From TPA_inf: Saccharomyces (lineage: Eukaryota), in the NCBI GenBank assembly GCA_000146045.2, contig BK006942.2, positions 288,001 through 352,000 of the forward strand: a DNA stretch of 64,000 nt, read 5' to 3'. Position numbers and translations under genes: made by a program. Within the stretch, counting starts at the first letter, position 1. The number at the start of each line of letters is the position of its first letter. Under the pieces are notes generated by a model, which saw only the letters and a list, made by a program, of their open reading frames with translations, had not been told where the DNA came from and did no database searches. Positions 1 through 64,000 of this stretch are shown here, piece by piece.

Positions 1-910
1 GTAATTTCATACTTCAACAGGTATTTCTCAAAATCGCTTGTACCAAGTACTTTGACGATCTTGACAAGCTGGTCTGTGTTACTCGTTCCATGGAAAAATG
101 GCTCTCTTTTAAAGATCATAGAAGCCAACATTGTCCCAAACGACCACAAGTCTAAAGAATAATCATACATTCTGTAGTCAACTAGTAGTTCAGGACCCTT
201 AAAAAACCTCGACGCAACACGAACATTGTATTCCATATTAACATGATAAAATTCAGCAAGCCCCCAATCTATCAATCGCAATTTTTTATTCTTATGATCA
301 ATCATTACGTTATGAGGTTTAACATCTCTATGCATTATTCCCATTGAATGACAATAGTCTAAGGCCTTTAATAACTCAAACATATAAAACCTAATTTCGA
401 GATCGGTTAATTTAGGGTAAAGAATACGGAAGTCCACATTATCTACGTATTCGAAGACCAAAGCCGGAGTTTTTGAGATGGGATCCTTTATTATATCAAA
501 TAGATGAATTATGTTTGCATGACCATTGTGTGGCTGATCAAAGATATAGGGCCTGATGAATTTTAAAACGTCCTCCTTTTGATTTGTGTAATATTGATCT
601 TTTTGAAATGGCAAAGTCGTTGGAGGCACTTTTTCGTTAGACAAATCCGTTAAGATTTTGATTTCTCTCTTGATCTTCTTCTTTTTAACTGGTTTCAACA
701 TCTTAATAACAATTTTAACTTTAGAGTCTAATTTGACACCTTGGAAAACCTCGGAGTATTTTCCTCGCCCAACTTTATTTTCAATTTCATAGTCCTTTGT
801 ATTTGTGGACCAATCAATTACAGTATTTTCATAATCCCAATATTCCTCGGTTCTTTGTTTATTGATATTCGTATAAACACGAGCCTCTGACCATACCCTG
901 CATTTCATAG
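1..910 (-). CDS. CKA1: Casein kinase II catalytic alpha subunit, N-terminal part. The gene continues beyond the window start.
   Basis: Reverse-strand translation from the ATG at 910 gives [26 protein letters not shown]...GRGKYSEVF...[12 protein letters not shown]...DWGLAEFYH with protein-kinase subdomains. The frame is open to position 1 with no stop. The ORF track missed it because no stop lies in the window. Confidence 0.9.
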
Positions 911-1225
911 TTCGAATCAAATATTCCTTCTACAACCCCCTATTTTTGTCTGTATATTTGACTTCTTAAGTCCCTATTCAGAAAACTCCTAGTAGGTAAT
1001 TGCAATACACCGAGTATCAACAGTATATGAAGTCCCTTAATCCGTTTTACTACAGGACTGCGAGGTTCGTCTAATTGCTACTGAAATTTTCCAAGCGTTG
1101 GTCATATTTTTGATTTTTCGCTTTTTCTTCAGTGTTCGTTCCGAGTGATTTTTGATAGCGCTTTTCTACCACTTAGTGCTGCTGTATGTATTTATATGAT
1201 ATACCAGCGATACATGTAAATATTT

Positions 1226-2089
1226 CTATAAAGACTGTAAACCTCTGATTACCTCTGCCTGTGCGTCTTTATTCGCTTCCTCAGCAGAGGAAGCAATGGC
1301 TGCGTTCTTTGTTTGGTGGAAGATATCTCTTGTCTTTTCGAAATAAACAGTTTCCAATAGATTTCTCATCTGAGACTCAATGTCCTCAATTAAGGAACCC
1401 AAATTAGCGACATGTGATGTGAAAATAACATCTAATGGACGGGACATATCAATAGCGATGTCCTTTTCGGTCTGTCTTGTCAGGTTCCCGGATAACATCA
1501 TATGAGAATTCTGGTCAGTTTTTGTTTTGTCCAAGTGCAGAATGATTGTAGTGGTGACTCTATAGTTGAAACTGTCGGGAGAAGAAGGAGATGTTGTAAC
1601 TTCAAAAACATGGATACTGTCCCAATTACTGTGATCTGATTGGTTTTTTTTGAAAAGCACTACCCCTGCAAAATCGTGCCCATTGAAATCTTCTTCATTG
1701 AGGTCCCAGAGGTACACGCTGGAGATACCGCCTTCATAATAGAGATCTCTGTAAACGTCGAAAGAGTCATTGGCTAAGATCTCCAATTTTCTTAAAGGGG
1801 CTGAGGGAAAGGGGCTGTCTTGTAGATCCTTTGGGGATAGTTCTGGGTAATAAGTGTTCGACCAAGGCGATCTGAACGAATCAATATCACGATTATAGTC
1901 GCAGCATAAGTACTCCCGGTTTGAATCGGCGGAATCTTTCTGTGTGGATAGGGGAACGTCTACTGAAGATAGTAAATCTTGTGCCAAATTTGGTTGTAAT
2001 TCGATCAAGTTGTTTAGATTCTCCTGTAACGTGGTAGGATTTAGCCTCCTAAGAAGATCTAAAGCAGCATCGAATTGAGCATCAGACAT
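1226..2089 (-). CDS. CAP2: F-actin capping protein beta subunit
   Basis: 287-aa ORF. Recognised as yeast Cap2 and placed between CKA1 and BCY1 as on chr IX. Confidence 0.9.
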   Translation of the reverse strand: MSDAQFDAALDLLRRLNPTTLQENLNNLIELQPNLAQDLLSSVDVPLSTQKDSADSNREYLCCDYNRDIDSFRSPWSNTYYPELSPKDLQDSPFPSAPLRKLEILANDSFDVYRDLYYEGGISSVYLWDLNEEDFNGHDFAGVVLFKKNQSDHSNWDSIHVFEVTTSPSSPDSFNYRVTTTIILHLDKTKTDQNSHMMLSGNLTRQTEKDIAIDMSRPLDVIFTSHVANLGSLIEDIESQMRNLLETVYFEKTRDIFHQTKNAAIASSAEEANKDAQAEVIRGLQSL

Positions 2090-2418
2090 TACGGTGGTGA
2101 TTGTAGAGTTGGAGAGAGTTTTTGTATGTCACTTGATTGAACAGTTCTCCTTTATTTGTTACAAATGCTCTCATTTTTACGTTTTCCGTGGTGAAAAAAA
2201 AAAAAAAAAATGAACATATATACATGTAGTAACAGCAGTAGTAGATGAAGAATTTAGAGTTTAAACAGGTAACATAACGCTATAAGGGAAAGGAAAGTGG
2301 AGATGTTATACATTATATTTACGTAGACGTTGAAGGAAGAAGAAAGAAAAAGGGAACAGAAGAAGAAGAAAAAGAGAAAGGAAATTCATGTGGATTTAAG
2401 ATCGCTTCCCCTTTTTAC

Positions 2419-3669
2419 TTAATGTCTTGTAGGATCATTGAGCTTTAATACGTCTACTGCAGGACCCAGTAAACGTTGAAAACCACTTTTCCCCAATGTG
2501 GCAACTTTGGTTCTCTTTGTAGCAGTCACAGTGGCCTGTCTGGGCAAATCGTTTAGCAAGGCCACTTCACCGAAATAATCATGGTCTTTCAGTTTATTTA
2601 TGACACCTTGGCCCTTCTTAGAGACGTCCACAGCTCCGTACTCAATTAAATAAAAGTTCTCCCCTTGATCACCCTCGCGAATGATTGTTTCACCCGGCTG
2701 GTAGATCTTGGTATCCAGTGCATCGGCAAGTTTGGCACGGTCGTACGTAGTCAAACTCTTCAAAACTGGCATGCTCTTCAAAAGATCGTCATACATGAGT
2801 CTCTTCTTGAAAGAGCTGCCCAAAAGTATTTTTCTGAAGGTGAGCCTGTCTAGAGCCCACAACAAACAGTCGGAGGTTGCTACAACGGTGGCAGCACGAG
2901 GGCTGTTGTACATAAGAGCAAGTTCCCCGAAACTGGAGCCTGGCCCGGAAGAGTTGACCTTGTTGTCGTTGACGTAGAAGTCAACAGTACCCTTTTCGAC
3001 GACATAGAAGTAGTCCCCTTGGTCACCTTGCTTGATTATCGTAGCACCTTTGGGGACGGACTTCTCCTCCAGACAATTTATGACCAGCCTTTTTGAGTCG
3101 GAATCCAGCTTGTTGAACAGAAAGTTATTACGGATCGATTTTTCCAGTCTTTGCAATTGCTGCTCGGACTTTTCCTTATAGTGATCTGGAGTCCAATCGT
3201 CAAAATTGTTTGGTTGTAAGGTCTCACCACTAACAGAAGTACGCCTTTGGGCGTTGAAGTGCATTGGGAGTGGAGGAGTTGATGTCTTTTCTCTAGTATG
3301 CTGTTGTTCTTCCTGTGCTTGCTGGTGAGTGTCCTGTTCGTGCGGGTCTAAATTAAACCCACTTTTAAACACGTTGGAGTGTGGGTCCTCGTTCACAAAG
3401 GGGGATTTGAACATAACACTCGATCTGGATCTTGATTGAGATTGAGCTGATTGAGGTCTGGAAAATGACTCCTCTGGTTCCGGAAATAGAACAATGTTCT
3501 TTGCCTTAAATTCAGGCTCCCTGGCCTTGAGGAACGCTCTCTGTTGTTCCAGCCTTTTATTGAAATAGTTGGCGGAGAACTGAAGAAAGTCGGACGGATT
3601 AGCGGCGTTGATTTCGTTCTGGAACAGTTGCAATTCGGCTTGCGATTCCTTGGGCAAAGAAGATACCAT
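2419..3669 (-). CDS. BCY1: cAMP-dependent protein kinase regulatory subunit
   Basis: 416-aa ORF with RRTSV pseudosubstrate and two cyclic-nucleotide-binding domains (FGELAL and FGEVAL motifs). Confidence 0.95.
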
Positions 3670-3960
3670 CGTTTATTCTTACTGTTGTCTTTTGAAAATA
3701 ATCTGCTTGTTGTAAATGATCTTCCTATTTATGTATGCGTGAAATGCGTGTAATGGATGTGATGATAGCGATCGCTTGACTTAGTCGAGGAAAGCGTAAA
3801 GTGTCCCTTTTTCTCTTTCCCTTTTCCCTGTTTGTTCAAATTTTCTCTTTTCTACCTTCCTCTTCGTTTTGCTCCTTGCCAGCAAAACGAGGAAGGACAA
3901 GAATTTTGGAGAGCGGCGGCGCGGCGCCATAATAAATGCACTTGAGCAAATGCAATAAGT

Positions 3961-4317
3961 TCAGCTTATGGCTTCTGCAACAAAGAAGAGGTCGGAATCC
4001 GAGCACAGTATAATCAATATATTATCAGGCAGAACAAAAGTGGCGGGTATAACACGAAGAAAGAAGGAAGGGTGGTGATTGGGTGCTTTGTTTTTTTCCG
4101 CTCGTCGTGGTGGCATGCGCTTTTTTTTTCTTGGGTGAAGATTAGCCGCCGAAGTCGTATGCTCCTCTTTTGAGCGTTTTGAAAGATAGAAAAAAGCTGA
4201 GTAAGTAAAATCGTCGGCGGCTAATCTGAAAAGTATATAAAGTCCTTTATATTTTCCACTCGTATTCTTTTCCCTCCTCCTTTTTTTTTTTACTTTCTCA
4301 CGTATGGCTTGTTTCAT
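3961..4317 (-). other. Small 118-aa ORF in the BCY1-ULP2 intergenic region. Probably non-coding; corresponds to a dubious ORF (YIL032C).
   Basis: Low-complexity, Lys/Arg-rich translation with no recognisable domain. It lies in a promoter region. Confidence 0.15.
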
Positions 4318-4632
4318 TTATTATCAGATCAGTAATCACGTGCCGTGTCGTTAGAAATGACATTTGGTTCTTTGCCTTCTTTGTCCTTTTTCTATCTTCC
4401 TACTAAGAGAAACTATTATACAATACAATAAGAGAACATCGTGAAACAACATAAAAGATATCACGTCATCAGAGAGAGATAAAACATCACAACCAATTAC
4501 ATTACAGTGTATTCGTTTCTTCTTAGAGAGAGAAATAAAGAGCGGGATAAAAGGACACTACACAGTATACCCCATACCCAGGTGCAATAATACACGTATA
4601 TCTATGTTTATTGCACATCAAACCCCACATAT

Positions 4633-7600
4633 ATGTCTGCCAGAAAACGCAAGTTTAATAGTCTCAAACCGCTAGACACCTTGAACAGCTCTCGTGCCAG
4701 CTCTCCAAGGTCCTCTGCTTCTCTACCGCCCAAAAGATATAACACTTTTCGTAAGGATCCGAAAATCGTTGATCATCTAAACAATGCTTCTACAAAGGAT
4801 TTCTTACCAGTTTTGAGTATGAACAGCGAGAGTAAGAGGCAGATCGAATTGTCGGATAATGATGTTGATAATAATGATGAAGGTGAAGGCGTCAACAGTG
4901 GCTGTTCAGATCAAGATTTTGAACCTTTGCAAAGCTCTCCTTTGAAAAGACACTCATCACTCAAAAGCACTTCCAATGGTCTTTTGTTCCAAATGTCTAA
5001 TAATCTGGGGAATGGTTCACCGGAACCGGCAGTAGCGAGCACTTCTCCAAATGGCTCAATTATTTCCACTAAACTAAATTTGAACGGCCAATTTTCTTGC
5101 GTTGATTCGAAAACATTGCGAATTTATCGGCATAAAGCACCATGCATAATGACTTTTGTCTCAGATCATAATCATCCGAAATTTTCATTGTATTTTCAAC
5201 AATCGGTGATCTACAATTCACAAGTTAATCTGCTTGATGATGTTGAATTGATAATTTTAGATAAGAAGAACTCTTTTATGGCTATAATTTTAAAAGATCT
5301 GAAAAAGGTCAAGATGATACTAGACGTGAATAACTCTTCAATCAACATTAACACGAACATCTTGATATGGTCCACTGCAAGCTCCGCTTCAAATAAAAAA
5401 ATAAAGTCTATTAAAAGATTCCTGTTGATGTCATATTCTTCGTCGATAAAAGTCGAAATTTTAGATCATAAAGAGCAGATTTTGGAAAGACTAAAACATC
5501 TGATTCATCCTATTTCTTCGTCATCACCTTCATTGAACATGGAAAGGGCAATAAACTCCACTAAAAATGCATTCGACTCTTTAAGACTTAAAAAAACTAA
5601 ACTTTCTACTAATGATGATGAAAGTCCGCAAATTCATACTCATTTCTTATCAAACAAACCTCATGGTTTGCAATCCTTAACAAAAAGGACTCGTATTGCC
5701 AGCCTTGGGAAAAAAGAGCATTCAATATCTGTTCCAAAATCGAATATTTCACCCTCAGATTTCTACAACACTAACGGGACAGAAACTTTACAATCCCACG
5801 CAGTTTCACAACTAAGACGTTCAAATAGATTTAAAGATGTTTCGGATCCAGCAAACTCAAATTCAAATTCAGAATTTGATGATGCAACTACGGAATTTGA
5901 AACACCAGAACTGTTTAAACCTAGCCTCTGTTACAAATTCAACGATGGTTCAAGCTATACTATAACAAATCAAGATTTCAAGTGTCTTTTCAATAAGGAT
6001 TGGGTTAATGATAGCATTTTGGATTTTTTTACAAAATTTTACATTGAATCATCTATTGAAAAGTCAATTATCAAAAGAGAGCAAGTTCACTTAATGTCCT
6101 CTTTTTTTTACACGAAACTAATTAGTAATCCAGCAGATTATTATTCTAATGTAAAAAAGTGGGTTAACAATACTGATTTGTTTTCTAAAAAGTACGTTGT
6201 TATACCAATTAACATAAGTTATCATTGGTTTAGTTGCATTATAACAAACTTGGATGCGATCTTGGATTTTCATCAAAACAAAGATAAAAACGATGCCATC
6301 AACTCCGATGAGATTTCTATAAATAATCCTCTGGTTAATATTTTGACTTTCGACTCGTTGAGGCAAACTCATTCAAGAGAAATTGATCCAATAAAAGAAT
6401 TTCTCATATCCTATGCACTTGATAAATATTCAATTCAACTGGATAAAACACAAATCAAAATGAAAACGTGTCCAGTTCCACAACAACCTAATATGAGCGA
6501 TTGTGGTGTTCATGTTATTTTGAATATTAGAAAATTTTTTGAAAATCCGGTGGAAACAATTGATGTATGGAAGAATTCTAAGATTAAAAGTAAGCACTTC
6601 ACCGCAAAAATGATTAATAAATATTTTGATAAAAATGAAAGAAATAGTGCGAGAAAGAATTTAAGGCATACTCTAAAACTCTTACAACTCAATTACATCA
6701 GCTATCTGAAAAAAGAAAATTTATATGAAGAAGTTATGCAAATGGAGGAGAAAAAAAGCACCAATATCAACAATAATGAAAATTACGACGATGACGATGA
6801 AGAAATTCAAATCATTGAAAATATAGATCAAAGCAGTAAAGATAATAACGCGCAGTTAACCTCGGAACCTCCCTGCTCACGATCATCCAGTATTTCAACA
6901 ACAGAAAGAGAGCCGACAGAGTTGCATAATTCCGTAGTACGACAGCCCACCGGTGAAATAATAACTGATAATGAAGATCCCGTTCGCGCTGCTTCTCCAG
7001 AAACAGCATCCGTTTCTCCTCCCATACGTCACAATATTTTAAAGAGTTCATCTCCTTTCATATCAGAAAGTGCGAATGAAACTGAACAAGAAGAATTTAC
7101 GTCACCATACTTTGGAAGGCCGTCTTTAAAGACGAGGGCTAAGCAGTTTGAAGGCGTTTCGTCACCAATAAAAAACGATCAAGCCCTGTCATCCACCCAT
7201 GATATTATGATGCCGTCGCCTAAACCTAAAAGGATTTACCCAAGCAAAAAAATCCCACAACTTTCCTCGCATGTTCAATCTCTATCGACTGATTCTATGG
7301 AACGCCAATCTAGTCCCAATAATACCAACATTGTAATTTCAGATACAGAACAAGATTCGAGGTTAGGAGTGAATTCTGAAAGTAAAAATACTAGTGGTAT
7401 TGTTAACAGGGATGACTCGGACGTCAATTTAATTGGTAGTTCACTACCTAATGTAGCGGAAAAAAATCATGACAACACTCAGGAAAGTAATGGTAATAAT
7501 GACAGTCTTGGTAAAATACTTCAAAATGTTGACAAAGAACTGAACGAAAAGTTGGTTGATATTGATGATGTGGCATTTAGTAGTCCAACTAGGGGTATTC

Positions 7601-7737
7601 CAAGAACCAGCGCGACAAGCAAGGGATCAAATGCACAACTTCTCTCTAATTATGGAGATGAAAATAACCAGTCTCAAGATTCTGTTTGGGATGAGGGCAG
7701 AGATAATCCTATACTCTTGGAAGATGAAGACCCTTGA
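4633..7737 (+). CDS. ULP2: SUMO-specific protease (Ulp family C48 peptidase)
   Basis: 1034-aa ORF. Central Ulp1-type protease domain (HW...D...QQPNMSDCG catalytic triad context) with long Ser/Asn-rich disordered tails. Confidence 0.9.
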   Translation: MSARKRKFNSLKPLDTLNSSRASSPRSSASLPPKRYNTFRKDPKIVDHLNNASTKDFLPVLSMNSESKRQIELSDNDVDNNDEGEGVNSGCSDQDFEPLQSSPLKRHSSLKSTSNGLLFQMSNNLGNGSPEPAVASTSPNGSIISTKLNLNGQFSCVDSKTLRIYRHKAPCIMTFVSDHNHPKFSLYFQQSVIYNSQVNLLDDVELIILDKKNSFMAIILKDLKKVKMILDVNNSSININTNILIWSTASSASNKKIKSIKRFLLMSYSSSIKVEILDHKEQILERLKHLIHPISSSSPSLNMERAINSTKNAFDSLRLKKTKLSTNDDESPQIHTHFLSNKPHGLQSLTKRTRIASLGKKEHSISVPKSNISPSDFYNTNGTETLQSHAVSQLRRSNRFKDVSDPANSNSNSEFDDATTEFETPELFKPSLCYKFNDGSSYTITNQDFKCLFNKDWVNDSILDFFTKFYIESSIEKSIIKREQVHLMSSFFYTKLISNPADYYSNVKKWVNNTDLFSKKYVVIPINISYHWFSCIITNLDAILDFHQNKDKNDAINSDEISINNPLVNILTFDSLRQTHSREIDPIKEFLISYALDKYSIQLDKTQIKMKTCPVPQQPNMSDCGVHVILNIRKFFENPVETIDVWKNSKIKSKHFTAKMINKYFDKNERNSARKNLRHTLKLLQLNYISYLKKENLYEEVMQMEEKKSTNINNNENYDDDDEEIQIIENIDQSSKDNNAQLTSEPPCSRSSSISTTEREPTELHNSVVRQPTGEIITDNEDPVRAASPETASVSPPIRHNILKSSSPFISESANETEQEEFTSPYFGRPSLKTRAKQFEGVSSPIKNDQALSSTHDIMMPSPKPKRIYPSKKIPQLSSHVQSLSTDSMERQSSPNNTNIVISDTEQDSRLGVNSESKNTSGIVNRDDSDVNLIGSSLPNVAEKNHDNTQESNGNNDSLGKILQNVDKELNEKLVDIDDVAFSSPTRGIPRTSATSKGSNAQLLSNYGDENNQSQDSVWDEGRDNPILLEDEDP

Positions 7738-8049
7738 AAGCACTCGCACGCATAGTTTTATATTTTTTATTCTTTTCCTCTTTATTTTTATTTTTTTAAC
7801 ATTCTCGCATAATAATAGTAACAGCAATAAAATAACTAGTAATATACATACTCACATAAATAGGCATATTTTTTATTTTGTTCTTTCGTATTCAGAATGG
7901 TAAATTTTTCTAATGAAATGTTTTACAAAAATTTTTTTTCTATAATTCTAACAATAAGAAATAAAACAGTGGAAAAACATATAACTTAATGTAGATATAT
8001 ATATGTAAATATGCTAGCATTCATTTTAAATGTAAGGAAGAAAACGCCT

Positions 8050-11000
8050 TTAACTTTCATCTGGTAAATTTTCTAAAGCTCTACCCTTAGTGTAAACCTC
8101 GTCTTTTACATTCTGTACAGTACTTTTGAACCATTGAATGAACAGCACAGTTGCTTGGAAAAAGAACGTAAATGACTCTAATGCTATCAGTAGTCCGAAA
8201 TAAATATCTTGCATCCTTGTCCATGTTGGGAATGATTCGTTAAGCGATAAAGTGAAACTCCTGGATCCATGGCTAATATCGATAATCTGCTTTGTAGAAA
8301 CATCACGTAAAAATACTAAGGATAAAATAATAATCGGCAAGACGTAAATTACCATGTGCAGGAAACCTTGTTTAAACAGTTCCAAAGCCATTGTTTTCAA
8401 GAAGTTCAATTTACTAGTATTTCTGTTTCTGAAAAATAGTTTCAATGACTTATATCCGGTTCCGAAATTGACCATTGACGAAATGATCCAAACGACGAAT
8501 AACAAACTCTCGTCATATTTAAACCATTTGGAATTACCAATAGTGTATGAAGAATTGCCAAACACTCTGATGGTGAGATAATTGTAACAGGCTAGTATAC
8601 CATCGGTTAAGACGACCCACGAAACCATAGTTCTAATAACCGCAATCATGATAGCTATAAACACCATCAGGTTATACTTCACCAACATACTATCAAATAT
8701 ACTGTTAAAGATGGCCATGAAAATTCCTTGACCCTCTTCCACATTATTGATATTATTAACAGGGGCATTGTTGATATCTCTCTCTGGTATATCGTGTTCC
8801 ACTTCCTCTACTTCGTTTTCGTCAACGGCATGTTCATCGAGAGTGTTTTGGCCTTCTGTAAAATGAAGAATATCCTTAGCAATCTTGGATAAACAAACAG
8901 ATCCGACACAGACATAATAAATGTTCAAATAGGAGTAGCTAATGTCAGAGAGTTCCTTCCATGCAACATAGACCTTATTTCTTTCACCTAACAATAGCTT
9001 TACGACTGGAAGAAAGCCGAAACTACAAACAAAGTTTATTAAAGCTTGACTAATAAATGTAACACCAAGCATTAAAATGGAAGCAAATAACCAAACCAGG
9101 CCAAGCAATGTCATATAGCGTAAACGGAAATCTGGAGGGACGTAAACGATATAATATTGATCATATTCCGTGTTTTGTTCGTCTAAATAACCAAATTCAC
9201 CAGCAGCACGTTTGTTTCTCTCTTTAATTCTTTCCAAATCTAATGGTTTCAACAGCTTATCATCCTTTGTAACGGGGACAAACATTGTTTGTACATAATT
9301 TCTGGATACTATATCAGAAGAAGGAACACGCATTAAAACGCCATCGGGGACAAAATAAGCATGAACGTCACGAACTTGCCCAAACAATTCTTCTGCTTGT
9401 TCTAGAGTCTTTGGTTTAGTGAAAAGTTCTTGGTTTGACCATTCTGCATTCTTGGCAGCAATGTACTTGTAAAACAAATTGCGGTAAACAATATGGCCTC
9501 TCTCTGTTGGGGTATCTTTACCTAAGATAAAGGATGATAAACGTAATTTTCTTGAACATAACTTAAAAATTGTTTTCCAATACCTTTCCAATAAGGGTTT
9601 AACGTAAGAGCTAGACTCCAGGATCCTCTTCGTAAAATATAAAGTTAGCAAAATTGTATTGAACTTCCATGAAATAATTGATGTTGGTTTATAAGCTTCA
9701 GGAACGGATAATAAGTTCGATTTGAGCATGAATGGGAAAAAAATTCTAGTATGGAAGCCAAAACCTAAGACAATAAAAATCGCATAAATAAACATGGATA
9801 AGCAAAGCCTTGATAATTGAATACTCATCGGATGAATTAAACTATCATGCAAGATCTTAATATTAGGATCTTCTGGAGATCTGATAAAGAATAGAACACC
9901 TGGTCTAATGATATTTTTCCTAATCATTCCGATATATTTGGCAAACCAATACATGTAGAGAGTACCAATCGTCCAGTATACGAAAAGGGAAAATGGAGGC
10001 CATATTGCGCATATTGAAGGAACCCAAAGCATCCGACTATTGGATGCCAGGATTGGGCAAAATAATGAGAAATCTAGCATTACACCAGCTAGAATGGGGA
10101 ATCCAGCCAATTCGATGAAAAATAAAGTGAACACCTTGAAAGTGCATTTGAGTGCAAATAAAATCTGGAAAATCAGCCTTCTAGTAGGGTTGCTCATTCC
10201 GTTCTCACGGCCATAACCCCTCGAGACAAGATTGGATGAAGCACAAACGATACTGACTGAGGTTAGATACGTCGTTAAAGCAGGTAAAGCTCTGATGAAA
10301 ATTGAGTGCTTCATGGTGTTTTCAGTGTAGCCGTTGTAAAGATAAATGATGTCATGAATTAAGTGGTCTGAAATCCAACTCATCGCGACATCTACTTTAG
10401 GGACCAGTTTCGTCAGCCCATTGTAAGCTATATGAGCGCCAGACAAGTAGTAAAGATGGCACAACCCACGCAAAATAACCTTAAATATACCAAAATAAAT
10501 TTTCAACAAACCGAACCCAATAAAAGTTGGAAACAAATAGGAAATTGCCAGGTATATTGCGGTGAAAACTACGGCAATTATGAAATAAGCAATGACATTC
10601 AACAATTTCAATTTGAGATTTATCACTAGAGGGCCTTGTCCTTGATCGTCTGGGTTAGCCTGTGCTGGTGGCACACCAACAGCTGCGCCAAAGTCTTGTT
10701 CGTCTTGATCGACATTTCCAGCTCTGTTTTGGGCAGGTGGTGGGATGAAAACCGGAGCGTTGGGCCTGTTTATTGCGTTCTGTTGAGCAGCGATTAGGTC
10801 ATCAAATTCATTTTGCGCACGACGATTTGCCCACATGTCAATCGGATTGGGCTCTATATGATCACGGTAATCTGCCTCTTCTTCTGGTTGCTGCTGTTGC
10901 TGTTGCCCCTCTGCTTCTTCATCTTCTTCGTTGTCACTTGAAGACCCCGGTAAAATTCGTGACGAATCATCACCTGATGGTAAACTATTGTCAGAGTCGT

Positions 11001-12009
11001 TGTTCTCGTGCTCTTCCGTAGCCTCATCATGATCTAATTCGTCTACGTGGCGAAGGTTTTCAAAATTCCGATGGTCATTAGGATCCTGAGGTGGAACGTT
11101 ATCGTTTCTGGGATTAATAACATTATTATTATTATCTGCTGCTGCGGCTGGCATGTTCAGTCTATCATGACCTTGCTCTTGACGATTTTCGTCATGAGCT
11201 CTCATTTCCCTCGCTAAATATTCAACCATTCTATCATCCATCATGGGGAATCTTTCCTTCAAACGTGATTTCAAGTCCTTGGGAGATAATCTTGGACCTA
11301 TCTTGTGGAAAACCATTTTACTGAAAACATCCTCTCTTACTATCATATCGTATTGAAAGTACAATGCTATATGTAGTATCACTATCATAATAAATTGTAA
11401 AGACGTAAACGAATGGTTTTGTAAAAGTTGGTAAAAAATTGCTCTCGTGGTTAATTCTGGAGTTGCTGACTGATCATAACCATAAATCAAACTCTTTAGG
11501 AAATCACCAGGATAAGGGGATGATCCATCTAGCATCATGGTGTATAATTTTCCAAACATGTTCCATACCAAAGGAACACCGATAATATATAGTACAGCGG
11601 CCAAACCAATCGTTAAAGCCAAACGAGCTTTTTCGAAAAATGTCAAGATGCTCTTGGATAGTAGTAAAGAAAAAGGTATCTTTTCGGGCATGTTTTCCGC
11701 ATATATCGTTTTGAATTGAATGGGATAGTGACAGATGTCACATTTAACATCCGCGCCTGGTTTTGAAATGTCTATATTTTTTGAAGCTACCCATTCCAAC
11801 AGACAGGATTCATGCATGTATTTAATTGAGCCCCTGCATTTACAAGGATGGAAAAGAGGATTGTCCTCAGTAGCTTCTCCACGACAAATACGGCAGGTGG
11901 CGCCGGATGGCGCATCATCATTGAAAGTGGCGGTATCTGTTTCCTCGTTTGCCACCTTATGCAGTTCATCTCTTAACCTGGAGACATTAACGTCAGAATC
12001 AACATCCAT
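8050..12009 (-). CDS. SSM4: ER/nuclear-envelope RING-CH E3 ubiquitin ligase (Doa10/Ssm4)
   Basis: N-terminal RING-CH motif CRICRGE...HPCKCRGSIKYMHESCLLEW followed by many TM segments. The ORF track starts 3 codons upstream at MKV; the annotated protein starts at MDVDSD (1319 aa). Confidence 0.9.
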   Translation of the reverse strand: MDVDSDVNVSRLRDELHKVANEETDTATFNDDAPSGATCRICRGEATEDNPLFHPCKCRGSIKYMHESCLLEWVASKNIDISKPGADVKCDICHYPIQFKTIYAENMPEKIPFSLLLSKSILTFFEKARLALTIGLAAVLYIIGVPLVWNMFGKLYTMMLDGSSPYPGDFLKSLIYGYDQSATPELTTRAIFYQLLQNHSFTSLQFIMIVILHIALYFQYDMIVREDVFSKMVFHKIGPRLSPKDLKSRLKERFPMMDDRMVEYLAREMRAHDENRQEQGHDRLNMPAAAADNNNNVINPRNDNVPPQDPNDHRNFENLRHVDELDHDEATEEHENNDSDNSLPSGDDSSRILPGSSSDNEEDEEAEGQQQQQQPEEEADYRDHIEPNPIDMWANRRAQNEFDDLIAAQQNAINRPNAPVFIPPPAQNRAGNVDQDEQDFGAAVGVPPAQANPDDQGQGPLVINLKLKLLNVIAYFIIAVVFTAIYLAISYLFPTFIGFGLLKIYFGIFKVILRGLCHLYYLSGAHIAYNGLTKLVPKVDVAMSWISDHLIHDIIYLYNGYTENTMKHSIFIRALPALTTYLTSVSIVCASSNLVSRGYGRENGMSNPTRRLIFQILFALKCTFKVFTLFFIELAGFPILAGVMLDFSLFCPILASNSRMLWVPSICAIWPPFSLFVYWTIGTLYMYWFAKYIGMIRKNIIRPGVLFFIRSPEDPNIKILHDSLIHPMSIQLSRLCLSMFIYAIFIVLGFGFHTRIFFPFMLKSNLLSVPEAYKPTSIISWKFNTILLTLYFTKRILESSSYVKPLLERYWKTIFKLCSRKLRLSSFILGKDTPTERGHIVYRNLFYKYIAAKNAEWSNQELFTKPKTLEQAEELFGQVRDVHAYFVPDGVLMRVPSSDIVSRNYVQTMFVPVTKDDKLLKPLDLERIKERNKRAAGEFGYLDEQNTEYDQYYIVYVPPDFRLRYMTLLGLVWLFASILMLGVTFISQALINFVCSFGFLPVVKLLLGERNKVYVAWKELSDISYSYLNIYYVCVGSVCLSKIAKDILHFTEGQNTLDEHAVDENEVEEVEHDIPERDINNAPVNNINNVEEGQGIFMAIFNSIFDSMLVKYNLMVFIAIMIAVIRTMVSWVVLTDGILACYNYLTIRVFGNSSYTIGNSKWFKYDESLLFVVWIISSMVNFGTGYKSLKLFFRNRNTSKLNFLKTMALELFKQGFLHMVIYVLPIIILSLVFLRDVSTKQIIDISHGSRSFTLSLNESFPTWTRMQDIYFGLLIALESFTFFFQATVLFIQWFKSTVQNVKDEVYTKGRALENLPDES

Positions 12010-12227
12010 GACTTTCACACTTCTAGTCTCTTTGATTCAATTAGTGGTACTCTTGGCTAAAAAAACAGTTTTTGAAATCAGTAACAAAGAACTATTCTTA
12101 ACGTAATCTTATGGCTTCATAGATCGGTCATAATCATCTTTTCAATGTCCTCAATCGATGCGTTTTCAACCAGTTTTCCGTCTCTAATGATTTAATTTTT
12201 CTATTGAATTGAAAATGGTAAAAAGAT

Positions 12228-12300
12228 AGCCCTGTAGGGGGCTCGAACCCCTAACCTTATGATTAAGAGTCATACGCGCTACCGATTGCGCCAACAAGGC
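12228..12300 (-). tRNA. tK(CUU): tRNA-Lys (anticodon CUU)
   Basis: Reverse complement reads GCCTTGTTGGCGCAATCGGTAGCGCGTATGACTCTTAATCATAAGGTTAGGGGTTCGAGCCCCCTACAGGGCT, a cloverleaf with a CTT anticodon loop and internal A and B boxes. A T-run lies at the 3' flank. Confidence 0.93.
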
Positions 12301-12354
12301 TATTTCGTTGGAAAAACTACTTATTTTAGGAAGTAATAGCACATTTAAGATGCT

Positions 12355-12407
12355 TGTTGGAATGAAACTTTAAAATATCATCTGTTTAGTACTATTCATG
12401 TTACTAA
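12355..12407 (+). mobile_element. 5' fragment of a Ty1/Ty2 delta LTR
   Basis: TGTTGGAATGAAACTTTAAAATATCATCTGTTTAGTACTATTCATGTTACTAA resembles the delta 5' end (TGTTGGAATAGAAATCAACTATCATCTACTAACTAG...). It abuts the next LTR. Confidence 0.5.
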
Positions 12408-12727
12408 TTAAGATATGGGTGAATTTTGAGATAATTGTTGGGGGTTCCATTGTTGATAAAGGCTTATAATATTATGTATACGGAATATACTAGAAGTTCT
12501 CCTCGAGGATCTAGGAATCCTCATAATGGAATCTATATTTCTATATACTAATATTACGATTATTCCTCATTCCGTTTTATATGTTTCATTCTCCTATTAC
12601 ATTATCAATTTTTGTATTTCAGCTTCCTCTAACCTCGATGACAGCTTCTCATAATTTACGCCATCCTCTTACACCGCATGTGATGCTATTACTACTAAAT
12701 AGATAACATTAGAATTTCATTCCAACA
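12408..12727 (-). mobile_element. Solo Ty1/Ty2 delta LTR in reverse orientation, upstream of tK(CUU)
   Basis: Reverse complement matches the delta consensus (...TTCACCCAT...GAGGATTCCTA.CCTCGAGGAGAACTT...TATAAAACGGAATGAGGAA...) and ends with TGTTGGAA at 12727. It is the inverse of the delta at 36831. Confidence 0.8.
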
Positions 12728-12828
12728 GCTTTAGTCTGTTTTAATAAACGCAACAGCACCATAATGTTATTAATTTTAATAAAGCCAAATTATGGCCTGC
12801 TGATTTCTTTTCATTGGTAAAAGTTCTA

Positions 12829-13257
12829 TCACCCGTTCCCCATTAGTATGATAACCGATAAATAAACTCTATTACCTGGTTTCTTCGTTCCAGGAACGTT
12901 TATACCCTGACTACACATTTCTTTTGAAAAATAGGCCAATTGAACAATTAAGTTAGAAGCGGTTAGAAAAAGGTATAATAGGAAAAAATGCATCCAATTT
13001 TTACAGTTGAACCACTTGGGGGATTTTATTCTCGTATTGTAGCGGGAGCATTTTATCTTCGTACATCTTGGAAGCTGTAGATTAATCTTATTCCTATATG
13101 CTCCTTCAATCCACACAGCAAACCCCCAAATGGAAACGATCACTGAGTATGTTATAAACCAGCTTACGCTTATACTATTATCAAAATTCAAAAGATTGAA
13201 CGGGGAAAATGGTAGAAATGAATATTGAAGCATTTTCGCAATGAAAATTAACCGCAT
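12829..13257 (-). CDS. Small putative membrane protein of unknown function (YIL029C; paralog of YPR071W)
   Basis: 142-aa ORF with two or three hydrophobic helices. Position matches YIL029C. Confidence 0.6.
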   Translation of the reverse strand: MRLIFIAKMLQYSFLPFSPFNLLNFDNSISVSWFITYSVIVSIWGFAVWIEGAYRNKINLQLPRCTKIKCSRYNTRIKSPKWFNCKNWMHFFLLYLFLTASNLIVQLAYFSKEMCSQGINVPGTKKPGNRVYLSVIILMGNG

Positions 13258-14099
13258 TGTTTTTATAGTAATTCTGATGGCTAACGGCGGTAATACAGCA
13301 TCCTTACGAAGAGCGGGAATAGTTCATTTGCCCTCTTTGATGGTTTGCATAACTGCGTTGTTGATTGTCTTAGGAATGGAAATATTTAACAAATATACCT
13401 ATAATGAAAAAAGGGTCCTTCTTTTTAATTATTATTGGCAGCGAAAAAGTTGTCCCAGCTTCTACTTTTTTTCCCGTTAAAAAAGGAAGCGGCGGAAGCT
13501 GATCTACTCTCTAATAATAGACTACTCACTCGCATCTTGGTAACGAGTCCCTTTAAGATCTTGGTACATAAAGTTTGCTGCAGCAAAAAGGGCTTATTTG
13601 CGCATTCATGATATTAAACAACACCCTGTTTAGCGTGTTAATGATCCTTGTTTTATGCCAGTATATTCTGTATACCTTATAATAGAGTCAACAGTTAAAT
13701 CCTAATCATTACCTCAGGACTTACCTATTTCTGAATATCATGGTCCACCATTCTACCTCAGTGAATTGATTGAACCGCACCATTGGAATTGTCATGGTGA
13801 GCCAGCGTGCTACAACTTCATGATTTTACGAGCTGAAAAAACACGCCCTTAGGCATAAAAACTCAATGGAAATCTGTAAAACAAAATAAATTTCGCTTTT
13901 TAACTTGGCCTAATGGGAATACTTTAACAATTGAACCTGTCACTAAATCAGAGGAAGTACATGCCTAATTACTCAAAGCTGTATTTAACTAATTTACCTA
14001 TACTATCGCCAGGCATTCAAGGATGAAGACATGCGTCAATGCAAATAGTGACGGCTGCTGCATTAAAGAGGTGCTGCGTGGTGTAGAAAAGGCAATAAC

Positions 14100-14498
14100 A
14101 TGGACGATGCAAGGTTATTCAGACGCGTTGTTTGTATGCCATTTCCAATGATAATGTTGGTTGCGTTATATAGAAATGTGTTAGGAAGAGATTCTACAGT
14201 TGATTGCAGCTTTGACGTTATACTTACACCTTGGATAATGGCCAGTATGTTTTCCAAACGTATGGTGAATTGGTCTAATCCACGTCAAGCTGTTTTAAAA
14301 GTATGCAGCGCAGCCGTGACCTCCCGGATAGTTGCCAATTGGTTGTTTACGATGAACATATTATATACCAGTGGTGAAAAGGGTTTTTACTCGCTAGCAA
14401 CAGCTGTGGTAATTAAAACGGTCACTGATGGGTTTACGGTGATACGGGTTTTCTCTATTCACCTGAACGAGTCAGTATATAGCAAGCCATTACCATAA
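14100..14498 (+). other. 132-aa ORF (dubious YIL028W). It is the first of three consecutive same-strand ORFs in different frames, a possible gene relic.
   Basis: The ORF ends at 14498 and the next begins at 14501 in another frame. See findings. Confidence 0.2.
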
Positions 14499-15678
14499 CA
14501 TTGGGTAACGTCGCACGCAACACAGCTGCGGGTGTGTGTGGTGATTGGTTAGTCAATTGGTCATTTGGGCTGGTAATAGGGCATGTTCCCCTTACAGCTT
14601 GTACTGTCTCATTGGGGTTTGCTCTTATTGCTGGAATAATAAATGGAAAGGTTAACGACGACACAAATGGTTTTCGACGACCAAAACAAATTAGCAAATG
14701 GCAACCTTTTGTATTAGGGCTAATTAATGTAAGCGATGTTACCATTTTGTCTATTTCTGGCGGTGGACTGGTAGCTTCTTCATGTGGAGGTGCAATAGGC
14801 TATGCTACTGTCATTAAAACTGTTGCTACCACAAATGCACGTTTCGCGATTACTGAGGTGATCAAGGAAATAGTTATTCGTTATTCATCACAATTAAATG
14901 CAGAAAAAGTTTGTGAAGAATAAAAAACTCGAGCCGGGTGGTAAATTGTTTTAGTACGGTTAGCATCGGTTTAGTACCTGTACCAATATGTGTCACTTTT
15001 GTTATTTCTGCAGGCGATAATACTTATAATAAACGCATACATGATATCATAACTGCCTTTATACGGCACCTTACAACTAGCATGGGCGTTCAAGTGGTGG
15101 AGAACTATTACCTGTTCCTGAAATAACAGAATGAATCATCAATAAGGGCTTGTCTGTACCTCAGGATGATTTGAACAAGTTCCACTTACGCTAACATGAG
15201 GATGAATATCGTACTTATACTATGTAAACTGGAATAGAAATATTCCGAACGGTTATCCATTAGAGTGTTAGCCCTCAAACCGAGACTCTCGATAATATTG
15301 AATAGAAGATTTTACCACTAAATTTAGTGTGTATTTATGTATCTTAATAACAAACTATCCAACGAAGACGCAAAAGATACTATCCGCCCCGTAATCCTTT
15401 TGAAACCACTCAAGCTTATGGTTCACGTTATAGAACACAGGAGACGCTTGCATTATTGGTGATTCTAATATAGCTTTCTATTCCTCTATGAAAGGCGTCT
15501 GTGTTGGTGTAAATAGAAGAGGTGCCTGGTCACCTGACGCCTTATTTTGTGCAGTTACGATGTTCGAGTAGATTCGCTATCGAATTTATGCTCAAAATCT
15601 AGCTAATCCTCTTATTAGATCTTGATATGTATATATGTATGAAATTATAAGTTCTAGCTCTAGTTTTCAGTATCTTAT

Positions 15679-16104
15679 TTATTTTTCTTTTTTTACAGTG
15701 TTAGAGGCCCATTCCCTGCAAATTTTTCTCTTCATATGAACGTCAACAAAGCTTGGAGTAAATATGATCTCACCATTAGGGTTACTTCCTATCAAGTTAT
15801 CCACGTTGGTGGCTTTATTTAATGCGATTTCTTTTAGATAGTTTCCTTGGGATATTATCTTCCCATCGTTACTCTCAATTGGTAAATATTGTAATTTCTC
15901 GAACGAAGTGAACACTGCAAGAACAAAGAGTATCAATCCTGCATACGTTTCATACATGATATCTTTAGGTAACTTGCTGATTGCACCTTGTGCATTATTA
16001 AGCGAGTTAAGTTTTAATAAGTGATGAAACTCATAGCTTGAGAAACCAGAATGAAATAACACCAATGCAGAGACTGTATAGAGAAGCTTGGAAACAAACG
16101 ACAT
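15679..16104 (-). CDS. EMC5: ER membrane protein complex subunit 5
   Basis: 141-aa ORF with two TM helices. Recognised as Kre27/Emc5 by sequence and by position next to IRR1. Confidence 0.8.
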   Translation of the reverse strand: MSFVSKLLYTVSALVLFHSGFSSYEFHHLLKLNSLNNAQGAISKLPKDIMYETYAGLILFVLAVFTSFEKLQYLPIESNDGKIISQGNYLKEIALNKATNVDNLIGSNPNGEIIFTPSFVDVHMKRKICREWASNTVKKEK

Positions 16105-16476
16105 CTCTTGATAATTGCTTTTTTGTATCTCGGTAGGGCTTAATTACGATCGCTTTTTAGATGCTACAATTAACATGCATAACAACTATCTGAGTTGACT
16201 TTATTTTATATTCAAAAGTAGATTTTTCTGCGCTGCGTTTACATCGCGAGTTTTCGAAGAAGCAAAGGGCGCTTTGATGACGATTGAATGGGCTTGGAAA
16301 ATACATAGCCGAATATCATCCAGCGAGTATAGTCTAATGCGAAGGGATATTTGAAGTATTTATGATTAATCAAAAACTGCTAACGAAGCTATGTATGTTC
16401 AAAAGAAAGATGTGATATATATTATAGATCTTATTGTTTTACAAAAGAGCAATAAGTCTGACGTATATCTTTTCCC

Positions 16477-19400
16477 TTAATCTTGTGTGATTTCGTCGCT
16501 GTTGTCTATAGCATCTACCACGGTTGGGTGTTCCTCAATTGGTGCTAACTCTGAATTATTTTGCGAACTTTCTTCAATAGGTTCTAGATCGATTGTCATG
16601 GGAATATCTGGATCATTATTTTCAGTATTTGCATGGTCGGTTTCTCGTTCACTGTTGGGTTGTAAAGGCGCTTTTTCCCTCTGTGTTTGATTTGATTTTG
16701 CTTTCTGTATGTTCTTTTTATTAGGTTCTGGATTTTCCATTATGGTATCATCTACGATTTTTTTGAACAGCGGGCCAAGCTTTTCTTTGTTTAGTGCCAC
16801 ACGGGAAGCAAATCGTTCATCTAAAATATTCAGTTTCATTAGTCCCTTCAATTTAACTGTGAATAAAAGGAATTCAGTTTCAATATTCTCGAAAAACCCG
16901 GTTTCCGGCAAATCATTTAGGTTGGCGTCTTCATCTGCTACCCTTTCTAATTGGACGTCAACTTGCTTAGCGAAAAGACTCTCCAAATATAAAAATATTT
17001 TCAAAAGCACTTTGGAAGCATTATCGTGAAGGTAAAATGGAAATTGTTCACTCATACTATATCTCCATGTTGTAGCGTCTGCAGGCAATTTGAGCTCAAA
17101 TATTTTTATTGCAACGATTATATCCATTAATGAAGTGCAAGCTGACCATTTTAAGTAAAACAAGCTGTTTATGTTTTCAAATGTTTCGTTTGTAGCCGCC
17201 AATGAAATAACGAGTGTGTTTAGACGACCTATTATAGCGGCAATTGGTTTCCAAACTGATCTAAGATCTTTTGAAATAGAATTCTCGTAATCCCTTACTT
17301 TCTCTATTATTTCTCTCCATTTTTCCAGATTCCATGTGGCTAATAACACTAGCATTTTAAAGTTTATTTCTTGAGCGGTACTATCATCAAAATCTTGAAA
17401 CATTATAGGGATACGGGAAACAAAATTGTTCAAAAACAGTTGCAACAACTCTTCATCAACCTCGATTGGGTAATCCCTGCCAAGAATTGTCAGTTTATTG
17501 ATGTAGAGCTCGTACAAAGAACAAGTTAAATCTTTGTAGTCGTCCCTAGAATTATTTGGATCCATTTTTTCCTGTAGAAATTTTTTTAAATGAATTTTCA
17601 ATGTAGCTATCTGGTTTAAAAATTTTTCCTGCAGTTCCTTTTTTTCAAAATGATGGATATGGTGAATGAATTTAGCAAATATATCGTACTTCATGTCAAC
17701 TTTTGAATTCCCGATTGTAGAATCCATAAATGCTTTAATAGTTTTGTCGGTAATTTTTTTTAATTCAGTTTCATATCCAATAGATATCCAATCATCCAGA
17801 GAAAATGTGATAAAGCTCTCTAGGAGAGGACACAGAATATCAGCAGATTCGATGGATGCGGCATTCAACAAATCGTAGAATAAAGGCAAAACTATTTCCT
17901 TAACGCTGTCCTTAGTTTGGATTTTGGGGTTGTTGGCACCTGCACACAGACCGTGGAATACGTTCAGATATAAAATAGTGCTATTTCTGTCAATGGGAAA
18001 CAATGGAGTGATGTCCAATTCCTCATCGTCAACATCCTCGTCATCGCTGTTATTATTGGCCGAGTTTTGTAACTTTTGGATCAGTTCATTTGATTCAGTG
18101 TCAGAGATCAGCAGATTGCAAATAGTTTTCAAGTGAGTGGAAATGTAAGGAGACAAAAACTCTGCTGCTTGTGTTAGCATACGGATCTTTGTCCTTGAAT
18201 CAACTTCAGCGCAATCCTTCAAGTGATAAATTAAAGAGTCATTCAGAATCTTGATAAATATACCGACTTGAACAACGGGTCCAACTTCTAACCCGTCGAC
18301 TTCTTTGGGCAAGTCTTCATGCGTCTTGATGAATTCGTCAAATTTCTCTTTTATTACTCTTGCTAAGAATTTGGCCACCGTGGATAGAAATTTGGATCTT
18401 TTATTGAATGAGGATGTTTTAAATGGGTCGAACTCTTCATCGAACATTAAACTAGAAATGATAAGAATCTCAGAATCATCTAAATAGCCCAATGATGACG
18501 CCTCCGTTAGAACTTGGATACTATGGATCCTTACATCAAGATTAACGTCACGGATTGCCACTTCCAGGATCTTAGTTTTGAAGCGTTCAAATACTTGGCG
18601 TATAGCGGAATTATCAGTGGATTTACTGTTATGATTTTGGATTATTAAATGCGGTAAAATCTTCGTAACTTGTAATCTGACTGATACAGAGTTATCGCTC
18701 AGCAGCCAGCCAAAATATTTTAAAAATGTAACCTTGAGGAAATATTCGGGATAGTTTTTAATCCAGATGGATAGATGCAACATGGATTCTGAACGAATCA
18801 AATCAGACACGTCCTTATACCTATGCACAAAACATAGTTTGACGATGTTATCGATAATGCTATCAATAACGACTTTGCTGCCTTGAGTTTCGGCGATAGT
18901 GCTCTCTAGCTTTTCTAAAGTCTTGTTATTGGGCCTTTTTTTCTTCTCTTCTAGTGATAACTGCTTGGATAACTTCGCCAAATAATTCTTTTCTAAATTA
19001 ACAGCCTGTTGGGTCAAATAGTCCTGGAAAAGATATAGCGTTAGCGTAGAAATGTATCTGAAGCATCTGATTTTGCAAACTGAAAAAGAAGACAGCCAAG
19101 TCAACAAATCCAACACAAGATTACCAGTAACTATTTGGGTATCATCTTCGTCCGATTCCACGTATAGTAATTGTAAGTCATTTGCCACTTCCAACAATTT
19201 AGTCATGAATTCCGCGAAATTTTGATAAAGGGGACCCATTTTAAAGTTTTTTCTCTTTTTGTTTTCCTTGCTAATCAAGAGGTAAAATTCGTGCAGTTTC
19301 TGTCTTTGAAATAGCAACTGAATTTCACCAATCGTTTCGTTAGAAGATTCATTGCTGTGAACGTCGTGGTCTTCGACGCGAGCGACGGAGCCACAACAAT

Positions 19401-19929
19401 TCAATAGCAAATTGATAAATTCTTGTAAAAATTTATCTCTATTTTCAGAATAGGTTTCTAACCATTCTCGCAATAGTTCTTCAATAGAAACATCTTCTGA
19501 AGTGGATAATATATCAAACAATTCTGTAGGTTGGAAATCCTTCGCAATTTCTAAGTATTGATCCTGATCTTTTTTAGAGCGGTGATAAGCAGGCGCATGA
19601 GATACCGCCGACTTCTGGGCAGAAGTAGGTTTTTTCTTCTGCCTTTTACTACTGGTATTTGATGCTGATTTGGGCTTTCTCTTTCTAGACTTTCTCTTTG
19701 CCGTAGCGGTATCTACGTAGTCATCATCATCCTGGTCTTCATAGTCATCCTCACTACTACTTTCTTCACTTTCACCAGTATCTTGCTCTTCTTCTTCTTC
19801 ATGTTGCGTTTTGGCAGTGATCTTATCAGATTCTACGTGTTGTGCGCTGGTGTTTTGCTCGTCATCGTAATCTTCCTCAATAACTTGAGATTTAGTCCTT
19901 ATTCTAGTTGAGCGACGCACAGCAGTCAT
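16477..19929 (-). CDS. IRR1: Cohesin subunit Scc3/Irr1 (STAG family)
   Basis: 1150-aa ORF with an acidic N-terminus and a STAG/SCD-type helical repeat body. Tandem MCB boxes lie upstream. Confidence 0.9.
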   Translation of the reverse strand: MTAVRRSTRIRTKSQVIEEDYDDEQNTSAQHVESDKITAKTQHEEEEEQDTGESEESSSEDDYEDQDDDDYVDTATAKRKSRKRKPKSASNTSSKRQKKKPTSAQKSAVSHAPAYHRSKKDQDQYLEIAKDFQPTELFDILSTSEDVSIEELLREWLETYSENRDKFLQEFINLLLNCCGSVARVEDHDVHSNESSNETIGEIQLLFQRQKLHEFYLLISKENKKRKNFKMGPLYQNFAEFMTKLLEVANDLQLLYVESDEDDTQIVTGNLVLDLLTWLSSFSVCKIRCFRYISTLTLYLFQDYLTQQAVNLEKNYLAKLSKQLSLEEKKKRPNNKTLEKLESTIAETQGSKVVIDSIIDNIVKLCFVHRYKDVSDLIRSESMLHLSIWIKNYPEYFLKVTFLKYFGWLLSDNSVSVRLQVTKILPHLIIQNHNSKSTDNSAIRQVFERFKTKILEVAIRDVNLDVRIHSIQVLTEASSLGYLDDSEILIISSLMFDEEFDPFKTSSFNKRSKFLSTVAKFLARVIKEKFDEFIKTHEDLPKEVDGLEVGPVVQVGIFIKILNDSLIYHLKDCAEVDSRTKIRMLTQAAEFLSPYISTHLKTICNLLISDTESNELIQKLQNSANNNSDDEDVDDEELDITPLFPIDRNSTILYLNVFHGLCAGANNPKIQTKDSVKEIVLPLFYDLLNAASIESADILCPLLESFITFSLDDWISIGYETELKKITDKTIKAFMDSTIGNSKVDMKYDIFAKFIHHIHHFEKKELQEKFLNQIATLKIHLKKFLQEKMDPNNSRDDYKDLTCSLYELYINKLTILGRDYPIEVDEELLQLFLNNFVSRIPIMFQDFDDSTAQEINFKMLVLLATWNLEKWREIIEKVRDYENSISKDLRSVWKPIAAIIGRLNTLVISLAATNETFENINSLFYLKWSACTSLMDIIVAIKIFELKLPADATTWRYSMSEQFPFYLHDNASKVLLKIFLYLESLFAKQVDVQLERVADEDANLNDLPETGFFENIETEFLLFTVKLKGLMKLNILDERFASRVALNKEKLGPLFKKIVDDTIMENPEPNKKNIQKAKSNQTQREKAPLQPNSERETDHANTENNDPDIPMTIDLEPIEESSQNNSELAPIEEHPTVVDAIDNSDEITQD

Positions 19930-20051
19930 GTTACCTTCGTCCGAGCTCTTGTTCTCAGGTCAATCGCCTTTCTTTATTATTTTTGTTTACTTGAAGCTTT
20001 GTTCTCTTTAATCAATATAGAGGAAAGGAAACAAAAGAATCATCTTATCTT

Positions 20052-20070
20052 ACGCGTCACGCGTCGCGTT
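20052..20070. promoter_or_regulatory. Tandem MluI cell-cycle boxes (MBF sites), about 125-140 bp upstream of the IRR1 ATG
   Basis: TACGCGTCACGCGTCGCGTT contains ACGCGT twice plus a CGCGTT. Cohesin genes are G1/S MBF targets. Confidence 0.6.
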
Positions 20071-20601
20071 GCCGTCAGAGATGAGAGTAATAGAATAAGT
20101 TCTAGGCAGGATAAGTACGAGCTTTACTTCATGCTGTGCTGGATAAAGCACAACTATCTAACTTGTGTGCTAATCGTCTAGCTGACCTTAATTTACTCTC
20201 CTATCGGTAGCAGGCTGCTTTTTTTTTCGTTACGAAACTTTGCTTTGATGAGGATAGACAATAAATGCTTAAAAACAGAGCTTCGTAGGATGAGTCGATT
20301 AGACGTTTAGTTGCTTGCAATGTACCAATACGCAAACCCCTTCCTTTTCCTTTTTTAAATTGATCTTCCTCTTTTACATAAGCAGTAATAATGCCAGATC
20401 TTTTGCCGTTGTCTGTTGGAGCCTGTGTACCTCGGCGGCTAACAGCGATGATTATTCCACGAAATGAGATGCTCACCTTGTGATATAAGTGAAAAGGAAT
20501 AAATCTATTAAAAATATGTATATCTAAACCATAGCTAGATAGAAAAGAGAAAATTGAAATATATATATTTGTCATAAAAGAAACATGTTTGAAAAAGTTG
20601 T

Positions 20602-21171
20602 CTATTTGTTCCAGTACGTCTTGACTTTCTTGGCAATGCACATTAGCCCATTTAGAGACTCTTTCCTGCTATTGAACGCCTGATGGAAATCACACTGGAT
20701 GGTTGCATCCATGTTTTCGTCCTCCATATCAGAATTCCAGCACACTATCTCCTCTGTGCTGCTTAGGTCACTATGTGACGACAAGTTGACATAATCATTT
20801 AAAGAGTCGTCTTCCGGTTTCCCTTTTGCGGTGTTGGACCGTGTATGTGGTGATAGAGGTATATCCATGAGTTGACTGGCCTCATTGTCCTTAAAGTGGA
20901 GAATATTGTTGGTGTAACCTGACTTGTCTGTGACAGTGTCGAAGTAGTTGAGAGTGACCCATTTTTTGTCGTTTATCACCACTTTGAACATGGTGCTACG
21001 TTGGCCCTTTCTTCTGGGAATTTGCACCCTGTAGTTCTGTGTGCTGCCGTCATACTGCAGAACATAATCGGAATGTCTCCAGTTATCGAATTCTCCTGTA
21101 ACAACTAGTTTATCTGCCTTGGAGCAGCCCTTGATCACGTCTTCAGGGATCACAAGTAAAAAATTGGACAT
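20602..21171 (-). CDS. Uncharacterised protein with an AMPK-beta/CBM48-like glycogen-binding domain (YIL024C)
   Basis: The annotated start is the Met of MSNFLLVIPED (189 aa); the ORF track extends 12 codons upstream. VVTGEFDNW...YRVQIP...FKVVINDKKWV...NNILHF matches the CBM48 pattern. Confidence 0.7.
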   Translation of the reverse strand: MSNFLLVIPEDVIKGCSKADKLVVTGEFDNWRHSDYVLQYDGSTQNYRVQIPRRKGQRSTMFKVVINDKKWVTLNYFDTVTDKSGYTNNILHFKDNEASQLMDIPLSPHTRSNTAKGKPEDDSLNDYVNLSSHSDLSSTEEIVCWNSDMEDENMDATIQCDFHQAFNSRKESLNGLMCIAKKVKTYWNK

Positions 21172-21385
21172 CTTTAAAACAGTTGTGCACGCCTTTAAAC
21201 CGATCAATACTGTTCTTGTTTGTGTTTCTTTTTTGTATTAGGTCAGAGATAAATGTTTGATCTGATCTGATTATCGCCTGTTTTTGCCTTAATTGAAATC
21301 CGGGGAAGCGTCGGTACCATATAAGGCAACAAGGATATTTACTATAAAGGTACGTATATTGCACGCCAAGTAATACAAAGCTGAA

Positions 21386-22426
21386 TCAATGCTCATCCAT
21401 GAGCGCCATAACGGCAAATCCTACAAAAATGAAGACTAGCTGCAAGGCCCACTTCTTAAACTCTCGAAGCTTGCTATCGGGTGCGGAGCTATGTAAGATC
21501 TGCGGTACAACGCTAGTAGTGGCTATGTATATGAGGCCGCCCGCCGTGAACGGCAGCATAAGTTCAGATGCGTTCGCGGATGAAGACGTTGCTTTATGGC
21601 TGTTGTTCCCGATTTCGTTCATCCAGCAGCCAATGGACGTTCCAACGACGGCGCCGAAAGCTGTCACCGCTTGGGCTCTTATCGCTTGTGGGAACGTAAA
21701 CCCACTGGAAAGCAGAATGGCGAAGTCACCTAGCTCATGAGGGATCTCATGGAAAGTGACAGCTATGCTGGTCATTATGCCAACTTGTGTGGAACTATAG
21801 AATGACGTAGCCAGCGCTATGCCATCCGTGATGTGATGAGCAATGCCGGATATGACATTCAGATACGCAGACATGTTAAAGCCCGCTTTCTTCTCTGCAG
21901 TTTGTTGTGGAGTATGACTATGAGAATGAGAATGTATGCTGCCGTCATCGTTGGACGTCCCTGACAGAATACGCATCGTTTTATCCAGAGTCAAGAAGCT
22001 TATAAACCCCAGAAATATGGCTCCTCCAACCATTGTGACATCAGTTACGCCGCTGAGACTTTCAGGTATCACGTGTAATAAAATATCACCCAGGAGTGTT
22101 CCTAGAGAAAAGGAAACTAGTAAGGACAGTGTCAAGCTGGCACGATCGTTCTTGCGCAGTCCAGGAACAAACAGTACGAAAAGACACGGCATAAGTTGTA
22201 TGATTAGGATAGCCACAATCGCATTGTAACGGGGTCCCAGGACAAAGAGGTGGTTCTGCAGAAAGCAAACTAGAGAGTAAAAAATGGATTCTTGCTTCAA
22301 AATCAAGAAACTTTGCTTGGACTCATGGTTTGCCTCGTGGCCATGATCTCGATTATGATGTACTCCATGGGACACCACTAGGGGTGCAATGCTTAGCAAA
22401 TAAGAGCAAATGTGCGACGCCTTCAT
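21386..22426 (-). CDS. YKE4: ZIP-family zinc transporter (ER/Golgi)
   Basis: 346-aa ORF with an N-terminal His-rich stretch, multiple TM helices and HEIPHELGDF, a ZIP signature. Confidence 0.9.
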   Translation of the reverse strand: MKASHICSYLLSIAPLVVSHGVHHNRDHGHEANHESKQSFLILKQESIFYSLVCFLQNHLFVLGPRYNAIVAILIIQLMPCLFVLFVPGLRKNDRASLTLSLLVSFSLGTLLGDILLHVIPESLSGVTDVTMVGGAIFLGFISFLTLDKTMRILSGTSNDDGSIHSHSHSHTPQQTAEKKAGFNMSAYLNVISGIAHHITDGIALATSFYSSTQVGIMTSIAVTFHEIPHELGDFAILLSSGFTFPQAIRAQAVTAFGAVVGTSIGCWMNEIGNNSHKATSSSANASELMLPFTAGGLIYIATTSVVPQILHSSAPDSKLREFKKWALQLVFIFVGFAVMALMDEH

Positions 22427-23164
22427 GCTTTTTCTGCTTCTGTTCTCCTTCTATTTCATTCTTATTTTCTTCTTTCCTTTTCCACCTTTTTCCTAAGACG
22501 TTTTTTTTTTTCAGTTTACTGTTCTATGGAAAGGGAATGAATAATAATCCGGAAAACTATATATTGGAAGAACTGGCACAGTTTGGTTCTCCGCAGAAAT
22601 TCTACTAAATTACGTATAAATTGTGTATTAGAAGAAATTCAGAAACGAAATATCTGAACAGACCTACTTTAGTATTTTTATATGATAACTTTTTGAGTTG
22701 TATCCTTTTCTTCATTTATTTTTAGAAACTTTCTTTTTTTGGCCATAACATAAAATTTAAATAACGACGCTGAAACAAAAAGAAAAGAACACCACGACTA
22801 ATAAAACAAAATTAGAACATTATGATTAGGTACTTCTTCAGTACGCTTTTCAAGCTACTTCTTACGATAAGTAAACTTCTCACCTGTAAATACTAGTAAC
22901 GGTAGCAACCATACGGAAAACCATGTTCAGTTACCCGGCCGGGTGTTTTTTTCTCTTTCTTTTTCGCCCACTGGAGAGCCTCAGTCATATATGTCAAAGA
23001 AGACTGGTTGAGTAGCATGGGCTTCGGAACCAGGTTTGAAAGTACCAAGTATAATAAGCCCGCAAGTAAGCAAAAGTTGGGATAAGAGGGCAGGACCGAG
23101 CTTATAGTGTTTCGTTTTTTTATTCCTGAATTTTTCACTACCGCAGCAATTGCTATTTCAGTTC

Positions 23165-34341: not shown

Positions 34342-36105
34342 ATGTCTGCAATTAATCATCTTTGTTTGAAACTTATTTTGGCGAGTTTCGCGATTATTAA
34401 CACCATTACTGCTTTAACAAACGATGGCACTGGTCACTTAGAATTCCTTTTACAACACGAAGAGGAGATGTATTACGCAACAACCTTAGATATAGGTACA
34501 CCGTCCCAAAGTCTGACAGTGTTGTTTGATACCGGATCTGCCGATTTTTGGGTTATGGATTCTAGCAATCCCTTCTGCTTACCAAATTCAAATACGTCAT
34601 CCTATTCAAACGCAACTTATAATGGCGAAGAAGTTAAGCCTTCAATTGATTGCAGGTCTATGAGTACTTATAATGAGCATAGATCTTCCACCTACCAATA
34701 TCTGGAAAATGGTAGGTTTTACATCACATATGCTGACGGAACATTTGCTGACGGTAGTTGGGGGACGGAAACTGTATCAATTAATGGAATTGACATCCCC
34801 AATATCCAGTTCGGAGTTGCCAAGTATGCTACGACACCCGTTAGTGGTGTTCTTGGAATTGGGTTTCCTAGAAGAGAGTCCGTTAAGGGCTATGAAGGTG
34901 CTCCTAATGAATATTATCCTAATTTTCCTCAGATTTTAAAAAGTGAAAAAATAATCGATGTGGTCGCGTATTCGCTGTTCTTAAACTCACCTGATTCAGG
35001 TACTGGTTCGATTGTTTTTGGTGCCATTGATGAATCAAAGTTTTCTGGTGATTTGTTCACTTTCCCTATGGTAAATGAATATCCCACAATAGTCGACGCT
35101 CCTGCAACTTTAGCAATGACTATACAAGGATTAGGTGCCCAAAACAAAAGTAGTTGTGAACATGAAACGTTTACGACGACCAAGTATCCAGTTTTGTTGG
35201 ACTCAGGAACCTCGCTATTGAATGCGCCCAAGGTCATAGCAGATAAAATGGCTTCTTTTGTAAATGCGTCCTATAGTGAAGAGGAAGGTATATATATATT
35301 AGACTGTCCAGTATCTGTAGGTGACGTGGAATACAATTTTGATTTCGGCGATTTGCAAATAAGTGTTCCACTGTCTAGTTTGATTTTAAGTCCCGAGACA
35401 GAAGGCAGCTATTGTGGGTTTGCGGTCCAGCCAACAAACGATTCGATGGTTCTGGGTGATGTGTTCCTGTCCTCTGCATACGTCGTATTCGATCTCGATA
35501 ATTATAAGATATCTTTAGCACAGGCAAATTGGAACGCAAGCGAAGTTTCGAAAAAGCTAGTAAATATTCAAACAGATGGGTCTATTTCAGGTGCCAAAAT
35601 TGCTACAGCTGAACCCTGGTCCACCAATGAACCATTTACAGTCACCTCTGACATTTATTCATCTACAGGCTGCAAGAGTAGGCCTTTTCTTCAATCATCG
35701 ACAGCCTCTTCGCTTATTGCAGAAACCAACGTACAAAGTCGCAACTGCTCTACGAAGATGCCAGGCACTAGATCAACTACTGTCTTAAGTAAGCCTACTC
35801 AAAATAGTGCTATGCATCAAAGTACAGGCGCTGTCACACAAACCTCAAATGAAACTAAATTAGAATTATCCTCGACTATGGCAAATTCGGGCAGTGTCTC
35901 GCTTCCCACTTCGAATTCAATAGACAAAGAGTTCGAACATTCGAAATCTCAAACTACCAGCGATCCAAGTGTAGCAGAGCATTCTACGTTTAACCAAACG
36001 TTTGTACATGAAACTAAATATCGGCCTACTCATAAGACAGTCATAACAGAAACTGTCACGAAGTATTCTACAGTCTTAATAAATGTCTGTAAACCAACAT
36101 ATTAA
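34342..36105 (+). CDS. BAR1: Secreted aspartyl protease that degrades alpha-factor (Barrier)
   Basis: 587-aa ORF with a signal peptide, pepsin-family active sites DTGSADFWV and LDSGTSLL, and a Ser/Thr-rich C-terminal tail. Confidence 0.95.
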   Translation: MSAINHLCLKLILASFAIINTITALTNDGTGHLEFLLQHEEEMYYATTLDIGTPSQSLTVLFDTGSADFWVMDSSNPFCLPNSNTSSYSNATYNGEEVKPSIDCRSMSTYNEHRSSTYQYLENGRFYITYADGTFADGSWGTETVSINGIDIPNIQFGVAKYATTPVSGVLGIGFPRRESVKGYEGAPNEYYPNFPQILKSEKIIDVVAYSLFLNSPDSGTGSIVFGAIDESKFSGDLFTFPMVNEYPTIVDAPATLAMTIQGLGAQNKSSCEHETFTTTKYPVLLDSGTSLLNAPKVIADKMASFVNASYSEEEGIYILDCPVSVGDVEYNFDFGDLQISVPLSSLILSPETEGSYCGFAVQPTNDSMVLGDVFLSSAYVVFDLDNYKISLAQANWNASEVSKKLVNIQTDGSISGAKIATAEPWSTNEPFTVTSDIYSSTGCKSRPFLQSSTASSLIAETNVQSRNCSTKMPGTRSTTVLSKPTQNSAMHQSTGAVTQTSNETKLELSSTMANSGSVSLPTSNSIDKEFEHSKSQTTSDPSVAEHSTFNQTFVHETKYRPTHKTVITETVTKYSTVLINVCKPTY

Positions 36106-36302
36106 GAAATCTGGAGTACAATTTCTTTATAGCATATAAATATCAAATATATAGTCATTTTTAATACATGGAAAGCATAATAAAAAAACAAGGGGAGTTT
36201 TACTGATATCATTGGGATATATAAAACAAAATAGTAATATTATGCAGCCATCACAATTTTGAACAAGTAGCACATTATTCATTGAATAAATGCTAAAAAA
36301 AT

Positions 36303-36374
36303 CTCCGCGACGGGGAATTGAACCCCGATCTGGCACGCGACAAGCGCCCATTCTGACCATTAAACTATCACGGA
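36303..36374 (-). tRNA. tD(GUC): tRNA-Asp (anticodon GUC), copy 1
   Basis: Reverse complement is TCCGTGATAGTTTAATGGTCAGAATGGGCGCTTGTCGCGTGCCAGATCGGGGTTCAATTCCCCGTCGCGGAG, yeast tRNA-Asp. A T7 Pol III terminator sits on the 3' side. Confidence 0.95.
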
Positions 36375-36390
36375 ATATTAGATGTGATAT

Positions 36391-36734
36391 TGTTGTATCT
36401 CAAAATGCGATACGTCAATATGACAATACGTCATCCTAAACGTCCGTAAAACACATATGAAACAACCTTATAACAAAACGAACAACATGAGATAAAACCC
36501 GGCCTCCCCTAGCTGAACTAACCAAACGTATAAATGCCTGAACAATTAGTTTAGATCCAAGATTCCGCGCTTTCACCATTTAGTATGATTCATATTCTAT
36601 ACAATATATAAGATAAGTAACATCCCGTGAATTAAGCTGATAATCCGTTTTGACAGCTCGTTACTTCCCTAAGACTGTTAATAATAATAAGATTGTCAAG
36701 ACACCCCGGTATTACTCGAGCCCGTAATACAACA
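36391..36734 (+). mobile_element. Solo sigma element (Ty3 LTR) beginning 16 bp upstream of the tD(GUC) 5' end
   Basis: Starts TGTTGTATCTCAAAATG and ends CCCGTAATACAACA; about 344 bp matching the sigma consensus throughout. Confidence 0.9.
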
Positions 36735-36830
36735 ATTTTTTCATTTCACTTATCCTTTGTATTTTATGTACAGTAAAATCTGTCATCTGAAATAAGGACC
36801 TTGTTGAAGAAAGACTTTGTTGTGTCGGAA

Positions 36831-37164
36831 TGTTGGAATAAAAATCCACTATTTTCTATCAACTAATAGTTATACTATCAATATATTATCATATACGTTG
36901 TTAAGATGATGACATAACTTATGAGAAGCTGTCATCGAGGTTAGAGGAAGCTGAAATACAAAAATTGATAATGTAATAGGATAACGAAACATATAAAACG
37001 GAATGAGGAACAATCGTAATATTAGTATGTAAAAATATAAATTCCACTTTGAGGATTCCTATGTCCTCGAGGAGAACTTTCAGTATATTCTGTATACATA
37101 ATATTATAAGCATTTATCAACAATGGAACCCCCAACAATTATCTCAAAATTCACCCATTTCTCA
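36831..37164 (+). mobile_element. Solo Ty1/Ty2 delta LTR (334 bp)
   Basis: Runs from TGTTGGAATAAAAATCC to ATTCACCCATTTCTCA and contains TATAAAACGGAATGAGGAA and GAGGATTCCTATGTCCTCGAGGAGAACTT. Confidence 0.9.
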
Positions 37165-37215
37165 AATATTATATAGCCTTTACTAACAACGGAATTCCAA
37201 CAATTATCTAATTAT
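37165..37215 (+). mobile_element. Short 3'-end fragment of a second delta LTR
   Basis: TATAGCCTTTACTAACAACGGAATTCCAACAATTATCT repeats the delta 3' terminal region right after the complete delta. Confidence 0.45.
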
Positions 37216-37526
37216 TCATTAAATGGCCAGGAAAGTCCTGGCAGAGGGGTACTTTCATCAGTAAAGGAATAATTGTCCCAGTACTCCCCCGCATCATAAA
37301 CCCACTGGGTTGCATTCTCCAAAGTTGGCACTAGATGAGTTGCTATTAATTCCTCCGTGCAGCCATTTATAGCGGACACATTTAAAACATAGTCACCTAA
37401 CATTGGGTTAGTTGTATAAGATAGATAGCTAATATCAGGCGTGGCATTCCCCCAAATAATCAATAAGTTTGCTGATTCATTACTCATCAAAGTAGTTATA
37501 CTGGGATAGTTCATGTCAATGTCCAT
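37212..37526 (-). CDS. Small uncharacterised ORF (YIL014C-A)
   Basis: 104-aa ORF with five N-x-S/T sequons and no clear signal peptide. It sits between the LTR cluster and tT(AGU). Confidence 0.45.
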   Translation of the reverse strand: MDIDMNYPSITTLMSNESANLLIIWGNATPDISYLSYTTNPMLGDYVLNVSAINGCTEELIATHLVPTLENATQWVYDAGEYWDNYSFTDESTPLPGLSWPFNE

Positions 37527-37747
37527 TTCTTTTCAGAAAAACAGACTGTTAAATAAAACAGGCCTTAAACTTCAATTTTTGAACTTTTTTCTACTTTCTG
37601 CCTTTAGCTCTGTTGTCTCATTAAAATAGTACATAATTTGTGCATAGCTACTTGTAAGAAGCAGTCGAGTAAATGTTTGGAAGCTGTTTGCAACCACATT
37701 TTAAATGATATCCTTTATGCGATAATCTCATCTACCGTAAAATACGA

Positions 37748-37820
37748 GCTTCTATGGCCAAGTTGGTAAGGCGCCACACTAGTAATGTGGAGATCATCGG
37801 TTCAAATCCGATTGGAAGCA
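37748..37820 (+). tRNA. tT(AGU): tRNA-Thr (anticodon AGU)
   Basis: GCTTCTATGGCCAAGTTGGTAAGGCGCCACACTAGTAATGTGGAGATCATCGGTTCAAATCCGATTGGAAGCA, a cloverleaf with an AGT anticodon followed by a T-run. Confidence 0.93.
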
Positions 37821-38102
37821 ATTTTTTTTCTTTGAAAGAGAATCTTTTTCAAATACGGAAGAATGAAGAAGTATCGACAATGCAAATTACCTTAATGATC
37901 TCGTCTAAAAAAATTTTGAAGAGGAATTATTCTGATTTACACGCAAAAAGTGGCAATAATCTACTCTTTAATTTGGTATCATTGTTTGTCTTAGTACTTA
38001 AATTGTGCCTCTGGAACTGATCAAATTCCTTTCTCCATCACATGAGTACGAGGAGGGGTGTTAAGGAATTAAAGACAGTCTACTAAAACTATTTCCCTAA
38101 GC

Positions 38103-39995
38103 ATGCTTAAATCATTAAAATCCAGAAGACTAATCTTAAAACGATTAGTAACACTGCTGCTCTCTTTATTCTTTTCTTATCTCATTTTCTCTGCCAGTCG
38201 GAATGTTACATCATCCAATAAATTAAACAACCATGCAAGCGAGAGGACAGCTGTTGAATCATCTGCATTCAATTGGATTGAAAAACGACAACACCAAGTG
38301 AGATCCGAAAACTTAATGAACAGATTATCTGCCTACTTTTTGCCCTTTTTGAGTAGAAGTTCTCACAAAGAACGTGTATTGTTGAGGCAATTAGGAAATA
38401 ATGAAATAGCGAAGAGTGACAAGTGCCGTTACATTTTTGAAGTACTATACAAGATTGATCCCGACTGGGACAATGCGCAAACTGCAAAATTTTATAATGT
38501 TGATGGTGTAGATAACACGTTGGCCTCATTGTTAGGGGAAAGATTAAGATCTTATGATTATTGCTTTTTATCTGGTCAATTAGATCCTACTGCAATATTT
38601 GCAAATTCAACCGTAAATCCTCATGATTTGCAAAACAGAATGTTTCCATTTCTGAAGAAAATTAACGAGGAATCCAAAACTGTAATGTGGCCTATTATCA
38701 CAGACATGACAACTGGAGAGGCAGTTCCGGCACCCGAGGTTGATATGGAATCATCAAACTTTAATGGTAACTTTTGGTCCAACTGGAATAGGTTGAGCAA
38801 AGGAAGAGGTTTTGTTTTAACTATTGCTGAAAAGGATGTTCCTTTATTTTTGAAACAGTTGAAAGTGATGGAATTTTCAAAAAACGAATTACCATTCCAA
38901 ATAGTATCCACGGGAAATGAACTATCAGCAGAGTCTATTGCTAAAATTTCTGAGACCGCTAAAGAAACGGAACAAAGGGTCTACTTAGTAGACTGCTCGA
39001 CAGTGCTTGACACTAATTTTGCTAATACATACATTTCTTTTTTTCAGAATAAATGGGTCGCCACTTTGTTCAACACATTTGAAGAATACATTTTGTTGGA
39101 TGCAGACGTAGTACCGTTTGTAGGGTCTGATTACTTTTTCGACTCTCCTTCTTACAGGGAGAGCGGGATACTTTTGTTCAAGGATAGGGTTATGGAAAAC
39201 GAGCAAACTTTCCAATACTGCATCGAAATGTTAAATGAAGTGGAACCCTCTGCACAAGAACGCAGATTTATTGGAAGTAGGTTAGTTTTTGATTCGTCAT
39301 TACCGTTTTCTTCCGAAACCTCAGAAGAAGCATCTGTGTATTACAATTTTTTCAAAAAATTACGACTCCATCATGTTGATAGTGGTTTGGTTGTAGTCAA
39401 TAAACTTGAGAAATTAAATGGATTGTTGATGTCTTTTATGTTAAATTTGGATGGAAAATTGCAGAGGTGTGTGTATGGTGACAAGGAAATATTCTGGTTG
39501 GGGCAATTATATGCTGGCCAGGATTATTCTATCAATCCCGTTGATGGCAGTATTATTGGACCTGTTAATGAAGAGCCTGAAAATGATGACGGACATAAAA
39601 GCGGGATGTACTACATTTGTTCTACGCAGATTGCACACAGTGACTCCAAAAATCGATTACTATGGGTAAACGGTGGACTGAAGACTTGTAAAATTTCGAA
39701 CAGTGCTGAAGATGACTTTGGAAGAGAGCCAGAGTATTTTAAGAGTAGATATGGGGACATTTCAAAATTAAAAAGGATATATGATGCTTCGTTGAACGTA
39801 GAGGGACTAATCGTTCCTGACGTTTCTGTTCATCCATGGATGCAAATCAAGGAATGTTCTAATTATATGTATTGTGCATATGCTACGGGTGACGGACACA
39901 CAAACTCTGAACTTGACGAAGGTCGTCTAATCACGTTTACTGAAAAGGAATTACGATATATCAATGATATTTCTCGAACCTGGAATGCTAATTGA
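38103..39995 (+). CDS. MNT3: Golgi alpha-1,3-mannosyltransferase (Mnn1 family)
   Basis: 630-aa type-II membrane protein with an N-terminal TM anchor and Mnn1-family glycosyltransferase body. Confidence 0.85.
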   Translation: MLKSLKSRRLILKRLVTLLLSLFFSYLIFSASRNVTSSNKLNNHASERTAVESSAFNWIEKRQHQVRSENLMNRLSAYFLPFLSRSSHKERVLLRQLGNNEIAKSDKCRYIFEVLYKIDPDWDNAQTAKFYNVDGVDNTLASLLGERLRSYDYCFLSGQLDPTAIFANSTVNPHDLQNRMFPFLKKINEESKTVMWPIITDMTTGEAVPAPEVDMESSNFNGNFWSNWNRLSKGRGFVLTIAEKDVPLFLKQLKVMEFSKNELPFQIVSTGNELSAESIAKISETAKETEQRVYLVDCSTVLDTNFANTYISFFQNKWVATLFNTFEEYILLDADVVPFVGSDYFFDSPSYRESGILLFKDRVMENEQTFQYCIEMLNEVEPSAQERRFIGSRLVFDSSLPFSSETSEEASVYYNFFKKLRLHHVDSGLVVVNKLEKLNGLLMSFMLNLDGKLQRCVYGDKEIFWLGQLYAGQDYSINPVDGSIIGPVNEEPENDDGHKSGMYYICSTQIAHSDSKNRLLWVNGGLKTCKISNSAEDDFGREPEYFKSRYGDISKLKRIYDASLNVEGLIVPDVSVHPWMQIKECSNYMYCAYATGDGHTNSELDEGRLITFTEKELRYINDISRTWNAN

Positions 39996-40206
39996 GAAAA
40001 AAAAAAGTGAAAAGGAAATGAGAGTATTAATATTTATTAAGTATGGAGCATATATAATCCGAAAAATGATTATAGATTAATTTAGAATATGATTTGGGAA
40101 TAAATTAACAATTAGTTTAAAGCAGAAGGCAGCCGGATGAGGAACAAGAACTGTTGAATAGTATTAGGTAATTTTGAATGTTTTCTAACGGAACGCTATT
40201 CACTGA

Positions 40207-43200
40207 TTATACGCTTTGTTCGTTTGGATTATGAGATGTTTTGGACCGCCTCATTGATGGGATACACTTCTTTATACCATCAATCACAGAAGGCCAAATT
40301 TTTTTGATGTAGGTTAGGTAGAAGCCCACAAACATGGCGGCAATGTTAAAGCAAACGAAAACCCATTCAAAACCAAAATTTCTCCATCTGTGATGATAAC
40401 TCATATTTTCTTGAGCAAGGAAGTCATCCCCAACAGTGTACATGCAGTAGGCGCAGACGGTGTATGTGTTATTGATGTGCAGTTTCCCACCAAATTCATC
40501 AATAAAGGGTTTCATAAACTGACCGCAGGTTTGACCCATTACAGGTTGGCTTGGTACCATTTCACTTGTCGAGCAGTTTACTTCTCTGTCATGGAGAAGT
40601 AAGCTTACGAAAGTTTCAATGAAATACGTGTATGGTGAAACCCTGTACATGAATGTCCAAAATCTTGGGAATAACGAGTATGGTTGCATAACGCCACAGA
40701 ATGAAGCTGTGAAACTATAGAGGAAGGCAACAAAGACAGCGGCAGTTTGTAAATCGGGGGCAGAATATAGAAGCCACAACCCAAATGACAAATAATACAT
40801 GGAAAATAAAATATAATTCAAGTAAAAGACACCAGCTACACGGGCAGAGGTTTCGAAACCGCAACAGAAGTAGCAACACAGGAAAAATAAGGTAGAACTG
40901 GAAATGGCTAATGGTAATTCAACAATAGTTTGAGCAATCAAAAGAACGGTCCAATGATAAGTATTAGATCTCGCTTCCCTGGCGATATATACTTCTTTAG
41001 ATTGCAAAGCCTTATCTTGAACCTGATTGATCAAAGGGGAGGAAACACAAAGCATCATGAAGCACAAGAAAATAGCATCTTGCAGACCGTTGATATTATG
41101 CTTTGTCCTCCAAAATGAAAATCCAATGAATAGTCCAGCGCCAGCATTCAAAGCATATTTAGCGAAAACATAGGTCATGTCTCTCTTGGTACAAATGTAC
41201 TGTCTCTTTGTGATTAACTTTATTTGTTCCATATACGAAGGCGGACTCCATACGGACGTAGTGAAATCAACACCAGATTTCCGGGCTTCTTCTTCTAATA
41301 AAAGCAAATCATCAGCAACCCGCACTTTTTCTGGAGAGGATTGCCAGAGTTCTGCCCAGTTAATTGAATCAGATTGCTTATGGTAAGATACTGGCTCATC
41401 AATTTTGCTTGAGGTTGGCTTCTCTGCATCATCCATTGGAATATTTGTACTTCCGCTACCAACAACGTCAATAACGAAATCAGCCGGATTATCCATTTCT
41501 CTGTCAAATGTTAGGCGTCTATCGTGAGCTACAAAATAGTCACAGGCATTAGGTAATGAACCAAAATAGACACACTCACCACCTCTTTTTAGTAAATAGA
41601 TGTTATCAAAATAGCTGATGACACTTTTGCTAGGCTGATGAATAGTACATAAGATAGCCTGACCTTGCATCGAAAGCTTTTTCAGAAATTGCACGATGGT
41701 TAAAGCTGCTTCGGCGTCTAGCCCTGAAGTAGGTTCATCTAGGAATAACAACAGAGAAGGCTTAGTGACCAATTCAACACCAATAGATAATAATTTTCTT
41801 TGAGTTGGAGATAAATCAGCAACCAGTTTTTCCGAAGGCAATCTTAATAGGTTGCTAACAACTCCTAAATAGTCTCTATCCCCATCACCTCTTAGGACGC
41901 AGGAAATTTCCAAAGACTCTCTCACAGTTAAGAGCTCTAAATGAACATCTTGCTGTTGAACGAACCCTATACTTCTTCTGAATGCATCAATATTCGTTAA
42001 GGGCTGTCCATCGATTAATAATTCACCGGTAACAACCCCGCTTTCGGTCCTTTGAGACAAGACATTCAACAAAGTTGTCTTACCAGCACCAGATTCACCC
42101 ATTAGGGCAGTTAATCCGGAACTTATATATCCAGAAGCGTCGTTGATCAATTTTTTGTCTCCAATGGTATAATTGATATTTTTCCAGGAGATGACGTGCT
42201 TTTGCGTTTCCATAGCTACGGATTCCTTAGTATGATTGTTAACAGTTTCATCTGGATGTTTAATATTGTAATCAGTATCGTATTGATGCGAGACTGATGG
42301 AACAGAAGAGGATGAAGTGGAAAAATTGGCTATCGGGGTCTTGGGAGTACATACGCCATCGTTGTTGGTAATAGCGCTTTTATTATTCTTTTTTTGGCTA
42401 TTCAGAAAGGGACAGTATCTTTTGAGATAGTTATTCCAGCGCAATAAATTTTCTCTAGTAAACAGAGGCGTGATATATTCCGCTGCTAGTAAAGAGCAAA
42501 ATAGGAAGAAACACAGAAACCCAATGATAATACCGAAATTTCTCCACACGTGATGGTAAGTGTATTTCAATCCACTTTTTAAATAATCACGGCCTCTGAC
42601 GTAATCGTTACCTAGGGTAGCGCCTTGCCAGGCACAAGCTTTATGACTGAATGAAATATTGTCATAATATTCACCTCTGGGAATAATACTTTCATGACAG
42701 TCTAGTTTCAGGTTAAACAATTCGTTACTCAAAATGGCTTCCATGGCAAACATAGCAGGATTCAAATATGCAATCCATATGAACCATGGATGCATATCTT
42801 TCATATAAATAACATAGGACGCGTACATGGCAATGGCTAACAGTAAGATACCGGCCAATAGGTTTGCCATTGATAGAGTTGGAGCGATCAAAGCAGTTAA
42901 TGCAAATAGTGACACCATGCAAAAATTATAGACGGAAAGGAAAAGCAAAAAGATGAAAAACCTAGCTGCATTGTACTGTAAATGGGCCAAAAAGTAAAGT
43001 ATGATTGTAAAAATAACCACCAGTATAAATTTAGAGCAGCAATCGAAAAAATTTGTTGCTAAAGTTTCCACCCAATTATAATAAAAATGGAGCTGGACAT
43101 GTTTACGAACGACGGGTTGCCTTTGAAAGGAAGCAGGCATGTCGGCGAGAGAAAGAAATGTAAAGAATAGGATGGAAAAGAAAGTTAAAGATCCTCTAGA

Positions 43201-44442
43201 AAACGAACCAATTGTTGTCAGGGGAATGTTATAAAAAAGGGACCCAATAACCAAAGACTGCACCACAACAGAAACAAATTGAGAAATCAAGTAGTTTCTG
43301 TCACCAATGATTCTTTCGAAAGCTCTTACAGTGCACGTTTTCAGTTGCGTCTTTAGCGGAATACTAAAAATGGGGGAGATATCATCCGGATTAACATCTT
43401 TTCTGGTGCATTCTTGCACTGTTTTTGAAGTGATGGCCTTCCAGTGTTTATAGTATGGAGACTGAATCCATAATGTATGCAAATCTGTTTCATTATTGAT
43501 GTTTAAAGCTTGATTTTCTTCAGAAACAACAGATGGAGTGTCAAGACCAACAATGGAATTAGACGTTTCCTTGAACTTAAAATTTAAGATTGATGTTAAA
43601 TATTCAATAATACAATCGTTAGGGTTTTTTTTTATCTGTAAGGTGTCATGAAAATGGGTTAAACACTCCTCCATGGTTCCGTAAAACACCTGGAAGGAAT
43701 CACCTAACATAAGAATCTTGTCAAACTTGCTGACAATTTTGTCGCTTGCTTGAGAAATTTTAACAAAATTCACCGATCTTGTAGCTTTTGCCATCTTTTG
43801 GGTAATGGAAAGAAATTCTAGGGCGGTGGCAGAGTCCAAACCCTTCGTCGAGTTGTCCCATAAGTAAACAGACCCATTGGCAATAAACGTTTCTATAATG
43901 GAGATACGTTTCCTTTCACCTCCAGAAACACCACGAACGTAGTCATTACCCACATACGTCTTCTTTACGTGCGACAGTCCGAACTCTTTTAATAACTCGT
44001 CTCTCATTTCAATACGCTCTTGCTTGGGAATGTGAAACTTACAACTCAACGCAAAATCAATGGTTTGCTCCACCGTCAGATACGGGAAGTGAATATCTTG
44101 TTCGTTATTATAAATGATCTGATGGGGGCATTTGGAAGCAAACTGTTTGTACTCATTGTCTTTGAATCTAATAGACCCTTCAGGCGAGTATTTCAGATGC
44201 TTGTGACCATGGAATAGACCTTTGAAGAGCGCTGATGTTGGGTTTCCCAGTACTAAGACGACTTCACCTTCATTAGCACGAAAAGTGATATCACTAATTT
44301 CTAAATGGCCTACGTTTTTGAATTCCGATGCGGACTCTTCATCGTTCTGAACAGCACCGAGGGATTCTTCCAATTGAACGGTAGCCCCATCAAAGGTGAC
44401 TGAAGCGTCAGGAATTGGATTAAAATATTTGGAAAGAGACAT
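40207..44442 (-). CDS. PDR11: Full-size PDR-type ABC transporter (sterol uptake under anaerobiosis)
   Basis: 1411-aa ORF with (NBD-TMD)x2 topology. Two Walker A motifs (GESGAGKT), ABC signature motifs and 12 TM helices. Confidence 0.9.
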   Translation of the reverse strand: MSLSKYFNPIPDASVTFDGATVQLEESLGAVQNDEESASEFKNVGHLEISDITFRANEGEVVLVLGNPTSALFKGLFHGHKHLKYSPEGSIRFKDNEYKQFASKCPHQIIYNNEQDIHFPYLTVEQTIDFALSCKFHIPKQERIEMRDELLKEFGLSHVKKTYVGNDYVRGVSGGERKRISIIETFIANGSVYLWDNSTKGLDSATALEFLSITQKMAKATRSVNFVKISQASDKIVSKFDKILMLGDSFQVFYGTMEECLTHFHDTLQIKKNPNDCIIEYLTSILNFKFKETSNSIVGLDTPSVVSEENQALNINNETDLHTLWIQSPYYKHWKAITSKTVQECTRKDVNPDDISPIFSIPLKTQLKTCTVRAFERIIGDRNYLISQFVSVVVQSLVIGSLFYNIPLTTIGSFSRGSLTFFSILFFTFLSLADMPASFQRQPVVRKHVQLHFYYNWVETLATNFFDCCSKFILVVIFTIILYFLAHLQYNAARFFIFLLFLSVYNFCMVSLFALTALIAPTLSMANLLAGILLLAIAMYASYVIYMKDMHPWFIWIAYLNPAMFAMEAILSNELFNLKLDCHESIIPRGEYYDNISFSHKACAWQGATLGNDYVRGRDYLKSGLKYTYHHVWRNFGIIIGFLCFFLFCSLLAAEYITPLFTRENLLRWNNYLKRYCPFLNSQKKNNKSAITNNDGVCTPKTPIANFSTSSSSVPSVSHQYDTDYNIKHPDETVNNHTKESVAMETQKHVISWKNINYTIGDKKLINDASGYISSGLTALMGESGAGKTTLLNVLSQRTESGVVTGELLIDGQPLTNIDAFRRSIGFVQQQDVHLELLTVRESLEISCVLRGDGDRDYLGVVSNLLRLPSEKLVADLSPTQRKLLSIGVELVTKPSLLLFLDEPTSGLDAEAALTIVQFLKKLSMQGQAILCTIHQPSKSVISYFDNIYLLKRGGECVYFGSLPNACDYFVAHDRRLTFDREMDNPADFVIDVVGSGSTNIPMDDAEKPTSSKIDEPVSYHKQSDSINWAELWQSSPEKVRVADDLLLLEEEARKSGVDFTTSVWSPPSYMEQIKLITKRQYICTKRDMTYVFAKYALNAGAGLFIGFSFWRTKHNINGLQDAIFLCFMMLCVSSPLINQVQDKALQSKEVYIAREARSNTYHWTVLLIAQTIVELPLAISSSTLFFLCCYFCCGFETSARVAGVFYLNYILFSMYYLSFGLWLLYSAPDLQTAAVFVAFLYSFTASFCGVMQPYSLFPRFWTFMYRVSPYTYFIETFVSLLLHDREVNCSTSEMVPSQPVMGQTCGQFMKPFIDEFGGKLHINNTYTVCAYCMYTVGDDFLAQENMSYHHRWRNFGFEWVFVCFNIAAMFVGFYLTYIKKIWPSVIDGIKKCIPSMRRSKTSHNPNEQSV

Positions 44443-44864
44443 CCGCGAGGCGTTGCTTCTCTAATTTTACTCTATCGTGTTTAGTTGTGAATTTTTTTGC
44501 TACAGTATGCAAGTTCTTTTTACCAACCCGTTTACGAACTAATGAGAAAAGGGTTTAAGTGTGTGATAATACTATTAATAGCTAAAAGAGCAGAGAGCTT
44601 TACGATGTTGTATGTTGTTTTATATAGGTGAGAGCAGGATCTGCGGAAAATACTTCGTACCGTAGTATCCATTTTGCCTATGGAGGAAAGCTTGTTTCCA
44701 AACCAGGAGATCCGCAGACAGGAAAAGTTCGAGGCCAAACAAAAACCGCAGCACAATGGAGTAAAAGTCGAAGGCACGGGCCCCAAACGATAGAGTGGAA
44801 GTTGTAGGAAACAAAAGTGGCCGTCTATGTGGCGCTTCTCTGCGGTGAATTCTGTGCGAAGTGC

Positions 44865-44872
44865 CTAAACGA
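44865..44872 (-). promoter_or_regulatory. AR1/Upc2-type anaerobic response motif TCGTTTAG in the divergent PDR11-TIR3 intergenic region
   Basis: The plus strand reads CTAAACGA, reverse complement TCGTTTAG, an exact AR1 consensus TCGTTYAG. It lies about 420 bp upstream of PDR11. Confidence 0.35.
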
Positions 44873-45010
44873 AAACGGACGGAGAAGGCTGCGGGGGGAT
44901 ATCCCTTGCATAAAGGATGCCCGGCACTGTCCTAGACGGTGCCTTCCCTTAGAGACTAGGAGAGACTTGAGTAGGAGAAACTGAGCAGGAAAATTCGAGA
45001 GATAAAGTAC

Positions 45011-45352
45011 ATGTGCCTAGGTAAGCTGTACTTCGAACAGCTAATATTAGTAAGATGCATAAAGGGGCGTCAAAGTGGAAATATAACGACAGGAGAATCT
45101 CGGTGTGTAAGTTGGAATGTGTATTGCACCACTTCCATGATTGGGCTTTTTTCCTGGCGCAAAATGTTGCTTTTTCAACATTTTTCTTATACGCAGAGAG
45201 AGAATCGTCAGATAGGTGGTAAAACTTGGAGCCTAATTAGCTCATTATTTCATTTGAACGAGACATTGGCTTCTGCCCTACATCACCCATACGAGACATT
45301 GGCCTTATACGAGGCGTACTTCGCCTTGCGGGAAAAAAAATTTCTTTTGTAA
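45011..45352 (+). other. 113-aa intergenic ORF (dubious YIL012W), probably non-coding
   Basis: No domain, and it sits in the PDR11/TIR3 promoter region. Confidence 0.15.
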
Positions 45353-45726
45353 GCGAGGTTACTCAGAAACTGTGACTGAAGGCAGAGGTTGGAAACGTGT
45401 GTAGACTCCAAATGGAACGATAGGAACGTGTACCCTACCGCTTCTGCACACGTTTCTTAGATATGCGTGCCTTAAGGCGACCCATTGTTCCTGTTTACCA
45501 TGATTTCTGTAGGCTTTTTTTTAGAAGGCCCTAGAATGGATTGCAGATTTCCGTCTGAGAAGGCAGTATACGTACATATGAATATATATATACATATATT
45601 CTTTGGTGGAGAGTATAAGCGTTTCGTCTCCTCTTCCTTTCTCTACTGCAGATTTTCTTGCTGGTTGTTTGATTTTTTCTTTTTAGTGTTCCCCAGATCC
45701 AATTGTTCAACCGCCCACACACAACA

Positions 45727-46536
45727 ATGTCTTTCACTAAAATCGCTGCCTTATTAGCTGTTGCCGCTGCCTCCACTCAATTGGTTTCTGCTGAAGTTGG
45801 ACAATATGAAATCGTCGAATTTGACGCTATTTTGGCTGATGTCAAGGCCAATTTGGAACAATATATGTCCTTGGCAATGAATAATCCAGACTTTACCCTA
45901 CCATCTGGTGTTTTGGATGTTTACCAACATATGACCACTGCTACTGATGATTCCTACACCAGTTATTTCACCGAAATGGACTTTGCTCAAATCACCACTG
46001 CCATGGTTCAAGTGCCTTGGTACTCTTCTAGACTGGAACCTGAAATCATCGCTGCTTTACAAAGCGCGGGTATCAGTATTACCTCCTTAGGTCAAACCGT
46101 TTCCGAATCTGGTTCCGAATCTGCCACTGCTTCCTCAGACGCTTCTTCTGCTTCTGAATCCTCTTCAGCTGCTTCTTCTTCTGCTTCTGAATCCTCTTCA
46201 GCTGCCTCCTCTTCTGCTTCTGAATCCTCTTCAGCTGCTTCTTCCTCTGCTTCAGAATCTTCTTCTGCTGCCTCCTCTTCTGCTTCTGAAGCTGCTAAGT
46301 CTTCTAGCTCTGCCAAGTCTTCTGGCTCTTCTGCTGCTTCATCTGCTGCTTCATCTGCTTCTTCCAAGGCCTCTTCTGCAGCTTCCTCTTCTGCAAAGGC
46401 CTCCTCTTCTGCAGAAAAATCTACTAATAGCTCCTCCTCTGCTACCTCCAAGAACGCTGGTGCAGCTATGGACATGGGCTTCTTCTCCGCTGGTGTTGGT
46501 GCCGCTATTGCCGGTGCCGCTGCTATGCTCTTATGA
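45727..46536 (+). CDS. TIR3: Srp1/Tip1-family cell-wall mannoprotein (anaerobically induced)
   Basis: Annotated start MSFTKIAALLAVAAAS (269 aa), with a signal peptide, Ser/Ala-rich repeats and a GPI-like hydrophobic C-terminus. The ORF track starts 8 codons upstream. Confidence 0.88.
   Translation: MSFTKIAALLAVAAASTQLVSAEVGQYEIVEFDAILADVKANLEQYMSLAMNNPDFTLPSGVLDVYQHMTTATDDSYTSYFTEMDFAQITTAMVQVPWYSSRLEPEIIAALQSAGISITSLGQTVSESGSESATASSDASSASESSSAASSSASESSSAASSSASESSSAASSSASESSSAASSSASEAAKSSSSAKSSGSSAASSAASSASSKASSAASSSAKASSSAEKSTNSSSSATSKNAGAAMDMGFFSAGVGAAIAGAAAMLL
46141..46300 (+). repeat. In-frame 33-bp tandem repeat, about 4.4 copies, encoding (SESSSAASSSA)n inside TIR3
   Basis: The unit tctgaatcctcttcagctgcttcttcttctgct is repeated with a few substitutions from about 46153 to 46284. 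Confidence 0.85.
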
Positions 46537-46833
46537 TTGTCACTTATTAATGATAAATTATAAAATGTTATATGTAAAAAAACAAATATACACTTTTTGA
46601 ATATTAGTATCCTATTTTAATATACTGTCTCCTAGATAATACAAACTTAATTTGCTTTCTCTTCACACTTTTTTCTTTACTCTTGTAATGTACACTTGGC
46701 TGTACATTAAAAAAAGGAATGTTCGAGCAAGAGCATGAAATCCACAGACGGCTGTGCCATGTAGCAGCCGTCGAGAAAAAAAAGATATAGAAAAGGGAAG
46801 AGAAATATCATTGTTATTACATCCACTGGATGA

Positions 46834-47529
<696 letters not shown>

Positions 47530-47665
47530 AGTTTAATAACCCCCTTTTTGTTTCTCTAGAGGAGTACTTATCGGTAAAATATTCCAAACCCTTCCCTTTA
47601 TATATGTAGATAAACGAAGATATTCTAACTCTCTCACACTTATAAAATATCGAGCCTGCAGAAGG

Positions 47666-48212
47666 TCATAAATATTTATATACAAATGGGAAAGTACTTA
47701 ACGATCCGACTTGATCAATATCAAATATCGTGGCCTGGTTTACATTGAGAACGGGCACTATTTCTTTGGACGAAATGTTGCTTAGGCAAATTTTGAAGTG
47801 AGACATTGCTCGAGAATTTGTTACGTAGACTAAGTCAGCATCGCCAATGATCATTAAGCAATTGGTCGTCTCAGATGTGATCCTGCAATTATGAGTCCTT
47901 TCAAAATTAGATACACACTCTTGGGAAAACTCAACTAAGTATTTGGTGTGAGGAATCTCTTATCGATGCGTATACCTTGTAGTCGCAAACGTTATAAAAT
48001 TTTGTAATTTTGGCGAAATGGCACGGATTGGTTAAAATTGTCGGGCTCATATGCGGTAGCGCTAAGTCCTGCTTGGTCAAGCTAGGAATTACATGGCCAG
48101 AGGGATGATATTGATCATGCTCCGAGTTGTCTTCAATTAATGCCTTTATCCATGGTTGTAGAAAAACTGAGTCTGTTGGCTTTGAATGAGACTCCAGAAT
48201 TACTTTCGGCAT
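47666..48212 (-). CDS. EST3: Telomerase subunit Est3, made by a programmed +1 ribosomal frameshift: complement(join(47666..47935, 47937..48212))
   Basis: ORF1 (93 codons) ends ...HQIL-S-stop at the heptamer CTT-AGT-T (plus strand 47933-47939). The +1 frame continues [38 protein letters not shown]... to a stop at 47666, giving 181 aa. The track shows the two pieces as separate ORFs. Confidence 0.92.
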
Positions 48213-48348
48213 TGTTTACTTGTTATCCCGATTTGTACCCAGGATTTACAGCTTTTAATTCATTATCTATGGTCAACTTTTGCTGTCTAGTTTCATATTT
48301 ACTCGCTACCGTTTCACCAACTGTAGTCATCAGTTATGGTAAAAAAAT

Positions 48349-48420
48349 CTCCGCGACGGGGAATTGAACCCCGATCTGGCACGCGACAAGCGCCCATTCT
48401 GACCATTAAACTATCACGGA
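48349..48420 (-). tRNA. tD(GUC): tRNA-Asp (anticodon GUC), copy 2, identical to copy 1
   Basis: The same 72-nt sequence as at 36303-36374, with the same TAAAAAAA 3' flank. Confidence 0.95.
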
Positions 48421-48699
48421 TTTGTTTCTATGAAAATTTCGTTTATTTGTATAGTATATGTTTTTTTAAAATATAATGAGAATCTGGTAGAAAAGTGTTG
48501 ATAACTAGCAGTTTAAAACGTATCATTTGTTGAAATAAGTACCAACTATCATCCGTCGACTAGTACTCACACAACTATTGAGAAATTCGTAAGTTTTGTA
48601 AAACTGTTGGATACCGTTGCTGTTGAAGGCTATAGTAATAGGCATACAAAATTAGCGGAAGTTTACCTTGGAAATATATCCACAAAAGGGAAACGATAT

Positions 48700-48930
48700 T
48701 TCCTCATAATAATATTGTAATTTCTTTTTCTTTTTATATGTTTCATTATCCTATACATTACCAATACTTGCATTTGAGCATTCATTAAATCTGATGGGTA
48801 CATCTCAATCTTTCTGTCATCTTTTTATAGCATATATGGTAACATGCTAGTAGTATGAATACTAGTCGATATACGTAAATAAATTTTCATTTTAAAATGG
48901 ATATGCCTAATCTGATAGATTCTATTAGCT
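48700..48930 (-). mobile_element. Diverged delta-like solo LTR remnant upstream of tD(GUC) copy 2
   Basis: CTTTTTATATGTTTCATTATCCTATACATTACCAATACTTGCATTTGAGC is similar to the reverse complement of the delta internal region (CGTTTTATATGTTT.TATTC...CCTATTACATTATCAATCCTTGCGTTTCAGC). The rest is weaker, so the boundaries are approximate. Confidence 0.4.
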
Positions 48931-51225
48931 GATTTTTCTACTACTTTTCATGTTCGTTTTTCAATAATTTGCAAGTTATATATCTTTGCCTCCGCTATAC
49001 CGTGATGAAGGTTAATGCGTAAGTTGCAGGCGAGGCATGATATGGACCACAACCCAGTTCGAACATAAAGAACTGAAAAACCATGAGCTGTTTGATTAAT
49101 TCAAAACAGCTGCTCACAATTTGGCCCAAGTTCAAACCTTTGTCTTTGAAGCATGGAACGTGCCGTTATTTTCATGCTAGTGTAATTTTTGCCTGTTTCA
49201 TCCCTCCCATCAAAAAATTCATCACGAAGTGCTAAAGGAAAACAAAAAAAATATCAAAGAGAGGAGACGGCTTAAAAGCCCTTATTCAATTGAAGAAATC
49301 CCCTGACCTCTGCAAAAAATCTATCGTTTATTTTATTTCTTTGTCTTACGTAACAAATTTATTTTCTGGGATGATGTCAATTCTATTTGGCACGCGAGTC
49401 ATCGTCTATATAAGGAGGTAACGAGGTCCTTGTATATTTGATGATCCTCACTATCAACACGTCGAGGGACGGTTGGTGACGAACTCAACTTATGTTATAG
49501 TTTTGGACCACTCTTTTCCTTGAAAAATTACAGGCATTATACGCAGTCCTGGGGCAGGAGCGCTTCGATCATTAGCATAACAGGATCACGGTTATCACCT
49601 GTTTTGTTATAATTCATGGCCTTTAGGTCATGACGTAAAATAATCGGAGTGAAAAAATGAAATCAAAGGCTATCATTTTTAGGGGAACTAAAGCACAAGG
49701 ATTTGAAGGCGTAGTGAAATAATGAATAATAGATAATCTATGGACCGAACACAGACGTATTTAAAGACAATACAAGGCCATTAATTCCCTTCGGAGGGCT
49801 CCCGATGGGAGGATTCTTAGCATGCTCTTTCTAGCCAACAGTATCACTTTCATCAGAAAACGGAAGCCTCCAAAAAGCTACGCTAAACGCTTTTTTGTTT
49901 TGGATTATCGCAGAAAATTGGTGACATTCTTGATTAAGAATAAACGGTGACTAGCAAGAAAAGGACATGTCAGGTACCAGTAAAGTCCGATTTAAGATCA
50001 AATCAGCGCCTTTAAAGAATCTTGAGATCTTAGTAATCCCGATGGAAGGAAAGAGGTAAACAAACGAATAACTTAACCCTTAAGATGATTCTATACATAG
50101 CATGATCTATCCAAGGAACGACCGACGCCCTTAAAAGGGTTCTGCTCAGATTTCGTTAAATACCCGGACCATCGTAGATGATTGTTTTTACTCTCCCCTA
50201 ACGATGTACTATGCCATAATAAGCATTTTTTTTTTCTTTCTTCACTGCAGCTCTGCTTTGAAAACACTACATCTAAGGCGCTGACGCCAACGCCCAGACT
50301 AAATCATCATATAATATCAAACGCCCAACAAAATATTAGAAATAGCTCAACAATAGAGCGCCAAAAGTTTACCGGAACGAACCATCATTGTTTACAGGCA
50401 AGCACCCATTTGGAAGGGTACGTAAACTAAATAAATAAGACAAGAAATTTTTTTTATATCTGGAATTTCCTTTGCATTTTAGTGATCCCACCATTACAGA
50501 TAACTAAACCAGGATAAAAAACAAAAATAATGACATTAATGATACCTTAACTAACGTATAGCAAGCGAAGCAACCACCCATCAGATTTTTGTCCCCGTTT
50601 GGAAACTGGAATGCTATGACCACTTTTATCACTACAGCTAACCACTTGTCGGAATGAAGATACGAAAGAGAAATCTTTATTGGACCACTTTTTCTTTCGC
50701 TAGAGGTCCTACCTAGCGTATTGCACCCAAGTGATTATTGCGACCTCTGAGTGTCAGAAACTTACGAAGTAAAATTCATAGTTGTGCCTTTCGTCAAGAA
50801 TCGGAAAGCGTAAAAATAGGCTACGGTCTTTGTCAAGGCGAAATTTTGGAGATTTCAGACGCATGATACCAGCAGTTTTTGGTAATATACTTTTTCAGGT
50901 AAAAGCTTTCTACGGCCACTGAAAGTAATGCAGAAGCTTAAGGCTACAGATGAAATGGCCGACCCAAACTAACCAAGCACAACATCAATTACAGAACCGA
51001 CAATCGAAAATCCTAAAAAAAAAGAACATCGAGTGAACTTTTCGTTATCTCAAAGCTTTAAAGTTAAAAGTGGCAGAAGCCTTGGCTATTCTGTTTCTCT
51101 CTTAGATTCTCGCACGACAGCATCGAGCGAAGTTGCAAAACCATATATTTCAGTTCTCTAAACGATCTTTCCCCGAACTCCAATCGAAATAGACTTAACC
51201 CGCAACATAACTGACATTCTTCCTC

Positions 51226-51250
51226 TTTTTTTTTTTTTTTTTTTTTTTTT
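51226..51250 (+). promoter_or_regulatory. T25 homopolymer (poly dA:dT) about 95 bp upstream of the FAA3 ATG
   Basis: An uninterrupted run of 25 T. Such tracts exclude nucleosomes at yeast promoters. Confidence 0.6.
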
Positions 51251-51343
51251 GCTATTTGCTTTCTGCATGCATAAAAGCGAGACTAGCGTATTAACACTTT
51301 ATCACTTTCCCTCTCTTCCTGAAGCTGACATGAGCATACATCA

Positions 51344-53428
51344 ATGTCCGAACAACACTCTGTCGCAGTCGGTAAAGCTGCTAATGAGCACGAGACTGCC
51401 CCTAGGAGAAATGTTAGAGTCAAGAAGCGGCCCTTAATTAGACCATTGAACTCGTCAGCATCTACGCTGTATGAATTTGCCCTAGAGTGTTTCAACAAGG
51501 GTGGAAAACGAGATGGTATGGCTTGGAGAGATGTCATCGAGATTCATGAGACAAAGAAAACCATTGTGAGAAAGGTAGACGGCAAGGATAAATCTATAGA
51601 AAAGACATGGCTGTATTATGAAATGTCACCATATAAAATGATGACCTACCAGGAACTGATCTGGGTGATGCACGATATGGGCCGTGGGCTGGCAAAAATA
51701 GGCATCAAGCCCAATGGAGAACACAAATTCCACATCTTCGCATCTACTTCCCATAAATGGATGAAGATTTTCCTTGGTTGCATATCCCAGGGTATCCCCG
51801 TAGTAACCGCGTATGATACTTTGGGTGAGAGCGGTTTGATTCACTCCATGGTTGAAACCGAGTCTGCTGCTATTTTCACTGATAATCAATTATTGGCTAA
51901 AATGATAGTGCCTTTGCAATCTGCTAAAGATATCAAATTTCTTATCCATAACGAACCTATCGACCCCAATGACAGAAGACAAAACGGCAAACTTTACAAG
52001 GCTGCTAAGGATGCCATTAATAAGATCAGAGAAGTTAGGCCAGACATAAAAATTTATAGTTTTGAAGAAGTTGTCAAGATAGGTAAAAAAAGTAAAGATG
52101 AGGTCAAACTTCATCCACCTGAGCCAAAAGATTTGGCTTGTATCATGTACACCTCGGGCTCGATCAGTGCACCAAAAGGTGTAGTATTGACTCATTATAA
52201 TATTGTTTCGGGTATCGCTGGTGTAGGTCACAACGTCTTTGGATGGATCGGCTCTACAGACCGTGTTTTGTCGTTCTTGCCATTGGCTCATATTTTTGAA
52301 CTGGTCTTTGAATTCGAAGCCTTTTACTGGAACGGTATTCTTGGGTACGGTAGTGTTAAGACTTTGACTAATACTTCGACTCGTAATTGTAAGGGTGACC
52401 TGGTTGAGTTTAAGCCTACTATTATGATCGGTGTGGCTGCCGTTTGGGAAACTGTGAGAAAAGCTATTTTGGAAAAGATCAGCGATTTAACTCCCGTACT
52501 CCAAAAGATTTTTTGGTCTGCCTATAGTATGAAAGAAAAGAGTGTACCATGCACCGGGTTTTTAAGTCGTATGGTCTTCAAGAAAGTCAGACAAGCCACC
52601 GGTGGTCATCTTAAGTATATTATGAACGGTGGGTCTGCGATCAGTATTGATGCTCAGAAATTCTTTTCTATCGTCCTGTGTCCTATGATTATCGGTTACG
52701 GCCTTACTGAAACAGTTGCGAATGCTTGTGTTTTGGAGCCTGATCATTTCGAATATGGTATAGTTGGTGATCTTGTTGGATCGGTCACTGCCAAATTGGT
52801 GGATGTTAAGGACCTAGGTTATTATGCAAAAAACAATCAAGGTGAATTGCTTCTAAAGGGTGCGCCGGTCTGTTCTGAATATTATAAGAATCCAATAGAA
52901 ACGGCGGTCTCTTTCACTTACGATGGATGGTTTCGTACTGGTGATATTGTTGAATGGACTCCCAAGGGACAACTTAAAATTATTGATAGAAGAAAGAATT
53001 TGGTTAAAACCCTAAATGGTGAATATATTGCATTAGAAAAGTTAGAATCTGTTTACAGGTCAAACTCCTATGTGAAAAATATCTGTGTTTATGCCGATGA
53101 AAGTAGGGTTAAACCGGTGGGTATTGTGGTACCCAACCCAGGACCCCTATCTAAATTTGCTGTCAAATTGCGTATTATGAAAAAGGGTGAAGACATCGAA
53201 AACTATATCCATGACAAAGCATTACGAAATGCTGTTTTCAAAGAGATGATCGCAACAGCCAAATCTCAAGGTTTGGTTGGTATTGAACTATTATGTGGTA
53301 TTGTTTTCTTTGATGAAGAATGGACACCTGAAAATGGCTTTGTCACATCTGCTCAAAAATTAAAGAGAAGAGAAATCTTAGCCGCTGTTAAATCAGAAGT
53401 CGAAAGGGTTTACAAAGAAAATTCTTAG
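51344..53428 (+). CDS. FAA3: Long-chain fatty-acyl-CoA synthetase
   Basis: 694-aa ORF with the AMP-binding signature IMYTSGSISAPKGV and an acyl-CoA synthetase fold. Confidence 0.9.
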   Translation: MSEQHSVAVGKAANEHETAPRRNVRVKKRPLIRPLNSSASTLYEFALECFNKGGKRDGMAWRDVIEIHETKKTIVRKVDGKDKSIEKTWLYYEMSPYKMMTYQELIWVMHDMGRGLAKIGIKPNGEHKFHIFASTSHKWMKIFLGCISQGIPVVTAYDTLGESGLIHSMVETESAAIFTDNQLLAKMIVPLQSAKDIKFLIHNEPIDPNDRRQNGKLYKAAKDAINKIREVRPDIKIYSFEEVVKIGKKSKDEVKLHPPEPKDLACIMYTSGSISAPKGVVLTHYNIVSGIAGVGHNVFGWIGSTDRVLSFLPLAHIFELVFEFEAFYWNGILGYGSVKTLTNTSTRNCKGDLVEFKPTIMIGVAAVWETVRKAILEKISDLTPVLQKIFWSAYSMKEKSVPCTGFLSRMVFKKVRQATGGHLKYIMNGGSAISIDAQKFFSIVLCPMIIGYGLTETVANACVLEPDHFEYGIVGDLVGSVTAKLVDVKDLGYYAKNNQGELLLKGAPVCSEYYKNPIETAVSFTYDGWFRTGDIVEWTPKGQLKIIDRRKNLVKTLNGEYIALEKLESVYRSNSYVKNICVYADESRVKPVGIVVPNPGPLSKFAVKLRIMKKGEDIENYIHDKALRNAVFKEMIATAKSQGLVGIELLCGIVFFDEEWTPENGFVTSAQKLKRREILAAVKSEVERVYKENS

Positions 53429-54535
53429 AGAGAAGCTTATTACCTTCCCCTTCCATCTATGCACGGTGTCTCGTACTTCCATAGAGCACCGATTAGTGAA
53501 TACTAAAACTATGTGCGTGATAAATGGTTCTCTTTTACAGATGCGGTAAATCAATTATTGATATACTACATAACATACAAACATGTTTCATTTCCGTAAT
53601 ACAAATTACAATTGTATAATTAAAAAATATAAAAAACTTCGTGATATGAAATCACATTTTGCTATTGAGTTTGCCACATGAGCGGTATACGAACTATTCG
53701 TTATTTTATGACTTTAAAAGCCATACCGAAAGTAGGCTTGAGAAGTATGACTACTGTAGGAGTGACCACTACTGTTAAATGCAGATAGCCGTCTTATGCT
53801 CTTCCCTTGTTCTTCTGAATTGGGAATGCATAGCTTGAAACATCAATCTTAATAAGGTCTTGTTTGTTTCTGCTTGGCTTTCATAGTAGCAAATAGTTTC
53901 GACCTTAATGTAAGAAATAAAAGCAATCGTTAATTTGAGTAAAGATAACCACTCTTCCTCTTCTACTATCAATATAATAAGAATAACGCTTATGGTTTAT
54001 TTTAGCTTTTTTGAAAGCTAAACATTAAAAAAGAATAAAAATGCACGGCATACCTACATATTTTAAAAACATATATTTTATGATTGACTTTAGCAAAAGT
54101 TGGCGCTGGGTACTTTGAGACTCTTTCCTACAAAACGTTACCAACACTTGCTAGTCTAATCTAATCTACTTAATCAAGGTTTTAGTGGCGTACCATGTGA
54201 CGGCCATCAAATGCCATCAGTTCTACAAGTTCACATATATTTATATATAACTATTCTCCTAACTTGTATAATATTATACCGAGACAGAGGATAGATTCAA
54301 TTGATTTCACATACCGGATTATGTTCCTTCCCAAGTTCTCAATCTTATTTAGACTTTTTTTTTTAATTACATTGTCGCCCACTTCGGCAGAAAAAATATA
54401 ACGACAAAGTAATGGCATCGCATCGACCTAATGAAATACTACTGGCAGACGGTATGGAGAGCTCAAAAATTCCCAAAGCAGAAAACAATACTGATTTCTG
54501 ATACTAAAACGAGATAGGTTAATAGCAAAATCGGG

Positions 54536-54835
54536 ATGGTAAACGTGAAAGTGGAGTTTCTAGGTGGACTTGATGCTATTTTTGGAAAACAAAGAGTACA
54601 TAAAATTAAGATGGACAAAGAAGATCCTGTCACAGTGGGCGATTTGATTGACCACATTGTATCTACTATGATCAATAACCCTAATGACGTTAGTATCTTC
54701 ATCGAAGATGATTCTATAAGACCCGGTATCATCACATTAATCAACGACACCGATTGGGAGCTCGAAGGCGAAAAAGACTACATATTGGAAGACGGTGACA
54801 TCATCTCTTTTACTTCAACATTACATGGTGGTTAA
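54536..54835 (+). CDS. URM1: Ubiquitin-related modifier and sulfur carrier
   Basis: 99-aa ORF with a beta-grasp fold ending in ...STLHGG, a C-terminal Gly-Gly. Confidence 0.92.
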
Positions 54836-54993
54836 AAATAGCAGCAAATAATTTTTAAGAAGCAGCTACATATATATATATAAAGTGCTGTACAGCTTGA
54901 ATGAATCACAAGTTAGATAACGTAGGTAATATGCAGATAGTATAAAAAGTAATAGTAATAACTGGATTGGTTTTTTTTAGTACATGACGAAGA

Positions 54994-55656
54994 TTATAGC
55001 TCTTGTATCCTACAACCCAAAAGACCTCTACCATTCCAGTTTCTCGAAGGTGTTAGCGATGTCTTTAGGATTTGCCCTTCTCTCAAGAGAAGGACGGGAA
55101 GTGGCCTGTCTTCATTTTTCATTACAACCATCTGAATGTTTTGAAGTTTAGAGTGGTTTGCCGCATGCACATTACCAATAGAAATCAGCTTATCATCAAC
55201 CTTTATGTCTGCTTTATCTGAAGGGCTACCGGGTACTACCTCACTGATAAATGCAAAAGGGATGGTATACTGAATAGCTTGATCGTCGTTATTCCTTCTT
55301 GCATCTTGGTTTGACTTAACGTTCATATTATCAAAGTGCTGGTTTAGTAAGACGTGTGATCTTTGCAAAAGGTGATTTAAATCATTCTTCAGCATATTAA
55401 CATTCTTTCTGATCATAGTGACTTGCAATACATCGACATCCGAACGAGGATACCCGTCTGGCGTCACCAACGCAGAGTCCATGCCGATGCCTTGCTGCTC
55501 AAGCACACTGAAATACGCCTCTAGTTGTGTCTCAATATCTGTCTTTAGAACCATCAATTCCGACAGTTTGAAGCTGTCTATTTGACTAATTCTTGATGTT
55601 AGGCTCGGATCTATCTTAACATTGGCCAACAATTTACTTAATTCTTCTTCCTCCAT
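54994..55656 (-). CDS. NAS2: Proteasome 19S regulatory-particle assembly chaperone (PDZ protein)
   Basis: 220-aa ORF with an N-terminal helical domain and a C-terminal PDZ domain. Confidence 0.85.
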   Translation of the reverse strand: MEEEELSKLLANVKIDPSLTSRISQIDSFKLSELMVLKTDIETQLEAYFSVLEQQGIGMDSALVTPDGYPRSDVDVLQVTMIRKNVNMLKNDLNHLLQRSHVLLNQHFDNMNVKSNQDARRNNDDQAIQYTIPFAFISEVVPGSPSDKADIKVDDKLISIGNVHAANHSKLQNIQMVVMKNEDRPLPVLLLREGQILKTSLTPSRNWNGRGLLGCRIQEL

Positions 55657-56061
55657 TGTAGTTCGTTCTTATTCTAATTCTTGCTCCTTTTTACTCTGGT
55701 GATAACTTTTCTATCTCTCAATGCTGAACATTTTTTTTCCCTTTATTATCCAATATTCCAACCGTTATAAAGTAAGCCTTATCGAACACAATCCACGGCG
55801 CACGCAAGGGACAGCAAATTTCGAGAATTAATGAATAGCCAGTAGTAAGATCCGTATTGATAAAGGTCATAGATCCCAACCTTTATGTGAGCCAGCCCGA
55901 AGGGCCCTTTAAATGACTCTCATAATATGGTCCAATAGCACCAATTTCTAGGGGTTACCCACCGGCCTAGTGCTTAATCGAATTCTGAAAAGAATCTCTA
56001 CTACAGACTGCCAACCGTAATAGTAGTGAGATCAACACTGAAGGCAGCAGTCTTTAGCACA

Positions 56062-57183
56062 ATGACACAGACTGATAATCCTGTCCCCAACTGCGGTTTA
56101 CTGCCCGAGCAGCAGTATTGCTCTGCAGACCATGAAGAGCCACTGTTGTTGCATGAAGAACAATTGATATTCCCTGATCATTCCTCCCAACTGTCCTCAG
56201 CAGATATCATCGAGCCCATCAAGATGAACAGCAGTACTGAGTCAATTATAGGGACAACGCTGCGAAAGAAATGGGTACCACTATCCTCAACTCAGATCAC
56301 AGCTCTTTCCGGCGCATTTGCTGGATTCTTATCAGGTGTGGCAGTATGTCCCCTCGATGTTGCCAAAACGCGATTGCAAGCACAAGGACTACAAACTAGG
56401 TTCGAGAACCCCTACTATAGGGGGATAATGGGGACATTAAGTACTATAGTAAGAGACGAAGGCCCGCGGGGCCTCTACAAAGGGCTGGTACCGATTGTCC
56501 TGGGCTACTTCCCAACCTGGATGATATACTTCTCCGTGTATGAATTCAGCAAAAAGTTCTTTCACGGCATCTTCCCACAGTTTGATTTTGTTGCTCAGTC
56601 ATGTGCTGCAATCACGGCAGGCGCTGCATCTACCACCTTGACCAACCCAATCTGGGTTGTGAAGACAAGACTTATGCTGCAATCAAACCTCGGTGAGCAC
56701 CCCACACATTACAAAGGCACTTTCGATGCATTCAGAAAGCTATTTTATCAGGAAGGGTTTAAAGCATTATATGCGGGGCTGGTCCCCTCATTATTAGGGC
56801 TATTTCATGTGGCTATCCATTTCCCTATATACGAAGATTTGAAGGTAAGATTTCACTGCTATTCTCGGGAGAACAACACCAACTCCATCAACTTGCAACG
56901 GTTGATCATGGCATCGTCCGTCTCTAAGATGATTGCATCAGCAGTAACATATCCGCACGAAATTTTACGAACCAGAATGCAACTGAAATCAGATATACCA
57001 GATTCCATTCAACGACGTCTGTTCCCCCTCATTAAAGCAACTTATGCACAAGAGGGACTAAAGGGATTTTATTCTGGATTTACTACTAACCTAGTACGAA
57101 CCATTCCGGCCTCGGCAATCACTCTAGTGTCCTTTGAGTATTTCAGAAACCGCCTAGAAAATATTAGCACTATGGTAATTTAA
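56062..57183 (+). CDS. YIA6: Mitochondrial NAD+ carrier (mitochondrial carrier family)
   Basis: Annotated start MTQTDNPV (373 aa). Three mitochondrial-carrier repeats with P.D..K.R.Q signatures ([30 protein letters not shown]). Confidence 0.88.
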
Positions 57184-57691
57184 AGCCTTAAAATTCACAC
57201 ACGCCACACATTGAGTGTGCTATGAATATGCCTGCGCTAATATTTTAGGTATTACAGCTTGTAAATATACCAAATAAGGTAAGCCTCTCTTTTCCTAATA
57301 CTAAAAGGATTTGCATCGAACAGCCCACCAAATGCTTTGCGCACACATTATATACACCCACATGATTCTATAGACAAAATATACTTATACATTTTCATAG
57401 TCTTGACAATATTCTACATTGGCCGTTTTCTTGGCACTATTTTAGCTTATCCTTACCAAAATAGTCTCTTTTTTAAATACTATTTTTGAAGCGGAAATAG
57501 GTGCGAACAAATGAATGGCTTCAATTTAGTGCGATAAAGACGTAAAGCATAAACCAGTGAAGATCATAGCACTAAGAAGGCGCCTGTACTGTTCCTCGTG
57601 TTGATACTCATTTCCTTATTTATTTTCCTCAAGAAATTCTATCCAGGAAAGAAAAATACTATCTATAAAAACTAGCTGTAAGGCAGCAGCC

Positions 57692-59797
57692 ATGAAAATG
57701 AATCTGAAAAGGCTCGTAGTTACCTTCTTCTCATGCATCACCTTTCTGCTGAAATTCACTATAGCCGCCGCTGAACCACCAGAGGGCTTTCCAGAGCCCT
57801 TAAATCCAACAAACTTCAAAGAAGAGCTATCTAAGGGGCTGCATATTATTGACTTCTATAGTCCATACTGTCCGCACTGCAAACATTTAGCACCTGTTTG
57901 GATGGAAACATGGGAGGAGTTTAAAGAGGAGAGCAAAACACTGAACATAACATTTTCACAGGTTAACTGCATCGAGAGCGCCGATTTGTGTGGAGATGAA
58001 AATATTGAATACTTCCCTGAAATTAGACTTTATAACCCCTCAGGATACATCAAATCGTTCACTGAAACACCGAGGACCAAAGAATCATTAATTGCATTTG
58101 CACGCAGGGAGTCTATGGACCCAAATAACCTCGATACTGATCTGGATTCTGCTAAAAGTGAGAGCCAGTATCTCGAAGGCTTTGATTTTCTCGAGCTGAT
58201 CGCTGGTAAGGCGACTAGGCCACATTTGGTTTCCTTCTGGCCAACAAAAGATATGAAAAATAGCGATGATTCACTAGAATTCAAAAACTGTGACAAATGC
58301 CATGAATTCCAAAGGACTTGGAAGATCATTTCAAGACAGTTAGCCGTGGATGATATCAACACGGGCCACGTTAATTGCGAATCTAATCCAACAATCTGTG
58401 AAGAACTGGGCTTTGGCGACTTGGTGAAAATAACCAACCACAGAGCCGATAGAGAACCCAAGGTAGCATTAGTCCTACCCAATAAAACCTCAAATAATTT
58501 GTTCGACTATCCCAATGGCTACTCAGCGAAGTCAGATGGCTATGTAGATTTTGCCAGGAGGACTTTTACAAACAGTAAATTTCCCAATATAACAGAAGGG
58601 GAGCTCGAAAAAAAAGCAAACAGAGACATTGATTTTCTGCAAGAAAGGGGACGAGTAACTAATAATGATATCCATTTAGTTTTTTCATATGACCCCGAAA
58701 CTGTTGTTATTGAAGATTTTGACATTTTGGAGTATTTAATCGAGCCTTTGTCAAAAATTCCAAACATATATTTGCACCAAATTGACAAGAATCTAATAAA
58801 TTTGTCACGTAATCTTTTTGGAAGAATGTATGAAAAGATCAACTACGACGCCAGCCAAACTCAAAAGGTTTTTAACAAAGAATACTTTACTATGAATACG
58901 GTTACGCAACTCCCAACTTTTTTCATGTTTAAAGATGGTGATCCCATATCCTATGTTTTCCCCGGATACTCCACAACAGAAATGAGAAATATTGATGCCA
59001 TTATGGATTGGGTAAAAAAGTATTCTAATCCCTTAGTTACCGAAGTTGACTCTTCTAATTTGAAAAAATTAATTTCCTTCCAAACCAAGAGCTACAGTGA
59101 TTTAGCAATTCAGTTAATAAGTAGCACTGACCACAAACATATCAAAGGAAGCAACAAGCTTATTAAAAACTTGCTCCTCGCAAGTTGGGAGTATGAACAT
59201 ATTCGGATGGAAAATAACTTCGAAGAAATTAATGAGAGAAGGGCAAGGAAAGCAGACGGGATCAAGAAAATAAAGGAAAAAAAGGCTCCGGCTAACAAAA
59301 TTGTTGATAAAATGCGTGAAGAGATTCCCCATATGGATCAAAAAAAATTGTTATTAGGATATTTAGATATTTCAAAGGAGAAGAATTTTTTTAGAAAATA
59401 TGGTATTACTGGAGAATATAAAATTGGTGATGTGATTATCATTGATAAATCAAATAATTACTACTACAATAAAGATAATTTTGGCAACTCCTTGACTTCT
59501 AACAACCCTCAATTGCTGAGAGAAGCATTCGTGTCCTTAAATATTCCATCAAAAGCTCTATACAGCTCTAAGTTGAAGGGGAGATTGATAAATTCTCCAT
59601 TCCATAATGTCCTCAGTTTCCTAGACATAATCCACGGGAACGGCATGCCCGGTTACTTAATTGTTATTGTTTTGTTTATCGCAATACTCAAAGGTCCATC
59701 TATTTACAGAAGATACAAAGTAAGGAAACACTATAGGGCGAAAAGGAACGCTGTCGGTATCCTAGGAAATATGGAGAAAAAAAAAAATCAAGATTAA
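57692..59797 (+). CDS. EPS1: ER membrane protein-disulfide-isomerase family member
   Basis: 701-aa ORF with a signal peptide, thioredoxin CPHC active site (YSPYCPHCKHL), a C-terminal TM helix and a KKKNQD retrieval tail. Confidence 0.9.
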   Translation: MKMNLKRLVVTFFSCITFLLKFTIAAAEPPEGFPEPLNPTNFKEELSKGLHIIDFYSPYCPHCKHLAPVWMETWEEFKEESKTLNITFSQVNCIESADLCGDENIEYFPEIRLYNPSGYIKSFTETPRTKESLIAFARRESMDPNNLDTDLDSAKSESQYLEGFDFLELIAGKATRPHLVSFWPTKDMKNSDDSLEFKNCDKCHEFQRTWKIISRQLAVDDINTGHVNCESNPTICEELGFGDLVKITNHRADREPKVALVLPNKTSNNLFDYPNGYSAKSDGYVDFARRTFTNSKFPNITEGELEKKANRDIDFLQERGRVTNNDIHLVFSYDPETVVIEDFDILEYLIEPLSKIPNIYLHQIDKNLINLSRNLFGRMYEKINYDASQTQKVFNKEYFTMNTVTQLPTFFMFKDGDPISYVFPGYSTTEMRNIDAIMDWVKKYSNPLVTEVDSSNLKKLISFQTKSYSDLAIQLISSTDHKHIKGSNKLIKNLLLASWEYEHIRMENNFEEINERRARKADGIKKIKEKKAPANKIVDKMREEIPHMDQKKLLLGYLDISKEKNFFRKYGITGEYKIGDVIIIDKSNNYYYNKDNFGNSLTSNNPQLLREAFVSLNIPSKALYSSKLKGRLINSPFHNVLSFLDIIHGNGMPGYLIVIVLFIAILKGPSIYRRYKVRKHYRAKRNAVGILGNMEKKKNQD

Positions 59798-59945
59798 ACG
59801 CTTAAGTAGTTATAAAAATAAAAGAATGCTGATATCTTATGATGCTATCATAACTATCCTTTATTTCACGTATCAATATCTACAATCATCTAACAAACGT
59901 CGCTCTTATTTTGTCACTTAGGTTTAATGTACAATATGCAAATAT

Positions 59946-60505
59946 TTATGTAATCCATACCCAAAAAAATAGCACGCCTACCATAAAAAATATTATTAAC
60001 CATGTTTTTATACTGATCCCAGATCTTCTGGCCATCTCCATCATGTTTCCAAAAGTCCTTTTGAGTTTTACAGAAGTGTTATGGAAAGTATCACCAAGCT
60101 GGTCAATAGTTTGATTGCTGCCTCTAATCTCATCACCCATCTTCAACGATAATGACTTGAGTGCTTTTATTCTCTGACCCATAGCTCCCATCTGTTCCTC
60201 ACTTTGAGATTCAAGAGATGCCAAAGTACTTTGGGAGTAGTCTAATTTATCTGTGCTCCCTAGCGCTGATGATACATTGTCATCGAGACTATTTGATCCA
60301 TCAGCCGGTCCGAATAACTGTGTTCTACCAGTATCACGTTGATAAGCGTTTCCCCCTGCAAATCTATATACACACGCTATAGTTAGTAAACGAAGTTCAC
60401 TCGTGGTCAATAACTCCCAATATCGAGGTGTTATGGTAGATGTTTAACAAAAAGCGCTACTCTAACTTTAGAATAGTCTAATAATTTCTCATACCTTGAA
60501 CTCAT
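59946..60505 (-). CDS. BET1: ER-Golgi v-SNARE, spliced as complement(join(59946..60363, 60495..60505))
   Basis: Exon 1 is ATGAGTTCAAG (11 nt). The intron has 5' GTATGA, branchpoint TACTAAC (plus strand gttagta at 60382-60388) and a 3' AG. The product is MSSRFAGGNAYQRD..., 142 aa, with a SNARE motif and C-terminal TM. The track ORF is mis-extended with an MTTSELRLLTIACVY N-terminus. Confidence 0.9.
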
Positions 60506-61121
60506 CTGTGTAGCCTAGTGTTGTGAGGCTCTTCAATCACATTTTCTAACACATTCACAGTCTCAAGTGAACTACTGTTTGTTTTCTACCATTCCTTGGC
60601 AAAAGGCGCGAGTTGAAAAAACTCCATTTTTAACAACTACTGGATACTTTCGCAATTTAAAATTAATGGAAGAAAGAGCCGTGAACGTTCCTACGTAGCT
60701 TGCAACAACGGTAGAGTAGTATCCGCCAATTAGCATGCATAAATTTCATCTGAGATAGTGCAACATTATAAAAAATCACTAATACTTTCCCTGATATGTC
60801 GCCCCTTCAAATTTTTTGCACGCCACATCGATAAGAGTGAAACATATCCCTGAACAGTAACCTAGAATGTACAGAAATAACTGGAAATACAATTACAAAG
60901 CGATAATTACGGGATCTTTGGTTCCTATCACAGAGTAAACACCATGGGTTTATTAGATATTATTTGGAAGAATCACATTAGACGGCTCATCGCGCAAGTA
61001 ATAGCAAAATGGAAAGAAATCGGAAGGCTTCATTAGTCATGAACGTTTTACACCATCAAAATGAAAACTATACACATGCGTCGAGGAGCACCCAAAACTA
61101 ATACGACTATTACAATTAAGC

Positions 61122-62003
61122 ATGGAGGAACAGGAGATAGGCGTTCCTGCGGCCTCTTTGGCAGGAATAAAACATATCATATTGATCCTTTCCGGAAAAG
61201 GTGGTGTCGGTAAAAGTTCGGTAACGACACAGACTGCGCTGACTCTTTGCAGTATGGGCTTCAAAGTTGGAGTTTTAGATATTGATTTAACAGGGCCATC
61301 CTTACCGAGGATGTTTGGCCTAGAGAACGAATCTATATATCAAGGTCCTGAAGGTTGGCAACCTGTGAAAGTGGAGACAAACTCTACTGGCTCTCTTAGT
61401 GTAATATCATTGGGGTTTCTACTAGGTGATAGAGGGAACAGCGTGATATGGAGGGGTCCTAAGAAGACTTCTATGATAAAACAATTCATCTCTGACGTCG
61501 CCTGGGGTGAACTGGATTACTTACTGATCGATACCCCTCCGGGAACGTCGGATGAACATATATCGATTGCAGAGGAGCTGAGATATTCCAAACCAGATGG
61601 TGGTATTGTAGTAACTACCCCACAGAGTGTTGCAACAGCTGATGTCAAAAAAGAAATCAATTTCTGCAAGAAGGTCGATTTAAAGATCCTCGGTATAATT
61701 GAAAACATGTCAGGGTTTGTATGCCCGCATTGTGCTGAGTGTACAAATATCTTTTCCAGTGGGGGTGGTAAAAGATTATCGGAGCAATTTTCTGTCCCAT
61801 ACCTTGGTAACGTTCCTATAGATCCAAAATTTGTAGAAATGATTGAGAATCAAGTTTCAAGTAAAAAAACGCTTGTAGAAATGTACAGAGAATCATCTCT
61901 TTGTCCCATTTTTGAAGAAATAATGAAGAAACTGAGGAAACAAGACACTACAACCCCTGTTGTGGATAAACACGAGCAACCCCAGATAGAATCTCCAAAA
62001 TAA
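61122..62003 (+). CDS. CFD1: Cytosolic Fe-S cluster assembly P-loop NTPase (Mrp/NBP35 family)
   Basis: 293-aa ORF with Walker A GKGGVGKS and a CPHC..C cluster-bridging motif. Confidence 0.92.
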
Positions 62004-62024
62004 GATCCTCTCCTATGCATGTAC

Positions 62025-62054
62025 GTATATATATATATATGTGTGTGTGTGTGT
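62025..62054. repeat. (TA)n(TG)n dinucleotide microsatellite in the CFD1 3' flank
   Basis: The sequence is tatatatatatatatgtgtgtgtgtgtg. Confidence 0.8.
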
Positions 62055-62300
62055 TTATATACACTTATATTTTGATCCTTGGGCCTAGAAATAAATTTCG
62101 ATTCCTATTTCGATTCCTATATCGAAAGGTGGTTAGAAGCTAACCGGCAACTGCAGCATGTTCTTCAAGTGGTGATACAAATTTAAAAGGCCGGGTAAAT
62201 ATTGACAAAGAAATAATATTTAATCACACAATTTTGAGAAAGAGCAACTGAATCAATTACTCTAGAGAAATCGCAGAACACTTCACTCGTCGTCAATAAT

Positions 62301-62510
62301 ATGACTCGTGATACACCCGAAGATGTCAGTACTGCAGGCGCAAAGGATATTTTAGATGTTTTGAACCTACTAAAAGGAGGAGAAGAGAAAATCTCGGAAG
62401 TCGAACTTAAGTTGGATGAAATGGAAAAGAAAATGGACTCTCTGTTAGTTCAGTTAGAAGATCTACACAGGGACAACAATGATTTGGCAAAAAGTTCCAG
62501 CCAAAAATAG
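62301..62510 (+). CDS. Small 69-aa coiled-coil protein (YIL002W-A)
   Basis: Acidic heptad-like sequence. Position matches the annotated small ORF between CFD1 and INP51. Confidence 0.55.
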   Translation: MTRDTPEDVSTAGAKDILDVLNLLKGGEEKISEVELKLDEMEKKMDSLLVQLEDLHRDNNDLAKSSSQK

Positions 62511-62590
62511 AGAGTACGCTCACAGCCGCATAGGGAAGGAACGCTAAATAAATATATTTATATATAATCTTTTCACTAATGATCATTTAC

Positions 62591-64000
62591 TTACCTTTCT
62601 ATAAAAAGTGGCTCATCTTCGTTCTCAACGAATGGATTGGGATCTCTTTTAGGATTAATCATGTAAACGGCCGGGTCTACGTCAAGAACTACTTTAACTT
62701 GCTTCCCACTTCCAATCCACCATTTTTTTAAATCCGAACTAGGTGGTGGTAACTTTCTACCTCTTTTGGGCTCGGGAATTGGTGTCGGAGAATGCGTAGG
62801 GCCAGCTATCGAATCACTGCCCTCAAAACTTTCGATAACAAATGCATCATCACTCAAAACTGCAATTTTCTCATCATCATCCAATCCCTCTAGCCTTTCC
62901 ATAATCTTCTCGTAGATTTGCGTACCCAAAGTAGTCTTTTTTTGTTCATCCACTACAGTCACTCTAGCCCTAAATATGGCATATACGGGCCGATGATCGG
63001 AAAATAGTATATCTTCACAGCATTTATATTCTAACTGTTCTAGTACTTCTCCCCTACTTAAAATCCTATCAGTCCATGCTGGTATTCTCATTTTTTCGCT
63101 CGTGTCGTAGTTTTTAGTTCCTGGGTCGAATTTATAGGTAGGTGGGAAATCAATCGCCATTTCATGGAAATATGGAAAAGACTCACCTGCGATCATTTGT
63201 TGATTAAGTTGATCCTTTTCAAATAGGCTGGCATATTCTTTAGAAACAATTTTTCGTCTAACATCTTCGTTTGACATCAATATTCTGTAATTGAAATCGC
63301 CCATCCAAATAATTGCATCGTGATCCTTTATTCGTAATCCTTTAGAAAATCGTATGCTTTTCGCAATCGTCTTATAATCATTATGCCTTTGTTCAACATT
63401 TTCTAAGCCTGCCGCTAAATGAGATACTAGTACGCAAAATCTTGTAGCTGAGTATTTAAAACTAACCGCGACAGCTCCTTTATTAGAAGCCATTCCTCCA
63501 AACCCGGTTTTTTTAACATCCCCCTCAATATGCTTTACCTTGGAATATTCCGTTTCATTCATGAATAATAATAGTAAAATACCACCCAACTGTGTACTCC
63601 ATAAACGGATATATTTTTTTTTGCGTCCGGGCCCATTTAATAGTGTTAATATCTTCTTCTCCCAAAATTGTCGGACATATGGATCGGTAGCAAGCATATG
63701 ACCTGGGGTAAGTTCTACCACTTCTTCTAATCCGATAACATAAAGATCAGCCATTTCATCCTCCTTGGACATTGATTTTGGAAATATCCAATCTTTTATA
63801 TCATCTTTTGGAATTTTACCACTTATATTAAATGTACCTGCAAAAATTGAGATGTCTTTCTCAAACGTATATTTTGACCTTAATTGCTTTAAATACTGAG
63901 AGATGTAGATATGGAGCGGGTCGTATAATCTAACTCGGGAACCAAATAACTTCGAATAAACCTTTGTATATTTACCAGAATTCTTCGTGTGCTTAGTATA
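62591..64000 (-). CDS. INP51: Phosphoinositide 5-phosphatase (synaptojanin-like), C-terminal part. The gene continues beyond the window end.
   Basis: The frame is open from the window edge with no stop in rc 63773-64000 (...LFGSRVRLYDPLHIYISQYLKQLRSKYTFEKD...). It contains the 5-phosphatase catalytic motifs (WMGDFNYRI, PAWTDRIL) and a Pro-rich C-terminus. The track reports only from an internal Met. Confidence 0.88.
   Translation of the reverse strand, partial: YTKHTKNSGKYTKVYSKLFGSRVRLYDPLHIYISQYLKQLRSKYTFEKDISIFAGTFNISGKIPKDDIKDWIFPKSMSKEDEMADLYVIGLEEVVELTPGHMLATDPYVRQFWEKKILTLLNGPGRKKKYIRLWSTQLGGILLLLFMNETEYSKVKHIEGDVKKTGFGGMASNKGAVAVSFKYSATRFCVLVSHLAAGLENVEQRHNDYKTIAKSIRFSKGLRIKDHDAIIWMGDFNYRILMSNEDVRRKIVSKEYASLFEKDQLNQQMIAGESFPYFHEMAIDFPPTYKFDPGTKNYDTSEKMRIPAWTDRILSRGEVLEQLEYKCCEDILFSDHRPVYAIFRARVTVVDEQKKTTLGTQIYEKIMERLEGLDDDEKIAVLSDDAFVIESFEGSDSIAGPTHSPTPIPEPKRGRKLPPPSSDLKKWWIGSGKQVKVVLDVDPAVYMINPKRDPNPFVENEDEPLFIER

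Follow-up and report, generated by a model that had tools for sequence, protein, structure and literature searches.

Positions 14023-14923 of the window (the whole 64,000-nucleotide stretch of DNA that was analysed), read on the + strand, are in all likelihood a unitary pseudogene of a Saccharomyces-only gene of about 300 codons, whose product was hydrophobic and probably a multi-pass membrane protein. The ORF YIL028W as annotated is one fragment of this relic. We regard the relic as a real but ordinary pseudogene, which stems from an unusually fast-evolving parent gene. YIL028W thus gains a concrete origin, as a fragment of a unitary pseudogene, and an unannotated gene loss is added to the S. 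cerevisiae lineage, probably one that happened before the split from its closest relative.

Broken frames and their intact homologues

The relic lies between a conserved tRNA gene and EMC5 (15679-16104, - strand). The relevant features of this interval are the following.

12227-12301, - strand: tRNA-Lys(CUU), found with ARAGORN and Rfam; the conserved left anchor, not part of the gene
12829-13257, - strand: YIL029C, a member of the DUF4668 (YPR071W) family (Pfam PF15701, E = 6e-37)
14100-14498, + strand: ORF1, 132 aa with an ATG start (ORF listing), which we take to be the dubious ORF YIL028W of SGD
14501-14923, + strand: ORF2, 140 aa with a TTG start and without any ATG (ORF listing)
14938-15126, + strand: ORF3, 62 aa with a GTG start (ORF listing)

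Each of the three ORFs is in a different frame, only 2 and 14 nt separate them, and their open runs from stop to stop measure 143, 146 and 69 codons. From YIL029C to EMC5 there is no further ORF of at least 100 aa, and the GC content rises to 0.41-0.46 across 14000-14750, compared to 0.36-0.38 in the flanks. The initial annotation had described exactly this arrangement of ORFs, an ORF-poor interval and a locally raised GC content, and all three descriptions agree with our listing. It had also raised the possibility of frameshift sequencing errors. The same frames were present in many independent S. cerevisiae assemblies, including those of strains that carry KHR1 and that of the divergent strain L012, which shows the same frame structure plus one extra frameshift. 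Since independent assemblies carry the same frames, the frame breaks in S. cerevisiae are not sequencing errors.

Intact ORFs occupy the slot between tK(CUU) and EMC5 in other species: a 330-aa ORF, SKDZ_09G1340 (P0032), in S. kudriavzevii ZP591, and a 328-aa ORF (P0041) in the S. eubayanus subgenome of S. pastorianus. On the equivalent strand between EMC5 and SSM4, the gene calls measure 330 aa in S. kudriavzevii, 281 aa in S. pastorianus and 258 aa in S. eubayanus, and the full open frames of the S. kudriavzevii and S. eubayanus-type ORFs count 330 and 328 codons. When SKDZ_09G1340 was compared to the window using tblastn, the matches were collinear over three frames: residues 1-25 aligned to 14023-14097 (44% identity), residues 35-135 to 14124-14423, and residues 175-321 to 14468-14911. 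The S. eubayanus protein matched with residues 100-208 at 14441-14767 (40% identity over 110 aa, E = 1e-16). An intact homologue that spans several frames, which the initial annotation had named as the confirmation of a decayed gene, is therefore at hand in S. kudriavzevii and in the S. eubayanus type.

An alignment of six family members is collinear from start to stop and contains shared motifs. The central motif of the S. kudriavzevii and S. eubayanus proteins, TAxGVCGGWFxxWL...VSLxVALVAAxxN, is kept across the family as TAxGVCGxW...VSLxxALxAxxxNxxVN in the C-terminal segment. Overall similarity is low, with ~27% aa identity between the S. kudriavzevii and S. eubayanus-type proteins, and ~26% between the reconstructed S. 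cerevisiae reading and the intact proteins. The N-terminal half of the relic is 47% identical at the aa level to a truncated second copy (copy A) in the S. kudriavzevii-type allele of VIN7, versus 26% to the S. kudriavzevii ORF at its native position. As judged from these identities, the relic and the native S. kudriavzevii ORF may be strict orthologues, or the relic may be an old paralogue or haplotype. The apparent arrangement of the VIN7 allele is a KHR1-like and a YIL029C-like sequence, the truncated copy A, half a tRNA and copy B, and types A and B may represent ancient tandem paralogues or haplotypes. A chimera of a 'type A' N-terminal half and a 'type B' C-terminal half was considered as well, but the two halves lie at much the same distance from the S. 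kudriavzevii ORF (22-27% identity), and the idea was dropped for this reason.

The lesions were mapped across 13644-15797 against contigs L009-L011 (hereafter Sx), a close relative at S. paradoxus-like divergence, whose species is deduced from the level of divergence only. Sx and S. cerevisiae are ~86% identical over the aligned bases of this interval, and 82% by BLAST with gaps. The anatomy of the relic is as follows.

14023-14121, + strand: N-terminal segment, with the ancestral ATG at 14023 (MKTCVNANSDGCCIKEVLRGVEKAITW...), inside a 42-aa ORF (14023-14151)
14122-14123, + strand: lesion 1, an S. cerevisiae-specific 1-nt deletion (gap at 14122 versus Sx)
14124-14426, + strand: second segment, in the YIL028W frame, collinear with S. 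kudriavzevii residues 35-135, with which the family alignment agrees
14427-14428, + strand: lesion 2, an S. cerevisiae-specific 1-nt deletion (gap at 14426 versus Sx)
14429-14923, + strand: C-terminal segment, in the ORF2 frame, including an in-frame TAG and ending with the ancestral stop TAA at 14921-14923
14480-14482, + strand: lesion 3, a TGG>TAG nonsense mutation common to S. cerevisiae and Sx; TGG (Trp) in VIN7 copy A

In Sx, the ATG equivalent to 14023 runs straight into the YIL028W frame, and this start is also kept in S. uvarum and in VIN7 copy A. Lesion 1 moves the reading from the 14023 frame to that of YIL028W at a point where Sx is continuous, and the frame structure of this region is the same in the divergent strain L012. 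The first hydrophobic segment of the second part sits at the homologous position. At lesion 2, S. cerevisiae GGTCACT-GATGGG aligns to GGTCACCGGATGGG of Sx, and both Sx and VIN7 copy A read ...TVTGWVYGDT... in one frame across the site; what follows in YIL028W, its last 24 codons up to 14498, is out of the ancestral frame. At lesion 3, the translation is R V S I (stop) Q A I in S. cerevisiae and R I S I (stop) Q A I in Sx, where copy A of VIN7 has E R F N T W Q A I. The TAG is found in S. cerevisiae and Sx alike, so that this nonsense mutation would predate their split, and it is probably the oldest lesion. Sx carries frameshifts of its own, which differ from those of S. cerevisiae. The course of events that we propose is that a gene of ~300 codons (328-330 codons in other species) held the slot between tK(CUU) and EMC5 in the ancestor, that the TGG>TAG mutation would have arisen before S. 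cerevisiae and Sx separated, and that two 1-nt deletions would have occurred in the S. cerevisiae lineage, with the sequence drifting as non-coding DNA since that split.

ORF3 is situated 3' of the ancestral stop and has no counterpart in the intact proteins, and a tblastn search with these proteins gave no match at 14938-15126; by this comparison ORF3 is not part of the relic. S. cerevisiae strains vary by indels near its start (P0036-P0038).

These results redraw the gene model of the initial annotation, which had joined the three ORFs into one gene of ~335 codons with two frameshifts. The frames of YIL028W and ORF2 do belong together, but ORF3 does not, and the third true frame is that of the upstream 42-aa ORF starting at 14023. 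The gene does have two frameshifts, the 1-nt deletions at ~14122 and ~14426, yet the TAG at 14480-14482 has to be added to them, and the break that had been placed at the 2-nt gap between ORF1 and ORF2 (14498/14501) is actually the deletion at ~14426, followed by the TAG. The ancestral length becomes ~300 codons in the S. cerevisiae lineage and 328-330 elsewhere. The motif reported to be common to ORF1 and ORF2 is real at the DNA level (14409-14422 versus 14810-14823, 86% identity over 14 nt), but the DGFTV part of the ORF1 motif falls outside the ancestral frame. The internal repetition that it was taken to indicate is weakly supported, with residues 108-139 and 205-236 of the S. kudriavzevii protein being 41% identical over 32 aa (pairwise E = 7e-4).

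Drift of the relic and evolution of its parent

The divergence between S. cerevisiae and Sx at codon positions 1, 2 and 3 was 15.2, 16.0 and 12.1%, respectively (chi-square p = 0.37), and the identity of the two was 85.7% in the relic, compared to 85.4% and 87.6% in the flanks. The relic in S. cerevisiae has drifted like non-coding DNA since the split from Sx, and we infer that it makes no functional protein in this species.

The intact parent is an orphan that, as far as is known, is confined to Saccharomyces and to the tK(CUU)-EMC5 locus, and it evolves at a near-neutral rate. Profile searches of 5.8 billion and of 1.84 billion proteins, the latter representative, returned only same-locus Saccharomyces sequences as credible matches. 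The sole match from outside, an animal Ig-repeat protein of 1074 aa (P0039), consisted of six weak repeats (~30% identity over 60 aa) against a region found only in S. kudriavzevii, and was judged to be a false positive because the repeats inflate it. The profile search found no PDB match, and the family has no match in Pfam. Four to five hydrophobic segments of 19 aa are located at homologous positions of the alignment. An AlphaFold2 model of SKDZ_09G1340, based on a 6-row alignment, was all-helical and too poor for a fold search (pLDDT 44.8, pTM 0.30).

The gene has been lost independently at least four times. Aside from the loss in S. cerevisiae, the ORF of S. uvarum, ~23% diverged from that of S. 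eubayanus, is broken independently by two frameshifts, and in S. arboricola the ORF is largely gone. S. kudriavzevii and S. eubayanus both have segregating null alleles: the ORF is intact in ZP591 and carries W201* and a 1-nt deletion in the S. kudriavzevii-type allele of VIN7, and it is intact in the S. pastorianus allele and carries W259* in S. eubayanus FM1318. The parent gene seems to be dispensable and to be undergoing repeated loss.

Such a pattern could also be produced by a long-lived proto-gene, i.e. a non-genic ORF in a T-rich region that stays open fortuitously or for a reason other than a protein, in which case no gene would have been lost. We consider this improbable, although several observations are in line with it. 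Between S. eubayanus and S. uvarum, dN/dS was 0.9-1.26, and the divergence at codon positions 1, 2 and 3 was 22.8, 25.5 and 21.5%, without the asymmetry expected of a coding sequence. The DNA of the parent ORF diverges at intergenic levels, at least as much as the flanking intergenic DNA, so that neither dN/dS nor codon positions nor the comparison with the flanks gave any sign of purifying selection on the aa sequence. The segregating null alleles, the lack of relatives beyond the locus among the 1.84 billion representative proteins and the low confidence of the predicted structure fit a proto-gene as well. However, when neutral evolution was simulated with substitutions only, before counting indels, the probability of the frame staying open was 0.026 after 11.5% substitutions and 0.0012 after 25%, and with indels this chance of 0.1-3% becomes lower. 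Two deep lineages nevertheless retain the same start, stop register and length, and both the pattern of hydrophobic segments and the central motif are conserved. The base composition is coding-like, with an excess of G at the first and of T at the second codon position. Moreover, S. uvarum has only two frameshifts at ~23% divergence, which means that most of the divergence arose while the frame was open.

The survival of two intact ORFs of ~330 codons in lineages with only ~27% aa identity likewise makes it unlikely that the parent ORF is open by chance. We infer that selection has maintained the frame of the parent gene for most of the history of the genus, with the aa sequence barely constrained. 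The locus is therefore a tractable case for studying how genes for orphan membrane proteins persist and die.

Chance frames and a functional gene as alternatives

According to the standard view of a dubious ORF, YIL028W and ORF2 are chance open frames in non-coding DNA that never formed a gene. Published work has treated YIL028W as a spurious ORF and a neutral control (two studies use it as a 'meaningless' control ORF), a Pfam scan of eight open-frame fragments, four per strand, showed nothing above noise, and the region drifts neutrally between S. cerevisiae and Sx. Yet neutral drift is exactly what is expected of a pseudogene, and chance does not account for the frames. When 13480-15650 was shuffled 3000 times with its dinucleotides preserved, 2.1% of the shuffled sequences had one or more open runs of at least 140 codons, 0.03% had two such runs on the same strand, and none (0%) had two that were adjacent. 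This bears out the statement in the initial annotation that frames of such length are unlikely to arise by chance, and it excludes chance as the source of the ORF pattern in S. cerevisiae. The collinear, intact ORFs of 328-330 codons in the same slot of two species, together with the tblastn match of the S. eubayanus protein described above, argue against this view too. Open frames of the - strand were scanned against Pfam, and in the orthologous intervals the - strand is not open. We hold it to be very unlikely that there never was a gene.

Even less credible is a functional S. cerevisiae gene that works by means of an intron, programmed frameshifting or separate small proteins: automated annotations do predict proteins of 213 and 193 aa in which the frames are joined by splicing (P0001 and P0002), such automated spliced S. 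cerevisiae models were all that a large-database search with the + strand concatenation retrieved, and YIL028W has an ATG and keeps its length of 132 aa in many S. cerevisiae strains, but TACTAAC and near variants are missing from 14000-15000, the proposed 5' splice site is GTATGC and not GTATGT, and the intron would take out a stretch that has homologous coding sequence in the intact proteins, which rules out the spliced models; the frameshift sites differ between S. cerevisiae and Sx, with an extra one in the divergent strain, and are thus not programmed, ORF2 has no ATG, nothing points to constraint at the codon level, and a strain overexpressing YIL028W served as the control in two published studies, in one of which it showed a chronological lifespan that is typical for the medium-lifespan class.

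The neighbourhood and comparison with known systems

The pseudogene adjoins a hotspot at which KHR1 and YIL029C, the DUF4668 gene, are present or absent. One further feature is needed here.

12355-12727, strand not assigned: solo Ty LTR, recognised by its inverted termini TGTTGGAAT...ATTCCAACA

In many strains, the killer-toxin gene KHR1 lies at this LTR point, between two LTR copies. In strains L013 and L014, positions 12418-12731 of the window occur twice, on either side of an intact 296-aa KHR1, and in strain L012 YIL029C is absent by deletion. An Rfam scan of 12000-16200 detected the tRNA only. A toxin and immunity cassette formed with KHR1 is not supported by co-occurrence: S. cerevisiae strains with an intact 296-aa KHR1 have the same broken relic, and the locus lacks a KHR1 homologue in the species with the intact ORF (ZP591 and S. 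eubayanus). A relic of a CDC26 ohnologue was considered too. tK(CUU) adjoins SSM4 in every Saccharomyces locus examined and in Z. bailii, where the gene order is SSM4, tK(CUU), CDC26, EMC5, making CDC26 the ancestral occupant of the slot; a tblastn search with two CDC26 proteins found no match in the window or in the intervals of the sibling species, and no trace of such an origin was seen.

It is conceivable, if doubtful, that the parent gene belongs to an accessory cassette beside the tRNA gene (KHR1, a DUF4668 gene and a multi-pass membrane ORF) under conflict-type dynamics. The frame would then be retained while the sequence changes as fast as neutral DNA or faster, and deep lineages of alleles or paralogues (types A, B and E) would persist across species, with recurrent null alleles. 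If true, this behaviour would point to a factor for toxin resistance or immunity, or to a selfish membrane protein, and not to a housekeeping gene, and the dubious ORF of S288C would be the fossil of one round of conflict. No functional link of the relic to the KHR1/YIL029C hotspot was found. The locus is relevant to the current debate about a mobile-element origin of taxonomically restricted yeast genes that lie near tRNA genes.

The closest counterparts of the relic are SKDZ_09G1340 (P0032) and the 328-aa ORF (P0041), with which it shares the slot, the strand, the register of start and stop, the motif and the hydrophobic pattern; the difference is that they are intact, whereas the copy in the window is broken. 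The YPR071W/DUF4668 family (YIL029C, YLR036C, YIL089W and YPL257W) comprises genes gained after the whole-genome duplication beside tRNA genes (Gordon et al. 2009, PMC2675101). Like the parent gene, this family is restricted to Saccharomyces, extremely divergent, hydrophobic and found beside a tRNA gene and LTRs, and its member YIL029C is the immediate neighbour of the relic and accompanies the ORF copy in the S. kudriavzevii-type allele of VIN7. Kinship is nevertheless ruled out: P0032 and the S. pastorianus ORF have no match to PF15701, which YIL029C matches at 6e-37, and a profile comparison with YIL029C using hhalign gave a probability of 0.7%. The parent is also longer (~300-330 aa versus 142 aa for YIL029C), and no paralogue of it was found. 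The GAL genes of S. kudriavzevii are intact in ZP591 and pseudogenes in IFO 1802 (PMC3276118). They resemble the parent ORF in having functional and decayed alleles of one locus within a species, but they encode conserved enzymes with a known function, whereas the parent ORF evolves at a near-neutral rate. Classical yeast relics were recognised because they resemble paralogues or conserved hemiascomycete proteins. The classic surveys of gene relics and disabled ORFs in yeast, which are unitary pseudogenes in intergenic regions, are those of Lafontaine et al. 2004 and Harrison et al. 2002. The YIL028W relic is like these yeast gene relics in that its ORF is broken by few frameshifts and a nonsense codon, drifts neutrally, and is left as adjacent open frames in different phases that are recognisable only by means of an intact homologue; it is unlike them in having neither a paralogue in S. 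cerevisiae nor a homologue outside the genus, so that only synteny with sibling species reveals it as a relic.

Open reading frames between YIL029C and EMC5

The interval and its surroundings contain the following features. The order of the genes identifies the window as part of S. cerevisiae chromosome IX.

Features of the locus in the window
Left end of the order: SSM4, adjoining tK(CUU)
12227-12301: tK(CUU), conserved tRNA beside SSM4
12355-12727: solo LTR, between tK(CUU) and YIL029C
12829-13257, minus strand: YIL029C, left neighbour of the relic interval
14100-14498, plus strand: YIL028W, 132 aa (143 codons from stop to stop)
14501-14923, plus strand: ORF2, 140 aa, TTG start (146 codons from stop to stop)
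14938-15126, plus strand: third ORF, 62 aa, GTG start (69 codons from stop to stop)
15679-16104, minus strand: EMC5, right neighbour of the relic interval, followed by IRR1

The initial annotation had described three plus-strand ORFs in three frames, and an ORF listing returned them at exactly the same coordinates. It had also considered such long frames improbable by chance, and this was borne out when 13480-15650 was shuffled 3000 times with dinucleotides preserved: at least one open run of at least 140 codons occurred in 2.1% of the shuffles, two on one strand in 0.03%, and two adjacent ones in none, thus the adjacent plus-strand open frames are not due to chance. The GC content was indeed higher than in the flanks (0.41-0.46 at 14000-14750 versus 0.36-0.38). 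A Pfam scan of eight open-frame fragments from both strands of the interval gave no match, and an Rfam scan found the tRNA alone. Searching a large database with the concatenated plus-strand reading returned only automated S. cerevisiae models that splice YIL028W to ORF2, and these were rejected since no canonical intron signal supports them.

Intact counterparts and the anatomy of the relic

Using EMC5 orthologues as anchor, we compared the syntenic regions of related species (L001-L008), in all of which tK(CUU) adjoins SSM4.

State of the ORF in the tRNA-to-EMC5 interval (strand corresponding to the plus strand of the window)
S. kudriavzevii ZP591 (L003): intact, 330 codons (SKDZ_09G1340)
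S. pastorianus, S. eubayanus subgenome (L001): intact, 328 codons
S. eubayanus, presumably strain FM1318 (L002): same ORF as the S. pastorianus allele, with one nonsense codon, W259*
S. kudriavzevii-type allele (L004, GCA_000326105.1; accession prefix AGVY, which we take to denote the VIN7 hybrid): W201* and a 1-nt deletion
S. uvarum, three assemblies (L006-L008): three pieces, two frameshifts
S. arboricola (L005): remnant of only ~90 codons

The S. kudriavzevii protein matched the window collinearly across three frames, as follows.

14023-14097, plus strand: residues 1-25, 44% identity
14124-14423, plus strand: residues 35-135, YIL028W frame
14468-14911, plus strand: residues 175-321, ORF2 frame

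The S. eubayanus protein matched 14441-14767 (40% identity over 110 aa, E = 1e-16), and six family sequences aligned collinearly over the full length between a conserved start (MK[TI]C...) and the stop, with the common central motif TAxGVCGxW(F/L)VxW...G...VSLxxALxAxxxNxxVN. Intact homologues in the syntenic slot of sibling species, aligning across three frames of the window, confirm the proposed decayed gene. The third ORF, which had been counted as a piece of this gene, lies beyond the position aligned with the C-termini and matched none of the intact proteins, and is therefore not part of it.

Null alleles segregate within species, at codon 259 between FM1318 and the intact S. pastorianus allele (L002 versus L001), and at codon 201 and nt 259 between the VIN7 allele and intact ZP591 (L004 versus L003). 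The latter two alleles differ by 10 nonsynonymous and 1 synonymous changes.

The lesions were located by comparison with a close relative of S. cerevisiae, here called Sx, which was found through a 68-aa fragment (P0042) in a representative-library search. Its contigs (L009-L011), which originate from a synthetic metagenome, align over the whole of 13644-15797 at 82-85% identity, a divergence that we would expect for S. paradoxus, making Sx a putative member of that species. Relative to Sx, S. cerevisiae has lost 1 nt at ~14122, so that the ATG at 14023 and YIL028W are in different frames, and 1 nt at ~14426, which puts ORF2 out of frame with YIL028W. Sx is continuous at both sites, but at least three other frameshifts are peculiar to it. 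In the ORF2 frame, S. cerevisiae and Sx have in common a TAG codon (14480-14482), which reads TGG in a second gene copy in VIN7 (copy A); this nonsense mutation is probably the first lesion, older than the split between the two species. The reconstructed S. cerevisiae reading comprises 299 codons with two frameshifts and one stop, thus the last 24 codons of annotated YIL028W fall outside the ancestral frame.

The same frames occur in many S. cerevisiae assemblies, so the frameshifts are not sequencing errors and the lesions are real. A divergent S. cerevisiae strain (L012) has one further frameshift in ORF2. Small indels also distinguish S. cerevisiae strains at 14900-14960, where ORF2 ends and the third ORF begins, and the short proteins predicted there (65-75 aa; P0036-P0038) vary as a result, which is consistent with unconstrained DNA. 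Between S. cerevisiae and Sx, substitutions are evenly spread over codon positions 1, 2 and 3 (15.2, 16.0 and 12.1%; p = 0.37), showing that the relic drifts; its identity is 85.7%, compared to 85.4% and 87.6% for the flanks.

Nature and evolution of the parent gene

Four to five hydrophobic segments of 19 residues occupy homologous positions in the alignment of the intact proteins, whose GRAVY values are 0.4-0.5 and whose composition is biased towards A, L, V, I and S. The base composition by codon position looks coding, with G at 0.32-0.34 in position 1 and T at 0.34-0.36 in position 2. The S. kudriavzevii protein has a weak internal repeat (residues 108-139 versus 205-236, 41% over 32 aa), and its AlphaFold model is all-helical and unreliable (pLDDT 44.8). 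Searches of Pfam and the PDB, and profile searches against sets of 5.8 and 1.84 billion proteins, revealed no relative beyond the same locus; a match to an animal Ig-repeat protein was dismissed as repeat-inflated. The tK(CUU)-to-EMC5 slot of Zygosaccharomyces bailii has no homologue of the orphan ORF and is filled by CDC26 (L018 8461-9071), on the same strand as the relic. With no relatives outside the locus and CDC26 in this slot, the parent gene appears to be a post-WGD orphan limited to the genus Saccharomyces. Z. bailii is a pre-WGD species, and the orphan ORF stands where the lost CDC26 ohnologue was; residual similarity to CDC26 was not detectable.

The family falls into three lineages with 26-28% mutual amino acid identity: A (S. 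cerevisiae, Sx and VIN7 copy A), B (S. kudriavzevii) and E (S. eubayanus and S. uvarum). When the sister species S. eubayanus and S. uvarum were compared, the ORF had a dN/dS of 0.9-1.26, against 0.08 for neighbouring EMC5, its divergence was equal over the codon positions (22.8, 25.5 and 21.5%), and its DNA divergence was at least that of the flanking intergenic DNA. In a substitution-only simulation, the probability that the ORF remains open was 0.026 after 11.5% change and 0.0012 after 25%. Given this low survival, and only two frameshifts accumulated in S. uvarum, it seems that the reading frame, but not the sequence, was protected. This may be explained by a very permissive membrane protein, by recurrent positive selection or by some other cause.

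Neighbouring genes and status of the relic

YIL029C is a DUF4668/YPR071W-family orphan, a family known to sit beside tRNA genes (PMC2675101; bioRxiv 10.64898/2026.08.24.746667). In L012, 829 nt (12627-13455) are absent, among them the whole of YIL029C and the right-hand LTR end, thus YIL029C is a presence/absence polymorphism. The 7-nt sequence CAGCTTC at both edges (L012 2380-2386) suggests a microhomology deletion.

Many S. cerevisiae strains carry the killer-toxin gene KHR1 between tK(CUU) and YIL029C (bioRxiv 10.1101/2023.09.07.545205; PMC10542562). In strains L013 and L014, an intact 296-aa KHR1 lies between two LTR copies (SSM4-to-EMC5 coordinates 770-1672, minus strand), and S288C has the single solo LTR (12355-12727) at this position. 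It appears that the reference-type sequence arose when recombination between LTRs deleted KHR1. L013 and L014 have the same broken relic, and a KHR1 homologue is absent from the locus in those species whose ORF is intact. This pattern of occurrence does not support a toxin-immunity pairing of the parent ORF with KHR1.

The VIN7 allele (AGVY01000257.1) contains a 3.6-kb insert (SSM4-to-EMC5 coordinates 184-3860), absent as a whole from ZP591, with the following elements, all upstream of the type-B ORF.

KHR1 homologue, 68.5% amino acid identity, frameshifted
LTR-like segment
YIL029C homologue, 78% nucleotide identity
Truncated type-A copy of the relic gene, ending at the equivalent of 14508, where it is fused with a 49-nt tRNA-Lys half

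The insert may have arisen by tandem duplication or represent an old haplotype, or it may be a misassembly.

Published papers call YIL028W dubious or spurious and have employed it as a neutral control, and our literature searches found none that ties it to a pseudogene. The core of the initial annotation, a decayed gene, was right, although its anatomy needed correcting. The novelty lies in identifying the relic, in correcting its anatomy and in the unusual way in which the parent orphan gene behaves; as to kind, it is a gene relic of the ordinary type, a unitary pseudogene.

What the first reader, a model, noticed from the sequence alone, without database searches (positions are those of the whole stretch)
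47666..48212. EST3 programmed +1 ribosomal frameshift is readable directly in the sequence
Two minus-strand ORFs of 93 and 62 aa overlap in different frames. Joining them at the slippery heptamer CTT-AGT-T (the same type as the Ty1 CUU-AGG-C site, with the rare AGU codon followed by a UGA stop in the 0 frame) reproduces the 181-aa telomerase subunit Est3. The ORF track alone would mis-annotate this as two small hypothetical ORFs. The biology is known, but it is the most unusual decoding event in the window.
Basis: partly seen in the sequence, partly recalled or inferred. Interest (0 to 1): 0.55.

Follow-up and report, generated by a model that had tools for sequence, protein, structure and literature searches.

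The report
Known EST3 +1 ribosomal frameshift site
This is the yeast telomerase-subunit gene EST3, whose full 181-residue protein is made only when the ribosome skips one base at CUU-AGU-U; the finding is correct, but it has been textbook knowledge since 1997.

Summary
On the minus strand a 93-codon ORF (48212..47931) ends ...CTT AGT TGA. The +1 frame is open from 47959 to the stop at 47668..47666. Skipping the A at 47936 gives a 181-aa protein that is 100% identical to PDB Est3 chains and to "telomerase subunit EST3 [S. cerevisiae S288C]". The two halves match adjoining parts of one Pfam domain (TPP1/Est3, profile 1-70 and 71-154).

CTT-AGT-TGA and a gene length of 3n+1 recur in all nine other Est3 loci fetched, across six genera. 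Leu92 CTT and Val93 GTT are the only degenerate invariant-residue columns that keep a single codon in all eight species compared.

The heptamer alone is not informative: it occurs 6 times in the window against 11 expected. Its position is what matters.

Minor corrections:
- The two ATG-started ORFs do not overlap; only the open frames do, by 29 nt.
- The C-terminal part is 89 aa, not 62.
- AGU is not rare in usage; the literature suggests it may be slowly decoded.

Programmed +1 frameshifting, which the literature attributes to peptidyl-tRNA-Leu re-pairing CUU to UUA, is already known (Morris and Lundblad 1997, cited from later papers). Low novelty.

Side observations: a tRNA-Asp gene conserved just upstream of EST3, and a Y55 assembly that lacks the 5' half of EST3.

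The parts
47666..48212 (-). EST3 (YIL009C-A) coding region, 547 nt (3n+1), ATG to final TGA. It encodes the 181-aa Est3 through one +1 shift.
47931..48212 (-). Frame-0 ORF1 of 93 codons plus TGA. Codons 1-92 supply the N-terminal half of Est3. Without a shift it gives a 93-aa product ending ...QILS.
   Evidence: Pfam PF10341 profile 1-70, E = 3e-18
47933..47939 (-). Shift heptamer CTT-AGT-T: P-site CUU (Leu92), frame-0 A-site AGU, +1 A-site GUU (Val93). The skipped base is A at 47936.
   Evidence: Invariant in the window and in all nine other Est3 loci fetched. Named as the EST3 site in PMC12661321, PMC12719033 and PMC5009743.
47931..47933 (-). Frame-0 UGA stop directly after the AGU codon. 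It is an automatic by-product of the +1-frame GTT-GAR (Val-Glu) and is invariant in all loci.
47666..47935 (-). The +1-frame part: V93-L181 (89 codons) plus the TGA at 47668..47666. The frame is open upstream as far as 47959.
   Evidence: Pfam PF10341 profile 71-154, E = 1.6e-24
47905..47931 (-). Approximate position of the published 27-nt 3' stimulator, placed here only on the assumption that it starts directly after the heptamer; the primary paper could not be read. Its effect is disputed. In this work the conservation here sits at codon positions 1-2 only, and no stable structure is predicted.
   Evidence: PMC5009743 reports 8-fold stimulation; PMC12661321 saw no stimulation
48349..48420 (-). 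tRNA-Asp(GUC) gene on the same strand, 136 nt upstream of the EST3 ATG. This is context and not part of the frameshift signal.
   Evidence: the linkage is conserved in other yeasts

Best explanation
Window 47666..48212 (minus strand) is the Saccharomyces cerevisiae gene EST3. It encodes the OB-fold (TPP1-like) regulatory subunit of telomerase and is decoded with a programmed +1 ribosomal frameshift.

Ribosomes start at the ATG at 48212 and read 92 codons. They reach CUU-AGU-U with peptidyl-tRNA-Leu on CUU in the P site and AGU in the A site. AGU is thought to be read slowly, because it needs wobble pairing. During that pause the peptidyl-tRNA re-pairs from CUU to the overlapping UUA. The abundant Val-tRNA then reads GUU in the +1 frame, and translation continues for 89 codons to give the 181-aa Est3.

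Ribosomes that do not shift read AGU and terminate at the adjacent UGA. They release a 93-aa fragment that holds only half of the OB fold.

What is shown here: the anatomy, the identity of the joined product, the domain continuity, and codon-level conservation of the site. What is taken from the literature or inferred: the tRNA-slippage step and the efficiency. Efficiency was about 10-15% in recent reporter and ribosome-profiling work and higher in older reports.
For: Anatomy: the heptamer is in phase 0, a TGA follows, and the +1 frame is open for 89 codons.

Product: the joined protein is identical over 181/181 residues to PDB 9swn_C and over residues 13-181 to 2m9v_A, both named Est3. It is also identical to the S288C EST3 protein.

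One domain split in two: the Pfam TPP1/Est3 profile matches 1-70 in ORF1 and 71-154 in the +1 part. The joined protein scores 167.8 bits against a cut-off of 26.5.

Conservation: nine other loci were fetched. They come from a second S. cerevisiae strain (Y55), a Saccharomyces sp., N. dairenensis, N. castellii, Z. bailii, Z. parabailii, Z. mellis, T. globosa, K. africana and E. gossypii being the species set. All carry CTT AGT TGA. In the eight annotated non-cerevisiae records the gene span is 3n+1, and the same single-base skip gives an uninterrupted Est3.

Codon-level test: across 8 species there are 24 invariant-residue columns with degenerate codons. Only Leu92 (CTT in 8 of 8) and Val93 (GTT in 8 of 8) use a single codon. 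Leu6 uses 6 different codons and Leu155 uses 4.

Literature: the shift site, mechanism, ribosome profiling and efficiency are in PMC12661321. The 181-aa trans-frame product, the UGA at codon 94 and about 150 Myr of conservation are in PMC5009743. The correlation with the tRNA-Leu repertoire is in PMC12719033. Ribosome-profiling detection is in bioRxiv 10.1101/2022.06.06.495024. Purification papers 'correct' the natural +1 frameshift before expressing Est3 (PMC3088721).
Against: Nothing found here contradicts it. Caveats:
- The slippage step itself cannot be seen in DNA.
- The heptamer is not statistically unusual.
- The reported 3' stimulator is not supported by synonymous-site conservation or by predicted RNA structure. 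A 2025 study did not reproduce it (PMC12661321).
- Efficiency estimates in the literature disagree widely, from about 10% up to high values.
- A frame-corrected allele reportedly has no growth phenotype (PMC5009743), so the selective reason for keeping the shift is not established.
Confidence: 0.97

Rival explanations
1. The frame break is a sequencing error or an inactivating mutation. On this view the locus is a pseudogene, or really a single ORF.
For: A one-base frame break is what an indel error looks like. Several public annotations do treat the locus as truncated or as 'LOW QUALITY PROTEIN'.
Against: The identical break at the identical heptamer is found in independent genome assemblies from six genera. 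The exact 93-aa ORF1 product is recorded on 147 contigs. The cluster members listed are either 181 aa or 93 aa, which is consistent with the same frame break across many S. cerevisiae strains. The CTT and GTT codons are under codon-level constraint. Both halves retain strong domain signal.
Confidence: 0.005
2. The two frames are joined at the RNA level, by a small intron, RNA editing or transcriptional slippage, and not by the ribosome.
For: Some automated annotations model the locus with an intron. The Z. mellis model P0045 has 150 aa over a 517-nt span.
Against: The gene contains no GTATGT, GTACGT or GTATGA 5' splice site and no TACTAAC branch point. There is no homopolymer of 6 or more at the site; the only run of 5 or more is TTTTT at 48166. 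The Z. mellis 'intron' deletes the conserved HFVKITKFFNV...YASIRDS..Q segment, which the +1 join restores. Reporter constructs carrying only the heptamer shift frame (PMC12661321).
Confidence: 0.01
3. Two separate small proteins are made: the 93-aa ORF1 product, and a 62-aa product started at Met120.
For: Both ORFs exist mechanically. Both are deposited as proteins in public databases. The 93-aa termination product is expected to be made by ribosomes that do not shift.
Against: Each piece covers only part of one OB-fold domain. Starting at Met120 would drop V93-L119, the most conserved block of the family: VEFTPxCVSxFER...RITSET. Solved structures contain the continuous 181-aa chain. The +1 frame is kept open from the heptamer onward in all species, not from a conserved internal ATG.
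Confidence: 0.01

Closest known systems
S. cerevisiae EST3 (YIL009C-A) programmed +1 frameshift (Morris and Lundblad 1997, Curr Biol 7:969, as cited in PMC3088721 and PMC5009743)
   Same: It is this gene. The protein is identical over 181 aa, with the same CUU-AGU-U site and the same UGA at codon 94.
   Different: Nothing.
Ty1 / ABP140 / YFS1 (YPL034W) CUU-AGG-C +1 frameshift sites
   Same: Same P-site codon CUU. The proposed mechanism is also the same: tRNA-Leu(UAG) re-pairs CUU to UUA while a slow A-site codon is awaited (PMC12661321, PMC5009743).
   Different: The A-site codon is AGU (Ser, read by wobble) rather than AGG (Arg, scarce tRNA). The incoming +1 codon is GUU (Val) rather than GGC (Gly). 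The heptamer alone is less efficient, about 15% against about 40% (PMC12661321).
Ty3 GCG-AGU-U +1 frameshift site
   Same: Same A-site part (AGU-U), and the same +1 codon GUU read by Val-tRNA.
   Different: The P-site codon GCG cannot re-pair in the +1 frame. Ty3 is thought to shift without peptidyl-tRNA slippage. The ABP140 stem-loop boosts the EST3 heptamer but not the Ty3 one (PMC12661321).
Mammalian TPP1 (ACD) OB-fold / Pfam PF10341
   Same: The joined Est3 matches the TPP1 domain profile almost end to end, positions 1-154 of 158, E = 2e-49.
   Different: This concerns the protein fold only. Whether TPP1 genes outside budding yeasts need a frameshift was not tested here; from my own knowledge they do not.

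Membership tests
Est3 / TPP1 OB-fold telomerase subunit (Pfam PF10341) | Sequence match to the family profile above the curated cut-off | tested here: met
   167.8 bits against a cut-off of 26.5, E = 2.1e-49, profile 1-154 of 158
Est3 / TPP1 OB-fold telomerase subunit (Pfam PF10341) | Identity with experimentally characterised Est3 | tested here: met
   181/181 identical to PDB 9swn_C, and residues 13-181 identical to 2m9v_A. The exact sequence is named 'telomerase subunit EST3 [S. cerevisiae S288C]'.
Programmed +1 ribosomal frameshift, Ty1-type (CUU-A-NN-N) | Shift-prone heptamer with CUU in the frame-0 P site and a slowly decoded A-site codon, placed inside the overlap of the two frames | tested here: met
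   CTT AGT T at 47939..47933 is in phase 0 and lies inside the 29-nt overlap 47959..47931. That AGU may be slow to decode comes from PMC12661321, not from this sequence. AGT is not rare by usage.
Programmed +1 ribosomal frameshift, Ty1-type (CUU-A-NN-N) | The trans-frame product is a single coherent protein, with homology continuous across the junction | tested here: met
   Pfam profile positions 70 and 71 abut at the junction. The QILVEF junction is invariant in orthologue alignments.
Programmed +1 ribosomal frameshift, Ty1-type (CUU-A-NN-N) | Evolutionary conservation of the site at the nucleotide level, beyond what the protein requires | tested here: met
   CTT and GTT are the only codon-invariant degenerate columns among 24 across 8 species. 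The heptamer plus TGA is invariant in all loci fetched.
Programmed +1 ribosomal frameshift, Ty1-type (CUU-A-NN-N) | Ribosomes actually change frame at the site in vivo | not testable with these tools
   Taken from the literature: reporter assays and ribosome profiling (PMC12661321; bioRxiv 10.1101/2022.06.06.495024)
Programmed +1 ribosomal frameshift, Ty1-type (CUU-A-NN-N) | Matching tRNA repertoire: tRNA-Leu(UAG) reads CUU, and there is no tRNA-Leu(IAG) | not tested
   The 64-kb window holds only tRNA-Lys, two tRNA-Asp and tRNA-Thr genes, so a genome-wide tRNA set is needed. The correlation is reported in PMC12719033, citing Farabaugh 2006.
3' stimulator-dependent frameshift site (27-nt EST3 stimulator, Taliaferro and Farabaugh 2007) | A downstream sequence conserved at the nucleotide level, or a structured element | tested here: inconclusive
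   Downstream conservation is confined to codon positions 1-2. E94, F95, V100, F103, E104 and R105 all vary synonymously. The fold z-score is 0.00. Literature is split: PMC5009743 reports 8-fold stimulation, while PMC12661321 saw none. The primary paper was not available.

The most novel reading that the evidence does not exclude
The frameshift may be one half of a conserved two-layer throttle on Est3 abundance. The other half would be the tRNA-Asp gene that sits 79-141 nt upstream of the EST3 start codon, on the same strand, in Saccharomyces, Naumovozyma castellii, Torulaspora, Zygosaccharomyces mellis and Eremothecium. That Pol III gene could dampen or gate Pol II transcription of EST3. The CUU-AGU-U site would then tie Est3 output to tRNA supply. 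Alternatively the linkage is plain synteny, and the frameshift persists without any regulatory role.
Probability: 0.1. Interest if true: 0.45.

Novelty: already known. Interest (0 to 1): 0.1.

Why it matters
As a discovery it does not matter much. EST3 frameshifting was described in 1997 and appears in the reference annotation and in reviews.

It does matter as a quality check. The first-stage reader correctly read a recoding event straight from raw sequence. The case also shows how ORF-based or intron-based gene callers still mishandle it:
- 93-aa and 62-aa 'Est3p' entries are in public databases.
- A Z. mellis gene model uses a fake intron.
- A Y55 gene model starts inside a tRNA gene.

The open biological questions are why the shift is retained when a frame-corrected allele grows normally, and whether a 3' stimulator exists. 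This analysis does not advance them beyond a small negative result on synonymous-site conservation.

Tried and rejected
- **Heptamer frequency as evidence.** Rejected: CTTAGTT occurs 6 times against 11 expected. Position, not presence, is informative.
- **Other heptamers.** The other 17 Ty1/EST3-type heptamers in the window were examined. Those with long +1 frames (for example 9526, 9769, 59032) are simply C-TTA-GGT / C-TTA-GTT read in the normal frame of a long ORF and have no upstream ORF of their own. None of the 16 long ORFs carries an in-frame CTT-AGT-T or CTT-AGG-C.
- **RNA structure downstream.** The minimum free energy is -18.9 kcal/mol against -18.9 for shuffles, z = 0.00. Nothing there.
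- **Rfam.** Only four tRNA hits in the window and no frameshift-element family.
- **Splice signals and slippery homopolymers.** None found.
- **Taliaferro and Farabaugh 2007 (PMC1831869).** Not held, so the exact limits of the stimulator are approximate.
- **Encoding contigs for the joined 181-aa protein.** The exact-sequence cluster look-up was used in its place.
- **Non-frameshifted outgroups (Candida and similar).** None were retrieved by the two protein searches, so the phylogenetic origin of the shift rests on the literature (PMC12719033).

Full report
**1. What is in the sequence**

Reading the minus strand of window 47500..48400 and listing ORFs gives two ATG-started ORFs. One has 93 aa (48212..47931) and one has 62 aa (47854..47666), in different frames.

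A frame-by-frame stop map shows the following:
- The 93-codon ORF ends ...CAA ATA CTT AGT TGA.
- CTTAGTT occupies 47939..47933, with CTT in phase with the ATG.
- The +1 frame is open from 47959 (after a TAA at 47962..47960) down to the TGA at 47668..47666.

So the two open frames overlap by 29 nt (47959..47931), and the heptamer lies inside that overlap. The ATG-to-stop ORFs as listed do not overlap; they are 76 nt apart.

Skipping the single A at 47936 joins 92 codons of frame 0 to 89 codons of frame +1 and gives a 181-aa protein.

**2. Identity of the product**

The joined protein is identical over all 181 residues to PDB chain 9swn_C. Its residues 13-181 are identical to 2m9v_A. Both chains are named "Telomere replication protein EST3". 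An exact-sequence look-up finds it deposited as "telomerase subunit EST3 [Saccharomyces cerevisiae S288C]".

Against Pfam, the joined protein hits PF10341 (TPP1/Est3 OB fold) at 167.8 bits, profile positions 1-154 of 158. ORF1 alone covers profile 1-70. The +1 part alone covers 71-154. One domain is therefore split exactly at the junction.

The neighbours fit S. cerevisiae chromosome IX (gene names are from my own knowledge of the map):
- a 215-aa AhpC/TSA peroxiredoxin convergent with EST3 (DOT5-like);
- a TIP1-family protein and a 1411-aa PDR-type ABC transporter downstream of EST3, at lower window coordinates;
- an acyl-CoA synthetase-type AMP-binding protein beyond a tRNA-Asp gene (FAA3-like).

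**3. Is it more than chance?**

The heptamer alone is not. CTTAGTT occurs 6 times in the window against 11.0 +/- 3.4 expected from shuffles.

There are 18 CTTAG[TG][TC] sites on both strands. Only the one at 47939 has 91 codons from an ATG upstream, a frame-0 stop within two codons, and 89 open codons in +1. The other sites with long "+1" frames are ordinary C-TTA-GNN readings inside long ORFs.

**4. Conservation**

Two protein searches and contig look-ups gave EST3 loci from:
- Naumovozyma dairenensis and N. castellii;
- Zygosaccharomyces bailii, Z. parabailii and Z. mellis;
- Torulaspora globosa;
- Kazachstania africana;
- Eremothecium gossypii;
- a Saccharomyces sp. on a metagenome contig (90% aa identity to the window protein);
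- S. cerevisiae strain Y55.

Every annotated non-cerevisiae gene span is 3n+1 nt. Every locus has CTT AGT TGA at the end of its frame-0 ORF. The same one-base skip gives an uninterrupted Est3 of 168-202 aa with the junction Q/C-I/L/M-L-V-E-F.

A codon-level control was run across eight species at 39-49% identity to the S. cerevisiae protein. Of the 24 invariant-residue columns with degenerate codons, only Leu92 (CTT in 8 of 8) and Val93 (GTT in 8 of 8) keep one codon. Leu6 uses six codons, Leu155 four, Arg105 five. This is selection on the RNA sequence of the shift site itself. The frame-0 TGA follows automatically from GTT-GAR (Val-Glu).

Within S. cerevisiae, the exact 93-aa ORF1 product is recorded on 147 contigs. 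The cluster members listed are either 181 aa or 93 aa, which is consistent with the same frame break across many strains.

**5. Mechanism**

The DNA shows the anatomy. The mechanism comes from the literature.

CUU-AGU-U is described as a derivative of the Ty1/ABP140 site CUU-AGG-C. Peptidyl-tRNA-Leu on CUU re-pairs to UUA while the A-site codon is slow to be read, and the abundant Val-tRNA then reads GUU (PMC12661321; PMC5009743; PMC12719033).

The ABP140 stem-loop raises shifting on the EST3 heptamer from 15% to 40% but has no effect on GCG-type sites. This argues for P-site re-pairing at EST3 (PMC12661321).

Ribosome profiling shows the frame change at EST3 (PMC12661321 Fig. 3; bioRxiv 10.1101/2022.06.06.495024). 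Biochemists routinely "correct" the natural +1 frameshift before expressing Est3 in E. coli (PMC3088721).

AGT occurs 16.1 times per 1000 codons in the 16 long ORFs of this window and is the third most used Ser codon. The suggested slowness is attributed to wobble decoding (PMC12661321).

**6. The 3' stimulator**

A review reports an 8-fold stimulation by a conserved 27-nt sequence 3' of the site (PMC5009743, citing Taliaferro and Farabaugh 2007). A 2025 study found that the native context lowers, rather than raises, efficiency to about 10% (PMC12661321).

In my alignment the downstream conservation lies at codon positions 1 and 2 of a very conserved peptide (VEFTPxCVSxFER). Every invariant residue there varies synonymously. 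The 106 nt from the site onward fold no better than shuffles, z = 0.00.

This gives no support for a nucleotide-level element. It cannot exclude one that is confounded with the protein sequence. The primary paper was not available.

**7. Rivals**

- **Sequencing error or pseudogene.** Excluded by conservation across six genera and many strains.
- **RNA-level joining.** There are no splice signals and no slippery homopolymer. The one intron-style public model (Z. mellis P0045) deletes 27 conserved residues that the +1 join restores.
- **Two independent small proteins.** Each would hold only part of an OB fold. Starting at Met120 would lose the best-conserved block.

**8. Annotation consequences**

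Public databases show exactly that:
- the 93-aa product is deposited as "Est3p" or "Telomere replication protein EST3";
- a 62-aa "Est3p [CEN.PK113-7D]" is also present;
- various other models of 91-136 aa exist.

**9. Verdict**

The feature is the known EST3 programmed +1 frameshift. Novelty: already known. Interest is low.

**10. Seen in passing**

- A tRNA-Asp(GUC) gene lies on the same strand 79-141 nt upstream of the EST3 ATG in S. cerevisiae, the Saccharomyces sp., N. castellii, T. globosa, E. gossypii and Z. mellis. In N. dairenensis a tRNA-Ala occupies a similar position.
- The Y55 assembly LR813542.2 lacks about 380 bp. This fuses the tRNA-Asp trailer to EST3 codon ~87, and the shift site survives just downstream of the junction.
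- A second tRNA-Asp copy and a 270-nt inverted repeat next to tRNA genes are also present in the window.

Noticed in passing
window 48349..48420 (-); L005 824-895, L006 829-900, L008 850-921, L009 786-859, L010 225-298: A tRNA-Asp(GUC) gene sits on the same strand 79-141 nt upstream of the EST3 start codon in S. cerevisiae, a second Saccharomyces sp., N. castellii, T. globosa, E. gossypii and Z. mellis. N. dairenensis has a tRNA-Ala(AGC) 295 nt upstream. None was found upstream in Z. bailii or K. africana. So a Pol III gene has been kept inside the very short EST3 upstream region across several genera. This may be plain synteny, or it may dampen EST3 transcription.
   Followed up: partly
L004 1478-1580 (S. 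cerevisiae Y55 assembly LR813542.2), equivalent to window ~48335..47958: This assembly lacks about 380 bp. The tRNA-Asp 3' trailer is joined directly to EST3 at about codon 87, which removes the upstream region, the ATG and the N-terminal half of the gene. The deposited gene model (P0002, 116 aa) starts inside the tRNA gene. Whether this is a real deletion or an assembly error could not be decided.
   Followed up: partly
L009 1001-1517 (Z. mellis); public entries P0006, P0023, P0045: Public mis-annotations of EST3. The 93-aa ORF1 product is on 147 contigs under the name Est3p or 'Telomere replication protein EST3'. A 62-aa 'Est3p [CEN.PK113-7D]' is also deposited. A Z. mellis model bridges the frames with a fake 64-nt intron and so deletes 27 conserved residues.
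   Followed up: yes
window 47905..47931 (-) and orthologous positions: The third codon positions in the roughly 27 nt after the heptamer vary freely among 8 species, and the region has no predicted structure (z = 0.00). This gives no support for the published 'conserved 3' stimulator' beyond the protein-coding constraint. It agrees with the 2025 report that saw no stimulation (PMC12661321).
   Followed up: partly
window 36290..36374 and 48336..48420: There are two copies of the tRNA-Asp(GUC) gene 12 kb apart. They are 99% identical over 85 nt, which includes about 13 nt of 3' trailer.
   Followed up: no
window 12402..12671 and 36902..37171: A 270-nt inverted repeat, 92% complementary. Each arm lies close to tRNA genes: tRNA-Lys at 12227..12301, and tRNA-Asp at 36302..36375 with tRNA-Thr at 37748..37820. 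These are probably solo retrotransposon LTRs. Not examined further.
   Followed up: no
window 46113..46419 (+), inside ORF 45703..46536: Degenerate tandem repeats with 15-33-nt spacing encode a Ser/Ala-rich tract in the TIP1/seripauperin-family protein (PF00660) upstream of the DOT5-like gene.
   Followed up: no
window 48421..51343: About 2.9 kb between the tRNA-Asp gene and the FAA3-like ORF has no ORF of 120 aa or more; the longest lying wholly within it is 82 aa. Its content was not characterised.
   Followed up: no
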